From an uncultured SAR86 cluster bacterium (GTDB taxonomy: Bacteria; Pseudomonadota; Gammaproteobacteria; Magnimaribacterales; D2472): DNA of 64,000 bases. The DNA is taken from NCBI GenBank assembly GCA_902593675.1, contig CACJJI010000004.1, positions 6,170 through 70,169 on the forward strand, written 5' to 3'. Numbering within the stretch: the stretch's first letter is position 1; each line of letters begins with the position of its first letter. The notes under the pieces are model-generated. The model saw nothing but the letters and a program-made list of their open reading frames with translations, was not told the origin of the DNA and searched no databases. The translations under genes and the position numbers were made by a program. Positions 1 through 64,000 of the stretch are shown here, one piece after another.

Positions 1-414
1 TGTGTAATTAATCCTTTAAATTCTGCCGGAGCTATTGGTTATGTTTCAGAGACCTTTAATCCCCAAGCTATTTTATCTGAGTGTCATCAATTAAATATTC
101 CAATTTTAGCAATCAGAGCTGTTCAGGCCGGTGCTTTAACTTCCTCAATGGATAGGTCTCCTCATGAGTCTGGCTTTGATAAAAGTGATTTTGATGATTT
201 TAAGAAAGCTCAACCTTTTAGGGAGCTCGCGAATAATTGGGGTGAATCTCCGGCCCGCTTAGCTCACCGGTATGCTTTAAGCGCTAAAGGAGTGTCGTCT
301 GTAATTTTAGGTGTTAAAAATAGAATTGAACTAAAAGAATGTGTTGAGGCTGAAGCTGATGGTCTGCTATCTCGGAGTGAGATTCAGCAGATTGAAAATT
401 GTCTTATAAATTAA
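1..414 (+). CDS. Aldo/keto reductase family oxidoreductase, C-terminal part (5' end outside the window)
   Basis: Frame 1 is open from nt 1 with no stop before 412-414. The C-terminal text (ARLAHRYALSAKGVSSVILGVKNRIELKECV) resembles AKR C-termini. The listed 148-414 ORF is only the part after an internal Met. Confidence 0.55.
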   Translation, partial: CVINPLNSAGAIGYVSETFNPQAILSECHQLNIPILAIRAVQAGALTSSMDRSPHESGFDKSDFDDFKKAQPFRELANNWGESPARLAHRYALSAKGVSSVILGVKNRIELKECVEAEADGLLSRSEIQQIENCLIN

Positions 415-432
415 TATTTCAAGGAGTGATAG

Positions 433-1257
433 ATGGATACATATAAAAATAAAATAGCACTGGTAACTGGTGCATCAACTGGCATTGGCAGAGCCATGGC
501 CGTTGATCTTGCAGCGCAAGGGGCTGAGTTGATTTTAACTGCACGATCTAAAGAGCAACTAGATGCTTTAGCACAGGAGATCCAAGGAAAAGCAGGCAAG
601 GCCCATGTTTTCGTTGAAGATTTAGCTCTACCAGGTTCAGGTGAAAGATTGCATCAGCAAATCCTTGCTGCAGGTCTGGATGTTGATTTATTAATTAATA
701 ATGCTGGCTATGGCAGATGGGGTCAATTTGGAGAGTTTCAAAGAGATGATTATGCGGCAATGATTCAATTAAACATTACTTCTCTGACAGATCTTTGTCA
801 CTTATTTATGCCAGCTATGGTGGATAAAGGTGAAGGTGGAGTTATAAATATAGGATCATCTGCCTCATTTTTACCAGTTCCTTATGCGGGTGTTTATTCT
901 TCAACGAAAGCATATGTTTTGATGTTATCTGAAGCATTGAGATATGAGTATGCTTCGAGCAATGTTCGAGTTATGGCTTCATGTCCTGGAGCAACAGATT
1001 CAAATTTTAGAAATACTGCTTCAGAAAAATCTTCTGAGAGACTCAAACAAAGAATCAGCAAATTGAAAGATGATGGTCAGGTTGGCGATACTTGTGAAAG
1101 AGTATCGCAAGAAACCCTGGATGCTTTTTTGCAAAATAAGCACTACATAGTTCCTGGTAAAGGTAATTCTAAGTTTGCATTTTTACCAAGGATTTTATCC
1201 AGAGCCAGGGTATTAAAATTTACTGGCGATGCCTTTAAAAAACATACTGCAAGTTAG
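433..1257 (+). CDS. Short-chain dehydrogenase/reductase (SDR) family oxidoreductase
   Basis: Carries the Rossmann motif TGASTGIGRA, NNAG, and the catalytic YSSTK (YxxxK). An SD-like AAGGAG lies just upstream. Confidence 0.8.
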   Translation: MDTYKNKIALVTGASTGIGRAMAVDLAAQGAELILTARSKEQLDALAQEIQGKAGKAHVFVEDLALPGSGERLHQQILAAGLDVDLLINNAGYGRWGQFGEFQRDDYAAMIQLNITSLTDLCHLFMPAMVDKGEGGVINIGSSASFLPVPYAGVYSSTKAYVLMLSEALRYEYASSNVRVMASCPGATDSNFRNTASEKSSERLKQRISKLKDDGQVGDTCERVSQETLDAFLQNKHYIVPGKGNSKFAFLPRILSRARVLKFTGDAFKKHTAS

Positions 1258-1297
1258 TTTTACCCGAAAGGATATTTTTTTAGTAGCATAGGAGACC

Positions 1298-2830
1298 ATG
1301 GCTATTAAAAATCGACCAGAATTTGAAAAATTCATTCGCCGAGTTGAAAAAAGCTCTGATGAATTTCGTGCATCATCAACTGAAAAGAGGCATTCAAAAC
1401 AATATAGAACTGCTAGAGAAAACCTTGCCCATTTAGTGGATGAAAATAGTTTTTTAGAGTTTGGTCAATTTGCAGTTGCCGCACAACGCAGCCGTAGAGA
1501 TTATAAAGAGCTTCAAGATAAGACCAATGCCGATGGTATTATTACTGGTTTTTGCTCTGTCAATTCAGAATTAGTTGGGGCAGAAAGCTCTCAAGCTGTT
1601 GCTATTGTTTATGATTATTCTGTTTTGGCTGGAACACAAGGTGCTTTTCATCACTTAAAGCTCGATCGTATCTGCGATCAAGCCAAAAAGTTTCAGCTCC
1701 CGATTGTAATTTTTACAGAAGGTGGTGGGGGTAGACCAGGTGACACAGATGTATTGATTCAGATGGCTGGATTACACATACCATCTTTTTCTACCTGGGC
1801 TCAATTAACCGGCAGCTCTTTGAAAATTGCAGTAAATAATGGCTATTGTTTTGCAGGTAATGCCGCATTATTTGGCTGTTCAGACTTCAGGATTGCAACT
1901 AAAACTTCATGGATTGGCATGGCTGGTCCAGCCATGATAGAAGGAGGCGGTTTGGGCGTGTTTGAGCCAACTGACATTGGGCCTGTTTCGGTACATGAGA
2001 AGAATGGAGTTGTGGACTATATAGCTGAAAATGAAGAGCATGCCACCTTAATTGCAAAAAAACTTCTTTCTTATTTTCAAGGTGCTATCAGCGAATTCAC
2101 TGTTAATGATCAAGAAACCCTCCGCAATGTAATGCCTGAGGACAGGCGCTATACTTATGAGGTTCGCGATATTATTCAAACATTGGCTGATGAAGATAGT
2201 TTTTTGGAGCTCAGGAAAAACTTCGGTCAAAGTATTGTGACCGGCTTTATTAGAATAGAAGGGAAGCCTTTCGCCCTTCTTGCAAGTGATTGTCAAAAAC
2301 TTGGGGGCGCAATAGATTCTGAGTCTGCTGAAAAAGCAGCGGAGTTTATTTCTATTTGCAATGATCATAATCTTTCAATTCTTGTTCTTGCTGATACTCC
2401 TGGATTCATGGTTGGCCCTGCAAGTGAAGAGGGGGGAGCTGTTAGAAGAATGGCATCTTTATTTAAACAAGGAGCCAACATTCAGGTTCCACTGGTAGCA
2501 ATTTTTCTTCGTAAAGGATACGGTTTAGGAGCACAGGCTTTAGTTGGGGGCAGTCTTCATAATCCTGTTTACACTGCAGCATGGCCAACGGGAGAATTTG
2601 GTGGCATGGGAATAGAAGGAGCTGTAAAGCTGGGGTATAAAAAAGAACTGGAGAGCATCGAGGGCCTTGATGAGCGTAAAAAACTTTTTGATAAGTTGGT
2701 TGCTAAAATGTATGACGTTGGCCAGGCAATTGAGGCAGCATCTTTTTTAGAAATTGATGCGGTTATTGATCCTGCAGATACAAGACAAACTGTGCTTAAA
2801 GCTTTTCAATCTGCGCAAGGAAATTCATGA
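1298..2830 (+). CDS. Acyl-CoA carboxylase carboxyltransferase (beta) subunit-like protein
   Basis: The 510-aa length and sequence run (FTEGGGGRPGD..., ADTPGFMVGP, GMGIEGAV) fit the PccB/MccB/AccD5-type carboxyl-transferase family. No biotin carboxylase or BCCP gene is nearby. Confidence 0.7.
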   Translation: MAIKNRPEFEKFIRRVEKSSDEFRASSTEKRHSKQYRTARENLAHLVDENSFLEFGQFAVAAQRSRRDYKELQDKTNADGIITGFCSVNSELVGAESSQAVAIVYDYSVLAGTQGAFHHLKLDRICDQAKKFQLPIVIFTEGGGGRPGDTDVLIQMAGLHIPSFSTWAQLTGSSLKIAVNNGYCFAGNAALFGCSDFRIATKTSWIGMAGPAMIEGGGLGVFEPTDIGPVSVHEKNGVVDYIAENEEHATLIAKKLLSYFQGAISEFTVNDQETLRNVMPEDRRYTYEVRDIIQTLADEDSFLELRKNFGQSIVTGFIRIEGKPFALLASDCQKLGGAIDSESAEKAAEFISICNDHNLSILVLADTPGFMVGPASEEGGAVRRMASLFKQGANIQVPLVAIFLRKGYGLGAQALVGGSLHNPVYTAAWPTGEFGGMGIEGAVKLGYKKELESIEGLDERKKLFDKLVAKMYDVGQAIEAASFLEIDAVIDPADTRQTVLKAFQSAQGNS

Positions 2831-3798
2831 AGAAAATACTCACAGGTCTTTTGGTTATTCTCTTGGTTTTATGGATCCCATACTTTGTTCAAACATATAA
2901 CCTTAAAACGCTAACAGCATCTGACCTTCCTGTGGAAGGTTCTTGGGCCTCACTAAAAGAAGGCAATCTGTATTACCGTTGGTATTATCCAGATGCTGAA
3001 GTTGCAAACAATGAAACAGTCGTTTTGGTGCATGGATTTTCTACTCCTCATTTTGTCTGGGATGGAATGAAGGGTTTTTTATTAGATGCAGGTTACTCAA
3101 TCCTCGTGTTTGATCATTACGGTCGAGGATATTCAGAGAGACCAAGAATTAAATATACCAAGGATGTTTTTGTTCAATCTCTCAAAGGTCTATTAGATAC
3201 CCAAGGAATTTCTGATCAGGTTCATCTAGTGGGCTATTCAATGGGCGGGCCTATAGTTGGGCATTTTACCAATGAGTTTCCTGACATGGTTAAAAGCATG
3301 TCTTTGATTGCTCCAGCAGGTTTTATGCTTGAAAACCCAACTGAGGATTGGTGGATCATGAAACCTTTAATCGGAGAGTGGATTCTCAATGTCTTTGGTT
3401 CAAGGTTAGTCTTTCAAGGAAACGAAGAAAACGATGAGCCGCCCAGAGAAGACCCATTGGCTTTATCAAAAAAAGATTTTATTAAAAAAGCAGGAATCCA
3501 GATGCAATACAAGGGCTTCATTTATGCTTTGCTATCTACAGCCCGCAATTTCAATTTATTTAGCACTCAAGAAATGTTTGGCGAAGTAGGAAATTTGAAC
3601 AAGCCTACTCTGACTATTTGGGGAACAGATGATGGCGTTGTTCCATTCAAAGGCAGCGAGGAGCTAATGCTTTCTATTCCTCAATCTGAATTACTTGTGT
3701 TAGAGGGAGGCAAGCATGACATTACTTATGCTGAGCCTTCACTGGTTGGCGCAGCTATTCGTGATTTTTTAATAAGTCTGGCTAAGGTTGAAGCTTAG
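2827..3798 (+). CDS. Membrane-anchored alpha/beta-fold hydrolase
   Basis: Has an N-terminal hydrophobic helix (LLVILLVLWIPYFV), the HGF oxyanion motif, the nucleophile elbow GYSMGG and a C-terminal GGKHD histidine. Its start overlaps the upstream stop (ATGA). Confidence 0.75.
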   Translation: MKKILTGLLVILLVLWIPYFVQTYNLKTLTASDLPVEGSWASLKEGNLYYRWYYPDAEVANNETVVLVHGFSTPHFVWDGMKGFLLDAGYSILVFDHYGRGYSERPRIKYTKDVFVQSLKGLLDTQGISDQVHLVGYSMGGPIVGHFTNEFPDMVKSMSLIAPAGFMLENPTEDWWIMKPLIGEWILNVFGSRLVFQGNEENDEPPREDPLALSKKDFIKKAGIQMQYKGFIYALLSTARNFNLFSTQEMFGEVGNLNKPTLTIWGTDDGVVPFKGSEELMLSIPQSELLVLEGGKHDITYAEPSLVGAAIRDFLISLAKVEA

Positions 3799-6574
3799 CA
3801 ATACTTTTTTCTAACATTGCTTTTTTGCTTTCCGCATCTGCAACTTTTGCTGTTTCTTTCTCTACAACTGCAGCGGGAGCCTTGGAAATAAATTGCTCAT
3901 TGGCAAGTTTAGAGCTAATTATCTGAATATCATTCTCTACATCTTCTAGCTCTTTTTGAAGTCGCATCATCTCTTCTTCAGGATCAATCAATCCCTCCAA
4001 TGGAATAATGAGCTTGTATCCATCCATGGTTTTTTCAATTGATTCTGCTGGGATCTTGTCGGAAAATTCGATTCCGTCTAATTTTGCAATACCTTCAATG
4101 ATTTCTTCATTCTCGCTGATGACAGATTTCATCTCAGAGTTAAGATCATTAGAAACAATGAGATTAAAGGTCTCATTTTTTATATTTTGGTTTTCTGCTC
4201 TTAGAACCCTAAGTGAAGAAATAATGTTAATGATCTCATCTAATTGTTGTTCAGTTTTTTTCTTGGATACTCTTGCATGTTCAAAGCCACTCTCAACTAA
4301 GAATCCTGACTTTTCTACCTTTGCCAAATCCGCCAATTTAGAAGAAAGTTCCTCAGTAATAAAGGGCATGAAAGGATGTAACAATTCAAGAATGCTATAA
4401 AAGTTAGCAATTAAATTCCCAATAAGATTATTTATTTGGCTAGTTTCATCAGATTTTTGGATGGCGACTTTACTGAATTCAATGTACCAGTCACAGAAAT
4501 TTGACCATATTAATTCATATATCTCCGCTGATGCTAAATCAAACCGATATTGTTTTATATGCGTTTGGCAATTTTGAGCAGTTTGGTGAATTTTTGATCC
4601 CATCCATTCAGATAAAATATCTTCTGAGCTTTCACTAGTTTGATAGCCATGATTAGCAACTTGCATTTCAATAAACCTGAAAGCATTCCAAATTTTATTG
4701 CAGAAGTTTCTGTAGCCCTTGATTCTGCCTATATCAAAATTAATGTCTCTACCCGGAGAAGCAAGAGAGTAGAAGGTATATCGCAAAGCATCAGTACCAT
4801 AACTTTCGATACCTTCAGGGAACTGTTTTTTTGTCTGTTTAATAATTTTTTCTTTGAGTTGAGGTTGCATCATGCCTTCAGTTCTTTTTTCCAGCAGTTC
4901 CTCTAGGGAAACCCCATCTATAAGATCAATTGGATCAAGGATGTTTCCTTTTGATTTAGACATTTTCTGCCCACTTTCATCTTTGATTAGACCGGTAATA
5001 TAAACCTCTTTAAAGGGAACTTCTTTCATAAAGTGCTTGGTCATCATGATCATCCTAGCGACCCAAAAAAAGATAATATCAAAACCAGTTACCAAGGTTG
5101 TTGTTGGATGAAAAAGGTTAAGTTTTTCATTTTTTTCGGGCCAGCCCATAGTGGCAAATGTCCACAGACTCGATGAAAACCATGTATCTAATACATCCTC
5201 TTCTTGGCGTAGCTTACCTTTGAGACCATGCTTTTTTCTAACATCTGCTTCAGAAAAGCCTGCATAGGGCGCATTTGATTCATCGTACCAAATTGGAATT
5301 CTATGTCCCCACCATAGTTGTCTACTTATGCACCAGTCTTGAATGTTATCCATCCATTGGAAATAGGTTTTTTCCCAATTAGCAGGTACAAATTGAATTT
5401 CCTTAGACTTAACAGCTTCTATGGCTGGTTTGGCAAGAGTTTTAGCGTCTACATACCATTGATCTGTTAAGAGGGGCTCAAGAATTTGATCGGATCTATC
5501 TCCATAGGGTAGAGTGCTTTCATATTCTTTCTCAGACATCAGAAGCTTTTCATTTTTTAAGTCTTGCAAGATAACTTTACGAGCCTCAAATCTATCCATG
5601 CCATGAAATTTTTCAGGAGCAACACCAATAACTTCAACAGCTTTATTTAGAATTGAAATTGGAGCAAATTCGCTTTCATCACCTGTATGACATTGCAAGC
5701 TATCATTCATGTGTAGTCCATGTCTTTTACCTAGCTCGTAATCATTAAAATCATGACCAGGGGTTATCTTCACAACCCCTGTACCAAATTCAGAATCTAC
5801 ATAGTCGTCTGCAACAATGGGAATAACTCTATTGCACAAGGGAATCTCAGCATTTTTACCTACCAGATGAGTAAACCTCTTATCATCGGGATTGACTGCG
5901 AGCGCCATATCCCCCATAAGCGTTTCAGGCCTTGTGGTAGCAACAGTTACAAATTCATCAGCTTCCTCGAGTTGATACTTAATTTCCCAGATTTTAATTG
6001 TTAGATCTTTATTGACTACTTCAAGGTCTGATAGGGAGGTCTCTAATGTAGGATCCCAATTCACAAGGCGTTTGCCCTGATAAATTAAGCCTTCTTCAAA
6101 TAATTGTATAAAAGCACTTAAAACAGCATGCTGATAATCATCATCCAAAGTGAATCTTTCTGTACTCCAATCTAGACTAGAGCCCAGGCGTCTCAGCTGT
6201 GAGGTAATTTTGTTGCCAGAGTACTTCTTCCAATTCCAAACTTCTTTTTCAAAAGCTTCTCTACCAATTTCATTCTTTGATTTACCGTTAGCATTCAGTC
6301 TTCGCTCAACCACCATTTCAGTTGCAATACCTGCATGGTCTGTACCGACTTGCCACAAGGTATTTTTGCCCGACATTCGATAGTATCGAATCAAGCAATC
6401 CATGATGGCATTTTGAAATCCATGCCCCATATGGAGTGTTCCTGTAACATTTGGTGGGGGTATGGCTAATGAATATGAATCTGATCCATCTCCAGGTTCA
6501 AATATGCCGGAATCCTCCCACTCTTGATATAGCTTTCGTTCTATATCCGAAGGGTCATATGGCTTCTTATCCAT
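3782..6574 (-). CDS. valS: Valine--tRNA ligase
   Basis: 930 aa with the class I motifs HMGH (TGTLHMGHGF) and KMSKS (KMSKSKGN), plus a C-terminal coiled coil. Confidence 0.97.
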   Translation of the reverse strand: MDKKPYDPSDIERKLYQEWEDSGIFEPGDGSDSYSLAIPPPNVTGTLHMGHGFQNAIMDCLIRYYRMSGKNTLWQVGTDHAGIATEMVVERRLNANGKSKNEIGREAFEKEVWNWKKYSGNKITSQLRRLGSSLDWSTERFTLDDDYQHAVLSAFIQLFEEGLIYQGKRLVNWDPTLETSLSDLEVVNKDLTIKIWEIKYQLEEADEFVTVATTRPETLMGDMALAVNPDDKRFTHLVGKNAEIPLCNRVIPIVADDYVDSEFGTGVVKITPGHDFNDYELGKRHGLHMNDSLQCHTGDESEFAPISILNKAVEVIGVAPEKFHGMDRFEARKVILQDLKNEKLLMSEKEYESTLPYGDRSDQILEPLLTDQWYVDAKTLAKPAIEAVKSKEIQFVPANWEKTYFQWMDNIQDWCISRQLWWGHRIPIWYDESNAPYAGFSEADVRKKHGLKGKLRQEEDVLDTWFSSSLWTFATMGWPEKNEKLNLFHPTTTLVTGFDIIFFWVARMIMMTKHFMKEVPFKEVYITGLIKDESGQKMSKSKGNILDPIDLIDGVSLEELLEKRTEGMMQPQLKEKIIKQTKKQFPEGIESYGTDALRYTFYSLASPGRDINFDIGRIKGYRNFCNKIWNAFRFIEMQVANHGYQTSESSEDILSEWMGSKIHQTAQNCQTHIKQYRFDLASAEIYELIWSNFCDWYIEFSKVAIQKSDETSQINNLIGNLIANFYSILELLHPFMPFITEELSSKLADLAKVEKSGFLVESGFEHARVSKKKTEQQLDEIINIISSLRVLRAENQNIKNETFNLIVSNDLNSEMKSVISENEEIIEGIAKLDGIEFSDKIPAESIEKTMDGYKLIIPLEGLIDPEEEMMRLQKELEDVENDIQIISSKLANEQFISKAPAAVVEKETAKVADAESKKAMLEKSIAKLQP

Positions 6575-6598
6575 TAACTATTAAGATTTATAAAAGTC

Positions 6599-8113
6599 TT
6601 ATAAATTTCCATTTAAAATTAATTCAGCTAACAATGGAACCGGTCTACCAGTGCCACCTTTTTTAGCGCCACCATTCCAAGCACTTGCTGCAATGTCCAT
6701 GTGGGCCCATTTAAAGTCTTTCGTGAAGTTAGATAGGAAAGAAGCAGCATGAATAGTTCCAGCCTCTCTCCCGCCACCAATATTAGCAAGGTCTGCAAAG
6801 TTGGTTTTGGTGCAATGTGCATATTCTTCCCAGAGAGGAAGTTGCCAAGCTCGGTCACCAGATTTTTCCCCAGCAGCTAAAATTTTGTCAGCAAGAGGTT
6901 GATTATTGGCCATCACTCCAGTAGCAGGGCTACCAAGTGCAATAACAACAGCTCCAGTTAGAGTTGCCATATCAATTACATGACTGGGCTTAAATTTCTT
7001 TGAATAAGTTAATGCATCGCATAGCACCAATCTGCCCTCAGCATCAGTATTCAAGATCTCGATGGTTTGACCTGACATTGAGGTTACCACATCGCCAGGT
7101 TTAGTAGCATGAGCAGAAGGCATATTTTCTGCACAAACTAGCAAGCCGACAACATTCACTTTGGCTTTTAGTCTTGCTAGCGTTTGCATAATTCCAAACA
7201 CAGATGCAGCTCCACACATGTCCCATTTCATTTCATCCATAGCAGGACTTGGCTTAATTGAGATCCCTCCGGTATCAAATGTAATTCCTTTGCCTACTAG
7301 CACTATGGGTTGTTTATCCTTTGCGCCACCTCTGTATTCAATGGTCATCATTCTAGACGGCTCATCACTGCCTCTACCAACTGATAAATAAGACCCCATT
7401 TTTAATCGCTCCATATCTTTCTCATTGAGACTGGAAATTTTTAGAGCTGGAAAATCTTTTTTTAAGGCTTTTGTTTTGCGCTCAATAATCCTTGGCGTGC
7501 AATGGTTTGCAGGCAAGTCACCAAGATGTTTTGTAGCATTCATTCCCTCACCAACAGCATGACCAAGTTTTACCGCAGCTCTAACTGATTTTAATTTTGC
7601 TGGAGTTAAACCAGCAAATAAAAGAGTGCCTTTTTTCACTGTAACAGGCTTTGCAGTTTTATTTTTTGTTGCATTGAAAGTATAGGCTGCAGCTTCAAAC
7701 GTTCTTGCTGCAACTTCAGCAGCCCAAGTCAAATCGAAATCTTTTGAAGTAGTTGAGCTCATCAGATATGCAAAGTCCTTTGCTTTGGCTGATTTGATCA
7801 AGCCCATGATCTCTTCATAATAACGCAGCACTAAAAAGCTCGCTGCTTTAGGATCCGGTTCTTTGATTAGCAGGACATTTTTAGCTGCAACTTTGGCTGG
7901 AGCTGGAAGAAAAATTGATTTTCTTGAGCCGCTATTAATTTCTTTTATCGACTCTTTAATTAATGATTGAGCGCTTGATTGCAGTTCTTTGAGCTCAGCT
8001 GCCGCTGATGTTTTTTTATTAACTGCAATAATTAAGAGATCTGTCTTAATTTTTAATAGATCTGCAGAATTAACATTGTTTGCACTTAGACTTGATAGGA
8101 CTTTGTAAGCCAT
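6599..8113 (-). CDS. pepA: Leucyl aminopeptidase (M17)
   Basis: Carries the NTDAEGRLVLCDAL signature and VGKGITFDTGG. It is divergent from lptF-lptG as in E. coli. Confidence 0.93.
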   Translation of the reverse strand: MAYKVLSSLSANNVNSADLLKIKTDLLIIAVNKKTSAAAELKELQSSAQSLIKESIKEINSGSRKSIFLPAPAKVAAKNVLLIKEPDPKAASFLVLRYYEEIMGLIKSAKAKDFAYLMSSTTSKDFDLTWAAEVAARTFEAAAYTFNATKNKTAKPVTVKKGTLLFAGLTPAKLKSVRAAVKLGHAVGEGMNATKHLGDLPANHCTPRIIERKTKALKKDFPALKISSLNEKDMERLKMGSYLSVGRGSDEPSRMMTIEYRGGAKDKQPIVLVGKGITFDTGGISIKPSPAMDEMKWDMCGAASVFGIMQTLARLKAKVNVVGLLVCAENMPSAHATKPGDVVTSMSGQTIEILNTDAEGRLVLCDALTYSKKFKPSHVIDMATLTGAVVIALGSPATGVMANNQPLADKILAAGEKSGDRAWQLPLWEEYAHCTKTNFADLANIGGGREAGTIHAASFLSNFTKDFKWAHMDIAASAWNGGAKKGGTGRPVPLLAELILNGNL

Positions 8114-8179
8114 AAACCATACTCCTGATAAAAATTACTGATAAGATATTTATTGTAATGCATCAAGATCGCTAAAGGC

Positions 8180-9307
8180 ATGTATAAAAAGAATATTCTT
8201 GCAATTCATTTAAATTCTCAAATTTTTAAAGGCTTTTTTGCAATACTATTTATCCTGACAGCATTAATTTTTTCATCAAGACTTGTCGGTTATTTTGAGC
8301 AAGCTGCAGCAGGTAGTTTGAATCCAGACATTATTTTTACGGTAATTCTTTTTAGATTGCCTGATTTTTTAGCACTGTTGATACCTTTTGCGTTTTTTCT
8401 GAGCCTCTTGCTTGTTATCTCAGAGCTCTATAATACCAATGGAATCTATGCTTACTTTTCTGCTGGTGTGTCTAGGCTAAGATTGATTAAGCATATCACG
8501 CCATTTTTTTTAGTCGTTTTGGCTGCTTGCTCGATAATAAGTATTTATCTAGCGCCATATGGAAAAGCTCTATCCAAGGACCTTATAGCTGAGCAATCAT
8601 ATGAAGACAAGCTTTCAATGATGCAGCCTAATACCTTGATTAATCTTGATGGGATTGGAAGCTATCTTTATTTTGAATCCTATAATGGCGATCAAATGAC
8701 AGGAGTCACATTTTTTGTTCAAGATGACCCTGCTTTATCAATTATTAAGGCTAAGGAGCTGGAAATTTCTAATGAGGCTGGCAACATGATCTTAAATTTT
8801 AAAAGCGGATCTATATATCCAGACTTAAATAGTCCCAATCAAATAGACGCTTCTTTTAAAGATTTAACCCACTCTATTGACATTGGTTTGGCAACTAGCA
8901 ATCCCCTAACTCTTTCTAAATTACTTGATTATAAAAACAAATCTAATTTTATTCAGAATCAATGGAATGCCAGCATACCAATCATGCTCTTAGCTTTAAT
9001 GTTACTCAGTTTTGTCTTTGGTAAAGAAAACCCTAGATCAGGCAGGGAAGGTAGCCTTGTTACAGGTGTATTAATTTATATATTTTACTTAAGTGTTTTA
9101 GTAGCATTCAGAGAAAGCTATGCAGGTAGCTCAAACTTTTTTTATCACTTCTTATGGCCTGTGCATTTAGCGTTTTTATTTTTTGGAGCTTTGCTCTTTT
9201 GGCTTGATGGAAGAATCGCATTTAAAAACATCTTCTCTAACTCAAGATTAAAAACAGTTTCAATTATCTTTTTAATATTCTTTCTTTTAGTTTGGTTGAG
9301 CTCTTGA
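8180..9307 (+). CDS. lptF: LPS export ABC transporter permease LptF
   Basis: A polytopic YjgP/YjgQ-type permease with a periplasmic beta-jellyroll insert. Its position next to pepA is conserved. Confidence 0.8.
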   Translation: MYKKNILAIHLNSQIFKGFFAILFILTALIFSSRLVGYFEQAAAGSLNPDIIFTVILFRLPDFLALLIPFAFFLSLLLVISELYNTNGIYAYFSAGVSRLRLIKHITPFFLVVLAACSIISIYLAPYGKALSKDLIAEQSYEDKLSMMQPNTLINLDGIGSYLYFESYNGDQMTGVTFFVQDDPALSIIKAKELEISNEAGNMILNFKSGSIYPDLNSPNQIDASFKDLTHSIDIGLATSNPLTLSKLLDYKNKSNFIQNQWNASIPIMLLALMLLSFVFGKENPRSGREGSLVTGVLIYIFYLSVLVAFRESYAGSSNFFYHFLWPVHLAFLFFGALLFWLDGRIAFKNIFSNSRLKTVSIIFLIFFLLVWLSS

Positions 9308-10302
9308 TTAAAGATATTTTTAATACCTATTCTATACACCTTATCAAAAGAAGTTTTCTTATTTCAGCCTTTGTGTGGATGGTAATGTTATTCCTTGATT
9401 TCTCAGTGACTTTAGTCATGGAGCTTGAGAATCTATCAATAAATCAAACTCTTTCGGTGATATTCAATACTGTTCTTTATGAACAATTGCATAAAGGGAT
9501 GCAGTACCTTGAGAGCTCAATGCTTATCGGCACATTGATCGCACTTTCGATATTTAATCAACAGGGTAATTTAGTCTTTTTGCGATCAGCAGGGTTTTCG
9601 CCATTAAAAATCGTATTAGTATTAGGATTGGGTCCAATTATATTGTCATTGGCATTAATCTTTCTTGATGAAACGCTATTTTTAGATCTGTCAAAAAAGT
9701 CTAATACTCTTAGTCAACCCATTCAATCTGCTGAAGCGACCCAATGGGAGATGGCAGGCAGAAATTTAATTGGCTTAAGTCGCTTAAATGATAAGCAGGT
9801 TCAGGCAATTCAAGTCATAGAATTTAATGATCAGCAAAGAGTGGCCTCATTTGCTAATTATGAAGAAGGTAGATTAGAGAATGGCCAATTATTTATTGAA
9901 GATACAGCCACTCAACAGGCTTTAAAATTTCCTGCATCATTTCTGTTAACAAATAATGCATTAGAAAATTTTTCTTTTTTATCATTGTTGGATATTGAAA
10001 AAACCTATCTGCTTGATAAAGATATACAAAAAATTGATACATTAATATATGCAAGGGCACTCTTGCCAGTTTCAATTCTTGCAATAATCTTTTTAGCAGG
10101 CAGCCTCATGTTTAATAGCGCGCGTTCAGGAGGAGTCGGCAGACAAATAATAATAGGTATTTCGCTCGGGCTTATTTATGACTTAATGAAAGATTTGAGC
10201 ATTGCATCATTTCTTACTTATCAATGGCCAATATTAATTGCGCACCTTTTACCAATCATGGTTTTAGTTGGAATCGGAGCCTATAAGTTTCAGAGAATCT
10301 AG
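9292..10302 (+). CDS. lptG: LPS export ABC transporter permease LptG
   Basis: Paralogous permease directly after lptF. The start is uncertain: TTG 9292, or TTG 9304, which overlaps the lptF stop as cTTGAt. Confidence 0.78.
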   Translation: MVELLIKDIFNTYSIHLIKRSFLISAFVWMVMLFLDFSVTLVMELENLSINQTLSVIFNTVLYEQLHKGMQYLESSMLIGTLIALSIFNQQGNLVFLRSAGFSPLKIVLVLGLGPIILSLALIFLDETLFLDLSKKSNTLSQPIQSAEATQWEMAGRNLIGLSRLNDKQVQAIQVIEFNDQQRVASFANYEEGRLENGQLFIEDTATQQALKFPASFLLTNNALENFSFLSLLDIEKTYLLDKDIQKIDTLIYARALLPVSILAIIFLAGSLMFNSARSGGVGRQIIIGISLGLIYDLMKDLSIASFLTYQWPILIAHLLPIMVLVGIGAYKFQRI

Positions 10303-10716
10303 TTAAATTTTTTCTAATTTAGTTTTTGAAAGAATATCATTTACTGCAAGTTTTTTTGAATCTGCATAAATTAGAAATAACGGCATACCAAGCAGTGCAA
10401 GAATTCCACAGTTTACTAAATATCTCAGAAAGGTTTGTTTTAGCGTGATTTGGTCATGATTCTGATCTGTATTAACAATTTTATATTTCCAAACTTGCAT
10501 TCCAAGCGTTTGTCCATTCTTCATCCAAAAAAATGCATAAAAAGCCCATCCACTCAGAAATACCAATAAACTTCCAAGCACTGGATTCAGTATTTCTCCA
10601 CCATTCAACCATAGGGCTAATGAACCTACTAGAAACCAAACTCCAAGCAGCAAAAAGAAGTCATAGACTGAAGCTATGATTCGTAGAAAGGGTCCAACGT
10701 AAGGTGTTTTTTCCAT
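10303..10716 (-). CDS. RDD family membrane protein
   Basis: Small three-TM protein with an R...D..D pattern (PFLRIIASVYDFFLL). I prefer the internal Met at 10716, because the longest ORF (to 10767) would overlap the divergent POT start. Confidence 0.55.
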   Translation of the reverse strand: MEKTPYVGPFLRIIASVYDFFLLLGVWFLVGSLALWLNGGEILNPVLGSLLVFLSGWAFYAFFWMKNGQTLGMQVWKYKIVNTDQNHDQITLKQTFLRYLVNCGILALLGMPLFLIYADSKKLAVNDILSKTKLEKI

Positions 10717-10757
10717 TAGTTTGATATAGTATCTCCATAAATCATAACTCAAATAAT

Positions 10758-12224
10758 ATGAATACAAGTAATACTTTTTTTGGGCATCCTATTGGATTAA
10801 GAACACTATTTTTGACTGAAATGTGGGAGCGCATGTCTTATTATGGAATGCGGGCTTTATTGGTTTTATACATGACAGGTGCAGTTACTGGCTTTAATCC
10901 TGGCCTAGGCTGGTCGCAAATTGAGTCCCAAGCAATTTATGGTATTTACTCTGGGATGGTCTATTTTATGGTTGTTCCAGGAGGGTGGATTGCAGATAAC
11001 ATATTAGGGCATCAAAAAGCTGTATTAATAGGAGCTCTCATTATTGCCTTGGGTCATTTTACTTTAGCCATTCCTATTGAGCAGACATTTTTCTTGGGTT
11101 TGATTTTTGTTGTATTAGGCACCGGTCTTCTTAAGGGAAATATTTCCACCATTGTTGGTCAGTTATATGAGGGTCAAGATGATAAGAGAGATTCTGGCTA
11201 CACCATTTTTTATATGTCTATCAATATAGGCTCAACACTTGGATTTTTGATTTGCTCATATTTAGGTGAAAAAATTGGATGGCATTGGGGATTTGGTGCT
11301 GCCGGGATAGGGATGACTTTTGGTGTCATTCAATATATCAAACACAGACATCTATTGGGGGATGCTGGTATGCATCCTAATGAAATGTCAGATGATAAGC
11401 GCAAAAAGCTTACTAATTATTTAAAAGTATCGCTTGTGGGAATGTTTATGGTCATCGGAGCGGGCCTCCTTGGTTTCTTTACTATTGATCCAAGATTCTT
11501 TGCTGAGCAATTTGCATATTTTCTTACAATTATTGCTGGCTTGTATTTTATTTATTTGTTTCTTTTTGCAGGACTAAATGCTGCTGAAAGAAAAAATTTA
11601 ATACTCTTATTTCTACTCTTTATAGGGGCTGCTGCTTTTTGGTCAGGTTTTGATCAATCAGCAGGCTCATTAAATATTTTTGCAAGAGACTATACAGATT
11701 TATCTATCGCAGGATATGAGATTCCAGTTGGATGGCTGCAGTTTGCAAATCCTGTAATTGTTGTTTTATTTGCCCCAATCTTTGCTGGGATTTGGGCACA
11801 ATTAGCTAGAAAAAATTTAGATCCATCATTGCCAATTAAATTTGCAATTGGACTTTTATTTATGGCATTGAGCTTTCTTGTAATGATTGTTGCTGTAAAA
11901 ATCGCTCTTGAATCATCTCCTGTAGGCATGCAATGGCTGTTACTAACATACTTGTTTCAAACTTGGGGTGAATTAGCCTTATCACCAATTGGTTTATCAG
12001 CATTTTCTCGTTATGGCCCTAAGCGTTACATGGGTCAGATGTTTGGTTTATGGTTTTTAGCAAGCGCAATTGGAGGAGTTCTTGCAGGATTGCTTGGAGG
12101 AGAGGCCTTGGATGGCGGGCTTGAGACTATATCACCAGTTTTTGAATTTATGATTCAGTATTATCTGGTCATTGCTGTTGCATTAATTGCGCTATCTTTT
12201 GTTATTAAAACAGCAAAAGATTAA
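10758..12224 (+). CDS. Proton-dependent oligopeptide transporter (POT/PTR2 family, DtpT-like)
   Basis: The N-terminus FGHPIGLRTLFLTEMWERMSYYGMRALLVLY matches the PTR2 signature region. The protein has about 14 hydrophobic segments. Confidence 0.88.
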   Translation: MNTSNTFFGHPIGLRTLFLTEMWERMSYYGMRALLVLYMTGAVTGFNPGLGWSQIESQAIYGIYSGMVYFMVVPGGWIADNILGHQKAVLIGALIIALGHFTLAIPIEQTFFLGLIFVVLGTGLLKGNISTIVGQLYEGQDDKRDSGYTIFYMSINIGSTLGFLICSYLGEKIGWHWGFGAAGIGMTFGVIQYIKHRHLLGDAGMHPNEMSDDKRKKLTNYLKVSLVGMFMVIGAGLLGFFTIDPRFFAEQFAYFLTIIAGLYFIYLFLFAGLNAAERKNLILLFLLFIGAAAFWSGFDQSAGSLNIFARDYTDLSIAGYEIPVGWLQFANPVIVVLFAPIFAGIWAQLARKNLDPSLPIKFAIGLLFMALSFLVMIVAVKIALESSPVGMQWLLLTYLFQTWGELALSPIGLSAFSRYGPKRYMGQMFGLWFLASAIGGVLAGLLGGEALDGGLETISPVFEFMIQYYLVIAVALIALSFVIKTAKD

Positions 12225-12230
12225 ATGTTT

Positions 12231-13367
12231 TTAGCTTGCTTGATTATTAGTTTCAACAAGAATCTGTTGGTAAATCTCTTGCAGCAATGCCAAGTCTGCT
12301 AAAGAGATTTTTTCATCTATCTTGTGAATGGTTTGATTTCTTGGCCCTAGTTCAATAACTTCTGAGCCAGATGGTGAAACCCATCTCCCATCGGATGTTC
12401 CTCCGCCATTATCGATGATTGCTTCCTTGCCATTTATCATTTTTAAAGCCGTTTGAATAATAGAAAGAAATTCAGTTTTTTTTGTTAAATACGGCTGAGC
12501 ATTTAAAGTCCAATCTATTTCAAAGGAACATTTTGATTTTTCTAAAATTTGAATAAATCTTTCTTTGAGTGATTCCTGACTCGATTCTGGAGAAAACCTA
12601 AAATTAAAGTGCATGTTTAAATGTCCTGGAACAACATTTGTAGCTCCAGTCCCAGAATCAATATTTGAAATTTGAAACGATGTTGAATCGAACTGTTCAT
12701 TGCCTTCATCCCAAATAACTTGGTTGAGTTCATTGATAATAGGTCCTATCTCTAAAATAGGGCTTAAAACTTTTTGGGGGTATGCAACATGACCCTGTTT
12801 ACCAATTAATTTAAGCCTCCCACTTAAAGATCCTCTGCGGCCGACTCTTAAGACATCTCCAACATTATCAGATGAGCTAGCCTCACCAACTAAGCAGTAA
12901 TCAATAAACTGATTTTGCTTGGTAAGAGAGTCCATCAAGGTATTGATTTTTCCATCAGCTGGCTCACCTTCTTCGTTACTAGTTAGCATTATCCATATTT
13001 GAAAATTAGGTATTGGGTTATCAGATAAAAAATTTTTTACTGATTGGACAAAGGCGGCAACACTAGCTTTCATATCTGCTGCCCCTCTACCTATTAACTC
13101 TCCATCAATAACATTTGCCTCAAAAGGATTGGAAGTCCATTCTTCTTCTGGACCAGAGGGCACAACATCAGTATGTCCAAGATAGCAAAACACTTTTCCT
13201 GAATCGCCATATTTTGCTAATAGCGTCTCACAATTCAATTCTGGAATTCTCTCTATTTGAAAGCCTAAGGGGCTTAACTCTGTTTCTATAAGTTCAAAGC
13301 AACCCCCATCTTCTGGAGAGATAGATTTTATTTTTATGAGAGATTGAGCGAGCTCTAGAGCAGACAT
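12231..13367 (-). CDS. dapE: Succinyl-diaminopimelate desuccinylase
   Basis: M20 peptidase features (GHTDVVP, RGAADMK, NEEG). It lies adjacent to dapD. Confidence 0.85.
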   Translation of the reverse strand: MSALELAQSLIKIKSISPEDGGCFELIETELSPLGFQIERIPELNCETLLAKYGDSGKVFCYLGHTDVVPSGPEEEWTSNPFEANVIDGELIGRGAADMKASVAAFVQSVKNFLSDNPIPNFQIWIMLTSNEEGEPADGKINTLMDSLTKQNQFIDYCLVGEASSSDNVGDVLRVGRRGSLSGRLKLIGKQGHVAYPQKVLSPILEIGPIINELNQVIWDEGNEQFDSTSFQISNIDSGTGATNVVPGHLNMHFNFRFSPESSQESLKERFIQILEKSKCSFEIDWTLNAQPYLTKKTEFLSIIQTALKMINGKEAIIDNGGGTSDGRWVSPSGSEVIELGPRNQTIHKIDEKISLADLALLQEIYQQILVETNNQAS

Positions 13368-13372
13368 ATATT

Positions 13373-14380
13373 TTAGTTTTTATGAAGGGTTTGGTTTAAT
13401 GCTACTGATTTAGAGTTAATTCTTGCTTCAATAGCTCCACTTTGAGAGTTTCTAATAAATAATAAATTATCCTGTCCTGCAAGCTCTGATGCCTTAACAA
13501 TAGACCCACTTTCATTATCAGAATTATAAGCTGTAATTTTTGATCCGCCTGTCAAATAGAGGCCTGCTTCAACAATACAATTGTCACCTATTGGAATTCC
13601 TAATCCAGAATTTGCACCTAGGAGACAATTTTCACCTATGGATATCTTTACATTGTTACCTCCTGAGAGAGTTCCCATTGTGCTGCAGCCACCTCCCAAA
13701 TCTGAGTTTTTGCCAACCACAACTCCAGCTGAGATTCTTCCTTCTATCATTGCTGAACCAAGTGTTCCTGCATTGAAATTTACAAAACCCTCATGCATAA
13801 CGGTTGTTCCTTCACTTAGGTATGCCCCAAGCCTGACTCTGCTTGCATCTGCGATACGAACTCCTGGAGGAATAATATAGTCTGTTAAGCATGGAAATTT
13901 GTCGATCGATTTAATTTTAAGCGCCTGATTATTTGCTTTTGCAGACAGAATTTTTTCTTCAATTTCATCTAGTTCCACTGGTCCCTGGTTAGTCCAGGCA
14001 ACATTTAAGAGAGAGTCAAAAAGGTTATCAAGGTTTAATGAATTAGGTAAAAAATGCTTATATGAAATTAGATGTAGTTTTAAATATGCCTCTTCAATAC
14101 ATTCAATGGGATGGTTATCTAAGATTCTGCATAAGACTAAAGTTTTATTTTTATCAAGATCACCCATGGCTATTTTTAAATTTTCATCTGGCAGATTGAG
14201 CTGAGCAACGCCCTTTATTTCAGTCACATCTTGATTCATTAAGGCATCCCACTTCTCATACATGAGGCTGATTTCATCTTTACCATTTTTAAAGCTAATA
14301 CAGGGATAATAGGCATCCAATGTATTACCTGAGTTGCCTTTAGTAGCAATGCCAAGGCCAATTAATGGGAGGTTGTTCAT
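13373..14380 (-). CDS. dapD: Tetrahydrodipicolinate N-succinyltransferase (long, Pseudomonas-type form)
   Basis: C-terminal left-handed beta-helix hexapeptide repeats (GENCLLGANSGLGIPIGDNCIVEAG). It sits in the map-glnD-dapD synteny block. Confidence 0.85.
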   Translation of the reverse strand: MNNLPLIGLGIATKGNSGNTLDAYYPCISFKNGKDEISLMYEKWDALMNQDVTEIKGVAQLNLPDENLKIAMGDLDKNKTLVLCRILDNHPIECIEEAYLKLHLISYKHFLPNSLNLDNLFDSLLNVAWTNQGPVELDEIEEKILSAKANNQALKIKSIDKFPCLTDYIIPPGVRIADASRVRLGAYLSEGTTVMHEGFVNFNAGTLGSAMIEGRISAGVVVGKNSDLGGGCSTMGTLSGGNNVKISIGENCLLGANSGLGIPIGDNCIVEAGLYLTGGSKITAYNSDNESGSIVKASELAGQDNLLFIRNSQSGAIEARINSKSVALNQTLHKN

Positions 14381-14418
14381 ATGCTTATTATAGGTAGTCT
14401 CAATGTTAATTGCAGAGC

Positions 14419-16935
14419 TTAAAGGTTCTTTAGCTTCTTTTGCAACTGATTAGTTTTATTTTGAGAAATGCATAATTTAGTTTTCTCATCAATTACAGTG
14501 AAATTATCCTCCACTTTTTCTCCAAGAGTTGTAATTCTTGCTGAGTCAATGCTCACACCATGATGTAAAAAAATGTTTGCAACTTTGGAGAGTAAATTTG
14601 GTTGATCTAAGGTTTCTATAGTAATTAAACTAGCATCTCTCTTTTTTGAAGGAGAAACGTTTACCCTGGTATGGTATTCGAAAACTTTTTTATGTACTGC
14701 TTTTGGTTTAGCATTTGTTTTAAAATTCTCTGAAGATATTGCGTTAATGATTTTTTGTTCAGTGTTTTGAATATCTCTTTGTATTAAATTACCTCCAAGG
14801 ATTTTATGTTTACAAATAAAAGTGTTCATAGCATATTTTCCATCTTTGGTTGTATGAATATCTGAATCAATGGTTTCTAATGAGAGCTGTTCAAAGCTTC
14901 GAACAGTTTTTAAAAATAAGCCTGCTTGATTGGGCGTGAAGATAAATATTTCAATAAGATTTTTTCTAGTATTTACAAAGACTGATGTTTTTCCTTTAGA
15001 TGTAGCCACAGTCTTAGCTTGATTTATAAGTTGCGCCAGTTGATATTTAGAAAAATAAGCATCAGGTAACTGCTCCCATACTTCATTCAATAAATTATGT
15101 CCTTGCTTGATTGCATTTGCTGACGCAGCTTTTCTTTCATTAACAATTGATTGATTGGATTGCGCTTCCTCAAGATTCAACTTTCTCCTTGATGACATGA
15201 AAAGCTGCTTTAATAAATCATGCTTCCATGAGTTCCATAGAGTTGGATTAGTTCCTCTTATATCATTGATGGTTAGCATGTAGATGTAATTTAGTTTTTC
15301 GATGGTATTTACATTTTTAGTAAAATTGATGATTGTTTCAGGATCATGCACATCAGTCTTTTGTGATATAGATGACATTATGAGATGGTTTTTTACAAGC
15401 CAACATAATAGCTGAGTATCATGAATAGAAAAACTTAACCTTTTACAGAATCTCTCAACTATCTTTTCCCCTATCTCAGAATGATCTCCACCTTTGCCTT
15501 TTCCAAGATCATGAAAAATTCCTGCAAGATATAAAAGCTCAATCTTTGGCAGTTTATTAATAAGCTCATGTTCAATTTGCATTGATTGATCTACTTTTCC
15601 AATTTGCATTTGCCTCATGTTTCTCACCACCTTGAAAGTATGCTCATCAACTGTGTATACATGAAACATATCAAATTGCATTTGACCTTCAATTTCTCCA
15701 AATTCAGGAATCAGCAACCTCATTAAGCCTAGTTGCTTAAGTTTTTTGAGTATGGTGGAAAGATTTGTAGTGGATTTTAGTATTTGGAGAAATTGAGATC
15801 CTGCTGCAGGCAATAAAAAATACTTAGGATCAATCTTGATCAAAGATCTCTGTATTTTTCTGATGGATTTAAAATCGAGACCATTAATTTTTTTGAGTTT
15901 TCCAACTTGGATCAAGCTATCTAAAATTAATTCAGGTCTTTTAGAGAGATTAATGCTATCTGCAATTCCAAGTCGATCTTTAAAAACATAGTAATTTTTT
16001 GTGTAAGGCCTTTTAAGCATAGTTAATTGGTCATCGTATGCCTGAAAAACTAGCTCATTAAAGTCTGATAGATTGGAAGCATGCAAAAAAAATGTCCTCA
16101 TGAATTTCTCAACCGCAGAAGATTTTTTAGAGGCTTTAAGTTTAGCTTTTTTAGCAAGCTGCAGTTGATTCTCAAAGCTAATTCGATTTGCGCTACTTTC
16201 GAGGTTAATAAAGAATCTTAGAGTTTTAATGTGCGCGTATGATTTATTGATGCTAGCTACCTCTTTTTTTGAGAACATTTCTGCTTTTACACAATCTTGC
16301 AATTGTTTAATTTCAAAGCAATGCTCTAGTATCCAAAAAGCAGTTTGAAAATCTCGCAAGCAACCTGGAGACTCTTTGAGATCTGGTTCAAGGCTGAATT
16401 CAGTGGAATCAAAAGATTTAAATCTTTGATTTTGCTCAATTTGCTTAGCCTTAAAGAATTTAGTTTTATTCCATTTTTTTGAAACCCTATTTAAGTCATG
16501 ATCTAAGCTGGTAATCTTATCTTTTTTGCAAAAAATAATTCTATAAGAAAGATAGGAAGTAAATTCTTTTAGATCAGATTTAGTGATGTTTTCTATATCT
16601 TTTATAGTTCGAACTGAATGCCCAACTTTTACCTTGAGAGTCCAAAGCCATCCTATAAAATTTTTAATGTCTTCAATCTTTTTTGTCTTTGCATTTAATT
16701 GAATAATAGAGAGGTCAATGTCGGAGGATGGAAAGAGCTCTTTTCTTCCATAGCCTCCAAGTGCAACTAAGGCAAAATCTGTTTCAAGCTCTCTTCGTAT
16801 GAACTCCTTTCTAATAATTACATCAAATATAATTGACCTCTTTTCAAGATAGGACTGAATCAGTTCAGGTTTTTGAAATACACTGTAAAAACTTTTTTTA
16901 AAGTCAAGATTGATGCTTTCTAATGAGTTGCTCAA
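14419..16935 (-). CDS. glnD: Bifunctional [protein-PII] uridylyltransferase/uridylyl-removing enzyme
   Basis: Carries the nucleotidyltransferase motif GGYGRKELFPSSDIDL and the HD domain (FHDLGKG), with a C-terminal ACT-like region. There is no Met between the map stop and the NTase motif, so I infer a TTG start at 16935 that overlaps the map stop (TTGA). Confidence 0.88.
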   Translation of the reverse strand: MSNSLESINLDFKKSFYSVFQKPELIQSYLEKRSIIFDVIIRKEFIRRELETDFALVALGGYGRKELFPSSDIDLSIIQLNAKTKKIEDIKNFIGWLWTLKVKVGHSVRTIKDIENITKSDLKEFTSYLSYRIIFCKKDKITSLDHDLNRVSKKWNKTKFFKAKQIEQNQRFKSFDSTEFSLEPDLKESPGCLRDFQTAFWILEHCFEIKQLQDCVKAEMFSKKEVASINKSYAHIKTLRFFINLESSANRISFENQLQLAKKAKLKASKKSSAVEKFMRTFFLHASNLSDFNELVFQAYDDQLTMLKRPYTKNYYVFKDRLGIADSINLSKRPELILDSLIQVGKLKKINGLDFKSIRKIQRSLIKIDPKYFLLPAAGSQFLQILKSTTNLSTILKKLKQLGLMRLLIPEFGEIEGQMQFDMFHVYTVDEHTFKVVRNMRQMQIGKVDQSMQIEHELINKLPKIELLYLAGIFHDLGKGKGGDHSEIGEKIVERFCKRLSFSIHDTQLLCWLVKNHLIMSSISQKTDVHDPETIINFTKNVNTIEKLNYIYMLTINDIRGTNPTLWNSWKHDLLKQLFMSSRRKLNLEEAQSNQSIVNERKAASANAIKQGHNLLNEVWEQLPDAYFSKYQLAQLINQAKTVATSKGKTSVFVNTRKNLIEIFIFTPNQAGLFLKTVRSFEQLSLETIDSDIHTTKDGKYAMNTFICKHKILGGNLIQRDIQNTEQKIINAISSENFKTNAKPKAVHKKVFEYHTRVNVSPSKKRDASLITIETLDQPNLLSKVANIFLHHGVSIDSARITTLGEKVEDNFTVIDEKTKLCISQNKTNQLQKKLKNL

Positions 16936-17702
16936 AAGGATTCTTCGCTGCGCTTTGTAAGAACTTCTACGCCAGACGCTGTAACTGCAAGAGTGTGTTC
17001 CCATTGAGCTGAATTTCTTCCATCTTTGGTTTCTACAGTCCATCCGTCGCTTAAGATTTTTGTATATTTTGATCCCTGATTGATCATTGGCTCAATCGTA
17101 AAACACATGCCTTCTTTAATTTCTATGCCTTTACCAGTTTTGCCATAATGGAGCACCTGGGGTTCTTCATGATAGACCTGACCAATCCCATGACCACAAT
17201 AGTCCTCCACGACTGAGTAGTGATTTTTTTCTGCATGCTCTTGAATAACAGCGCCTATATCGCCTAAATGAGCTCCTGGTTTTACAACCTCTATTGCTTT
17301 GTATAAACATTCTTGAGTGACTTTAACAAGTCTTTCATTGTGGGGTTGGGTCTTACCAACCAAGAACATTTTTGATGTATCACCATGCCATCCATCACGA
17401 ATAACTGTTACATCTATATTTAAAATATCTCCATCCTTGAGTATTTTTTTATCTGAGGGAATTCCATGGCAGATTACTTGATTCACACTTGAACAAATCG
17501 TTTTTTCAAAACCTTTGTAACCTACATTCGCAGGAATGGCTTTTTGTTCATTCACGATAAAGTTATAACACCTTTTATCCAGCTCTTCAGTGCTCACTCC
17601 AGGTACCACATATGGAGTAATCATTTCCAAAACCTGAGCTGCCAATTGGCCAGCAACTCTCATCTGAGATATTTGATCTTGATTTTTTAAATTTATCTTC
17701 AT
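16932..17702 (-). CDS. map: Type I methionine aminopeptidase
   Basis: 256 aa. Metal-ligand context is typical of MetAP-I (DILNIDVT, GHGIG, FTIEPM, AQWEHT). Confidence 0.95.
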   Translation of the reverse strand: MKINLKNQDQISQMRVAGQLAAQVLEMITPYVVPGVSTEELDKRCYNFIVNEQKAIPANVGYKGFEKTICSSVNQVICHGIPSDKKILKDGDILNIDVTVIRDGWHGDTSKMFLVGKTQPHNERLVKVTQECLYKAIEVVKPGAHLGDIGAVIQEHAEKNHYSVVEDYCGHGIGQVYHEEPQVLHYGKTGKGIEIKEGMCFTIEPMINQGSKYTKILSDGWTVETKDGRNSAQWEHTLAVTASGVEVLTKRSEESF

Positions 17703-17842
17703 TTTTTTTAAAATTTAATGGACGTTAAGGACTTATCAATATAAAGTACCCTTTTAATGCCAGCGCACAATTTTAGCTCATTAAATCCTCAATTTTCACA
17801 ATTTTTTACTATCTTTTATACCCCATTTGAGGGAAGTTGCTA

Positions 17843-18967
17843 ATGTCGTTTCCTGCCATTTTAGTTTTAGAAGATGGTACTGTTATTGAAGGCACTGGGT
17901 TCGGTGCAACAAAGCCATCAGTCGGTGAAATTGTTTTCAATACCTCAATGTCAGGTTATCAAGAGATTATTACCGATCCATCATATGCTAAACAAATTAT
18001 AGCTTTTACCCATCCCCATATTGGAAATACCGGAATTAATGATGAGGATAATGAATCTGATAGCATTTTTGCTTCTGGAATCGTCATTAAAGACTTACCA
18101 GATCATTTCAGTAATTGGCGAGCAACGCAATCTCTTAATAGCTTCCTTGAATCAAAGGAAACCATTGGAATTTCAAATATTGATACAAGAGAATTAACTG
18201 CAAAGTTAAGAGATCATGGGTCATTAAAAGCATGCATTGCTCCCGGGGATCAAGATTCTTTATCAATCGCCAAAGAAGCTCTGAATCAATTTAGTGGATT
18301 AGAAGGTCTTGATCTGGCGAAGGAGGTATCAACTAAAAATTCTTTCTCTTGGGATGAGGGTACCTGGCCAAATTACCAAGAGGTTAAGAATGAGCAACTT
18401 ATCGTTGCAGTTGATTTTGGGATAAAGAGAAATATTTTAAGACTTTTGAGGAAACATGTAGGGAAGGTGCGAGTGGTAAATGCAGAAATAAGTTTTGATG
18501 AACTTATGGAACTCAAACCAGATGGGGTATTTTTATCAAATGGGCCAGGAGACCCTGAACCTTGTGTCTATGCAATCGAATTAATTCAGAAATTGCTTGA
18601 AATTAACATGCCGATTTTTGGAATATGTTTAGGTCATCAACTTCTTGCTCTTTCAGGTGGGTGCAAAACCTACAAGATGAAATTTGGTCATCATGGTGCT
18701 AACCATCCTGTGCAAGATCTCTTAAGTAAAGTTGTTTATATAACTAGTCAAAATCATGGCTTTGCCGTTGATTTATCTAGCCTGCCTGAAAATATTGAAC
18801 CTACTCACATCTCGTTATTTGACCAAAGCTTGCAAGGCATTACTTTTAAGGACAAGCCAGCATTTAGTTTTCAAGGGCATCCAGAGGCCAGTCCTGGGCC
18901 TCATGAGCTGGAAGAGCTATTTATAAATTTTAATTTAATGATCGAGAATAATGCCAAAAAGAACTGA
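17843..18967 (+). CDS. carA: Carbamoyl-phosphate synthase small (glutaminase) subunit
   Basis: Carries the GICLGHQLL catalytic Cys motif and HGANHPV. ATG 17843 is preferred over TTG 17837 because the GAGGGA SD lies about 8 nt upstream. Confidence 0.95.
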
Positions 18968-21900
18968 CATCAAATCTGTTTTGATTATTGGTGCTGGGCC
19001 AATAATTATAGGTCAAGCTTGTGAGTTTGATTATTCGGGTGCTCAAGCTTGCAAAGCCCTAAAGGCTGAAGGTTTTCGGGTCATCTTAGTCAATTCTAAT
19101 CCTGCTACAATCATGACTGATCCCTTGCTAGCAGATGCTACATACATAGAACCAATTCATTGGCAATCTATTGAAAAAATCATCGCTAAGGAGCGTCCAG
19201 ATGCATTGCTACCAACTATGGGAGGACAAACCGGCCTAAATACAGCCTTGACATTGGCAAAAGAAGGAGTTTTAAAAAAATATAATGTTGAGTTAATTGG
19301 TGCATCAAGAGAGGCTATAGATAAAGCAGAAGATAGAGAGCTCTTTGATAAAACGATGAAAGGCATTGGGATTGAGACTCCAAGATCTGGAATAGCTCAC
19401 TCAATGGAGGAGGCTCTAGCAGTTCAAGAGGGGCTTGGATTTCCCTGCATTATACGCCCCTCTTTTACTTTAGGTGGTTCTGGAGGTGGAGTCGCTTATA
19501 ACATTGAGGAATTTAAACAAATTTGTGAAAAAGGGCTAGATCTTTCTCCAACAACCGAGTTATTAATTGACGAATCATTGCTTGGTTGGAAGGAATATGA
19601 GCTGGAGGTTGTAAGAGACAAAAATGATAATTGTATCATTATATGTTCGATCGAAAACCTTGATCCTATGGGGGTACATACTGGCGACTCAATTACAGTT
19701 GCTCCAGCACAAACATTAACAGATAAGGAATATCAGATTTTAAGAGATCAATCATTCAAAATTTTAAGAGAAATTGGGGTTGAAACAGGAGGAAGTAATG
19801 TTCAATTTGGTATCAACCCTGAAAATGGAAGAGTAGTTGTTATTGAAATGAATCCTAGAGTGAGTCGTTCATCTGCCTTGGCTTCAAAAGCAACTGGTTT
19901 TCCAATTGCCAAAGTTGCTGCATTGTTATCTGTTGGATTTACGTTGGATGAATTACAAAATGACATAACCAATGGCTTAACGCCTGCATCATTTGAGCCA
20001 TCTATCGATTATATAGTTACAAAAATTCCAAAGTTTGCTTTTGAGAAATTTCCTCAGGCAGACGATCGACTTACAACTCAAATGAAATCTGTTGGTGAAG
20101 TAATGGGTATCGGAAGGACTTTCCAAGAATCTCTTCAAAAAGCCCTTCAAAGCCTGGAGGAAGACTTGCATGGTTTTGAAAGCATCTTAGACAATTCTTC
20201 AAATCAAAATGAAACCCTTCGGTATGAGTTGACTTTTCCCGGCTCTAGAAGAATTTTATATGTTGCAGAGGCAATAAGATTGGGGTGGGATGCAGATAAA
20301 ATAAACCAATTAACCGGAATGGATTTTTGGTTTCTGCATCAAATGATAGATCTAATTGATGAAGAAAATATCCTTCAGGATACCAAACTTCAGGAAATAG
20401 GTTTTGATAAAATGCTTAATCTCAAACAGAAAGGTTTCGCTGACCAGAGAATTGCTGATTTAACTCGCTCAACTTCCAAAGAGGTAAGAAATTTAAGAAA
20501 AAAACTAGGGGTCATTCCATCCTTTAAGAGGGTTGATACTTGTGCTGCTGAATTTGCCACCGAAACGGCATATATGTATTCGGCTTACGAGGGAGAGTGT
20601 GAATCTCTTCCTACCAGTAACAAAAAAGTTATTGTCTTAGGTAGTGGTCCAAACAGGATCGGACAAGGGATTGAGTTTGATTATTGTTGTGTTCATGCCT
20701 CATTCGCACTTCAAGAAGAGGGTTATGAGTCTATTATGATTAATTGTAATCCTGAAACTGTTTCTACAGATTACGACACATCCAATAGATTATATTTTGA
20801 GCCAATTACTGAAGAAAAAGTATTAGACATTATTGATTTAGAAAAACCCGAGGGAGTGATTATTCAATTTGGCGGGCAGACTCCCCTAAAGCTTTCTGAA
20901 GTCTTATTATCAAATAATGTAAAAATTCTTGGTACCGATGTGGATGCTATTGATAGGTCAGAGGACAGAGAAAGATTTCAAGCTCTTGCTCGTCAATTAA
21001 ATCTCAAGCAACCCCCTAACAGTACGGTAAAAAATTTTCAAGAAGCTATCAAAGCATCTAAAGAAATTGGCTTCCCAATCGTAGTAAGACCTTCATATGT
21101 TCTTGGTGGTAGGGCAATGGAACTTGTTCACACTGAGGTAGAACTTGAAAAGTATTTAAAAGAAGCTGTTGAAGTTTCTGATCAAAAACCAATTCTGCTG
21201 GATGGTTATTTGACTGATGCAATTGAAGTCGATGTAGATGTTATTTCGGACGGAAAAGAGATTGAGATTGGCGGTATTTTACAGCACATCGAACAGGCTG
21301 GAATTCATTCAGGTGACTCAGCATGCTCGTTGCCTCCTTATAGTCTCTCAGAAAAAGTCACCGAAGAAATTGAAAAACAAGCAAAAGAGATTGCTGCAGA
21401 ATTAAATGTCATTGGGTTGATGAATATTCAATTTGCAGTTCAGGATGAGAATGTTTTTATTATTGAGGTGAACCCCAGGGCTTCCAGAACTGTTCCATTT
21501 ATTTCTAAATGTTTAGGAGAGTCATTAGTAAAGTCAGCTACAAAAACCATGGTTGGAAAAACATTAAAGGAAATTAGTTTTTCTAATTTATTGCCTAAGA
21601 GTTATTTTTTTGTAAAAGAGGCTGTTCTTCCATTTGATAAATTTCCTGCCGTTGACCCTATCCTTGGTCCAGAAATGAAATCTACTGGAGAGGTAATGGG
21701 TATTGGTTCCAGTTTTGGGGAAGCATATGCAAAGGCTCAAAGAGCTGCAAATAAAATTTTTCCAGATTCAGGCTTGGCATTTATCAGCGTAAAAGAATCT
21801 GATAAAAAATATTTACCTAATTTGCTTCCTTTGCTTTTAGAGCATGGCTTTTCATTAATCGCAACCAAAGGAACTGCTAATGCTATCAAAGAGCTTGGTC

Positions 21901-22157
21901 ATGAGGCACAAGTTATTAATAAAGTGACTGAAGGCAGGCCTCATATTGTTGATGAGTTAGTAAATAATAAGGTTAATCTCTTGATAAATACTACAGAAGG
22001 GCGCCAGTCCATAGAGGATTCTGCCTCTATTAGGAGAACAGCTCTTCAAAATAAATTATTTTGTGTGACTACCATTTTTGGTGCATTTGCCCTCTTAGAG
22101 GCAATGAGCAATGATTCAGATAACTGGGTCTACAACTCCCTTCAAGAAATCAACTAA
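18951..22157 (+). CDS. carB: Carbamoyl-phosphate synthase large subunit
   Basis: 1068 aa with duplicated ATP-grasp halves. The N-terminus [30 protein letters not shown] is typical. Confidence 0.97.
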
Positions 22158-22183
22158 TTACTTACATTTGATATAATTATCAG

Positions 22184-22660
22184 ATGGATAAACTACCAAT
22201 TACTAAAACTGGAGAGCAAGAGCTTGCTGAAAAGCTGCACCAGCTGAAAACAAAGGATAGGCCTGAAATATCCCAAGCCATAGCTGAGGCTCGTGCTCAC
22301 GGCGATTTAAAAGAAAATGCTGAGTATCATGCTGCAAAAGAACAGCAAGGTTTTATTGAGGCAAAAATTCAAGAAATAGAGCATGCGCTTGCTAACGCTC
22401 AGGTTATTGATGTAAAAGAAATTCCTGAAACTGGCAGAGTTGTTTTTGGTGCAACGATAGATTTATATGACATTACCAATAAAAAGTCTATTACCTACAA
22501 GATAGTTGGCAATTTAGAATCTGATCCTGAAGCGGGATCGATCTCCATTCAAACACCAATTGCCCAAGGTTTAATGGGAAAGAATGTTGGTGATGAGGTA
22601 TCAATTTCTACTCCGTCTGGATCCATTGATCTGGAAATTGAAAAAGTTCAGCACATATAA
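22184..22660 (+). CDS. greA: Transcription elongation factor GreA
   Basis: 158 aa with the [18 protein letters not shown] coiled-coil finger motif. Confidence 0.93.
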
Positions 22661-22665
22661 GATTC

Positions 22666-23238
22666 ATGCATGCTGATTCTTGGGCGTTAAAAGCAAAAAA
22701 GCATGGTTTACGATCTCGTGCAGTATTTAAATTAGAAGAAATTCTTTCAAGAACCAAGGCTCTTAAAAAAAATAGTTTAGTGCTTGATATTGGCTCAGCT
22801 CCAGGAGGCTGGTCTGAGCTAGTAAAAGCATCAACTCCATCATCCAATATTTATGCGATTGATCTTTTGCCAATGGACCCGATTGAAGGCGTTCACTTCT
22901 TTCAAGAAGACATTTTAAACGTTGATGAAATCAAAGATATTTTTTTACTTAAATCAAAATTTAACCTTGTTATTTCAGATTTAGCCCCCAATTTAACAGG
23001 TATAAGGGCAGTTGATGAAGAAAATATATTCGAGCTTAATATCATTACCCTTAGAGTGGCTGTAAACTATTTATGTAAAAGTAATGGAGCTTTTATTATG
23101 AAAAGTTTCCAAAATAGTATGCTAAAAAAACTAAGAATTGAAATGGAAAACAATTTCAATTTAGTTCAAACTTATAAACCTGCTGCTTCAAAGAGCAAGT
23201 CAGGCGAGATTTATTTATATGGAGAAATGCCAAAATGA
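22666..23238 (+). CDS. rlmE: 23S rRNA (uridine2552-2'-O)-methyltransferase
   Basis: Carries [13 protein letters not shown] and the SAM motif [10 protein letters not shown]. It sits directly upstream of ftsH as in E. coli. The N-terminus is about 20 aa shorter than in E. coli RlmE. Confidence 0.88.
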
Positions 23239-25148
23239 ATTCAGTTTTTAAAAATGCACTAGTTTGGGTTCTGCTGGGCTCTGCATTGATATTTATATTT
23301 AATAACGTTGAAAATGCATCTTCTTCAAAAAGGGAAATGATTTCATATAGTCAGTTCAAACAAGAAGTTCTTTCAGATCGAGTTGCCAAGGTAACATACA
23401 AGGGCGACCAGATGACTATATTTGGTGAGCGTCTAGATGGCACAAGGTTTGAAACACGTCATCCAATATACAAAAGAGATGAGTCTGTCGATAATGCAAT
23501 TGAAGAGCATGGGGTTATTACTGTTTTTGAAAGTGTTGAGCAGCCTTCAATTTGGTCCCAACTTTTAGTTGGAGCTTTTCCAATTTTATTACTTCTTGGT
23601 ATATTTTTCTTTTTCATGCGACAAATGCAAGGTGGAATGTCTGGAAGAGGCGGACCAATGGCGTTTGGTAAGAGCAAAGCAAAATTAATGGAAGGTGGAA
23701 AAGTTACCACTACTTTTGAAGATGTTGCTGGATGTGAAGAAGCCAAGCAAGATGTTCAAGAGCTAGTTGATTTTTTAAGAGATCCAACTAAATTTCAAAA
23801 ACTAGGTGGAAAAATTCCACGAGGCGTCTTGATGGTAGGCCCTCCAGGTACTGGTAAAACACTTCTGGCAAGAGCCATTGCTGGAGAGGCGAAAGTACCA
23901 TTCTTCTCTATATCTGGATCAGACTTTGTTGAGATGTTTGTCGGAGTGGGCGCATCCAGAGTCAGAGATATGTTTGAGCAGGCTCAGAAGAGTTCACCAT
24001 GCATCGTATTTATTGACGAGATTGATGCTGTTGGGCGCCATAGAGGAGCTGGAATGGGCGGAGGCCATGATGAAAGAGAGCAAACATTAAATCAATTGCT
24101 TGTAGAAATGGATGGTTTTGATGGCAATGATGGAGTGATTGTTGTTGCAGCAACCAATAGACCAGATGTCCTTGACCCAGCGCTATTAAGACCTGGACGC
24201 TTTGATAGACAGGTTGTTGTAGACTTGCCTGATTTAAGAGGCAGAGAACAAATTCTAAAAGTGCACATGAAAAAGGTTCCACTTTCAAAAGATGTGGATG
24301 CTCTTGTAATAGCCAGAGGAACGCCAGGTTTTTCTGGGGCAGATCTTGCTAATTTAATTAATGAAGCTGCATTATTTGCTGCGAGATATGGCGATAAAAA
24401 AGTTGATCAAAGTCATCTAGACTTAGCGAAGGATAAAATCATGATGGGCCCAGAGCGTAAATCTATGATTATGACCGATGAGCAAAAAAGAATCACTGCT
24501 TATCATGAGGCTGGCCATGCAATAGTAGGCCGACTAAGCCCTGAGCATGATCCTGTATACAAAGTAACTATCATTCCTCGAGGAAGGGCTCTTGGCGTAA
24601 CAATGTTTTTACCTGAAGAAGATAGATATATGCAAAGTAAGCAGTATCTTCATAGTAGAATTGCCGCGCTTTTTGGGGGAAGAATTGCAGAAGAAATCAT
24701 CAATGGAAAAGATGGTATTACAACCGGCGCATCCAATGATATTGAAGTGGCGACTGGAATTGCTACCAATATGGTTACTAAATGGGGTTTATCTGATTTA
24801 GGACCATTAAAATATGGTGAGGATGATTCAAGTCCATTCCTAGGAAGATCTGCATCTATGGCGCCCAAAGGTATTGGTGGAGAGACATCTAACAGTATTG
24901 ACTTAGAAGTAAAGAAAATTATAGATACCAATTATAAAAAGGCCACTAAGCTGCTCAAGGATAATCTTGATAAATTACACACCATGGCAGAATCGCTTCT
25001 TACATACGAAACAATTGATTCCGACCAAATCGATGACATTATGGCAGGAGCCAAGCCAAGAGCCCCAAAGGATTGGGATGAGCCTAAAGCGCCAAATAGC
25101 AAAACTTCTAAAAAAACATCCATAAAGGGTCCTGCAGAAGAGTTATAA
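23235..25148 (+). CDS. ftsH: ATP-dependent zinc metalloprotease FtsH
   Basis: Has two N-terminal TM segments, the Walker A motif GPPGTGKT, an SRH region and the HEAGHA zinc motif. Confidence 0.97.
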
Positions 25149-25157
25149 TCTTTTTCC

Positions 25158-26474
25158 ATGACTATAAAATTTGGTACTGATGGGATTCGCGGCCCAGTCG
25201 AATCTAAAATTACTCCCGAAGTCTGCTTAAGAATAGGCCACGCAGCTGGAGTAGTACTAAAAGAAATGGGCTGGGAAACAGTTCTAATTGGCAAAGATAC
25301 TCGTGTTTCAGGTTACATGCTTGAGTCAGCCCTGCAAGCTGGCTTTATAGCTGCTGGAGTAAACGTTAGATTGCTTGGCCCACTTCCAACACCCGGAGTA
25401 GCGTATCTAACACGATCATTAAGAAATCAATTCGGGTTAGTAATTAGTGCCTCTCATAACAACTATCTAGATAATGGGATTAAGTTGTTTGCTGGAACTG
25501 GCGAAAAAATCTCTAAAGATGCTGAAAAAAAAATAGAGAAGCTGCTTGCAGGAGACTTAAAGCCAGTTAAAACAGCTGAGCTAGGGAAAGCTCAAAGATT
25601 TGACGAGTCAGGAGACAGATATATAGAGTTTTGCAAATCAACTGTTCCTCCTGATGTTTCATTTGAATCATTAAGAATAGTGCTTGATTGCGCAAATGGG
25701 GCTTGCTACAAAGTAAGTCCATCAATTTTGAAGGAGCTAGGAGCAGAAGTAATCTCGATGGGAGCCGAACCAGATGGATACAATATCAATCATGAATGTG
25801 GCTCTACTCATCCTGAAAAAGTTCAAGAAGAAGTTATTAAACAGAGAGCAGATTTTGGAATAGCGCTAGATGGAGATGGAGATAGAGTTGTTCTGATAGA
25901 TAGAAAAGGCAATATTTTAGATGGCGACGATATTATGTACATTCTTGCTTACGCTAATCCTAATAGAACTGGTCCATGGTCTGGAATAGTAGGAACTTCA
26001 ATGACTAATCTTGGTTTTGAAGAAGGTGTAAAAAAATTAGGATATAAGTTTAAAAGAGCTGATGTAGGCGATAAGTATGTAAGTCAGATGTTGCAGAAAG
26101 AAGGCTGGATGCTTGGGGGTGAGCCTTCAGGCCATATCATTTGCCGTGACTTAGTTAGTACAGGGGATGGAACAATTGCTGCCTTGAAAGTTATATCTTC
26201 TTTATTGATTTTAGAAAAAGACCCTGAAGATGTATTACATAATTACTCAAAAATGCCTCAGATCAACATAAATGTTGAAGTTGAAAACAAAGATATTCTT
26301 TCAGATTCTGAAATTCAAAAAAAGTTAAAAGAAGTCGAATCTGATCTGACAGTTGGTAGAGTTCTGGTAAGGCCCTCTGGAACTGAAAGTAAGATCAGAA
26401 TAATGGTTGAATCAGATGATGAGATAACAGCAACGAAATATGCAAAAGATATTGCACAAATGTTCAAAAAATAA
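25158..26474 (+). CDS. glmM: Phosphoglucosamine mutase
   Basis: Active-site loop is SASHNNYLDNGIK (usually SASHNP..DNGIK). Also has GDGDR and a GEPSGH-type sugar loop. Confidence 0.92.
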   Translation: MTIKFGTDGIRGPVESKITPEVCLRIGHAAGVVLKEMGWETVLIGKDTRVSGYMLESALQAGFIAAGVNVRLLGPLPTPGVAYLTRSLRNQFGLVISASHNNYLDNGIKLFAGTGEKISKDAEKKIEKLLAGDLKPVKTAELGKAQRFDESGDRYIEFCKSTVPPDVSFESLRIVLDCANGACYKVSPSILKELGAEVISMGAEPDGYNINHECGSTHPEKVQEEVIKQRADFGIALDGDGDRVVLIDRKGNILDGDDIMYILAYANPNRTGPWSGIVGTSMTNLGFEEGVKKLGYKFKRADVGDKYVSQMLQKEGWMLGGEPSGHIICRDLVSTGDGTIAALKVISSLLILEKDPEDVLHNYSKMPQININVEVENKDILSDSEIQKKLKEVESDLTVGRVLVRPSGTESKIRIMVESDDEITATKYAKDIAQMFKK

Positions 26475-26477
26475 CTT

Positions 26478-27236
26478 ATGTCCTTGCGCCTAGTAGCAAA
26501 TTGGAAACTCAATGGGTCCAGAGAATTTAATCATGAATGGGCGCTTGGATTTTTTAGTAATTTTAAAGGCAATAGTTTTACCTTTTTGGGAATTGCACCA
26601 GCTTCTTTATACATAGATCATTTGAGGGGTGTGATCGGTGATCATGACATAAAGATTGGCTCTCAAAATATAGACCTGATGGAAACAGGTGCGCGCACTG
26701 GGGAGATTTCAGCCTCGATGATTAAAGATCTAGGATGTACATTTAGCATTATAGGCCATTCTGAGAGACGAATATTGTTCCAAGAAACTAATGAGATAAT
26801 TTGTAAGAAATTAATTCAAGCAGATAATAATTCTGTAACTCCAATTTTATGTGTTGGAGAGTCAGCAGAAGAAAATCAAAGTAATTTTACTTTCAAGGTA
26901 CTTGAGCAACAAATTATTGAGGCACTTGATGATGCAGATGAGCTGAGTTCTTTGGTTATTGCTTATGAACCGGTTTGGGCGATTGGATCTGGCAAAACAC
27001 CTAATCCAGAAGAAATAAATTCAGTTCATGAAATGATCAAAGATGTAGTACAATCTCGTTTTCCAAAAATTGGTCTAGAATCAGTTTTGTATGGAGGGAG
27101 TGTAAATCTTAAAAATGCATTATCTTTGTTTGAGCAAAAAAATATTGATGGAGCATTGATAGGCGGAGCTTCTTTGGATGGAAGAGAGTTTGCTTTAATT
27201 GCAAATATCCTTAACGAATTAATGGTACAACAATGA
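26478..27236 (+). CDS. tpiA: Triose-phosphate isomerase
   Basis: Carries the ANWKLNG, IGHSERR and AYEPVWAIGSG motifs. Confidence 0.9.
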   Translation: MSLRLVANWKLNGSREFNHEWALGFFSNFKGNSFTFLGIAPASLYIDHLRGVIGDHDIKIGSQNIDLMETGARTGEISASMIKDLGCTFSIIGHSERRILFQETNEIICKKLIQADNNSVTPILCVGESAEENQSNFTFKVLEQQIIEALDDADELSSLVIAYEPVWAIGSGKTPNPEEINSVHEMIKDVVQSRFPKIGLESVLYGGSVNLKNALSLFEQKNIDGALIGGASLDGREFALIANILNELMVQQ

Positions 27237-27538
27237 TTATCACAACAATTAAAATTATCTGCATTATCTTAGCAATTGTATTAATTGTCTTAGTAATTTT
27301 GCAACAAGGAAAAGGTTCTGACTTAGGTTCAGCCTTTGGTGGAGGATCTTCAAATTCAATGTTTGGCGCGGTAGGACCCTCTAATTTTCTTGGAAAACTG
27401 ACAGCATTTATTGCTGCTCTTTTCTTAATATTGAATTTAGCTCAAGCAATGCTATTAAAAAATGCTAATACTGAAGTTTTGTTTACTGATGAAGAAATTC
27501 AAGAAGCAACAAAAACTACTGAAATCCCAGTAGATTAG
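27233..27538 (+). CDS. secG: Preprotein translocase subunit SecG
   Basis: 101 aa with two TM segments flanking GKGSDLGSAFGGGSSNSMFG. Its position after glmM/tpiA is conserved. Confidence 0.8.
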   Translation: MIITTIKIICIILAIVLIVLVILQQGKGSDLGSAFGGGSSNSMFGAVGPSNFLGKLTAFIAALFLILNLAQAMLLKNANTEVLFTDEEIQEATKTTEIPVD

Positions 27539-27571
27539 GGTAATAAGGTCTTTAAATTCTATAAATAGAGA

Positions 27572-27658
27572 TGGTGCCGAAAGCGGGACTTGAACCCGCA
27601 CGAGCTTTCGCTCACTAACCCCTCAAGCTAGCGTGTCTACCAATTCCACCACTTCGGC
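27572..27658 (-). tRNA. leuU: tRNA-Leu (anticodon GAG), class II with long variable arm
   Basis: The reverse complement reads GCCGAAGTGGTGGAATTGGTAGACACGCTAGCTTGAGGGGTTAGTGAGCGAAAGCTCGTGCGGGTTCAAGTCCCGCTTTCGGCACCA. This gives an anticodon loop TTGAGGG and an encoded CCA, and is close to E. coli leuU. Confidence 0.9.
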
Positions 27659-27668
27659 AAAGTGGAGA

Positions 27669-27677
27669 ATTATACCA
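27669..27677 (-). promoter_or_regulatory. Candidate extended -10 promoter (TGgTATAAT) for tRNA-Leu
   Basis: The minus strand reads TGGTATAAT, ending about 10 nt upstream of the tRNA-Leu 5' end. No good -35 element is present. Confidence 0.4.
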
Positions 27678-27714
27678 AGTTAAATTTTAATTACTTAAAT
27701 AAATTTGAATTGAC

Positions 27715-27742
27715 TTGACCTCAAGTGCTTGCTTTCTATACA
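27715..27742 (+). promoter_or_regulatory. Candidate sigma70 promoter of the tRNA-fMet-rimP-nusA-infB operon
   Basis: TTGACC (27715-27720), a 16-nt spacer and TATACA (27737-27742) end about 17 nt before the tRNA. The -35 lies within a pentamer run, TTGAA-TTGAC-TTGAC (27705-27719). Confidence 0.4.
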
Positions 27743-27758
27743 CTCTATTTCTCTGCGA

Positions 27759-27835
<77 letters not shown>

Positions 27836-27852
27836 GTAAATTTAATACGAAC

Positions 27853-27880
27853 TGGGGCAATGGCCCCATTTTTATTTTTT
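27853..27880 (+). terminator. Rho-independent terminator/attenuator between tRNA-fMet and rimP
   Basis: Stem TGGGGC (27853-27858) / GCCCCA (27863-27868) with loop AATG, followed by TTTTTATTTTTT. This is analogous to the metY-proximal attenuator of the E. coli nusA operon. Confidence 0.7.
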
Positions 27881-27885
27881 GAGAT

Positions 27886-28362
27886 ATGAGAATTGAAGAA
27901 ATTGAACGTGCCATCGAACCTGTTGTAACCAGTCATGGTTGCGAGCTTTGGGGTGTGGAATTATTGAGAGGTAAAAAAAGACCCACAATCAGAATCTTTA
28001 TTGATGCCATTTCTGGTGCAACCATAGATGATTGTGAGAAGGTAGCAAAGGATCTTAACTTTGAGCTCGCTTTAAATGATACATTTTTAGATCAGGATTA
28101 TGTTCTGGAGGTATCTACACCAGGCATAGATAGAAAGTTTTTTAAAGCTGAACAGCTTTCTGCGTTTCTTAAAGAAGAATTTGATTTAAAGTTAAGAGAG
28201 ATTAAGAATGGTAAAAAGACTCTGGTGGCTAAGCTTGTAGACGTAAATGGTGATGAGATTTTGTTTCATTGCGGGGAAGAAAAAATGAGTTTAAATTTCT
28301 TAGATCTTGATCTATGTAGATTAAAACCAGATTTTGAAGAACTTATGAGGGTAAATAAATAA
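27886..28362 (+). CDS. rimP: Ribosome maturation factor RimP
   Basis: 158 aa with the LEVSTPGIDRKF motif. It lies immediately upstream of nusA. Confidence 0.88.
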   Translation: MRIEEIERAIEPVVTSHGCELWGVELLRGKKRPTIRIFIDAISGATIDDCEKVAKDLNFELALNDTFLDQDYVLEVSTPGIDRKFFKAEQLSAFLKEEFDLKLREIKNGKKTLVAKLVDVNGDEILFHCGEEKMSLNFLDLDLCRLKPDFEELMRVNK

Positions 28363-29825
28363 TGGAAAGTATTGAAATTTTAGCAGTAGTCGAATCTGTT
28401 TCTAACGAGAAGGGAATTGAAGAAGGAACAATTTTTCGGGCTTTAGAGACTGCAATTGCAAGCGCATCTCTTAGACATTTTCATGAAGATGCAGATATAT
28501 CTGTTTCCATTGATCGAGACTCAGGCGAATACTCAACTTATAGGCATTGGCTTGTAGAGGATGAGAATTCTGAAGAGTTTCATAAGGAAACTCATATTAC
28601 AGAGTCGGACTCTAAAATGAAGATCGGCGATACCTTTTCCAAAGATGTAGATAATATTGTATTTGGAAGAATAGAAACTCAGGCAGCTCGTCAAGTCATG
28701 ATGCAAAAGGTTCGTGAGGCCGAGAGAGACACAATTGTGGCAATGTTTAAATCTCAAGACAATTCTTTAATGAGCGGTATTGTTAAAAGAGTAACTAGGG
28801 ATAATATTATTGTTGATATTGGAAATGACATTGAAGCAATTCTTCCCAGAGATCAATTGCTTCCAGGTGAGATATACAAAATTAATGATAGGATGCGAGC
28901 CATACTTCAAATTAAAGAAATCGAAGGCAGGGGTTCTCAGCTAATGTTAAGTAGAACATGCTCTGAAATGGTAACAGAATTATTTAGAATTGAAGTTCCT
29001 GAAATCAACGAGGATATTATTGAAATTAGAGGAATTGCTCGAGATGCGGGCTCAAGATCTAAAATTTCTGTTAAAACAAATGATGGGCGAATTGATCCTG
29101 TGGGAGCTTGTGTTGGAATGCGTGGTTCAAGAGTTCAGTCAGTTTCTGGTGAACTCGGAAATGAAAGAATAGATATTATTATTTATGACGATAATCCTGC
29201 ACAAATGGTAATTAACTCCCTTGCTCCTGCAAAAGTTGAATCAATTGTTATGGATGAGGATTCTCGCTCCATGGAGCTTGCTGTAAATGAAGAAAATCTA
29301 GCCCTTGCTATTGGTTCAAGAGGTCAAAATATTAGATTAGCATCCAGACTTGTCGGGTGGGAATTAAACATAATAAGTAGCAATGAAGCTGAAGCAAAAG
29401 AGAGAGTTGTGGAGGCAGAATTTCAAGCCAAGCTTATGGATAATCTAAGCATTGACGAAAAAGAGGCTGAAGCTCTAATTAGAGGAGGATTTCTAACTTT
29501 TGATGATGTTGCTTATGCTGAAGACGACAAACTATCTTCTGCTATGGAAATTGATGCAGGAAGAGCTGAGGAAATTAAAGCTGCAGCTGCAGACGCAGCT
29601 TTGATGGAAGCCATGGGCGAGATTACTCAAGAAGAATCAAACTTAGAATCACTTACAGACTTAGGCTTTAGTGAAGAAGAGGTTGAAACTCTTGTTTCTA
29701 ATGCTTTGAAAAGTAAAGATGACATTGCAGAGTTAGCCGTTGATGAACTTCAAGATATTATTGAGATCACTGAAAAGAAGGCAGCAGATATTATAATGAA
29801 AGCTAGAGAAAGCTGGTTTAATTAA
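28362..29825 (+). CDS. nusA: Transcription termination/antitermination factor NusA
   Basis: Contains S1 and KH domains (GACVGMRGSRVQ) and acidic C-terminal repeats. Confidence 0.95.
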   Translation: MESIEILAVVESVSNEKGIEEGTIFRALETAIASASLRHFHEDADISVSIDRDSGEYSTYRHWLVEDENSEEFHKETHITESDSKMKIGDTFSKDVDNIVFGRIETQAARQVMMQKVREAERDTIVAMFKSQDNSLMSGIVKRVTRDNIIVDIGNDIEAILPRDQLLPGEIYKINDRMRAILQIKEIEGRGSQLMLSRTCSEMVTELFRIEVPEINEDIIEIRGIARDAGSRSKISVKTNDGRIDPVGACVGMRGSRVQSVSGELGNERIDIIIYDDNPAQMVINSLAPAKVESIVMDEDSRSMELAVNEENLALAIGSRGQNIRLASRLVGWELNIISSNEAEAKERVVEAEFQAKLMDNLSIDEKEAEALIRGGFLTFDDVAYAEDDKLSSAMEIDAGRAEEIKAAAADAALMEAMGEITQEESNLESLTDLGFSEEEVETLVSNALKSKDDIAELAVDELQDIIEITEKKAADIIMKARESWFN

Positions 29826-29845
29826 AATAAAAGGAAGTTATTACT

Positions 29846-32149
29846 TTGGGACTTACAGTAAAAGATTTTGCAAAAACCTTAAAAATTAAGGATGATGCTT
29901 TATTGGAGAGAATGAAGGCTGCTGGGCTTTCGCACAGTAAAGCTTCAGATGAAATAACTCCTGCTGATAAATTAGCGATACTTAAATCATTAAAAGAGCG
30001 AAAAAGCCCTGGATCTTCCTCAGTTTCTTCATCTACAAGCAGTGGAGGAGTAACAGTTAAGTCAAAGGGTACGCTTTCTCAGCCTGCCACTTCCGCTACT
30101 AGCTCATCTGAAGGTCTTTCAGATAACATTGAGGCAAAAAGGCAAGCAGCTGCTGAAAACTTGAAAGAACAGCAGCAAAAAAGGGAAGATCAAATTAAGG
30201 AGGCTATTCGTTTAAAACAAGAACAACAACAAGCTGCAAAGAAAGCACAACAGCAAAAAACTGCTACCCAACAAAAACCTCAACCAAGAGTCAATATTAA
30301 AGATCAATTGTCTCGAGCTGCTAAGGATTATTCTCGAAGAGAAACTAGTTTTAGTGAGGGCACTGAGCACCAATTTGCAAAGCCTGCTGAATTCATCAAG
30401 CGCGACATAGAAGTGCCAGAAATGATTCAGGTTGGTGAATTGGCTAAGCTAATGTTTATTAAAGGCGGGGAAGTTGTCAAAGTCCTAATGAGCATGGGAG
30501 TTGCGGCATCAATTAATGATTCTATAGATCAAGAAACTGGTATCTTAGTTGCAGAAGAGTTAGGTCATAATGGAATTGCATTGAGTGATTCATCCGTAGA
30601 AGATGAGATCATTGGTAACATAAATTATTCAGATACTCCTAAAACAAGAGCACCCGTTATAACGGTCATGGGTCATGTTGATCACGGAAAGACAACTTTG
30701 CTTGATTTTATTCGCAAGACTAAAGTTGTTGATGGAGAGGCTGGCGGAATTACTCAACATATTGGAGCATATCAAGTACCGGTTGGTGAATCTGTCATTA
30801 CTTTTATAGATACTCCTGGTCATGCAGCATTTTCCTCGATGAGAGCTAGGGGAGCTAATACAACCGACGTTGTAATTTTGGTTGTAGCTGCAAATGACGG
30901 AGTTATGCCACAAACAGAAGAAGCCATTAATCACGCTAAAGCAGCTGATGTTTCGATTGTTGTTGCGATTAACAAAATGGATCTTCAGGGTGCAGATGTA
31001 GAGAGGATTAAAGGAGATTTAGCTGCAAAAGATTTAACTCCAGAGGATTGGGGTGGAAATATTCAAATGGTTCCAGTTTCAGCATTAAATGGTGACGGAG
31101 TTGATAAGCTGCTTGAAGCCGTAGTTCTAGAGTCTGAGCTTTTAGAACTTAAGGCTCACTATGAGGGGCAAGCTCAAGGAGTTGTTATTGAGTCTGAGTT
31201 AGATAAATTTAGAGGAGCTGTTGCTACTTTGCTTGTTCAAAACGGCACACTGAAAGTTGGAGATATGGTTGTTTGCGGCTCTGCAGTTGGAAAAGTAAAA
31301 AGCATAATTGGCTCTGATGGAAGTAAATTAAAATCTGCCGAACCTTCATTTGCTGTAGAGATATTGGGTCTAAGCAGTGTTCCTGATGCAGGTGAAACTT
31401 TCCAAGTAGTGAAGAATGATAAAGAAGCACGTGAAATAGCGGAATTTAGGGAAAACAAACTTAAAGATCGAAAAGTACTAAAACAGAGAGACGAAAGCAT
31501 TGGGAATATATTTGAGTCAATGGGTCAGTCAGATAAAAAAGTTCTTAATGTTATATTAAAATCAGATGTTGCGGGTACCTCTGAGGCGATTGTGGCGGCA
31601 TTAGCTGATATTGGAAATGATGATGCATCCATTAAAGTAGTTGCTTCAGGTGTTGGAGGTATCTCCGAATCAGATGCAAACCTAGCTCTAGCTACAGAAT
31701 CGATTATCCTAGGATTTAATGTTCGTTCAGACAATGCTGCGAAAAAGATTGTTGAAGGCGAAGAGCTAGTTCTTTCTTATCACAGTATTATTTATGAATT
31801 AATAGATGAAGTTAAGGCTAGATTAAGTGGTTTGTTAGATCCAATTGTTAAAGAACAAATTGTAGGAACAGCTGAGGTTCTTGAAGTATTTAATTCTCCT
31901 AAATTTGGACAAGTAGCTGGATGCACGGTAATTGAAGGATCTATATTTAAAAGCAAGCCTGTAAGAGTTCTCAGAGATGATGTTGTAATTCATCAAGGCG
32001 AATTAGATTCATTAAGAAGATTCAAAGATGATGTCGGAGAAGTTAAATCCGGCACTGAATGTGGTGTTGGCATCAAGAACTATAAGGATATTCGACCTGG
32101 CGACAAAGTAGAAGTTTTTGATAGAAAAGAAGAGGCTCAAAGTATTTAA
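29846..32149 (+). CDS. infB: Translation initiation factor IF-2
   Basis: TTG start with AGGA about 10 nt upstream. Has a Q/K-rich N-terminal region and the GTPase motifs GHVDHGKTT, DTPGH and NKMD. Confidence 0.96.
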   Translation: MGLTVKDFAKTLKIKDDALLERMKAAGLSHSKASDEITPADKLAILKSLKERKSPGSSSVSSSTSSGGVTVKSKGTLSQPATSATSSSEGLSDNIEAKRQAAAENLKEQQQKREDQIKEAIRLKQEQQQAAKKAQQQKTATQQKPQPRVNIKDQLSRAAKDYSRRETSFSEGTEHQFAKPAEFIKRDIEVPEMIQVGELAKLMFIKGGEVVKVLMSMGVAASINDSIDQETGILVAEELGHNGIALSDSSVEDEIIGNINYSDTPKTRAPVITVMGHVDHGKTTLLDFIRKTKVVDGEAGGITQHIGAYQVPVGESVITFIDTPGHAAFSSMRARGANTTDVVILVVAANDGVMPQTEEAINHAKAADVSIVVAINKMDLQGADVERIKGDLAAKDLTPEDWGGNIQMVPVSALNGDGVDKLLEAVVLESELLELKAHYEGQAQGVVIESELDKFRGAVATLLVQNGTLKVGDMVVCGSAVGKVKSIIGSDGSKLKSAEPSFAVEILGLSSVPDAGETFQVVKNDKEAREIAEFRENKLKDRKVLKQRDESIGNIFESMGQSDKKVLNVILKSDVAGTSEAIVAALADIGNDDASIKVVASGVGGISESDANLALATESIILGFNVRSDNAAKKIVEGEELVLSYHSIIYELIDEVKARLSGLLDPIVKEQIVGTAEVLEVFNSPKFGQVAGCTVIEGSIFKSKPVRVLRDDVVIHQGELDSLRRFKDDVGEVKSGTECGVGIKNYKDIRPGDKVEVFDRKEEAQSI

Positions 32150-32153
32150 TAGT

Positions 32154-32495
32154 ATGTCTTCAACCAGGGTTCCGAAGATAGAAGATTTTTTAAAAAAAGA
32201 AATATCTCAAATAATTTCTTCTCAAGTAAAAGACCCACGATATAAATTTTTAAATATTGTAGATGTTAAGTGCTCAAACGACCTTGGCGTTGCTAAAGTT
32301 TTTTATACCATTATCAATGGAGATATTTCCGACTCACCAGATAACAAATCTCTTGAAAAATTTTCTTCAATGGTCAGGTCTAAGCTTTCAAAATTTATGC
32401 AGATTAGAAGAGTCCCAAAACTCATATTTAAATATGATGAAAGCTTGGAAAGATACAATAACATTGATGCATTATTAAATTCATTAAGTGATTAA
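32154..32495 (+). CDS. rbfA: Ribosome-binding factor A
   Basis: C-terminal RRVPKLIFKYDESLE motif. ATG 32154 is preferred because the longest ORF (from 32118) would overlap the end of infB. Confidence 0.88.
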   Translation: MSSTRVPKIEDFLKKEISQIISSQVKDPRYKFLNIVDVKCSNDLGVAKVFYTIINGDISDSPDNKSLEKFSSMVRSKLSKFMQIRRVPKLIFKYDESLERYNNIDALLNSLSD

Positions 32496-33330
32496 CGGTT
32501 TTCTCCTAGTTCACAAAGATTCTGGTATTACCTCGTCAAGGGTAGTGCAAATAATTAAAAAAAAATTTAATCTTAAAAAGGTTGGACATTTAGGTACTTT
32601 AGATCCCATGGCGACAGGTCTTTTGATTATCGCGATTAATAGGGCTACTAAGTTTGCATCTCTTCTTTTGCAAAGTGAAAAGTCATATCGAGCTGAGGTT
32701 ACCCTTGGAACCCAGACTGATACTGATGATGCTGAAGGTGAAGTAATATCTTCTAAAAACATCCAACAAAATAAATCTGAAGTTAAAGAAATTCTATTAA
32801 CCTTTCTGGGTGACAGTGATCAGTTGCCGCCAATTTATTCAGCTCTCAAGCACAAAGGCAAGCCTATGTACAAATATGCAAGAGATGGAATTAAAGTTAA
32901 AAAACCAGCAAGAAAAATATTTATAAAGAAAATAAATAATATTAAAATAAATTTACCTAAAGTTTCATTTGATATCAAATGCTCCAAAGGCACATATATT
33001 AGAGCTGTTGCTAGAGATTTAGGGCTCAAACTTGGTTGCGGAGCTCATCTATCAAAATTAATTAGAACTAGTCAGGAACAATTTAAGCTTTCTGATGCTT
33101 GTTCATTAGATGATACCAGCCTGGAAAAGCTAATATCATTAGAAAATGCTTTTGAAGATTTAGACTTCATTCAATTAAATGAAAATGATGCTACGGCATT
33201 TCTTCACGGCAGATCAATACAAACAGACTTTGAGCATACTGATCTATTGAGAGTTTATGACGCCAAAAATCAATTTATTGCAATAGGTAAAAAAACAAGC
33301 AAAGGCTTCAAGCATGAATACCTTGTTTAA
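32488..33330 (+). CDS. truB: tRNA pseudouridine(55) synthase
   Basis: GTG start. Carries the catalytic motif GHLGTLDPMATGLL and a KGTYIR motif. Confidence 0.92.
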   Translation: MINGFLLVHKDSGITSSRVVQIIKKKFNLKKVGHLGTLDPMATGLLIIAINRATKFASLLLQSEKSYRAEVTLGTQTDTDDAEGEVISSKNIQQNKSEVKEILLTFLGDSDQLPPIYSALKHKGKPMYKYARDGIKVKKPARKIFIKKINNIKINLPKVSFDIKCSKGTYIRAVARDLGLKLGCGAHLSKLIRTSQEQFKLSDACSLDDTSLEKLISLENAFEDLDFIQLNENDATAFLHGRSIQTDFEHTDLLRVYDAKNQFIAIGKKTSKGFKHEYLV

Positions 33331-33355
33331 TCAGTGAATAAGTAATAAGCTACAC

Positions 33356-33389
33356 CATCTCAAACTTTAGATATGCGAGGTTTGAGATG
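33356..33389 (+). promoter_or_regulatory. rpsO 5' leader hairpin (possible S15 autoregulatory structure)
   Basis: A perfect 10-bp inverted repeat, CATCTCAAAC (33356-33365) / GTTTGAGATG (33380-33389), with a 14-nt loop. It lies about 17 nt upstream of the SD AAGGAG (33406-33411). No T-run follows, so it is not a classic terminator. Confidence 0.35.
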
Positions 33390-33420
33390 ATTATGGTGCA
33401 TATCCAAGGAGAAAATAAAC

Positions 33421-33690
33421 ATGGCTTTATTAAAAGAAGAAAAGAATAAAATTGTTAAAGAGTTTCAGAACAGCGAAGCTGATACTGGCTCACCTGAAGT
33501 TCAAATAGCTCTTCTAACTGAAAATATTAATAAATTACAATCTCATTTCAAAATTCATAAAAAAGACCATCATTCAAGAACAGGTCTTATTAGAATGGTT
33601 AACTTAAGAAGAAAGCTTTTAGCATATCTCAAAAGAAAAAATCCAGAAAGCTATCAAGATATCATCAAATCTCTTAAATTAAGAGGATAA
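33421..33690 (+). CDS. rpsO: 30S ribosomal protein S15
   Basis: 89 aa with [39 protein letters not shown]. Confidence 0.95.
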
Positions 33691-33702
33691 ACAAGGAAAA
33701 TC

Positions 33703-35790
33703 GTGGAAGAAAATAAATTAAATACCCAATCCGTAGAATTCGAGTACGGAAACAAAACTGTTAAGATCGAAACTGGAAAAATTGCAAGACAAGCTACTTC
33801 AAGCATTATTGTAACTATAGATAACCTGGTCGTTTTAACGACCATGGTAGCTAGAAAAGAAGCGGATCCAAAGAAAGATTTCTTTCCATTGGCTGTTTTC
33901 TATCAAGAAAAATTTTATGCTGCTGGGAAAATTCCTGGTGGATATTTCAAGCGTGAGGCTAGACCAACCGAACAAGAAACATTGACTTCAAGGTTGATTG
34001 ATAGACCAATTAGACCTCTGTTTCCAGAAGATTTTAAAAACGAAATACAGATCTTTTGTACAGTCTTATCTTCAGATAAAAATATTAATCCCGATATAGC
34101 ATCCCTAATTGGAGCCTCTGCAGCACTCTCAATTTCAGGAGTTCCTTTCCAGGGCCCATTAGGAGCTGCAAGGGTTGGTTTTATCGACAGTAATTATGTT
34201 TTAAACCCATCACCACAAGAGTTAGAAAATTCTATGTTAGATATGGTTGTTGCAGGAACTGAAGACGCAGTATTGATGGTTGAATCCGAAGCAAATGAGT
34301 TAAGTGAAGATTTGATGCTTGGGTCAGTTCTATATGGTCATCAAGAGATGCAAAAAGTTATTAAAGCTTGTGCAGATCTAAGATCCAAAGTGAATCCAAT
34401 ACCATGGGAGTTTTCTGAGGATGAGTTAACCGCTGAATTTAAGAGTAAGATAGCCGACTCTTTTACCGATGAGATTGCCAAAGCTTTTAAGATTGCTGAT
34501 AAGTCTGAGAGAGGTGAAGCAATTAATTCAGTTAGAGAGAGTATTAATGATGCGTATGAGGACTTAGAAGAAATGGAAAGAGGCAAACTAATGAATGCCT
34601 TTAAACTTGTAGAAAAAGATGTTGTTAGAAAAAGTATCCTATCAAATGAACCAAGAATTGATGGAAGGGACTTAGATACAGTAAGACCAATCTTTGTTGA
34701 AACAAATGTTCTTCCAAGCGTTCATGGATCTTCCTTGTTTACTCGCGGTGAAACTCAAGCGTTGGTAGCAGCAACACTTGGCTCTACTAGAGATGCGCAA
34801 AGGATAGAAGGATTAAATGGTGAAGAATCAAATACATTTATGCTGCATTACAATTTTCCTGCATACAGTGTTGGTGAAATTGGTATGCCGCTTGGACCAA
34901 AACGAAGAGAGATAGGTCATGGAAATCTGGCAAAAAGAGCTATTAAAGCCGTTCTTCCAGATGCTGAAGAATTTGGCTATACCTTGAGAGTTGTTTCAGA
35001 AATAACTGAATCTAATGGTTCAAGTTCAATGGCTTCTGTGTGTGGAACTTCTCTCTCCTTAATGGATGCAGGTGTTCCTATTACAAATCCAGTAGCTGGA
35101 ATTGCGATGGGCCTAATCAAAGAGGAAAATGATTTTGCTGTTTTAACAGACATTCTTGGTGATGAGGATCATCTTGGCGATATGGATTTTAAAGTTGCAG
35201 GAACAAAAGATGGTGTAACAGCTTTACAAATGGATATTAAAGTTCAAGGCATTACTGCTGAAATTATGGAATCTGCTATGGAAAAAGCAAAAAATGCAAG
35301 AATGCATATTCTTGAAAAAATGAATGAAGTGATTTCTGCTCCAAAAGAGCTCTCAGACAATACTCCTGCCATGAAAAAGATTACAGTCCATCAAGACAAG
35401 ATAAAAGAGATAATCGGTAAGGGTGGAGCGGTCATCAAAGGCATGCAAGCGGATACAGGAGCATCTGTGGATGTTAATGATGATGGCGTTGTAACTATAT
35501 TTGGTGAGACGCAATCAATTATGAAAGCTGCATTAGAAATCATTGAGGGCATCATTGAAGATCCAGAATTAGATAAAGTATATGAAGGCAAGGTCGTTAA
35601 GATTGTGGACTTTGGTGCTTTTGTAAATATTCTACCTGGCAAAGACGGTTTACTTCATGTTTCCGAGATTTCCTCTGAAAGAGTTGAAAATGTATCTGAT
35701 GTTCTGAGTGAAGGTGATGTTATTAAGGTTAAATTGATTGGATTTGACCGTGGAAAAATGAAATTGTCTAAGAAAGCACTTGAGCAATAG
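33703..35790 (+). CDS. pnp: Polyribonucleotide nucleotidyltransferase (PNPase)
   Basis: GTG start 12 nt after the rpsO stop, with an AAGGA SD. Contains two RNase PH domains plus KH and S1 domains (GKVVKIVDFGAFV). Confidence 0.96.
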   Translation: MEENKLNTQSVEFEYGNKTVKIETGKIARQATSSIIVTIDNLVVLTTMVARKEADPKKDFFPLAVFYQEKFYAAGKIPGGYFKREARPTEQETLTSRLIDRPIRPLFPEDFKNEIQIFCTVLSSDKNINPDIASLIGASAALSISGVPFQGPLGAARVGFIDSNYVLNPSPQELENSMLDMVVAGTEDAVLMVESEANELSEDLMLGSVLYGHQEMQKVIKACADLRSKVNPIPWEFSEDELTAEFKSKIADSFTDEIAKAFKIADKSERGEAINSVRESINDAYEDLEEMERGKLMNAFKLVEKDVVRKSILSNEPRIDGRDLDTVRPIFVETNVLPSVHGSSLFTRGETQALVAATLGSTRDAQRIEGLNGEESNTFMLHYNFPAYSVGEIGMPLGPKRREIGHGNLAKRAIKAVLPDAEEFGYTLRVVSEITESNGSSSMASVCGTSLSLMDAGVPITNPVAGIAMGLIKEENDFAVLTDILGDEDHLGDMDFKVAGTKDGVTALQMDIKVQGITAEIMESAMEKAKNARMHILEKMNEVISAPKELSDNTPAMKKITVHQDKIKEIIGKGGAVIKGMQADTGASVDVNDDGVVTIFGETQSIMKAALEIIEGIIEDPELDKVYEGKVVKIVDFGAFVNILPGKDGLLHVSEISSERVENVSDVLSEGDVIKVKLIGFDRGKMKLSKKALEQ

Positions 35791-35851
35791 TTCTATATCC
35801 ATAACTTGTATTTATATTTAAATAGAAGTTTTATATATATCAGTTATACCT

Positions 35852-35885
35852 AAACTTGTTAAATGTCAAATTTAGCAAGTTTTTT
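35852..35885 (+). terminator. Candidate AT-rich intrinsic terminator after pnp
   Basis: AAACTTGTTAAAT (35852-35864) pairs with ATTTAGCAAGTTT (35870-35882), including one U.G pair, and runs into TTTTTT. The stem is AT-rich, so its strength is uncertain. Confidence 0.4.
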
Positions 35886-35915
35886 CATACGTTTTTCTTG
35901 TTCGTAATTTCTTTT

Positions 35916-35951
35916 TATGGTTTTATAGGTTAACTAACCATGCAAACCATA
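35916..35951 (+). promoter_or_regulatory. Nested inverted repeat abutting the SD of small ORF 1 (leader hairpin or operator)
   Basis: TATGGTTT (35916-35923) and AAACCATA (35944-35951) enclose GGTT-AACT-AACC (35928-35939). The SD AGGGGGA follows immediately. Confidence 0.3.
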
Positions 35952-35961
35952 GGGGGAAATT

Positions 35962-36180
35962 ATGGATAATGCATTTAGAATGTTAAGCGACTTAGTTAGT
36001 AATCTAACTAGTGTCATCATTGGTATCTTAGGACTTGGTATTGTTGGAAGCCTTGCTTTCGGCGATATGATGGGACTAGATGTGATCGGTAATATTACAT
36101 CATTGGTCGAGTCTTTAGCATCTAATGGTGTTGTAGGGCTTCTTGTACTAGCAGTTCTATACAGCTTAGTTAACAGATAA
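35962..36180 (+). CDS. Hypothetical 72-aa protein with two hydrophobic segments, Gly-rich (family not recognised)
   Basis: Good SD (AGGGGGA), ATG start and a strong terminator downstream. The two hydrophobic segments are IIGILGLGIVGSLAF and VVGLLVLAVLYSLV. It shows collinear similarity to the next ORF. Confidence 0.55.
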   Translation: MDNAFRMLSDLVSNLTSVIIGILGLGIVGSLAFGDMMGLDVIGNITSLVESLASNGVVGLLVLAVLYSLVNR

Positions 36181-36199
36181 GCATTGCTTAATCTATGTT

Positions 36200-36234
36200 A
36201 GAAAGGGTCGCTAGACCCTTTCTGACTTTTATTT
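36200..36234 (+). terminator. Strong Rho-independent terminator between the two small ORFs
   Basis: AGAAAGGGTC (36200-36209), loop GCTA, then GACCCTTTCT (36214-36223), followed by GACTTTTATTT. Confidence 0.7.
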
Positions 36235-36240
36235 ATAAAA

Positions 36241-36474
36241 ATGAATCTCAATAACTCTCTTATTAAACTTACTGCTTTTTTTAATAAGTTATTAAAATTA
36301 TTGTTACCTTTAGTGGCTGTTTCATTATTGCTGGGCATTATTTTTGGTCCTACAACTCCATTTGTTGGAGATGTATACAAAAATGTCACAGATATCTTGA
36401 ATATGCTAGGAGAGGATGCCCTGTTAGCATTGGTATCCTTAATAATAATTTTAATATTTTTTAAAAAAGAGTAG
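36241..36474 (+). CDS. Hypothetical 77-aa protein with two hydrophobic segments, paralog-like to the preceding ORF
   Basis: Same layout as ORF 35962-36180 (hydrophobic segment ending IFGP, linker NVTDILNML, second hydrophobic segment). It has no SD and starts only about 17 nt after the terminator stem. Confidence 0.45.
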   Translation: MNLNNSLIKLTAFFNKLLKLLLPLVAVSLLLGIIFGPTTPFVGDVYKNVTDILNMLGEDALLALVSLIIILIFFKKE

Positions 36475-36493
36475 CAAAAAGGGCGTCAATTTC

Positions 36494-36533
36494 CAGATAA
36501 ATTTCATTATCTGATTATCTTTTTATATTTTTT
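36494..36533 (+). terminator. Weak candidate terminator after small ORF 2
   Basis: CAGATAA (36494-36500) / TTATCTG (36507-36513) with a 6-nt loop, followed by a T-rich tract. The stem is AT-rich. Confidence 0.3.
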
Positions 36534-36546
36534 TAATTCTTATTCG

Positions 36547-36623
36547 TGGTGGCTATGGGTGGAATTGAACCACCGACCCCAGCGTTATGAGTGCTGTGCT
36601 CTAACCATCTGAGCTACATAGCC
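36547..36623 (-). tRNA. Elongator tRNA-Met (anticodon CAT)
   Basis: The reverse complement is GGCTATGTAGCTCAGATGGTTAGAGCACAGCACTCATAACGCTGGGGTCGGTGGTTCAATTCCACCCATAGCCACCA. It closely resembles E. coli metT and not ileX. tRNA-Ile2 cannot be fully excluded from sequence alone. Confidence 0.85.
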
Positions 36624-36657
36624 AAAGTGTGAAATGATAAAGAACTTCATTTAGAAG

Positions 36658-37743
36658 TCAAACGTTAAATTTAAAGTGAATTATATCTCCATCCATGACC
36701 AAATAATCCTTTCCTTCAAGTCTTAATTTACCCTCTCTCCTGGCTCCAGACTCCCCCTCACAGCCGATAAAGTCTTCATATGAAATGACTTCAGCTTTTA
36801 TGAAGCCTCTCTCAAAATCAGTATGAATAACACCGGCTGCCTGAGGTGCTAATGAGTTCTTCCGAATTGTCCAAGCTCTAGATTCTTTTGGCCCGGAAGT
36901 AAAAAATGTTTCGAGATTAAGTAGTTTGTAGCCTGAAAGGATAATTTTATTTAACACGGGCTCATCCATCCCAAGAAGCTCCAGATATTCTGATTGCTCT
37001 TCTTGTTCCAAGGCAGCTAACTCATGCTCTACATTGATGATAGCTGGAATGATATCTATGTCATTAGTCTTAGCATAAGCTTCTAAGTCAGAGAGATTAT
37101 TTTTTGAATCATCATCAGATAAATTTGCTACTAAAACCATTGGTTTGGTTGAAAGTAAGTTCATGCTTTCAATAAATTTTATTTCTTCAGCATCAAAATG
37201 ATCCAGTTTTGGTAGACTTCCATTTTCCATAAGGTCTTTTAAGCAGTGAATAATTGATTTATGTCTTTTTGCATCTTCATCCCCAGATCTGATAAGTTTT
37301 TTTAACTTTTGATCTCTTTTTTCAAGAACTTCAAGGTCTGCAAGAATTAATTCAAGATTAATGGTCTCAAAATCCTTAAGTGGGTTGATTGCACCATCAA
37401 CATGAACGACATTTTCATCATCAAAACATCTTACTACGTGGAGGAGGGCATTCATTTCTCTAATGTTAGATAGAAATGCATTGCCTAGACCTTCACCCTT
37501 AGAAGCCCCCTTTACAAGCCCAGCAATATCAACAAAGCTCATCGAAGCGGGAATCACCTTTTCAGAATTAACGATATTATTAATGCTATTAAGTCTATTA
37601 TCAGGAACACTGACAATTCCTAAGTTTGGTTCAATTGTGCAAAAAGGAAAGTTCTCGGCTGGAATTGATGATTTAGTTAATGCATTAAAAAGGGTTGATT
37701 TCCCAACATTAGGTAAACCTAGAATGCCACATTTAAAACCCAT
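36658..37743 (-). CDS. ychF: Redox-regulated ribosome-binding ATPase YchF
   Basis: N-terminus MGFKCGILGLPNVGKSTLFNALT, with a C-terminal TGS domain. The pth-ychF synteny is conserved. Confidence 0.93.
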   Translation of the reverse strand: MGFKCGILGLPNVGKSTLFNALTKSSIPAENFPFCTIEPNLGIVSVPDNRLNSINNIVNSEKVIPASMSFVDIAGLVKGASKGEGLGNAFLSNIREMNALLHVVRCFDDENVVHVDGAINPLKDFETINLELILADLEVLEKRDQKLKKLIRSGDEDAKRHKSIIHCLKDLMENGSLPKLDHFDAEEIKFIESMNLLSTKPMVLVANLSDDDSKNNLSDLEAYAKTNDIDIIPAIINVEHELAALEQEEQSEYLELLGMDEPVLNKIILSGYKLLNLETFFTSGPKESRAWTIRKNSLAPQAAGVIHTDFERGFIKAEVISYEDFIGCEGESGARREGKLRLEGKDYLVMDGDIIHFKFNV

Positions 37744-37745
37744 CT

Positions 37746-38309
37746 TTATTCACTATGAAGTTTTAATTGAGCGCTCTGAATATCATTGTTGCCTAAGAGC
37801 TCAATAATATTATTGAACTTAAACAAACTCTCTTGGATAGGATCTATTTCAGCTGGCTTGAATTTACCTAAAACCCAATTTGTTACATCTACTTTGTTTC
37901 CTGGGTGGCCAATACCAACTCTTAGTCTAATGAATGATTTTCCAACATGCGAGATAATACTTCTCAATCCATTATGTCCGCCATGACCACCTCCTATTTT
38001 TAACTTAAGACTGCCAATAGGAAGGTCTAAGTCGTCATGAATAACCATTACTTGCTCTAACTTGAAATTATTATTTTTTAGAATTTTGTTAATTGAATAA
38101 CCTGACTCATTAACATATTTGTTAGGGTATCCCCATAGAATTTTTTCATCAGAAGATATAGCAGTCGTAGATTCAATTTTTTTCTTTGAATGAAGTGTTA
38201 GATCGCAGTCAGTTGCAACGCTTTTTATCCAATCTTTACCAACATTATGCCGAGTTCCATCATACTTTGTTCCAGGATTGCCTAGTCCAATAATGCAGAT
38301 ATTAGGCAC
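37746..38309 (-). CDS. pth: Peptidyl-tRNA hydrolase
   Basis: Carries GLGNPGTKYDGTRHNVG and GGHGGHNGLRS. Confidence 0.92.
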   Translation of the reverse strand: MPNICIIGLGNPGTKYDGTRHNVGKDWIKSVATDCDLTLHSKKKIESTTAISSDEKILWGYPNKYVNESGYSINKILKNNNFKLEQVMVIHDDLDLPIGSLKLKIGGGHGGHNGLRSIISHVGKSFIRLRVGIGHPGNKVDVTNWVLGKFKPAEIDPIQESLFKFNNIIELLGNNDIQSAQLKLHSE

Positions 38310-38323
38310 AGATCTTTTGTACC

Positions 38324-39043
38324 TTAATCACTTGATTTATCTTCTTCAGGATTATCATCACCGGAAGCTTCTTGCTCTTCAGATGTTTCTTCTCCTTCAG
38401 CAACTTCTCCTTCAGCAACTTCTCCTTCTTCTCCTTCAGGTACAATCTCTGGCTCTTCCTCTTCTGCTCTTGGAGGATTGACTGAAACAATCATTTGATC
38501 ATTTTCTTCATCAAAGCCTGGGATTTCAGCCCCTTCAGGTAAAGTGATATCTGATAATCGAATTGCCTCATTGAGCATTAGGTTTGTAATATCCACTTCA
38601 ATCGCTTCAGGAATATCTCCAGCTAAGCAGGCGATTTCTATCTCTGAAATTGCCTTTGCAATTACACCACCATCTGTTTTAACGCCTTGACATTCTTCTT
38701 CACCGTTAAATCGAAATGGCACAACAACTTTAAGCTTAGTTTTTCTTGAAACTCTTTGAAAATCTGCATGGAGAAATTTTCCTTTAACTGGCTCTCTTTG
38801 AAGCTCCTTAAGAACAACTTTCTCTTCATTACCTTCAAGTAAAATTTTCAAAACCTGAGTATAGAAAAGCTCATTCTCAGAAGCTTTTGTTAGTTCATTG
38901 AGCTTTAACTTGATATTTTTTGACTCTTCTTCATTTCCATAAATAATTGCAGGAACCATTGAATCTTCCCGTCTAATTTCACGAGTTTTGTTTGTTCCAG
39001 TTCTAACTCTTAGATCTGCATTTAAAATAATTTCGTTTGACAT
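38324..39043 (-). CDS. rplY: 50S ribosomal protein L25 (Ctc form) with extended acidic tail
   Basis: N-terminal L25 domain (RTGTNKTREIRREDSMVPAIIYG) followed by a Ctc beta-domain. The last ~50 residues or so are rich in E, G, D and P. Confidence 0.88.
   Translation of the reverse strand: MSNEIILNADLRVRTGTNKTREIRREDSMVPAIIYGNEEESKNIKLKLNELTKASENELFYTQVLKILLEGNEEKVVLKELQREPVKGKFLHADFQRVSRKTKLKVVVPFRFNGEEECQGVKTDGGVIAKAISEIEIACLAGDIPEAIEVDITNLMLNEAIRLSDITLPEGAEIPGFDEENDQMIVSVNPPRAEEEEPEIVPEGEEGEVAEGEVAEGEETSEEQEASGDDNPEEDKSSD
38389..38440. repeat. Tandem 15-nt repeat within the rplY 3' region
   Basis: CTTCTCCTTCAGCAA occurs as two perfect copies (38389-38403 and 38404-38418) followed by degenerate copies. 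It encodes (EGEVA)n on the minus strand. Confidence 0.8.
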
Positions 39044-39067
39044 ATGTCGTACCTTATAGCTTAATTT

Positions 39068-40027
39068 TTACAAAAATAGAGCGCTCAGCGACTCTTCATT
39101 GTTTAATCTTCTGATGCACTCTGCAATAGTAGGGGCAAGAGAAATGACGCGTATTTTACTGCATTTTTCTGCTTCTGGGGATAAAGATATGGAATTGGTT
39201 ACAACTAATTCATCTATTGAAGATTTAGATATTCTCTCAATTGCAGGTCCAGATAGGACTGGATGAGTGATATAGGCTTTTACCATAGCTGCTCCAGCAT
39301 CTTTTAATGCTTGCGCTGCGTTACATAATGTTCCAGCTGTATCAATGATATCATCAGGAACAATACAGCATTTCCCTTTTACATCCCCAATTATATTCAT
39401 TACTTCAGATTCATTTGCAGTAGCTCTCCTTTTATCAATAATTGCAAGATCAGATTCATCTAAAAATTTTGCTAGCGCCCTAGCTCTTACAACTCCACCC
39501 ACATCTGGAGACACAACTAAGATCTCTTCATCTTGTGAAGATCTTGCCTTGATATCGTCATGCATAATCTTGGTTGCGTATACATTATCTGCAGGCATAT
39601 CAAAAAAACCCTGAATAGATTCTGAGTGAAGATCTACAGTTAGCACTCTGTCGACGCCAACAGAATTCATCATATCTGCTATAACTTTTGCACTGATAGG
39701 AACTCTTGCTGATCTTACCCTTCTGTCTTGACGAGCATAACCATAATAGGGAAGTATTGCTGTGATTCTGGATGCAGATGAGCGCTTTAAAGCATCAGTG
39801 ATTAACATTAACTCCATTAAATTTGAGTTTGAAGGGGAGCAAGTTGATTGAATGATATATGCTTCATGTCCTCGGACATTTTCTAGTATTTCTACTTTTA
39901 TTTCACCGTCTGAAAATTTATCAAGATCAATGTTGCCAAGCTTTAGCCCTAGTATTTTAGCAACTTCTTCTGATAGAGAAGTTGATGCTGAGCCTGAAAA
40001 AATCCCTACTGTAGGTTTATTAATCAT
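39068..40027 (-). CDS. prs: Ribose-phosphate pyrophosphokinase
   Basis: 319 aa with a [17 protein letters not shown] motif and the PRPP loop [11 protein letters not shown]. Confidence 0.95.
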
Positions 40028-40039
40028 TTTCTATCTTTT

Positions 40040-40114
40040 TGGCTGGGGTGGTTGGATTCGAACCAACGCATGACGGGATCAAAACCCGTTGCCTTACCGC
40101 TTGGCTACACCCCA
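40040..40114 (-). tRNA. tRNA-Gln (anticodon TTG)
   Basis: The reverse complement is TGGGGTGTAGCCAAGCGGTAAGGCAACGGGTTTTGATCCCGTCATGCGTTGGTTCGAATCCAACCACCCCAGCCA. It is close to E. coli glnU/V-type tRNA. Confidence 0.9.
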
Positions 40115-40945
40115 TTATTCTATTAACGTTAATAATGGTGAACATTGTAAAGGTTCACAAAAAGAGTGTCTCCATTTAGGTGGAATTTTTTTCATTGTTT
40201 TTTCAATGTCTTTAAGATCATTATAAACGCAAAAAATTGTTGAACCTGTCCCAGAAAGCTTAAAAGAATTAATTTTATTTAATTCATTAAAAATTTCTTT
40301 AATCTCTTTATGTTCGTCAAGAAAAATTGGTAAGAATGAATTCTCTTCGTTGAGATTAATAGATTTCTGAGATGCTTTGCTTAATTTATCCCATTTCAAG
40401 AAAAGTTCCCTTGTAGATGAGTGAATATGAGGAAATAGAAGTAAATATTTCCTATCAATATGTTTTTTTTCTTCAATTAGTTTTTCACCAATACCGGAAG
40501 CATGCGCGTTCTTTCCAAAAACAAAAAATGGGACATCTGCACCCAACTCTTTTCCAAGCTTCATAAGCTCTTGAGAAGAAAGACCTAGTTTAAATAAAGA
40601 ATTAACTCCAATAAGTGCAGCAGCAGCATTAGAGCTTCCGCCGCCTAAACCACCACCTAATGGGATATTTTTCTTGATTTCTACATCACAAAATATTTCT
40701 TTACCAATATGATCTGATAATGCCTTGATTGCATTGAAAACTATATTATTTTTTCCTTCAATCTGGCCGGCAATATTGGTTTTAACAGAAATAGACTTGC
40801 TTGATATTTTTTTTATCACTAACTCATCAAACAGATTGATTAATTGGAAGTGCGTTTTGATTTCATGCATCCCATCAACTCTTTTACTCAATACTGAAAG
40901 ATTTAAATTAAGTTTTGCAGGACAATTAAGTTTTATACTATCCAC
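40115..40945 (-). CDS. ispE: 4-diphosphocytidyl-2-C-methyl-D-erythritol kinase
   Basis: GHMP-kinase motif PLGGGLGGGSSNAAAAL. It sits in the lolB-ispE-prs synteny block. Confidence 0.88.
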   Translation of the reverse strand: MDSIKLNCPAKLNLNLSVLSKRVDGMHEIKTHFQLINLFDELVIKKISSKSISVKTNIAGQIEGKNNIVFNAIKALSDHIGKEIFCDVEIKKNIPLGGGLGGGSSNAAAALIGVNSLFKLGLSSQELMKLGKELGADVPFFVFGKNAHASGIGEKLIEEKKHIDRKYLLLFPHIHSSTRELFLKWDKLSKASQKSINLNEENSFLPIFLDEHKEIKEIFNELNKINSFKLSGTGSTIFCVYNDLKDIEKTMKKIPPKWRHSFCEPLQCSPLLTLIE

Positions 40946-41429
40946 GCCTCAACACCCCTTTAATAAACATGTCTTTTCCATAGATTAAATTAACTGATAA
41001 AGAATCAGAATTTTGGTGATCGCATTTTAGTTCAAAATCAAAATTCTTTAGGATAATTGATCTTTTATTTTTATCTAAATTTTTAAAGCATGCATCAAAA
41101 AAATACATATATTCTTTTGCATCAAACTTTTTTAATAAGACAAGGTATTCATCATCAATTTTTGGATCAAAAGAGAAAACGCCTGAAGAGTTAAACTCAA
41201 TCTTTAAGAGATTTCCAAATAAAGGCTTACCAATCTGTATAATAACGTTTTTAGGGAACGCTTTAATTTTGATATTAAAGTTAGAACTATTTATTTCATT
41301 GGTAAATGAGAATTTGCCTACATATAAATTTTCTGAAAATGTTGAATGAGATGTTGATGAGCATGAGCCCAAAAATATTAAAAAAAATATTAAGGTAATT
41401 TTTGTTATGGAATTAAGGCTATTTGGCAT
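40938..41429 (-). CDS. lolB: Outer-membrane lipoprotein LolB-like (short)
   Basis: Lipobox FLGSC after a hydrophobic signal. Its position, divergent from hemA and upstream of ispE, matches E. coli. At 163 aa it is shorter than E. coli LolB, and the call rests mainly on synteny. Confidence 0.6.
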   Translation of the reverse strand: MPNSLNSITKITLIFFLIFLGSCSSTSHSTFSENLYVGKFSFTNEINSSNFNIKIKAFPKNVIIQIGKPLFGNLLKIEFNSSGVFSFDPKIDDEYLVLLKKFDAKEYMYFFDACFKNLDKNKRSIILKNFDFELKCDHQNSDSLSVNLIYGKDMFIKGVLRRG

Positions 41430-42621
41430 AAATCATAAGACTACAAAGTTGTCTAACAGAGAGTTATTTATTATAAATGACTCTAATCAAGAAGACTTTA
41501 TAAATTTCTTTCTTGAACATTTTGGTGAGTCAATTGGTTCATTTTTTACCCTTTCTACTTGTAATAGAACAGAGGTTTATGTTTATGGAGCTTTATCAAG
41601 CATTTCATCCATTGCTCAAGAAACTCTTGAGTTCTTTGGTTCAAGTGATTCTTTGAAAAATGATTTATATTTTTTCAGTGGCAATGAGGCTCTTGAGCAT
41701 ATGTGCTTGGTTGCAAGTGGTCTTGATTCACAGGTTTTAGGCGAACAAGAGATATTGGGTCAATTTAAGAAATCAGTACAGATTTATATTGAGTTGCAAT
41801 GCCTGAAGGGAGAATTTCAGCGATTAACAGATGATATTATTTCAATTGCAAAAGCAGCTAGGACAGAAACACAAATTGGTTTTAATCCATTATCTGTATC
41901 AGGCTTATCATTAAAAATAGTTCAAGAAATTTTTGAAGATCCAGCCAAGCAAAATCTCACCATAGTAGGAGCTGGTCAAATGGCAACAAGCGTGATTGAA
42001 AATTTTTATAATAATGGCATTACCAAAATAAATGCAGTTAATCGATCAAAGAAAGTATTAACTATCAATGATTCTCTTTCTATGGAAACTACTCCATTAT
42101 CTCAACTTGGGGCAATGATTCAAAGTACCGATATTTTGGTGACATCTATTAATTCACCACTTCCTATTATTGGTAAGGGTTTGATAGAACAAGCGATGAA
42201 AGAAAGAAAAAATAAACCAATGCTATTAATTGATTTAGGCGTTCCAAGGAACGTAGAAGACCAAGTAAGGGACCTTGAATATGCATATCTTTTTACAATC
42301 GAGGATATTGAGCTAGTTACTCAAGAGAATTTAGAGGAGCGATCTCAAGAGGCATTAAAAGCAAAAAATATTATTAAACAAAGGATTGAGTTCTTAAATC
42401 AACATAAGGCAGACAAGTCTCAACGCAATAAAGCTTATCTTGCCCTAAAAGATATCTCTAGAAATATAGATGAGCATGAATTTATGAATTTATTAAAATC
42501 TGATGACCCATATGGCTCCCTCAAAGAAATGGGTATTGCTCCAGACGATCAGCTACAATATATTTCATCATTAACTCCTCACTCTATTTTATCTATGATT
42601 AAGGAAATCAGAAGTGCTTGA
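41407..42621 (+). CDS. hemA: Glutamyl-tRNA reductase
   Basis: Carries LFGINHKTT, the catalytic LSTCNRTEVY and the NADPH motif VGAGQMA. Confidence 0.9.
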   Translation: MELRLFGINHKTTKLSNRELFIINDSNQEDFINFFLEHFGESIGSFFTLSTCNRTEVYVYGALSSISSIAQETLEFFGSSDSLKNDLYFFSGNEALEHMCLVASGLDSQVLGEQEILGQFKKSVQIYIELQCLKGEFQRLTDDIISIAKAARTETQIGFNPLSVSGLSLKIVQEIFEDPAKQNLTIVGAGQMATSVIENFYNNGITKINAVNRSKKVLTINDSLSMETTPLSQLGAMIQSTDILVTSINSPLPIIGKGLIEQAMKERKNKPMLLIDLGVPRNVEDQVRDLEYAYLFTIEDIELVTQENLEERSQEALKAKNIIKQRIEFLNQHKADKSQRNKAYLALKDISRNIDEHEFMNLLKSDDPYGSLKEMGIAPDDQLQYISSLTPHSILSMIKEIRSA

Positions 42622-43705
42622 AGAATCCATTATTGCTAAATTAGAGAGCTTAAGATTACGATCTGCTGAGATTAACGATGCTCTTGCCCAAGAAGGTGCA
42701 ACTGATGATATGACGCACTTCACTAACTTGAATAAAGAGTATTCTGAAATTACTCCTATTGTAGAATTATTTAAAACATTGCAGGATACTGAAGCAGAGT
42801 TAAATGGTGCTAAGGAGCTTTTAGATTCTGGTGATTCTGAGTTAATAGAGCTTGCTAAAGTCGAAGTTAGCACTAATCAAGAAAAGATTATTGAGCTTGA
42901 GAACAGACTAAAGCTTATGCTTTTACCCAAGGATGAAGCAGATGATGGGGCTGCATATCTTGAAATCAGAGCCGGGGCAGGTGGTGACGAAGCAGCGATA
43001 TTCGCAGCAGATTTATTCAGAATGTATTCTAGATTGTCTGAGCGTCAAGGTTGGAAGTTAGAAGTTGTTAATACAAAGCCATCTGAGCCAAGTGGTTTAA
43101 AAGAGGCTGTTGTTAAGATTAACGGGCAGGGAGTGTTCAAATTTCTTAAATTTGAATCAGGGGTTCATCGTGTTCAAAGAGTTCCAGAGACTGAATCTCA
43201 AGGAAGGATTCATACCTCAACAGTTACAGTTGCAATTTTGCCAGAAGTTGATGAAGTTCAAGATATTGAAATAGATAAAAGCGAATTAAGGGTTGATACA
43301 TACAGGGCATCTGGTGCAGGGGGACAGCATGTGAATAAAACAGACTCTGCTGTTCGATTAACACACATTCCGACAGGAGTAGTGGTTGAGTGCCAAGATG
43401 ATCGATCTCAACACAAAAATAAAGCTAAAGCCATGGCATTGCTTGTTGCTAAATTGAAGCAAAATGAGATTGATGAACAGCAGAATACAATTGCCAGCGA
43501 AAGGAAAATTCTTGTAGGCACTGGAGATAGAAGCGAAAAGATAAGGACTTACAATTTTCCTCAAGGCCGTATAACTGATCATAGAATCAAGCTAACACAG
43601 CATAATTTAGATCAAGTGATGGATGGCGATATGATTTCAATATGCCAGGCGCTAGTTACAGAAAATCAATTAGCTCAGCTCTCTAACTTAGAAGAAACAT
43701 CATAA
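42614..43705 (+). CDS. prfA: Peptide chain release factor 1
   Basis: GTG start overlapping the end of hemA. Carries the GGQ motif (SGAGGQHVNKT) and a PxT tripeptide context (RVPETESQGRIHTS). Confidence 0.95.
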   Translation: MLEESIIAKLESLRLRSAEINDALAQEGATDDMTHFTNLNKEYSEITPIVELFKTLQDTEAELNGAKELLDSGDSELIELAKVEVSTNQEKIIELENRLKLMLLPKDEADDGAAYLEIRAGAGGDEAAIFAADLFRMYSRLSERQGWKLEVVNTKPSEPSGLKEAVVKINGQGVFKFLKFESGVHRVQRVPETESQGRIHTSTVTVAILPEVDEVQDIEIDKSELRVDTYRASGAGGQHVNKTDSAVRLTHIPTGVVVECQDDRSQHKNKAKAMALLVAKLKQNEIDEQQNTIASERKILVGTGDRSEKIRTYNFPQGRITDHRIKLTQHNLDQVMDGDMISICQALVTENQLAQLSNLEETS

Positions 43706-44527
43706 TTGAATCAAGGTTTAAAATATTATTTTTCTCTTGCTAGATCAAAAGAGTCTCAGCATCAAAATATTTTGCGAGACCTAAAATATTTCTTGAAGTC
43801 TCTTGAAGTAAGCAATGCTGTTATTACACTTGAAGATGAGTACGATTTATCTACTGAAGAAGTCTTAAAACTAGATGCTTTTTTTTCATCATACCTGGCT
43901 GGCATGCCTCTTGATTACATTCTAAATGAATCAGAATTCATGGGATATAAATTTTTTGTTGATTCAAGAGTGTTAATCCCCCGTCCAGAAACAGAATTAA
44001 TTGTTGAGTGGGTATTAGGCTTATCATTGAATAAAAACTCAACAATTTTTGAAGTTGGAACAGGCTCAGGTTGTATAGCGATTTCAATTTATTTAAAAAA
44101 TAATGAGCTTAAAATTCTTGCCACGGATCTTTCTGGACCAGCATTGGAAGTAGCTCAAATTAATAAAGATGTTCACAATTCTCACAACGTGACCTTTGTG
44201 CAATCTAATTGGTTGAGCTGCTCCTTAGAAAATTCTCTTGATTTAGTTATTTCTAACCCACCATATTTGCAGCCAGATGATCCACACTTAAGTGATCTTA
44301 ATCATGAGCCCTTGATGGCATTGACTGCTGAAAATGGATCACAAAGCTTTTTTCAAATTGCTTCGCAGGCAATCTATTCTTTAAAATTTGGGGGGAGGAT
44401 CATTTTTGAGCATGGTTATTCTCAAGCAGAAGAGGTTTCCAATATTCTTAAAGGTTTTGGTTATAAAAATATTGCTACCTGCAAAGACTTTCAAGGCTTG
44501 GACAGATATACCTTTGCAAATAAATAA
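43706..44527 (+). CDS. prmC: Release factor glutamine N5-methyltransferase
   Basis: TTG start directly after the prfA TAA. Carries the SAM motif EVGTGSGCI and the NPPY motif (ISNPPYL). Confidence 0.88.
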   Translation: MNQGLKYYFSLARSKESQHQNILRDLKYFLKSLEVSNAVITLEDEYDLSTEEVLKLDAFFSSYLAGMPLDYILNESEFMGYKFFVDSRVLIPRPETELIVEWVLGLSLNKNSTIFEVGTGSGCIAISIYLKNNELKILATDLSGPALEVAQINKDVHNSHNVTFVQSNWLSCSLENSLDLVISNPPYLQPDDPHLSDLNHEPLMALTAENGSQSFFQIASQAIYSLKFGGRIIFEHGYSQAEEVSNILKGFGYKNIATCKDFQGLDRYTFANK

Positions 44528-44631
44528 TATTATTTTCATATGATAAGATTTATTCTTGAGTATGAATGCAGGCTATAATTCTGCTGAAAAAAACCATAAA
44601 GATTACTACTAAATAATAAGGGGTTATTTCA

Positions 44632-46248
44632 ATGAAAGGTAATATGATGAAATGGGATTTAACTATCCCTCAGGCAATTTTACATGCCGAAAAATATAAT
44701 TTTGATGGCAAATTAGTTTCTCGAGAATTAGATGGCTCAATAAATTCAACTACATATGGAGAGTCAATTAAACGATCTAAAAAGCTGGCTAATGCCCTTG
44801 CAAAACTTGGTGTAAATAGACATGATCGAGTCGCAACTATTGCATGGAATAACAGCAGGCATTTTGAAACATATTTTGCTGTATCTGGAATGGGGGCCAT
44901 TCTTCATACCTTAAATCCAAGATACTCTCCTGATCAATTAATTTACATACTTAATCATGCAGAGGACGAGGTTTTAATTGTTGATCCTTCATTCATTCCG
45001 CTTGTGGAAAGCGTTCAAGATAAGTTAAATACTGTGAAAACAATAATTATTGCCTCATCAAAAGACTCTATTCCAGACAATAGCCTAAAAAATGCGCTAA
45101 GTTATGATGAGTTAATTGAGGGTGAATCTGATGAATTTGATTGGCCTGAATTAAATGAAGATGATGCAGTTGCTTTGTGTTATACCTCTGGTACTACTGG
45201 GAATCCTAAGGGAGTCTTGTATTCTCATAGGTCAACAATTTTGCATTCAATTTCAGTATCTGGAGCTATGGGTTTCGAATCATCTAGTTCAGTCTTGCCA
45301 GTTGTTCCTATGTTTCATGTTAATGCATGGGGCGTGCCTTATTGTGCATTGATTACTGGATTAACTTTGGTATTGCCTTGCCATGCTTTAGATGGAGAGT
45401 CCTTATATGAGCTAGTAGAACAAGAATCAGTTGACTCCATGTTGGGTGTTCCAACTGTGTGGCTTGGGTTATTGCAGTATCTTGAAGGAAAAGACCTTAA
45501 GCTTGATACGGTTGATCAAGTTTTGGTTGGAGGTTCTGCAGCGCCATATGCAATGATTAAGGCATTTGATGAACAACATGATGCATTTTTAACTCATGGT
45601 TGGGGAATGACAGAAATGAGTCCTCTTGGAACGATAAATGCTCCAACTAAGAAAACCCTAAGCCTTCCTAAGGAAGAAAGATATCAGCTTCAAACCAAAC
45701 AGGGTTATCCGATGTTTGGTGTAGAGATTAAGACCGTTGATGATGAAAATAATGAGCTGCCTAGAGATGGAGAAGCTAATGGTGCTTTAAAAGTTAAAGG
45801 CCCGTGGATCATGCATACATACTATAAAGCAGATGGTCCTGCGGTAGATAAAGAGGGTTGGTTTGATACAGGAGATGTTGCAACTATCCATCCAGATGGA
45901 TGCATGCAGATTGTCGATAGGGCAAAAGACGTTATTAAGACAGGCGGTGAATGGATAAGCTCTATAGATTTAGAAAATGCTGTTTTGACTCATGAGAATG
46001 TGCTTGAAGCATGTGTAGTAGGGGTCCCACATCCAAAGTGGGATGAAAGACCCTTGCTTTTTTTAATTACCAAAGATGGCAATGAAATAGATAAACAAGA
46101 AATAAATGATTTCCTATTAGAAAAGGTTGTTAAGTGGTGGCTACCAGATGATATTATATTTGTTAGCGAACTCCCTCATGGGGCAACTGGAAAATTATTA
46201 AAAGTTGAACTTAGAGAACAATACAAAGAGCATTTAATGGAGAAATAA
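44632..46248 (+). CDS. Medium/long-chain fatty-acid--CoA ligase (AMP-binding family)
   Basis: Carries [18 protein letters not shown] and a C-terminal GKLLK. An AAGGGG SD lies 7 nt upstream. Confidence 0.85.
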
Positions 46249-46249
46249 A

Positions 46250-46708
46250 ATGGCAATAACAATAGTGAAACCTGAGGATTTAAAAGATTATATTGGAAAG
46301 GATCTAGGAACCACTGAATGGTTTAAAGTTGATCAAGATAGAATTAATAAATTTGCTGATGCTACTGAAGATCATCAATTTATTCATGTTGACTCAGAAA
46401 AAGCTACTCCTATTTTCGGCTCAACAATTGCACATGGTTTTTTATCGCTTTCACTAGTTGCTGGTCTCGGTAAAGACACGGCACTTGTTGTTGAAGGTGC
46501 AAAAATGGGCTTAAATTATGGGCTAGACAAAGTTCGTTTTTTAAGTCCCGTGGCAGTTGATTCAAAAGTAAGGCTTCATACCTCAATTGTCGACATTACA
46601 GAAAAAAATCCTGGACAATATTTAGTGAAAGCTTCTGTAACTATGGAGATAGAAGGGGTTGAGAAACCAGCTTTTATTGCAGAAACATTGTCAATGTGGG
46701 TTATTTAA
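46250..46708 (+). CDS. MaoC-like (R)-specific enoyl-CoA hydratase/dehydratase (hot-dog fold)
   Basis: 152 aa with FADATEDHQFIHVD...TIAHGF. It starts 1 nt after the ligase stop. Confidence 0.8.
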   Translation: MAITIVKPEDLKDYIGKDLGTTEWFKVDQDRINKFADATEDHQFIHVDSEKATPIFGSTIAHGFLSLSLVAGLGKDTALVVEGAKMGLNYGLDKVRFLSPVAVDSKVRLHTSIVDITEKNPGQYLVKASVTMEIEGVEKPAFIAETLSMWVI

Positions 46709-47949
46709 ACTTCTTTTAAGATATCAAATTTATCAAAATAAAATTTAAAAGATTTATAGAATTCTGATTTATCTACATTAAAATCTTCTAAGTTATATAT
46801 AACTTGCCCGTGTTTACCCCTTTTGTTTGCATTTATATATTCTTTAATTTCATTATTTGCAATTTTATCAATCTCAAAAGAATTTTTTGAATAGATGCTC
46901 TTAACGCTATTAAGATTATCTTTTATAAGGTCATGAAAATAGACATCACTTTTTTGATTCGTAGGAATTAATTCATAATTTTCTGTAAAACTCATTAGAA
47001 GTTTTTTAATGCGATCATGCCAATAATTAAAATTATGTATTGGCTCGACTTTATATCTTCTAATCCTATCTCCATATGAGAGCATTGTTGCTGTTGATAA
47101 TACTACTGATAATGGATCCCTGTAAGTGATTGCAAAAGTTGCATCTGGAAATGTTGCAAGCAACGGAGTTATTTGCTCAAGATGCTGCGGTGATTTTAGT
47201 ATCCACTTTTTAGGCCCTTGAATGAATTGCATAGCCTTTAAGACATCTTTTAAGTATTGATAATGATTAATTTGATTATGTGAGAGGTAGTAATCCCTCC
47301 ATTCAGGAACATAAGCTAACCACTCAGGAAGATAAGTTGAAAAATCCATAGCCTGAAGTTCAATCTCTTCATGAATATGATTTGGATGCATATCATGCAT
47401 CGATTTCAGCAAAGGCATAGTTTGAAGGAAGCTCTCATATTCTTTAAATGCTTCTTCTTGTCTAGAGTCTTTTTTGTTGTCTAAATTTAGTATTTTTTCT
47501 TGAAATGGCCTCAGACTTTCCCAATATGGTAGAGATTTTAATCTTGAATCAGATGCTATAAGGTTTAAAAGATGCGTGGTGCCAGACCTTGGTAGACCAA
47601 TAATAATTATAGGTTTAGAGATAATTTCATCTTGATACTCAGGAAACTTTTTCTTAAATTTTTGAAATTTTAGTCTATTCTCTAAATATCTAACTTGATC
47701 ATTAAAAATACCAAGCTTTCCTATCCCTGCTAATCCCTCATCATTTGAAACCGACCGCATCAAAACATCTAATCTTAAAATAAAATCTTCATCTCCAAAA
47801 TCTTGAAGTCCTGAATTTTTGCATGCCTCATTGATGATAGCTTCAGCATGCAAATCTATTTTTAGCGTTTCACCATAATCTTTTGCAGCCTTTTGAAATT
47901 CACTAAGTATTGGATTTGTTAAATCATCAATTTTAATTTTTTTTGACAT
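46705..47949 (-). CDS. PAPS-dependent sulfotransferase family protein
   Basis: Has a 5'-PSB loop (GLPRSGTTHL) and a 3'-PB-like motif (YRDPLSVVLS). The 414-aa protein has about 105 aa of N-terminal region before the PSB loop. Confidence 0.75.
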   Translation of the reverse strand: MSKKIKIDDLTNPILSEFQKAAKDYGETLKIDLHAEAIINEACKNSGLQDFGDEDFILRLDVLMRSVSNDEGLAGIGKLGIFNDQVRYLENRLKFQKFKKKFPEYQDEIISKPIIIIGLPRSGTTHLLNLIASDSRLKSLPYWESLRPFQEKILNLDNKKDSRQEEAFKEYESFLQTMPLLKSMHDMHPNHIHEEIELQAMDFSTYLPEWLAYVPEWRDYYLSHNQINHYQYLKDVLKAMQFIQGPKKWILKSPQHLEQITPLLATFPDATFAITYRDPLSVVLSTATMLSYGDRIRRYKVEPIHNFNYWHDRIKKLLMSFTENYELIPTNQKSDVYFHDLIKDNLNSVKSIYSKNSFEIDKIANNEIKEYINANKRGKHGQVIYNLEDFNVDKSEFYKSFKFYFDKFDILKEV

Positions 47950-47951
47950 TT

Positions 47952-48701
47952 TCAGCTAGAAATTGAATAGCCTCCATCGACCCTTAGAGTTTCACCAGTG
48001 ATGTATCTCGCTGAATGAGATGTTAGAAATAATACAGCATTAGCTATATCAGCAGGATCCCCAAATTTTTTTAATGCAATTCTATTTAATATATCTTTTG
48101 AAAATTCTTCTGAATTGATGATGGGCTCAGTCATTCTAGTTTTTATATATCCGGCAGCTACAGCATTAACCCGAATTGATTGATCAGCCCATTTCATTGA
48201 TAAAGTCTTGATAAGCTGAACCAAACCACCTTTACCAGCTCCATAACCTGGAACAATTGGCATTCCAAAAAAAGATGTCATTGAAGCTATACCAATAATA
48301 GATGCGCCTCCTTGAAGATTGGATTGCATTAAAATAGGTTGAAGTAAATTAGATAATCTATAAAAGCTGTTTAGGTGAATATAGACGGCTCTATCAAAGA
48401 TATCAGGATCATCCTCACTTTTTCCGTCTGGAAAACTGAGACCACCATTATTAATAAGAATGTCTAATTTTTTTATAGATTTTTTAATTTCATCAATATT
48501 ATTTTTATCTTCTAGGTTTAATTTAATATAAGAAAATTCTTTTGGGATATCTTTATAGTCTTCTATGGAGGTTTTTGTTCCAGTAATTGTTACATTGGCG
48601 CCTGACGCTAAATAAGCCTCCGCAATAGCCTTACCAATACCACTTGTTCCGCCAGTGACAAGAATATCTGTATTAGAATAATCAAAAGAGATGTTGCTCA
48701 T
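47952..48701 (-). CDS. SDR family oxidoreductase
   Basis: Carries TGGTSGIGKA, NNGG and YGAGKGG. It lies 2 nt downstream of the sulfotransferase in the transcription order SDR then ST. The start is either 48701 or 48719. Confidence 0.8.
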   Translation of the reverse strand: MSNISFDYSNTDILVTGGTSGIGKAIAEAYLASGANVTITGTKTSIEDYKDIPKEFSYIKLNLEDKNNIDEIKKSIKKLDILINNGGLSFPDGKSEDDPDIFDRAVYIHLNSFYRLSNLLQPILMQSNLQGGASIIGIASMTSFFGMPIVPGYGAGKGGLVQLIKTLSMKWADQSIRVNAVAAGYIKTRMTEPIINSEEFSKDILNRIALKKFGDPADIANAVLFLTSHSARYITGETLRVDGGYSISS

Positions 48702-48725
48702 GAATAAATATAATAACATGTGAAT

Positions 48726-50000
48726 ATGGGATCTTTACTTATCAATAAAAGGCCTGGATCTTTAGATATAAAGCCAGCAAGCCAGTCAAAACCTTTTCAA
48801 ATAAATGATTTTATTTTTTTATCTGAAGGGGCTAGTAATAGCTATTTGATAGAAACATCTGAAGGAAATATTTTAATAAATACTGGACTAGGTGTAGAAG
48901 CTCCAATTCACAAACATTGTTTTGATCAAGTCAATAATAAAGAAATTAAATACATTATTTATACTCAAGGTCATGTGGATCATGTTGGAGGATCAGGTTT
49001 TTTTAAAGAATATAATCCTGATGCGACCCTAATTGCACAAAAAAATATTATCGAACATCAATCTTTTGATTCATTAACTCAAGGTGGAAGGGTATTAAAT
49101 GCATATAAATTTTTCGGAGAAATGATCGATCTGATGAATGATGCCATAGCCAAAGCAGAGAAAATGGGATTTAAAGATATTCAATCAATTGCTGAGCCAG
49201 ATGTCTTGTTTGATGATGAATATAGAATATCTTTAGGGGGGCTTGATTTAGAACTGTATTCCGTTCCTGGCGGAGAAACTTTGGATGCTCTCTTAGTCTA
49301 TCTACCACAACATAAAATTCTTTTTTCTGGAAATGCCTTTGGGCCTTTGTTTCCTCATATTCCAAATTTTTGTACTATCCGTGGGGATAGAATTAGGTTT
49401 GCAATTCCCTATCTAGATATGTGTAAAAAGGTTTTAGAGCTAAATCCTGAAGTATTAATTACAGGTCACTTTAAACCTATTGAGGGACAGAAATTAATCA
49501 ACAAAGAAGTAAAAAATCTTCATGATGCAGTTGAATACATTCACACCAAAACAGTAGATGGAATTAATTCTGGAAAAGATATGTTTAACTTAATGCAAGA
49601 GGTAGTTTTGCCAAGAGAATTATCAGTTGGAGAGGGGTATGGGACTGTTGAATGGGCTGTTCGTTCTATTTATGAGGGATATACAGGTTGGTTTAGACAT
49701 AATTCAACGACAGAATTATATGCTTACTCTCCAACAAATATTTTTCCTGATTTAAATGATTTAATTGATAAAGAAATCGCATTAAAAAGAATAAAAGTAC
49801 TTATTGATCAAAAAGAATATTTAAAAGCTATTAATATTTCTGAAATTATTATTTCTTCAGACGACAATAAAGAAGCATTAAAAATGTACTTAAATATTCA
49901 TCAAATTCTGCTTGAAGAAGCTCAAAAAAATTCAAATCGCTGGATAATTAAATGGCTAGAGTTTGAAATAGAAGAAACTAAAAATAAATTAAATGAATAA
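48726..50000 (+). CDS. Metallo-beta-lactamase-fold, alkyl-sulfatase-like protein (MBL plus dimerisation domain, no SCP2 domain, no signal peptide)
   Basis: The motif YTQGHVDHVGG corresponds to YTHSHxDHxGG of SdsA1/Pisa1-type sulfatases. YEGYTGWFRHNSTTELY and the helical C-terminus resemble the alkyl-sulfatase dimerisation domain. The start is ATG 48726 or GTG 48720. Confidence 0.6.
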   Translation: MGSLLINKRPGSLDIKPASQSKPFQINDFIFLSEGASNSYLIETSEGNILINTGLGVEAPIHKHCFDQVNNKEIKYIIYTQGHVDHVGGSGFFKEYNPDATLIAQKNIIEHQSFDSLTQGGRVLNAYKFFGEMIDLMNDAIAKAEKMGFKDIQSIAEPDVLFDDEYRISLGGLDLELYSVPGGETLDALLVYLPQHKILFSGNAFGPLFPHIPNFCTIRGDRIRFAIPYLDMCKKVLELNPEVLITGHFKPIEGQKLINKEVKNLHDAVEYIHTKTVDGINSGKDMFNLMQEVVLPRELSVGEGYGTVEWAVRSIYEGYTGWFRHNSTTELYAYSPTNIFPDLNDLIDKEIALKRIKVLIDQKEYLKAINISEIIISSDDNKEALKMYLNIHQILLEEAQKNSNRWIIKWLEFEIEETKNKLNE

Positions 50001-51018
50001 GAAAACCCATCAAATTAATATTCAAGGCCCCAATATCTTATCCCTTGATTTGGTTAATTATCCTAATATGGGAGCAAATGACTTAATTGTTGCTATTAAG
50101 TACTGTGGAATATGTGGAACTGATTTAAGTTATTTATCTTCGGGTGGATTAATGGGTCCTCAAAAGGAGCCAATGCCACTTGGTCATGAAATGTCAGGAG
50201 TAGTTATTGAAATTGGATCCAATATCAAAAATATTAATATTGATGATAGGGTGGCCATTAATCCTATGGGAAATAATAACAGCATCGGAAATGGTGGGCT
50301 AGAAGGAGGGATGACAAATTTTTTACTAGTAAAGAATGCCGTTTTAAATGAAAGTATTTTTAAATTACCAGAAGATATGTCATTTGAAATAGGCGCATTG
50401 GTAGAACCCTTTGCAGTTGCCTTAAGAACAATTCATCGTTCAAATTTAGATCCAAATTCAAAAATTGCGGTTTGCGGATTAGGATGCATTGGATTTGCAG
50501 TGGTTACATTGTTAAATTATTTTGGATACAAAAATATAGTTGCAGTAGATCTTCATAATCTAAGAGTTTCAAATGCAAATGATTTAGATTTTGTAAAAGC
50601 ATATACGGATTGGGATAGCTTCACCAATGCATTAAAAGAATTTCATGGCCAAGGGCAAGTATTCGGTATCCCTACTTCAAAAACAGATGTTTTTATTGAT
50701 TGCACAGGGAGTCATAAATTAATTAGTGACATAATTAATATTTCAAAAACACACACAAGAATAGTTGTTGCAGGATTGCATCAAGAGGAGGCATCTATTG
50801 ATTTCAGATCAGTCTTAATGCGTGAGCTTGCCATAACATGTTCTATGGCATATTCAAATATAGAATTTTCTGAATCATTGGAAATTTTATCAAAAGGCAT
50901 TATTGATCAAAGAAAATTTGTAAGCCATAAATGCAAGATTCAAGATCATAAAAAGGCATTTGAGCTGGCACAAGATGGCAATTTAGCATCAAAAGTTTTA
51001 ATTGACTTATGCAATTAG
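49993..51018 (+). CDS. Zinc-dependent medium-chain alcohol dehydrogenase
   Basis: Carries CGICGTDL, GHEMSGVV and the GLGCIG dinucleotide fold. It overlaps the upstream stop (ATGAATAA). Confidence 0.8.
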   Translation: MNKKTHQINIQGPNILSLDLVNYPNMGANDLIVAIKYCGICGTDLSYLSSGGLMGPQKEPMPLGHEMSGVVIEIGSNIKNINIDDRVAINPMGNNNSIGNGGLEGGMTNFLLVKNAVLNESIFKLPEDMSFEIGALVEPFAVALRTIHRSNLDPNSKIAVCGLGCIGFAVVTLLNYFGYKNIVAVDLHNLRVSNANDLDFVKAYTDWDSFTNALKEFHGQGQVFGIPTSKTDVFIDCTGSHKLISDIINISKTHTRIVVAGLHQEEASIDFRSVLMRELAITCSMAYSNIEFSESLEILSKGIIDQRKFVSHKCKIQDHKKAFELAQDGNLASKVLIDLCN

Positions 51019-51860
51019 CATTTTCTAGGTTCGGATATTTAATTTGTATAGTCTCTATTCTAAGCGCATCAATTTTTTTGATTGAATTTGGATACAGTGA
51101 ATTAGAAGTATTATTTTTTGCTGCTATTGGTTCAATTATTTTTACAATTGTAGGAGAGTTTTTTATACCTTTATTTAAAGATTGGAGACCAAATTTTAAA
51201 GAAAATTTTTTTCCTGATGCGTCTCTTTTTGTTGTGAATTATGTTTTATTTCAAAGTCAATTATTACAAATTTTTCTTGCTTCTATTGCTATTAAATTTT
51301 CTGGAGGAGGATTTGATTTATGGCCATCAGAATTAAATATATATTTTCAATTAGTTGTTGCTTTAATCATTTCTGAATTTGGACTTTACTGGTTTCATAG
51401 AGCTTGTCATGAGATTCCTTTTTTATGGCGATTTCATAAGATTCATCATAACCCCCAAAGACTGTATTGGTTTAATGCAACGAGATTCCATTACCTTGAT
51501 GTGACATTGCTTCAGGTTTGTGGAATTGTTCCTTTATTACTTTTAGGCGCAGAAGCAAAAATTATTGCTCTGGTAACGATTTTCAGTACTGTTCACGGAT
51601 TTTGGCAGCATATTAACGCAAAGCAAGATCAAAGAATTCTTAATTATTTTTTCTCTGGTCCAGAACTTCATAGGTGGCATCATAATCTGAAACCAGAAAT
51701 AGCAAATCACAATTATGGAAATAATCTTATTATTTGGGATCATGTATTTAAAACTTTTTATTGGCCAAAAGATAATAACGAACAGCTTAAAAATATTGGT
51801 GTTGAAGGAAATTTCTCAAACAATATTAAATCTATGATTTTTGATCCTTTTAAAGGATAG
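51009..51860 (+). CDS. Fatty acid hydroxylase / sterol desaturase superfamily membrane protein
   Basis: Carries three His boxes (HRACH, HKIHH, HRWHH) and several TM segments. It overlaps the end of the ADH gene by 10 nt. Confidence 0.75.
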   Translation: MQLAFSRFGYLICIVSILSASIFLIEFGYSELEVLFFAAIGSIIFTIVGEFFIPLFKDWRPNFKENFFPDASLFVVNYVLFQSQLLQIFLASIAIKFSGGGFDLWPSELNIYFQLVVALIISEFGLYWFHRACHEIPFLWRFHKIHHNPQRLYWFNATRFHYLDVTLLQVCGIVPLLLLGAEAKIIALVTIFSTVHGFWQHINAKQDQRILNYFFSGPELHRWHHNLKPEIANHNYGNNLIIWDHVFKTFYWPKDNNEQLKNIGVEGNFSNNIKSMIFDPFKG

Positions 51861-51861
51861 A

Positions 51862-53292
51862 TTATTTCTTTAATTGCTCTTTAAGAATTTTATTAACTGT
51901 TTGAGGATTCGCTTTTCCTTCAGTTAATTTCATAACTTGTCCTACAAAGAATCCAAAAAGCTTATCTTTGCCTCCAAGATATGCTTCTACTTGATCCGGA
52001 TTATCGCTGATCACAGTCATAATTATTTCTTCGATGGCACCATCATCTGAAATTTGTTTTAATCCTTGAGATTCTATAATTTCATCTGGCGAGGATCCAC
52101 TAACCCACATTTCTTCAAAAATAGATTTTCCAATTTTCCCTGAAATAGTTTGATCATCAATTCTATTGATCAGCATTGCTACATTAACAGAGTTTAATTT
52201 TGATTCATGTATCTCAATCATTTCTTTATTTAAAAAAGCGCTAATATCACCGATTAACCAATTGGATAGAAGTGAATAATTTGTTGTTTTTTTTGCTGCG
52301 TCTTCAAAGAAATCTGCCATAGATTTAGACGATGCAATAATTTGAGCATCATATGCTGATAAATTAAATTCTTTTATGTAGCGATTTTCTTTCTCTTTTG
52401 GGAGCTCTGGAAATTTATCTTTAATTGTTTGCATTTCTTCATTAGAAATAACAACTGGTAAAAGGTCTGGTTCTGGGAAATATCTGTAATCATTTGCAAA
52501 TTCCTTTGATCGCATTGGGCGAGTTTCATCTTTTACGCTATCGTAGAGTCTTGTTTCCTGGGTAACTTTTTCTCCATTTTCGAGAATTTTAATTTGTCTT
52601 TTGACCTCATAATTAATTGCTTTTTCAATAAATTTGAAAGAATTAATATTTTTTATTTCGGTTCTTGTGCCTAGCTCTTTATTACCTTTTTTTCTAATAG
52701 AAACATTGGCATCACATCTTAAAGAGCCTTGAGCCATATTTCCATCAGATACATCTAAATAGGTTACAAGCTGATGCATTGCTTTCATGTATGCAACCGC
52801 CTCTTTTGCGCTTGATATTTCTGGTTCTGAGACTATTTCTAAGAGAGGGGTTCCAGCTCTATTAAGATCAATTGCAGAGAAGCCATCATATTCATCATGG
52901 ATTGATTTACCTGCATCCTCTTCTAAATGAGCTCTAGTTATATTGATCGTTTTTGATAAATCATCAGTAGTAATTTCTATTGACCCACCCAAAACAATTG
53001 GTAAATCCATTTGCGTGATTTGATATCCTTTTGGTAGGTCTGCATAAAAGTAATTTTTTCTATCAAAAATAGATGTTTGATTGATTTGAGCTCCAATTGC
53101 AATTCCAAATCTAATAGCTTTATAAAAAGCTTCTTTATTTACAGACGGCAAAACCCCTGGGAGACCACAATCTACTAGATTTACGTTTGTGTTAGGAGGT
53201 GCTCCAAAAGCAGTTGAAGCTCTAGAAAATAGCTTGGTTTTTGTAGATAGTTGGACATGTGTTTCAAGCCCAATAACTGTCTCCCAAATCAT
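51862..53292 (-). CDS. gatB: Asp/Glu-tRNA amidotransferase subunit B
   Basis: 476 aa with the N-terminus WETVIGLETHVQL. Confidence 0.95.
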   Translation of the reverse strand: MIWETVIGLETHVQLSTKTKLFSRASTAFGAPPNTNVNLVDCGLPGVLPSVNKEAFYKAIRFGIAIGAQINQTSIFDRKNYFYADLPKGYQITQMDLPIVLGGSIEITTDDLSKTINITRAHLEEDAGKSIHDEYDGFSAIDLNRAGTPLLEIVSEPEISSAKEAVAYMKAMHQLVTYLDVSDGNMAQGSLRCDANVSIRKKGNKELGTRTEIKNINSFKFIEKAINYEVKRQIKILENGEKVTQETRLYDSVKDETRPMRSKEFANDYRYFPEPDLLPVVISNEEMQTIKDKFPELPKEKENRYIKEFNLSAYDAQIIASSKSMADFFEDAAKKTTNYSLLSNWLIGDISAFLNKEMIEIHESKLNSVNVAMLINRIDDQTISGKIGKSIFEEMWVSGSSPDEIIESQGLKQISDDGAIEEIIMTVISDNPDQVEAYLGGKDKLFGFFVGQVMKLTEGKANPQTVNKILKEQLKK

Positions 53293-54749
53293 TAAAAGTC
53301 CTCCATGTTTGGTTTGGCAAGATGGAATTCTGTATTTTGCTGAAAGATATGTGCAGCATTTAGCAGCTGATCTTCTCTTAGGAAATTTCCAATCAGTTGA
53401 AGACCAACAGGTAATGAGTTTACTTGACCATGAGGAATAGACATTGCTGGCAAACCAGCTAAATTTGATGAAATTGTAAAAAGGTCTTCAAGGTATAGTT
53501 CAACAGGGTTTTGAGCGCCTTTACTTCCAAATTTAAAGGCAGTACTAGGCGAAGTAGGTGTCATTAAAATATCAACTGATTCAAAGACATGATCAAAATC
53601 ATTTTTAATTAATCTCCTTACCTGCTGAGCTTTTTTATAATATGCATCATAATATCCAGCTGAAAGAGCATATGTCCCTATTAATATTCTCCGTTTTACC
53701 TCATCTCCAAATCCCTCACTTCTTGATTTAATATATAGGTCATTCAAATCATCTGTGTTTTCAGCCCTATGCCCAAAACGCACCCCATCAAATCGCGACA
53801 AGTTTGATGAACATTCAGCCGGAGCAATAGAATAATAGGTTGGAACCGATGCAGAAATATTTGGCAGCGAAACATCCACGAATTCAGCGCCTAGCTTCTC
53901 ATAGACTTTTTTAGATTCTTCAAATCGTGTTTGAACTTCTTTATCTAGATCGCTGAGATCGAATTCTTTAATAATACCTATTTTTAAACCTTTGATAGGA
54001 TCATTTAGTTTTGATAAAAAATTAGGCACTTCAACATTTAAAGATGTTGTATCTTTTAGATCATGACCTGACATTATACTAAGTAAGACGGCGCAATCTT
54101 CTGCTGTTCTTGCTAGTGGACCAGCTTGGTCAAGACTTGATGCAAAAGCAATCATCCCCCATCTTGAAATTCTCCCATAGGTTGGCTTTAATCCAGTAAT
54201 TCCACAATGTGCTGCAGGTTGACGAATAGAGCCTCCAGTATCGGTTCCTGTTGCCGCAGGAACTATTCCAGCTGCAACTGCTGCCGCAGATCCTCCAGAA
54301 CTTCCTCCAGGAACATAACCTTTTTTCCAAGGGTTATGAACATTGCCAAAATAGCTTGTTTCGTTAGAGGAGCCCATAGCAAACTCATCCATATTTGTTT
54401 TGCCAATTGTTATTGATCCAGAATCCTCAAGCTTCTTAACAGCAGTTGCTGTGTATGGAGGAATAAAATTTGAAAGTATTTTAGATGCACATGTTGTTCT
54501 TAAACCCTGAGTGCAAAACAAATCTTTTTGGGCTAAAGGTATGCCTGATAGGAGCGAATTATTTTCTTGATTAAGATTTATAGCGCCAGCTTTTTTTTTG
54601 CTAAAATCATCATCCATTGTTACAAAACAATTTAGTTTTTTATATTTGTTTGCTAACTTGTGAGATTCTTGTGCTAATTCCAATGGAGAAATTAGTTTAT
54701 CATCAAGCATAGCTCTTAATTCGGTTATAGATTTGAACTGGATGCTCAT
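53292..54749 (-). CDS. gatA: Asp/Glu-tRNA amidotransferase subunit A
   Basis: Carries the amidase signature [14 protein letters not shown] and [12 protein letters not shown]. Confidence 0.95.
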
Positions 54750-55027
54750 TCAACCACTCTTGGTACTAAAAAATAGTCATCATTTGATGCTGGAGCATTC
54801 TCAAGGAATTTTTCTTTCTTATTGTCAGATTTTTCTTCATCTTCATGCTTGAGCGCTGTCATTTCGAGGGGGCTATAAAGAGGTTCAATATTTGATGTAT
54901 CTATAGATTGAAGACCGCTAATAAGCTCGATAATGGTTTCTAGATCATTTTCTATCTTTTCAGACTTTTTTTGATCAATTCTAAGTCTTGCTAGATAGCA
55001 AATAGTTCTGACTGTTTCTTTATCCAT
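54746..55027 (-). CDS. gatC: Asp/Glu-tRNA amidotransferase subunit C
   Basis: 93 aa. It lies upstream of and overlaps gatA, and has a LARL..-type N-terminus. Confidence 0.88.
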
Positions 55028-55100
55028 ATGATATTATTTATTTTTGATGCGCAATATTAAACTAAAAGCATCTTAAAATGAATTTACAAGGATTATCATA

Positions 55101-56150
55101 GTGGATTTCAATCTATTTAAAACTGTTCGAGGCCTATTTTCTAATGATTTATCAATAGATTTAGGCACAGCAAATACATTAATTTACACAAAAGACATAG
55201 GAATAGTTCTAAATGAACCTTCTGTTGTAGCCATTCGTGAAAGTCGAGGTCAAAAAACAGTTGTAGCGGTTGGGCATGAAGCCAAAAAAATGCTTGGTAG
55301 AACTCCTGGAAATATTAAAGCCATTAGACCTTTATCCGAAGGAGTTATCGCAGACTTCCAGGTTACAGAAAAAATGCTCCAGCACTTTATCGCAAAAGTA
55401 CATGAGCAGAGATTTATTAAGCCAAGTCCAAGGGTTTTGGTATGTGTTCCTTGCAGATCAACGCAAGTTGAAAGAAGGGCTATTAGAGAATCTGTTTTAG
55501 GTGCAGGGGCCCGAGATGTAAAATTGATTGAAGAACCAATGGCTGCAGCCATTGGAGCAGGCCTTCCTGTTGAAGAGGCTAACGGCAATATGGTTGTTGA
55601 TATTGGAGGGGGTACTTCAGAAATTGCAATCCTATCATTAAATGGAGTTGTTTATGCTGAATCAGTAAAAATTGGTGGAGATCTTATGGATAGCTCAATC
55701 ACATCATGGGTTCGAAGAAATTATGGATGTGTGATTGGAGAATCGACGGCTGAAAAAATTAAATACTCTATTGGTTGTGCCTCACCTGATTCCGAAGATA
55801 TGGAAATGAATGTGACCGGAAGAAATTTAGCTGAGGGAATTCCTGAGACTTTTACATTAAAAAGCGCTCAAGTATATGAAGCAATGAGAGATCCCTTGTC
55901 AGGAATGGTAAGAGCCATCAGAAACGCGCTCGAACTTTCTCCGCCTGAGCTAGCTGCAGATATAGCTGAAAGGGGCATTGTACTTACTGGAGGAGGGGCA
56001 TTGATGAGAGATCTTGATAAATTAATTTCTTCTTCAACTGGGATCCCAGTAATTTGCGCCGAAGATCCTTTAACATGCGTAGCAAGAGGTGGCGGCAAGG
56101 CTCTTGAAATTATTGAAAAGTACAATATTGATTTACTTTCAACAGAATAA
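55101..56150 (+). CDS. mreB: Rod shape-determining protein MreB
   Basis: GTG start, with [17 protein letters not shown] and [10 protein letters not shown]. Confidence 0.95.
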
Positions 56151-56160
56151 CTAACTAAAT

Positions 56161-57003
56161 ATGGCGAGATCTACGCCTACATATACTCCTGTAAGAAATT
56201 ATGCAATTGGCTTTTTTCTATCAGTAATATTGCTATTCAGCGATATTAGCTATGGAACTTTTACTCCTTTAAGAGGCTATGTTAATGCTTCTACTCTATA
56301 TGCGCAGATGATTTCTAGCGAGATATTAGAAAATATCAGTAATATATTTCATTCTTTTAAAAAAAATAGAAGCCTCTTAAATGAAAACAAAGAATTAAAA
56401 GAGCAAATCTTCAAAATAAGAACAAAGGAATTTATTGAAAGAAAAAATAGCGAAGTAAAGATTGAAATTATTAATTTTCAAAAAGATTTAATGAGCTCGT
56501 TTTATAATAATGATATTGATATATATAAAATAGCTTCTGTGGATCTGCGAAACTATCTTTGCTGCTCAACACACAGGATTTTCTTACAAAATATTAATAA
56601 TGTTTCAGCAGAAAAAAATATCCCAGTATATGCAGGAGGCTCATTTGTTGGCCAAACCAAGGATTCTTATTTAGGTTTTACTGAAGTCATCCTTTTATCA
56701 GATACTAGTCATGTTTTACCTATTAAATCTAATTCTTTTTATTGTGATGCCAGAGGCAAAGGTAAGCCAATGTTAATTTCTTGCATGTTAGATCAGAATA
56801 ATGAAAATGTTAAAATTCAAATTGGTGATGCTGTCTATACTTCTGGGTTAGGAGGTATTTTTTTTAAAAATGTAGAAATTGGATTTGTATCAGCTATTAA
56901 TACAGTTTCAATTAATGGGATTGAGGTTTTGATAACCTTAAAAACTAACCCCCTAGAAGAAACTTACTATGGAATGATAAGCAAAGAAACCGATGAAATT
57001 TAG
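56161..57003 (+). CDS. mreC: Rod shape-determining protein MreC
   Basis: Has an N-terminal TM segment, a coiled coil (LLNENKELKEQI) and a beta-rich C-terminus. It follows mreB. Confidence 0.75.
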   Translation: MARSTPTYTPVRNYAIGFFLSVILLFSDISYGTFTPLRGYVNASTLYAQMISSEILENISNIFHSFKKNRSLLNENKELKEQIFKIRTKEFIERKNSEVKIEIINFQKDLMSSFYNNDIDIYKIASVDLRNYLCCSTHRIFLQNINNVSAEKNIPVYAGGSFVGQTKDSYLGFTEVILLSDTSHVLPIKSNSFYCDARGKGKPMLISCMLDQNNENVKIQIGDAVYTSGLGGIFFKNVEIGFVSAINTVSINGIEVLITLKTNPLEETYYGMISKETDEI

Positions 57004-57472
57004 CAATCACTTAATCATTTTTTCAACTATCTTTTTGGGATTTTGGCTAGATAATTCTCTAAATCCCTTAACTATTAATTTTTTCCTTGAATTAAATTTT
57101 GGCTTTTTAATTTTTTCATACTGGGTTTTTGCAATGCCAGAAAAACTGCAGAGCTCAGCTGCATTATTTTATGGTCTAGTTATCGATTTGTTTTTTTCTA
57201 ATGCGATTGGTTTCAATATGCTTTTTTTTGTTGCAACTTCTTACGTTATTCACTTATATGTTTTTCGTTTTAGAATTTTTTCTTATTTTCAGCTAGCAGT
57301 TTTCTTCTCAGGTTCTTCCACATTCTATATTGCATGTAAGTACCTTTTACTTTCTCCGTATAATTATTCTTATGTTATCTTGCTATTTAGCTTTCTTGTT
57401 AATGCGGTTTTGTGGGTAGCAATTTATATAATCATGAGAACCTTTCGAAGAAGTATTTTTTCAAATTTATAG
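56993..57472 (+). CDS. mreD: Rod shape-determining protein MreD
   Basis: 159-aa polytopic membrane protein overlapping the end of mreC. The call is synteny-based. Confidence 0.7.
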   Translation: MKFSNHLIIFSTIFLGFWLDNSLNPLTINFFLELNFGFLIFSYWVFAMPEKLQSSAALFYGLVIDLFFSNAIGFNMLFFVATSYVIHLYVFRFRIFSYFQLAVFFSGSSTFYIACKYLLLSPYNYSYVILLFSFLVNAVLWVAIYIIMRTFRRSIFSNL

Positions 57473-57475
57473 AAT

Positions 57476-60400
57476 ATGAAAAAATTATTTAGCATCTTTG
57501 TAATTTGCTTGGGTATTTTAAGTTGGACATTTTTCTTGTTGCTTACCGTTTTGGCTTTCTCCCCATTGAGCTTAATTAAAGTCATAGATAACTATGTTTT
57601 TCCTGCCTACTCAATAGATTTTTCTGAATTGGAAAGTTCTGGAAACGCATTAAATAGAAATCTAAATTTTAATAATTTACATATCACGCATAATGATAGG
57701 GTTTTAATTCAGGCAAAAGAATTAGATCTAGGATTATCTCTAAAACCCCATAAGCTTTTTTACTTTATTAATATCAATAATATCACTATAAAAGATGGTT
57801 ACTTTGACTTTTCAAATTTACGAAGTAGCAATTCATACCCAAACTCTATAATAAATTTTAGTGATGAAATTTTGCTGTCATTTGAAAATTTGAAATACCA
57901 AAGAAATGATTCAATATTTGAAATTAATGGCAATCTTTTTGGAGATTTATTTAGATCTTTTAATGGCCAGCTAAGCTTTTTTCATAACGACCAATTAAGT
58001 ACTATCGCTTTAAGTTCTTTTGAGGATTCTTATCGCTTTTCATTAAATCTTCATTCATACGAATGGTTAAATTTCATCCCCACTTTCAATACTTCATCTA
58101 TCAAAGATTTAGTATTCCAAATAAATGCGGTTGGAGAATTTCAAAACAATCAATCAAACATCAGGGGTTCTTTTGACTCAAGCGGTTTCTCTCTTAAATC
58201 CTTCTCAATTCAGCCAAATAAAGGATCATTTCATTATCATTCTCAAAAAAATATAGGCATATTAAAATTAACAGAATTCCTTCATCCACTTATAGATGAA
58301 GAATACCCCATTCAAATTAATCTTAAAAAAAAATCTTTAACAGTCCCAAGATTAATTCTTTCACCTCAGATTTTAAGAATCGAGGCATTAAATTTTTCCA
58401 ATTTAATTATTGAAAACCTTTTTTTATCATTAGATAACTTGTTACCAAGATATTCTGGATTTATTAAAGATCTTGATCTTAATGATATGTATTTCAAGGA
58501 AGTTAGCAATCTCAGTGGAAGCTTTTCTGGGCATAGAGATCAGATAAAATTTTTAGTAAATTCTAATTCGGCAATATTACAAAATCGTAACCATAATTTC
58601 ATTTCAGCATCAATTTTAGGGGAAGGAAATTTTTCAGATTCGGTTTTTGATCTTAAAGCTCGTATTAAAAATCAATCTGCTAGTATTGACCTTGCTTTAA
58701 ACATAAATCTGGAACCAATCAATTCTTTATTTATTGAGCTTACAGGACAAGATGTTTCTAAAGATTTAATCACATTCTCACTGCCTAGTTCTTTGAAATC
58801 GGCTAGCACATACATAGATGCAAGCCTTAATTTAGCAGTAAAAAATTCAATATATTTTAAATACTCCACTCCGAGTTCTAGTTCCAAAGCTGATTTAAAA
58901 GCAAAAATCTTAATGGATGAATCAAAATTAATACTCAACGAAGATTCAATTATTAATTTTGCTAGACCAGTTATTGAGGCTGATAGTCAAAATTTATATA
59001 TTTTTTCTCCATCCGGAAAAGTCACTAATTTTTCTTATAAAGAGGCATATGGGCTGATTAATTATAATACTCAAAAGCTCAGATTCTACTCATTGCATGA
59101 TTTGAAATCTAATGATCTTAACAGTGCATTTAATGTTGAGGGGGTAGGCATTAACTTTCCTGATATACAAGCAGAACATAAGGGAGAGATTAAATTATCA
59201 GCTTCGAATTTTAATAATGCTATTTCATTAAAAACAGAAACTTTCTTTATACCAATTTCACAACCTCAAAAGATTAAATTTGATAAGGCAAACATCTTTG
59301 TCGTCGACCTAGATTCAATCTTTGGATCATTGCCTTCAACTTTCATGAATGAAGAAATATTAGTTAACCTTTTAGGAGAAGATTTAACTGAAGAATACGA
59401 TCTTACTTTTTCAACAAATATCAATTTTGATCCAGGATATTTTATTAAAGATTCATTATATCTTCAGGTTTCGGGCAATGATCTTTTTAAAATACATTTG
59501 AATATTAAAAAAAATTCTCAACCCATTTTAAAGTTAAATTCTGATCTTAAAAATATTGAGTTAAATTCACCATTAAGCTCACTTTCAAAAAACAAATTAA
59601 TAAGATTGCCTACTGAAATTTTTATAACTAATTTTTTAAATCCATCAATAAGAGTCAACAATCAAAAAGTTGATATGCATATTAGAGATCTAAAAAAATA
59701 TGATGGATACATTTCAATAGGTAAAAAACTACCTGATCAGTATAGAAATTTTTATAAGGAAATTGGGTTAAATCTATATCTTTATTCACAATTTATGGAT
59801 GAGAATCTATTAATTTCTTTGTTGCCTAGTAACAGAGAACTAACATCTATAAAGTTTAATAAACTTGCTTTTGATATTAAAAATTTTAAATTTTTTGATA
59901 ATAAGTTTTCTGACCTTTCTGGTTTTTTTGATTTAAAAAATCCAGAAATCATAGGAAGTTTAATTGCAGATAAGCTTAATTTGAATCTTAAGGTTGATCA
60001 GACGGGTTTTATGAGAATAGAAATAAAGGACTCAATTATTCATGATGTAGATTTTATCAATGCATCACAATCAAACTCTGAAATAACCATCAATTCAAGA
60101 TTAATTGTCAAAAATTCCTCTTTCAGCAAAATAAAAATAAAAGATCTCGATGTGTATCTTGTAAATAATAAAAAGAACTTTTCAGCAAATAATCTTAAAT
60201 TAACCTCAAATTTAATTTCTATTAAACCTATGAAAAATTCTTCAGTTGCATATTTTTCAATAGACAAGATAAAGCCTCTCTATAAAATTAGAGGAGATTT
60301 TCTAATTAAAGATTCGAATAAAATCCCTTACCTAAGGGAGCTTGCAGATTTTTCCTATTTTAATGGATCAATAAATTTACAATGGGAAGAACTTTCTACT

Positions 60401-60916
60401 TTAAGTCATATAGAAGGAGATAGTAATTTTATTTTGAAAGATCTAGTAATCAAAGATTCTATTTCTGATTCATTGGCTTTTAATTTGCTTGGCGTTCTAA
60501 ATTTAAGGAATATTTTAGGAAAGCTAGCGAACCTAGATCTTTCAATTGATGAGTTTACTTCTGTGCAGTTAGGCAGAGTTGAGGGAGACTTATTGTTCAA
60601 TAAATCAAAGCTGCGACTTGCATCTCCATTATTTATTGAAACAAATGCAGCTAAAATGAAATGGGTTGGTCAAATTGACAAGAATTCTGAAAGCGAGCTA
60701 AATGATCTGGATCTTAATTTAGATTTGAGAATTAGAGTTGGAGAAAATCTTCCCTGGTATGCTGCAATCCTTGGAGGTCTTCCAGCTGTGGCTGGTTCAG
60801 CTGTAATAAATGAAATTTTTGAAGAAGATATAAATAATCTTACTAATTATCAATATGAAGTTCTTGGAACTATTAAAGATCCGAAATTAGAAAGAGTTAA
60901 ACAAGAAATAAAGTAG
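57476..60916 (+). CDS. yhdP: YhdP-like AsmA2-family envelope-spanning protein
   Basis: 1146 aa with one N-terminal TM segment, then a long beta-rich, N/S/K-rich body. The C-terminus YQYEVLGTIKDPKLE is typical of AsmA-family C-terminal domains. It occupies the mre-neighbourhood position of E. coli yhdP. Confidence 0.6.
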   Translation: MKKLFSIFVICLGILSWTFFLLLTVLAFSPLSLIKVIDNYVFPAYSIDFSELESSGNALNRNLNFNNLHITHNDRVLIQAKELDLGLSLKPHKLFYFININNITIKDGYFDFSNLRSSNSYPNSIINFSDEILLSFENLKYQRNDSIFEINGNLFGDLFRSFNGQLSFFHNDQLSTIALSSFEDSYRFSLNLHSYEWLNFIPTFNTSSIKDLVFQINAVGEFQNNQSNIRGSFDSSGFSLKSFSIQPNKGSFHYHSQKNIGILKLTEFLHPLIDEEYPIQINLKKKSLTVPRLILSPQILRIEALNFSNLIIENLFLSLDNLLPRYSGFIKDLDLNDMYFKEVSNLSGSFSGHRDQIKFLVNSNSAILQNRNHNFISASILGEGNFSDSVFDLKARIKNQSASIDLALNINLEPINSLFIELTGQDVSKDLITFSLPSSLKSASTYIDASLNLAVKNSIYFKYSTPSSSSKADLKAKILMDESKLILNEDSIINFARPVIEADSQNLYIFSPSGKVTNFSYKEAYGLINYNTQKLRFYSLHDLKSNDLNSAFNVEGVGINFPDIQAEHKGEIKLSASNFNNAISLKTETFFIPISQPQKIKFDKANIFVVDLDSIFGSLPSTFMNEEILVNLLGEDLTEEYDLTFSTNINFDPGYFIKDSLYLQVSGNDLFKIHLNIKKNSQPILKLNSDLKNIELNSPLSSLSKNKLIRLPTEIFITNFLNPSIRVNNQKVDMHIRDLKKYDGYISIGKKLPDQYRNFYKEIGLNLYLYSQFMDENLLISLLPSNRELTSIKFNKLAFDIKNFKFFDNKFSDLSGFFDLKNPEIIGSLIADKLNLNLKVDQTGFMRIEIKDSIIHDVDFINASQSNSEITINSRLIVKNSSFSKIKIKDLDVYLVNNKKNFSANNLKLTSNLISIKPMKNSSVAYFSIDKIKPLYKIRGDFLIKDSNKIPYLRELADFSYFNGSINLQWEELSTLSHIEGDSNFILKDLVIKDSISDSLAFNLLGVLNLRNILGKLANLDLSIDEFTSVQLGRVEGDLLFNKSKLRLASPLFIETNAAKMKWVGQIDKNSESELNDLDLNLDLRIRVGENLPWYAAILGGLPAVAGSAVINEIFEEDINNLTNYQYEVLGTIKDPKLERVKQEIK

Positions 60917-62252
60917 CAAGGCCCAGAAAAGAAAAGAAACCTATTACATCAGTCACAGTTGTTACAACAACGCTTCCAGCAATCGCTGGATCTTGATTAA
61001 ATTTTCGTAAAATTAAAGGTATAAAAATACCTGCAATTGCTGAGGATATTAAGTTTGCAATCATAGCCACACAAATCAGAGATGCAATAATCATGTCATC
61101 AAACCAGAGATAGGTTATTCCACCGACCAGGACGGCTAGCAAGATTCCATTAATAATTGAAACTGCTACTTCTCGTTTATATAACCATTTTAGATTAGAT
61201 TGATTAATTTGTTGTAGTGTTAATCCTCGAATCATAATTGTTAAAGTTTGAGTGCCAGCAACTCCACCCATACTTGCAACAATTGGCATCAAGATAGCTA
61301 AATATACTATTTGATCAATCGTTGCTTGAAAAAGGCTTATTGTCATGGATGCTATAAATGCTGTCAGGAGATTAATAGACAGCCATAAAATTCTACTCCG
61401 TGCAGCTCGAGCTGGCGGTGCAAATGTATCCTCAGCAACTCCAGCCATCCCAAGAAAATTTTGATCCGCATCTTCCATTATTACATCAACAACATCATCA
61501 ATTGTTACTCTTCCAATCAATCTTGATTCATCATCTATTACTGGAGCTGAGACCCAATCATTTTGTTCGAATAATCTTGATACGTCTTTATCATTTAAAT
61601 TTGCTTCTAAAGGTTGAGTTTCAGTTTCCATTAGCTCTCTGACGTTGAGAGCCGGATCTGAGACAACAATTAAGGAAATTGGCAGAGAGCCAAGATATTT
61701 ATTTTCTCTCGAAACAACAAAGATTTGATCAGTATTTTTAGGTAACTCTCTTTGAGCACGCAGATATCTCATCACTACTTCTAAGTTGTGCTTTGGCCTG
61801 ACACTTATAACATCAGTATTCATAAGTCCACCAGCTGAATCTTCTGGATATACTAGGGCTTCTCGAATTCTTTGCCTATCTCTTTGCGACATAGCAGACA
61901 AAATGTTTTCTGTTTTTTGATCTGGAAGAATTTGGAGAATATCAACAATTTCATCTAGCTCTAAATCACGAATTATAGTAATTAGCTCTTCCGGTGAAAT
62001 CTCTGAAATGAGCTCTTGCTGAATTTCATCATGTAACTCTGCAATGATCTCGCCTTCATTTTGTGTATCAATTAGTGACCATAAAAATTTTCTTTCTTTA
62101 GGCGGCAAAGACTCTATGCTGTGCGCTACTTCTGAAGGATGCATTCCAGATAGAATTCTCTTAATCTGATTGATAGAGGGCTCTACCTCTTGCCCCTGAA
62201 TCTTTTTAAGAAGATCTTCAGACGAGAATTTATGAGGGGTTATCTCATTCAT
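60897..62252 (-). CDS. mgtE: Magnesium transporter MgtE
   Basis: Contains an N-terminal MgtE-N domain, a CBS pair and five C-terminal TM segments (MPIVASMGGVAGTQ). Confidence 0.92.
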   Translation of the reverse strand: MNEITPHKFSSEDLLKKIQGQEVEPSINQIKRILSGMHPSEVAHSIESLPPKERKFLWSLIDTQNEGEIIAELHDEIQQELISEISPEELITIIRDLELDEIVDILQILPDQKTENILSAMSQRDRQRIREALVYPEDSAGGLMNTDVISVRPKHNLEVVMRYLRAQRELPKNTDQIFVVSRENKYLGSLPISLIVVSDPALNVRELMETETQPLEANLNDKDVSRLFEQNDWVSAPVIDDESRLIGRVTIDDVVDVIMEDADQNFLGMAGVAEDTFAPPARAARSRILWLSINLLTAFIASMTISLFQATIDQIVYLAILMPIVASMGGVAGTQTLTIMIRGLTLQQINQSNLKWLYKREVAVSIINGILLAVLVGGITYLWFDDMIIASLICVAMIANLISSAIAGIFIPLILRKFNQDPAIAGSVVVTTVTDVIGFFSFLGLATLFLV

Positions 62253-62282
62253 ACTCCCAATTCTAACTTACTAAATTATAAA

Positions 62283-63548
62283 TTATCTATTTCTTGAACT
62301 TGGTAGGTTTATTTTTTTTCGATATTTTGAGATTGTTCTTCGAGCAAGGTTAAATCCCCGTTTATTGAGCAGATCTGAAATTTTTTGATCGCTTAATTTT
62401 TTTCTTTCTCCTTCAACTATCTTTTGAATTTCTTCCATTAATTGTGTTGGAGTAACTTTTCTAGTTTTAGAAACAGAGCTAGCTAAGAGTGATTTCATTG
62501 AGATAGCACCTTTGGGTGTTTGAATATATTTTGATCTTAAAATTCTTGAGACAGTTGATGCACTAATTTTTAGCTCTTTTGCAAGCTCAATATTTGATAC
62601 AGGTTTCAATTCAGCGGACTTATTTGATAGAAAATCAGCTTGTATTTTGCAAATCAATGTACCTACATTTTGAACAGTTTCATTTCTTTTATGGATTGCC
62701 CTAATCAACCACTTTGCTTCTCCCATTTTTTCTTTTAGTGCTTTGCTTGCTTTATTTTGTTTATTTTTAACTAATTTCTCTAAATCTTCATCAAGGCTGA
62801 TCAAAGGAAAGTTATCTTGTTTAAACCTTACACTAAGGTTTTGATTGTTATCCGGAATCACTTCTAAGTCTGGTTGGATAAGATGAGTTGATTCAAATTT
62901 TAAACCCGGTGACAAATTGCATTGTTTAATTTTTTTAAGTGTAGAATGAATAGAATGTTCAGAGTAATGTGTCGCTAAATGAGCTTTTGCATCCTCAAAA
63001 TTAGAGAATTGAGGATCAAATAAAATTTTATTTGCAATTTCTAATTCCTCGATTGGGAGAAGTTGTTTCTTTAATTGTATATAAATTGTTTCTTTGAAAT
63101 TTCTAGCACCAATCCCATATGGATCTAGCTCCTGAATAACATTATGTAAGACATTTTTTATTTCTTTTATAGAATAGGCATACTCCATCATCTCTTCTAT
63201 TTCATCTAGATCTATTTGAAGCAAGCCATTTTCTTCCAAAGACTGGATAATTACTAATGCAATTTTTGTTTCTGCATTGCTAAGCTTTATTTCTTGTAAT
63301 TGGTTTTTAAGATGGTTTTGTAAAGTTAATTCATTGGGTAAATTCTCCAAAAGATCCGCGCCATCAAAGCTTGAAGTTGGCTCATCATCAAAGTCTTTTT
63401 TAAGAAAAGGATTTTTTTCAATCTCACTATTAATTTTATTAATAATTTCAAGTCTTGATAGCTGCAGAAGATCAATTGATTTTTTTAATTGCGGAGTTAT
63501 TGATAGCTGTTGATTTTGTTTAAATTCTCTTACAAGTTTAATCACCAT
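62283..63548 (-). CDS. rpoN: RNA polymerase sigma-54 factor (short form)
   Basis: Has region I (QQLSITPQLKKSIDLLQLS) and the C-terminal RpoN box ARRTISKYR. It lies directly downstream of lptB. Confidence 0.9.
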   Translation of the reverse strand: MVIKLVREFKQNQQLSITPQLKKSIDLLQLSRLEIINKINSEIEKNPFLKKDFDDEPTSSFDGADLLENLPNELTLQNHLKNQLQEIKLSNAETKIALVIIQSLEENGLLQIDLDEIEEMMEYAYSIKEIKNVLHNVIQELDPYGIGARNFKETIYIQLKKQLLPIEELEIANKILFDPQFSNFEDAKAHLATHYSEHSIHSTLKKIKQCNLSPGLKFESTHLIQPDLEVIPDNNQNLSVRFKQDNFPLISLDEDLEKLVKNKQNKASKALKEKMGEAKWLIRAIHKRNETVQNVGTLICKIQADFLSNKSAELKPVSNIELAKELKISASTVSRILRSKYIQTPKGAISMKSLLASSVSKTRKVTPTQLMEEIQKIVEGERKKLSDQKISDLLNKRGFNLARRTISKYRKKINLPSSRNR

Positions 63549-63551
63549 GTT

Positions 63552-64000
63552 TTAAGAAAACATTTTTCCAAAATATTTTTCTTGAACATGAGGATTTTCT
63601 TTTAAGCTTTTCTCACTGCCTTCAGCAATAATGTTACCCTCACTGAGTATAATAGCTTTATCGCATAAGCTTAATGTTTCTCTAACATTGTGGTCTGTAA
63701 TTAAAATCGAAATATTTTTATTACAAATTTCTTGAAGTAACTCTTTGATTTCTTCAACAGCAATTGGGTCAATTCCAGCAAAAGGCTCATCTAGAAGCAT
63801 GATGCTTGGCTCACAAATCAAAGTGCGTGCTATTTCAACTTTTCTTCTCTGCCCGCCGGATAACATTCTTCCCTTAATGTTAAGGATTTTTTTTAAATCA
63901 AACTCATTGACAATTTTGGTTACTTTTTGAATTGTTTGATCTTTATTTTGATTGCTTACTTCTGCTATCCCTAAAAGATTATTTTCAACACTTAGATCTG
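63552..64000 (-). CDS. lptB: LPS export ABC transporter ATPase LptB (5' end outside the window)
   Basis: Carries the ABC signature LSGGQRRKVEIAR, the Walker B motif MLLDEPFAGID and an H-loop (ITDHN). My own translation shows the frame stays open upstream of the listed Met all the way to nt 64000. Confidence 0.88.
   Translation of the reverse strand, partial: DLSVENNLLGIAEVSNQNKDQTIQKVTKIVNEFDLKKILNIKGRMLSGGQRRKVEIARTLICEPSIMLLDEPFAGIDPIAVEEIKELLQEICNKNISILITDHNVRETLSLCDKAIILSEGNIIAEGSEKSLKENPHVQEKYFGKMFS

Follow-up and report, generated by a model that had tools for sequence, protein, structure and literature searches.

Gene content and extent of the cassette

The window, i.e. the whole stretch of 64,000 nucleotides of SAR86 DNA that was analysed, contains seven tightly packed genes, and domain searches confirmed that these are flanked by the core genes prfA-prmC on one side and gatB-gatA on the other. 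The coordinates and strands of the seven open reading frames (ORFs) are exactly those given in an earlier sequence-only reading of this DNA, and all of the domains predicted there were found above the Pfam curated cut-offs. The features of the locus are as follows:

44632..46248, plus strand: acyl-CoA ligase (AMP-binding); Pfam AMP-binding and AMP-binding_C; outside the cassette
46250..46708, plus strand: protein with the MaoC-type (R)-specific enoyl-CoA hydratase fold; Pfam MaoC_dehydratas; outside the cassette
46705..47949, minus strand: Stf-like PAPS-type sulfotransferase, a core gene of the cassette; Pfam Sulfotransfer_3 (PF13469), E = 8e-32
47952..48719, minus strand: classical SDR oxidoreductase; Pfam adh_short_C2 / adh_short
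48720..50000, plus strand: short cytoplasmic MBL-fold protein of the type III alkyl-sulfatase lineage, a core gene of the cassette; Pfam Lactamase_B and Alkyl_sulf_dimr
49993..51018, plus strand: Zn-dependent medium-chain dehydrogenase (Zn-ADH), a variable cassette member; Pfam ADH_N and ADH_zinc_N
51009..51860, plus strand: integral-membrane di-iron hydroxylase (FA_hydroxylase family, OlsE-like), a variable cassette member; Pfam PF04116, E = 6e-29
46709..51861, no strand: the cassette as a presence/absence (indel) unit, bounded by the stop codons of the MaoC gene and gatB

The ligase and MaoC genes are separated by 1 nt, and the SDR gene, which is upstream of the sulfotransferase gene and putatively co-transcribed with it, is separated from it by 2 nt. 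The MBL and Zn-ADH genes overlap by 8 nt, and the Zn-ADH and hydroxylase genes by 10 nt; the stop codons of the MaoC and sulfotransferase genes also overlap, and the stop codon of the hydroxylase gene is 1 nt from that of gatB. The start codon of the MBL gene is probably the ATG at 48726. In SAR86, the sulfotransferase and MBL genes are on opposite strands and do not share an operon.

The packing of all seven genes, seen in the window and also in the SAR86 relatives carrying them, is as it was described earlier. However, they do not constitute the single accessory block then described, but really two units (44632-46708 and 46705-51860), and the co-inherited unit consists of five genes (viz. 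sulfotransferase, SDR, MBL, Zn-ADH and FA_hydroxylase) rather than seven. In a contig from a close relative (L090), whose ligase, MaoC and GatB proteins are 95%, 93% and 86% identical to those of the window, all five of these genes are absent and gatB directly adjoins the MaoC gene, only about 6 nt separating the two stop codons at this empty site. The same arrangement, with MaoC directly against gatB and the five genes missing, is found in contigs L091-L094. The five cassette genes have been gained or lost as one block, and the accessory status within SAR86 proposed in the sequence-only reading holds for this cassette, which shows a clean pattern of presence or absence in the relatives. Where the cassette is present in SAR86 relatives, the same genes occur in the same order down to 62% identity of the sulfotransferase. 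Since this order recurs within SAR86, and the linkage of the MBL and sulfotransferase genes recurs across phyla (see below), the grouping of these genes is not due to chance.

The identities of the cassette proteins track those of the flanking core genes (for MBL and GatB, respectively, 73% vs 70% in L004 and 85% vs 85% in L001), and there is thus no sign of a recent foreign origin. The base counts on which the suggested AT-richness of the region from the sulfotransferase to the hydroxylase was based (9 vs 29 G+C) are exact and the deviation is real, but it is only modest and had been overstated: the GC content of the five genes is 31.2% vs 35.3% for the window, the individual genes are 0.5 to 1.5 SD under the mean, an AT content at least as high is reached by 7.5% of sliding windows of the same length, and the GC content of housekeeping genes such as mreC/D is lower still. 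As stated earlier, mobile elements are absent (no integrase or transposase ORF); furthermore, no tRNA adjoins the block, and no flanking repeats are present at the cassette other than low-identity chance repeats.

The two core proteins and their linkage across phyla

The MBL protein, with relatives of 424 aa, falls in a short, cytoplasmic branch within the type III alkyl sulfatases that is present in at least 555 species-representative genomes. Its best matches in both sequence and fold are Pisa1, SdsA1, SdsAP and YjcS; the PDB sequence match to Pisa1 has E = 9e-18 (6e-27 with the family profile), and every one of the top 13 PDB matches to the AlphaFold model (pLDDT 84) is a type III sulfatase (TM 0.72-0.79). 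With these enzymes it shares an MBL catalytic domain followed by a helical Alkyl_sulf_dimr domain, and also the H-x-D-H, Glu (GGE/GSE) and C-terminal His ligands. The residues invariant in the family are Q83-x-H85-x-D87-H88, E186, N205, H213, N216, T219, R221, R226 and H250; of these, the sulfatase signature N216-x2-T219-x-R221-G-x3-R226, which is invariant in 88 family members, is the same as in Pisa1 (N318/T321/R323/R328) and YjcS. However, the window protein (about 425 aa) is much shorter than these four enzymes (630-670 aa), it lacks the C-terminal SCP2-like (alkyl-chain) domain of SdsA1 and Pisa1, and the N-terminal 90-130 or so residues of the solved type III chains fall outside the alignment. 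Further, two of the seven metal ligands of the type III set are changed family-wide, the first His of HxHxDH being replaced by Gln83 and the Glu/Asp ligand (Asp in Pisa1, Glu in YjcS) by Asn205, and the general-acid position His317 of Pisa1 corresponds to Pro215, an invariant His being present two residues earlier in the MBL family. Due to the altered ligands and Pro215, the chemistry of this protein may differ from that of the known sulfatases, or it may not cleave sulfate esters at all.

The sulfotransferase looks competent, as its PAPS-binding motifs (GLPRSGTTHL and RDP...S) are intact and invariant in 11 diverse family members. Its nearest solved structures, and its only PDB sequence matches, are the mycobacterial Stf1 (2zq5) and Stf9 (2z6v), which are likewise N-terminally extended Sulfotransfer_3 proteins about 400 aa in length; however, the similarity to Stf1 is only about 83 bits. 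The sulfotransferase and the MBL protein both appear cytoplasmic, as previously suggested, the latter having no hydrophobic leader at its N-terminus. Genes for PAPS synthesis are found neither in the window nor recurrently near the pair in the survey of neighbouring genes, and SAR86 assemblies have been reported to be without sulfate uptake and assimilatory reduction (PMC3358033).

The pairing of a sulfotransferase with an alkyl-sulfatase-like protein, which the sequence-only reading had picked out, is real, and the conservation of this neighbourhood extends well past SAR86 into many phyla. Of the 72 non-SAR86 loci that could be evaluated, 61 have a sulfotransferase-like gene no more than about 3 kb from the MBL gene (300 nt or less away in 42, and within 3 kb in 19 more), and 10 have no sulfotransferase nearby. 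Most loci have the two genes side by side or translationally coupled, with an overlap of 4 nt in Myxococcales and other contigs, and the two are co-evolving, as indicated by the correlation of their distance matrices (r = 0.71, Mantel p <= 0.0005); between one gammaproteobacterial and one alphaproteobacterial locus the two proteins are 78% and 77% identical. Adjacency is seen, in unrelated genomic surroundings, in Myxococcota, Halieaceae, Endozoicomonas, Rhodocyclaceae, Binatia, Acidimicrobiia and others, often accompanied by orthologs of the same SDR, ADH and hydroxylase. The published literature yielded no account of this pairing, and such genetic coupling to a sulfotransferase is likewise not found there for the characterised type III sulfatases. 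The linkage shows a functional connection between the two proteins; it should not be interpreted as showing either the order or the type of the reactions.

The SDR is the third most conserved member of the cassette, with orthologs at 40% identity or more in 38 of 74 non-SAR86 MBL loci. Orthologs of the Zn-ADH are present in 17 of these loci; the PDB proteins most like it are sorbitol, (R,R)-butanediol, xylitol and threonine dehydrogenases, which place it by similarity in the polyol/secondary-alcohol branch rather than with fatty-alcohol enzymes. The hydroxylase, whose translation contains the His-box motifs HRACH, HKIHH and HRWHH and scores 177 bits with the NCBIfam model OlsE, under its cut-off of 475, has orthologs in about 9 of the 74, and in other taxa a P450 (as in loci L019 and L020), Rieske or PhyH oxygenase is found in its place. 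Among about 298 ORFs neighbouring the pair, SDR is the most frequent family (41), followed by Zn-ADH (about 15), Glyoxalase_4 (11), TetR (10) and GFO/IDH/MocA (7); P450, Rieske, PhyH, FA_hydroxylase, FAD_binding_2, SnoaL and alpha/beta-hydrolases also occur. The recurrent partners are secondary-alcohol dehydrogenases, TetR regulators and interchangeable oxygenases, a set that looks like substrate processing, and in Halieaceae-like loci a TonB-dependent receptor and hydrolases adjoin the pair. Neither a transporter, including a conserved inner-membrane transporter for an anionic ester, nor an acyltransferase, flippase or exporter recurs among these neighbours.

A possible route through a sulfate ester

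Most likely, the cassette acts via a short-lived intermediate, namely the sulfate ester of a hydroxylated fatty compound. The cassette core would be the cytoplasmic PAPS-type sulfotransferase and the short MBL enzyme, acting in turn on one hydroxyl group of the same substrate. The di-iron membrane hydroxylase would initially add a hydroxyl to a hydrophobic, membrane-soluble substrate; elsewhere this may be done by the P450, Rieske or PhyH oxygenase, or the substrate may sometimes already bear the hydroxyl. The sulfotransferase would then convert the hydroxyl, inside the cell, to a sulfate ester, which the MBL protein would bind and cleave at the carbon-oxygen bond, rather than between sulfur and oxygen, as do type III enzymes, whose attack is on carbon and inverts its configuration (PMC3920027, PMC4163651). 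The result would be either an inverted alcohol or an elimination product, and the SDR and the polyol-type Zn-ADH could convert a secondary alcohol, either neighbouring or resulting, to the ketone and back. If the carbon-oxygen bond is the one broken, then the sulfate will be an activating or leaving group and not a final decoration, and we tentatively favour this form of the proposal, in which a hydroxyl that is either native or installed by an oxygenase is sulfated for that purpose. Ordinary dehydrogenase pairs can invert alcohols without the cost of PAPS; inversion alone is therefore a weak rationale for such a route. Further points against it are the replaced metal ligands and Pro215 of the MBL protein, the missing genes for PAPS synthesis together with the reported lack of sulfate uptake and assimilatory reduction in SAR86 (PMC3358033), the 10 MBL loci with no sulfotransferase nearby, and the opposite strands of the two genes in SAR86.

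Sulfotransferases that make leaving groups are known. In cyanobacterial olefin synthase and in CurM of curacin synthesis, a sulfotransferase domain sulfates a beta-hydroxyl and a thioesterase domain eliminates the sulfate; the likeness to the proposed route is that an aliphatic hydroxyl undergoes PAPS-dependent sulfation solely to let a second catalyst, of hydrolase type, drive the sulfate out (PMC11730487). However, these are polyketide synthase domains acting on an ACP-bound beta-hydroxyacyl chain, whereas the window proteins are free-standing with no carrier protein, and the second catalyst of the synthases is a decarboxylative alpha/beta-hydrolase thioesterase, whereas the partner here has an MBL fold. 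Further examples of sulfotransferase-made leaving groups exist in the literature. The idea that a lipid is first hydroxylated and then sulfated, already raised in the sequence-only reading, fits both the swapping of oxygenases across taxa and the precedent of Cyp128 and Stf3 (PMC6469627).

Alternative interpretations

That precedent also bears on a different outcome, in which a sulfated lipid is the end product: the hydroxylase and sulfotransferase would build a membrane or envelope lipid, the MBL protein would trim or recycle it as the eraser of a homeostatic pair, and the dehydrogenases would tailor it. The Cyp128 and Stf3 operon of M. tuberculosis, in which a hydroxylase and an Stf-type sulfotransferase make sulfomenaquinone S881 (PMC6469627), is a direct precedent, as there too an oxygenase gene is beside one for a lipid-modifying sulfotransferase of the Stf type; the oxygenase there is a P450 and not a di-iron membrane hydroxylase, but P450s do stand in for the latter in L019 and L020. 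The similarity of the window sulfotransferase to Stf1 and Stf9 and the integral-membrane, OlsE-like character of the hydroxylase are also in keeping with this. However, in the S881 system the sulfated compound is itself the end product, no partner resembling a sulfatase has been described (PMC6469627), and the translational coupling of a writer with its eraser would mean a futile, PAPS-consuming cycle. In addition, acyltransferases, flippases and exporters do not recur beside the pair, only about 9 of the 74 non-SAR86 loci carry the hydroxylase, and the TetR regulators, TonB-dependent receptor, hydrolases and many dehydrogenases look catabolic rather than biosynthetic; we regard a sulfated end product as possible but rather unlikely.

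If imported sulfate esters (e.g. algal or animal sterol, alkyl or polyol sulfates) are instead being degraded, then the MBL protein will free the alcohol, the SDR and ADH will oxidise it, and the sulfotransferase will be auxiliary (re-sulfating a second position, or detoxifying). The sulfatase lineage and motif of the MBL protein, the 10 loci in which it occurs with an SDR but without a sulfotransferase, the receptor and hydrolases of the Halieaceae-like loci, and the description of SAR86 as a lipid-degradation specialist (PMC3358033) would all be in accord with this. It is nevertheless an improbable account, because it leaves unexplained a sulfotransferase that is present in about 85% of MBL loci, usually translationally coupled and co-evolving. 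The anionic ester would also lack a conserved inner-membrane transporter, the MBL protein lacks the SCP2 alkyl-binding domain, its alignment does not include the N-terminal segment of the characterised sulfatases, and oxygenases upstream of a sulfatase step would be unexpected.

The proposal in the sequence-only reading of a seven-gene route resembling SDS degradation in Pseudomonas, in which the ADH and SDR would oxidise the alcohol from a hydrolysed alkyl sulfate to an acid, which the ligase would activate for beta-oxidation through MaoC, is not upheld and appears highly unlikely. The seven genes are indeed tightly packed, the ligase clears the cut-off of the PRK06187 acyl-CoA ligase subfamily, and AMP-binding (5) and MaoC (2) proteins are among the approximately 298 ORFs near the pair, in a few non-SAR86 loci. 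However, the ligase and MaoC genes stay where the other five are absent, so that the empty-site contigs contradict such a route, and their orthologs were found beside the pair in none of the 74 non-SAR86 MBL loci. The secondary-alcohol type of the Zn-ADH, the missing SCP2 domain of the MBL protein, the sulfatase N-terminal residues left outside its alignment and the absence of an aldehyde dehydrogenase from the SAR86 block in domain searches also argue against it, and the sulfotransferase has no place in it. The ligase most resembles 3-(methylthio)propionyl-CoA ligase, its best NCBIfam model being DmdB (NF005426; 716 bits, under the cut-off of 822), which, together with the presence of dmdA in SAR86 (PMC3358033), points to another function; together with MaoC, the ligase possibly forms a conserved separate SAR86 module for methylthiopropionate or another acyl-CoA substrate.

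Lastly, that these are unrelated neighbours packed by genome streamlining is hardly credible and is strongly disfavoured by the conservation data. In its favour are the extreme compactness of SAR86 genomes (PMC3358033), a frequency of promoter-like and terminator-like sites not above that in shuffled sequence, and the just mildly deviant composition. However, the MBL/sulfotransferase adjacency recurs in unrelated surroundings in all of the taxa named above, and gain or loss affects the five genes as a single block.

Gene content and inheritance of the cassette in SAR86

The sequence-only reading described seven tightly packed genes between prmC and gatB as one accessory block. The ORFs located in the window agree exactly with the positions and strands it gave, as do the gaps and overlaps between them, and the block is flanked, as claimed, by the core genes prfA-prmC upstream and gatB-gatA downstream. 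The domain assignments it proposed are likewise borne out, the Pfam matches of all seven genes exceeding the curated cut-offs.

Genes of the block in the window (each with a Pfam match above the curated cut-off)
44632-46248, plus strand: AMP-binding ligase
46250-46708, plus strand: MaoC
46705-47949, minus strand: Sulfotransfer_3, Stf-like PAPS-type sulfotransferase (ST)
47952-48719, minus strand: SDR
48720-50000, plus strand: Lactamase_B and Alkyl_sulf_dimr, short type III alkyl-sulfatase-like metallo-beta-lactamase-fold protein (MBL)
49993-51018, plus strand: Zn-ADH
51009-51860, plus strand: FA_hydroxylase

However, the idea that these seven genes form one unit is rejected on the evidence of contigs carrying an empty site, which emerged from a scan of metagenome contigs with GatB as an anchor. 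In one SAR86 contig of this kind (L090) the ligase, MaoC, GatB and PrmC are 95%, 93%, 86% and 80% identical to those of the window and the gene order is mreB, gatA-gatB, MaoC-ligase-prmC-prfA-hemA, with all five genes from the ST to the hydroxylase missing; the same arrangement is seen in four more distant SAR86-like contigs (L091-L094; GatB identity 68-70%). The stop codons of MaoC and gatB are about 6 nt apart at the empty site, and in the window the five genes (viz. ST, SDR, MBL, Zn-ADH and FA_hydroxylase, hereafter the cassette) occupy exactly this MaoC-gatB gap (46709-51861). The co-inherited unit thus consists of five genes, as the ligase and MaoC stay when the other five are absent. The claim of an accessory block holds for the cassette, which is flexible and accessory, whereas the ligase-MaoC pair is a module of its own in SAR86, and a more widely retained one. 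This pair (window 44632-46708; L090 11431-13501) adjoins gatB in the SAR86 contigs that lack the cassette.

In SAR86 relatives whose ST proteins are 75% and 62% identical to that of the window all seven genes are found in the same place, and the MBL of the window shows 96% identity to proteins of the SAR86 single-cell assemblies AG-457-D18 and AG-447-P08, which identifies the window as SAR86 DNA. The identities of the cassette proteins track those of the flanking core genes (MBL 73% and GatB 70% for contig L004; 85% for both in contig L001), and the cassette has therefore been vertically inherited over deep SAR86 divergence and cleanly lost in some lineages. The AT-richness that had been remarked upon, with counts of 9 and 29 G+C per line that are exact, is real but modest (0.5-1.5 SD below the per-gene mean). 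The GC content of the five genes is 31.2% versus 35.3% for the window, and 7.5% of same-size sliding windows there have a GC content as low or lower; that of the ligase and MaoC, unlike the cassette's, is 37.3%. The block is also, as had been observed, without a transposase, integrase or significant boundary repeat. A tRNA scan of the window found none adjoining the cassette, the four tRNA genes (Leu-GAG, two Met-CAT and Gln-TTG, at 27572-27835, 36547-36623 and 40040-40114) all lying away from it, and all other Rfam families stayed below their gathering scores. The remainder of the window consists of housekeeping genes (valS, pepA, lptFG, dapDE, glnD, carAB, ftsH, glmM, tpiA, nusA, infB, truB, pnp, mreBCD, mgtE and rpoN). 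A recent horizontal transfer into SAR86 is thus unsupported, in view of the mild GC deviation, the lack of repeats, tRNA or mobile genes, and the identities that track core genes.

The SDR (start at 48719, minus strand) and MBL genes diverge from starts that are 0-6 nt apart, and hence both promoters must sit inside neighbouring coding sequence. For the MBL, the ATG at 48726 is a more likely start than the GTG at 48720, since its relatives are 424 aa long. The best plus-strand promoter-like match (GTGACA-16-AATAAT, 48655-48682) falls within the SDR gene; the scan for promoters and terminators was uninformative, with match counts equal to those of shuffled sequence. A second presence/absence polymorphism is seen at the cassette locus. 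The stretch that separates prmC from the ligase holds a GH84 NAGidase gene in SAR86 relatives and, in the more distant of them, a ThiF-like gene as well (L001 13342-14385; L004 13348-15135), and the window has only a 104-nt spacer (44528-44631) at this position. In L001, a contig from Fram Strait, two ORFs of 158 and 179 aa (6937-7957) are called in place of one cassette ADH gene; the near-identical contigs L002 and L003 have this gene whole (339 aa), and the split is a frameshift or an assembly error.

Linkage of the MBL and ST genes across bacteria

Relatives of the MBL were sought in one-genome-per-species collections using two peptide patterns from a 14-member alignment. At least 600 pattern-matching stretches were found in these collections and at least 555 of them were confirmed as MBL relatives. 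The family consists of proteins of about 425 aa with the same two domains, which bear only generic names in their sources, and the relatives listed are from SAR86, Halieaceae, Litorivivens, Endozoicomonas, Rhodocyclaceae, Steroidobacteraceae, Myxococcota, Binatia, Acidimicrobiia, Paracoccaceae and spirochaetes. The association with an ST was counted by a profile search over 74 non-SAR86 MBL loci.

Linkage of cassette genes at 74 non-SAR86 MBL loci
ST-like gene within 300 nt of the MBL: 42
ST-like gene farther than 300 nt but within 3 kb: 19
ST-like gene more than 3 kb away: 1
ST-like gene absent despite room: 10
Locus too short to judge the ST: 2
SDR ortholog (at least 40% identity): 38
ADH ortholog (at least 32% identity): 17
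Hydroxylase ortholog (at least 36% identity): 9
All five cassette orthologs: 4 (Myxococcota-type loci L006, L032, L042 and L043)

Conservation of the pair in other genomes, which had been proposed as a check, holds across phyla (42 + 19 of the 72 loci that could be judged); orthologs of the ligase or MaoC were found at none of the 74. The pairwise distances of the MBL and ST proteins are correlated (r = 0.71, Mantel p <= 0.0005, 32 loci), and between the loci from Litorivivens, a gammaproteobacterium, and Paracoccaceae, of the alphaproteobacteria, the MBL is 78% and the ST 77% identical, which shows that the two genes move together. These two loci (L019 5198-13950 and L020 4150-11523, respectively) have one operon in common, with genes for TetR, a P450, a thioesterase-fold protein, the MBL, the ST and a TSP3-repeat/S15-family hydrolase in this order, and the identities of the MBL and ST indicate whole-operon transfer between classes. 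In a Myxococcales contig the MBL, ST, ADH and SDR genes lie in this order on one strand with 4-nt overlaps and an FA_hydroxylase nearby; two further contigs have MBL-ST-FA_hydroxylase and a TetR gene divided from MBL-ST-SDR. The nearest non-SAR86 relatives of the ST (49-51% identity) are labelled Myxococcota, and the occurrence of the full five-gene set outside SAR86 only in Myxococcota-type contigs suggests that an old transfer of the whole cassette, in either direction, may have occurred. The reach of the pair extends to at least several hundred species of Pseudomonadota, Myxococcota, Actinomycetota (Acidimicrobiia), Binatia and spirochaetes.

The genes that travel with the pair were surveyed by clustering the neighbourhood ORFs and by a Pfam census of the approximately 298 ORFs within 2.6 kb of it.

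Pfam census of about 298 ORFs neighbouring the MBL/ST pair
SDR: 41
Zn-ADH: about 15
Glyoxalase_4 (VOC): 11
TetR: 10
GFO/IDH/MocA: 7
AMP-binding: 5
P450: 4
FAD_binding_2: 4
SnoaL-like: 4
FA_hydroxylase: 3 or more
PhyH: 3
Rieske: 3
DAO: 3
Luciferase-like monooxygenase: 2
MaoC: 2

In Halieaceae-like loci the pair is accompanied by genes for a 3-hydroxyisobutyrate-dehydrogenase-like protein, an aldehyde dehydrogenase, two SDRs, an alpha/beta-hydrolase and a PNPOx-like protein, which precede the MBL, ST and a further SDR, and next to these genes lie a Rieske oxygenase, a TonB-dependent receptor and an Fe-ADH. No recurring PAPS-synthesis gene, exporter or lipid-assembly gene was seen in the census. 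The recurring theme of an oxygenase, secondary-alcohol oxidoreductases and a regulator looks like the processing of a hydrophobic or alicyclic substrate.

Features of the encoded enzymes

The MBL protein has both the catalytic and the dimerisation domain of type III alkyl sulfatases (Lactamase_B 66.6 bits, Alkyl_sulf_dimr 35.1 bits). The best 13 Foldseek PDB matches of its AlphaFold model (pLDDT 84) are all type III sulfatases, with TM scores of 0.72-0.79 over both domains in comparison to at most 0.51 for other MBL folds. In sequence, it matches Pisa1 (E = 9e-18, or 6e-27 with a profile), YjcS, SdsAP and SdsA1 over the two domains, in alignments that begin after residue 90-133 of those chains and end at about 500-526, before their SCP2 domain. 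However, two defining features of type III enzymes are lacking. Whereas these enzymes (630-670 aa where solved) have a C-terminal SCP2-like domain forming the alkyl-chain channel, the MBL (426 aa) ends after the dimerisation domain and has no SCP2 Pfam match. Further, type III sites contain binuclear zinc with an HxHxDH motif, two acidic ligands and a distal His (SdsAP paper, PMC5426288), whereas in the MBL the motif reads Q83-G-H85-V-D87-H88, the first His being replaced by Gln, and N205 aligns to a zinc ligand that is Asp in Pisa1 and Glu in YjcS; the ligands H85, D87, H88, E186 and H250 are retained. The protein is therefore not assigned here as an alkyl sulfatase. The general acid that protonates the leaving sulfate in Pisa1, His317 (PMC4163651), has as its counterpart an invariant Pro215, and two residues upstream lies a His213 that is also invariant. 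By its placement in the alignment, His213 could serve as a stand-in. The residues N216, T219, R221 and R226 are identical to N318, T321, R323 and R328 of Pisa1, which we take to be sulfate-binding, and also to those of YjcS. The same residues are found in 88 members of the family, irrespective of whether an ST gene lies nearby; Q83-H88 and N205 lie within the retrieval patterns, so that their invariance among those loci is partly circular, and they are invariant also in an independently retrieved MBL set. A hydrophobic leader is absent from the N-terminus. The protein descends from type III sulfatases and probably works like them. A role as a PAP/PAPS hydrolase aiding the ST was set aside, as loci with MBL and SDR but no ST exist and the sulfatase-specific motif is kept.

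The ST scores 111.7 bits against PF13469 (cut-off 27). Its GLPRSGTTHL (118-127; 5'-phosphosulfate loop) and R277-D-P...S285 (3'-phosphate site) motifs are invariant in 11 diverse members, as are W-E-S, HEExE and K-x-P-Q-H in the family, and judged by motif and score it is a member of the Sulfotransfer_3/Stf group. In PDB, only the mycobacterial Stf1 (2zq5) and Stf9 (2z6v) are related to it in sequence, and their entries describe them as uncharacterised. We know of no characterised member of either subfamily. No ATP sulfurylase or APS kinase genes for making PAPS are present in the 64-kb window, and all SAR86 assemblies are reported to be without enzymes for sulfate uptake and assimilatory reduction (Dupont et al., PMC3358033). 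The PAPS supply in SAR86 is the most important caveat to reading this protein as a PAPS-dependent ST, and the conservation of such a cassette in a streamlined, supposedly non-sulfate-assimilating genome calls for explanation. Operation of the ST in reverse for harvesting activated sulfate was set aside, as SAR86 has no reductive pathway for using the sulfate and alkyl sulfates are poor sulfate donors.

Of the other cassette enzymes, the SDR is generic and FabG-like. The relatives of the Zn-ADH are sorbitol, (R,R)-butanediol, xylitol and threonine dehydrogenases, and since these are polyol and secondary-alcohol enzymes, fatty-alcohol oxidation was rejected as its function. The hydroxylase is a polytopic membrane protein whose His boxes are intact. 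Its score exceeds the cut-off of the generic FA_hydroxylase Pfam model only, and falls far short of that of the OlsE equivalog (NF052566, 176.8 bits versus 475). Its nearest non-SAR86 homologs sit in unrelated contexts, and neither ornithine-lipid synthase genes nor adjacency to an MBL was seen in the three contexts of the nearest homologs, nor an ornithine-lipid synthase near the hydroxylase in the window. An ornithine-lipid role was rejected on this score and these contexts. The nearest of these homologs (49%; L170 8089-9963) is divergent beside a 223-aa protein with a faint Sulfotransfer_2 match and far from an MBL homolog, presumably on the same contig, which hints at a second, independent hydroxylase/sulfotransferase association. 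The best NCBIfam model of the ligase, for DmdB (NF005426), gives 716 bits, under the cut-off of 822, and the ligase passes only the acyl-CoA ligase subfamily PRK06187 (569 bits versus 476). SAR86 genomes are reported to carry dmdA, and the ligase-MaoC pair might be a methylthiopropionate-CoA module in which a MaoC hydratase replaces DmdD.

Sulfation as a possible step towards C-O cleavage

A co-transcribed, co-evolving and cytoplasmic pair, of which one member makes an ester and the other is of a type that cleaves it, would run in a futile cycle were the second only to reverse the work of the first. What sets type III sulfatases apart from other sulfatases is their attack on carbon, by which the C-O bond is broken and the configuration inverted (PMC3920027, PMC4163651, PMC7785958). 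Sulfation carried out purely to create a leaving group is known for the ST-TE pair of CurM and the olefin synthases (PMC11730487), and several plant pathways likewise sulfate only for this purpose. Based on these considerations, a sequence in which the ST acts before the MBL is favoured. The linkage of the genes, the motifs and the fold are demonstrated; we infer that the two enzymes share a substrate, that it is lipidic, the order of their action and the kind of cleavage. Its hydroxyl group, either native or installed by the associated oxygenase, would be sulfated by the ST; the MBL enzyme would then cleave the C-O bond to give an inverted alcohol or an alkene, and the SDR and ADH would handle the adjacent alcohol/ketone chemistry. 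We favour this whole sequence tentatively, at somewhat less than an even chance. If it is correct, the use of sulfate as a leaving group, known from a few specialised natural-product pathways, would turn out to be a common and portable module of metabolism, and the type III sulfatases, enzymes of interest to stereoselective biocatalysis, would gain a further kind of reaction or, failing that, a new variant of the metal site.

It is possible, although rather doubtful, that the ST and MBL form a free-standing and widespread module, in which a PAPS-made leaving group and C-O cleavage at a modified metal centre would serve the stereoinversion or dehydration of alcohols intractable to ordinary dehydrogenases and dehydratases, behind any oxygenase (di-iron, P450, Rieske or PhyH), for lipids, isoprenoids or steroid-like compounds. 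This would represent a new general strategy in bacterial hydrophobic-compound metabolism. SAR86, an uncultured heterotroph that ranks among the most abundant in the surface ocean and is thought to be a lipid specialist, would then be using activated sulfate in an unrecognised way.

The main alternative to a transient sulfate, somewhat unlikely in our estimate, is that a stable sulfated lipid is made, by analogy with the synthesis of sulfomenaquinone by Cyp128 and Stf3 (PMC6469627), and that the MBL enzyme may be its eraser; the product would then be an unrecognised class of sulfolipids with a built-in eraser in marine and soil bacteria. A catabolic role of the MBL as a sulfatase for imported organosulfates would account for the 10 loci without an ST, but it leaves the MBL/ST coupling at the remaining loci unaccounted for and is considered improbable. 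The SDS-like catabolic locus proposed from the sequence is abandoned, as the ligase-MaoC pair is passed on independently of the other five genes, the ADH belongs with polyol dehydrogenases and the block has no aldehyde dehydrogenase.

The literature searched contains no report tying SAR86 to a sulfotransferase or describing a sulfotransferase/MBL-sulfatase gene pair, and a network survey of the MBL superfamily does not mention a sulfotransferase. The pair is widespread, mechanistically suggestive and directly testable in cultured Endozoicomonas. The cultured carriers are E. arenosclerae and E. numazuensis, whose TetR regulators should recognise the substrate. In E. arenosclerae (L059) a TetR gene is divided from an ST-MBL-ADH-SDR operon that is intact, and in E. 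numazuensis DSM 25634 (L047 9233-13825) the cassette Zn-ADH gene is interrupted by genes for an IS605-type TnpB/OrfB and a DDE transposase.
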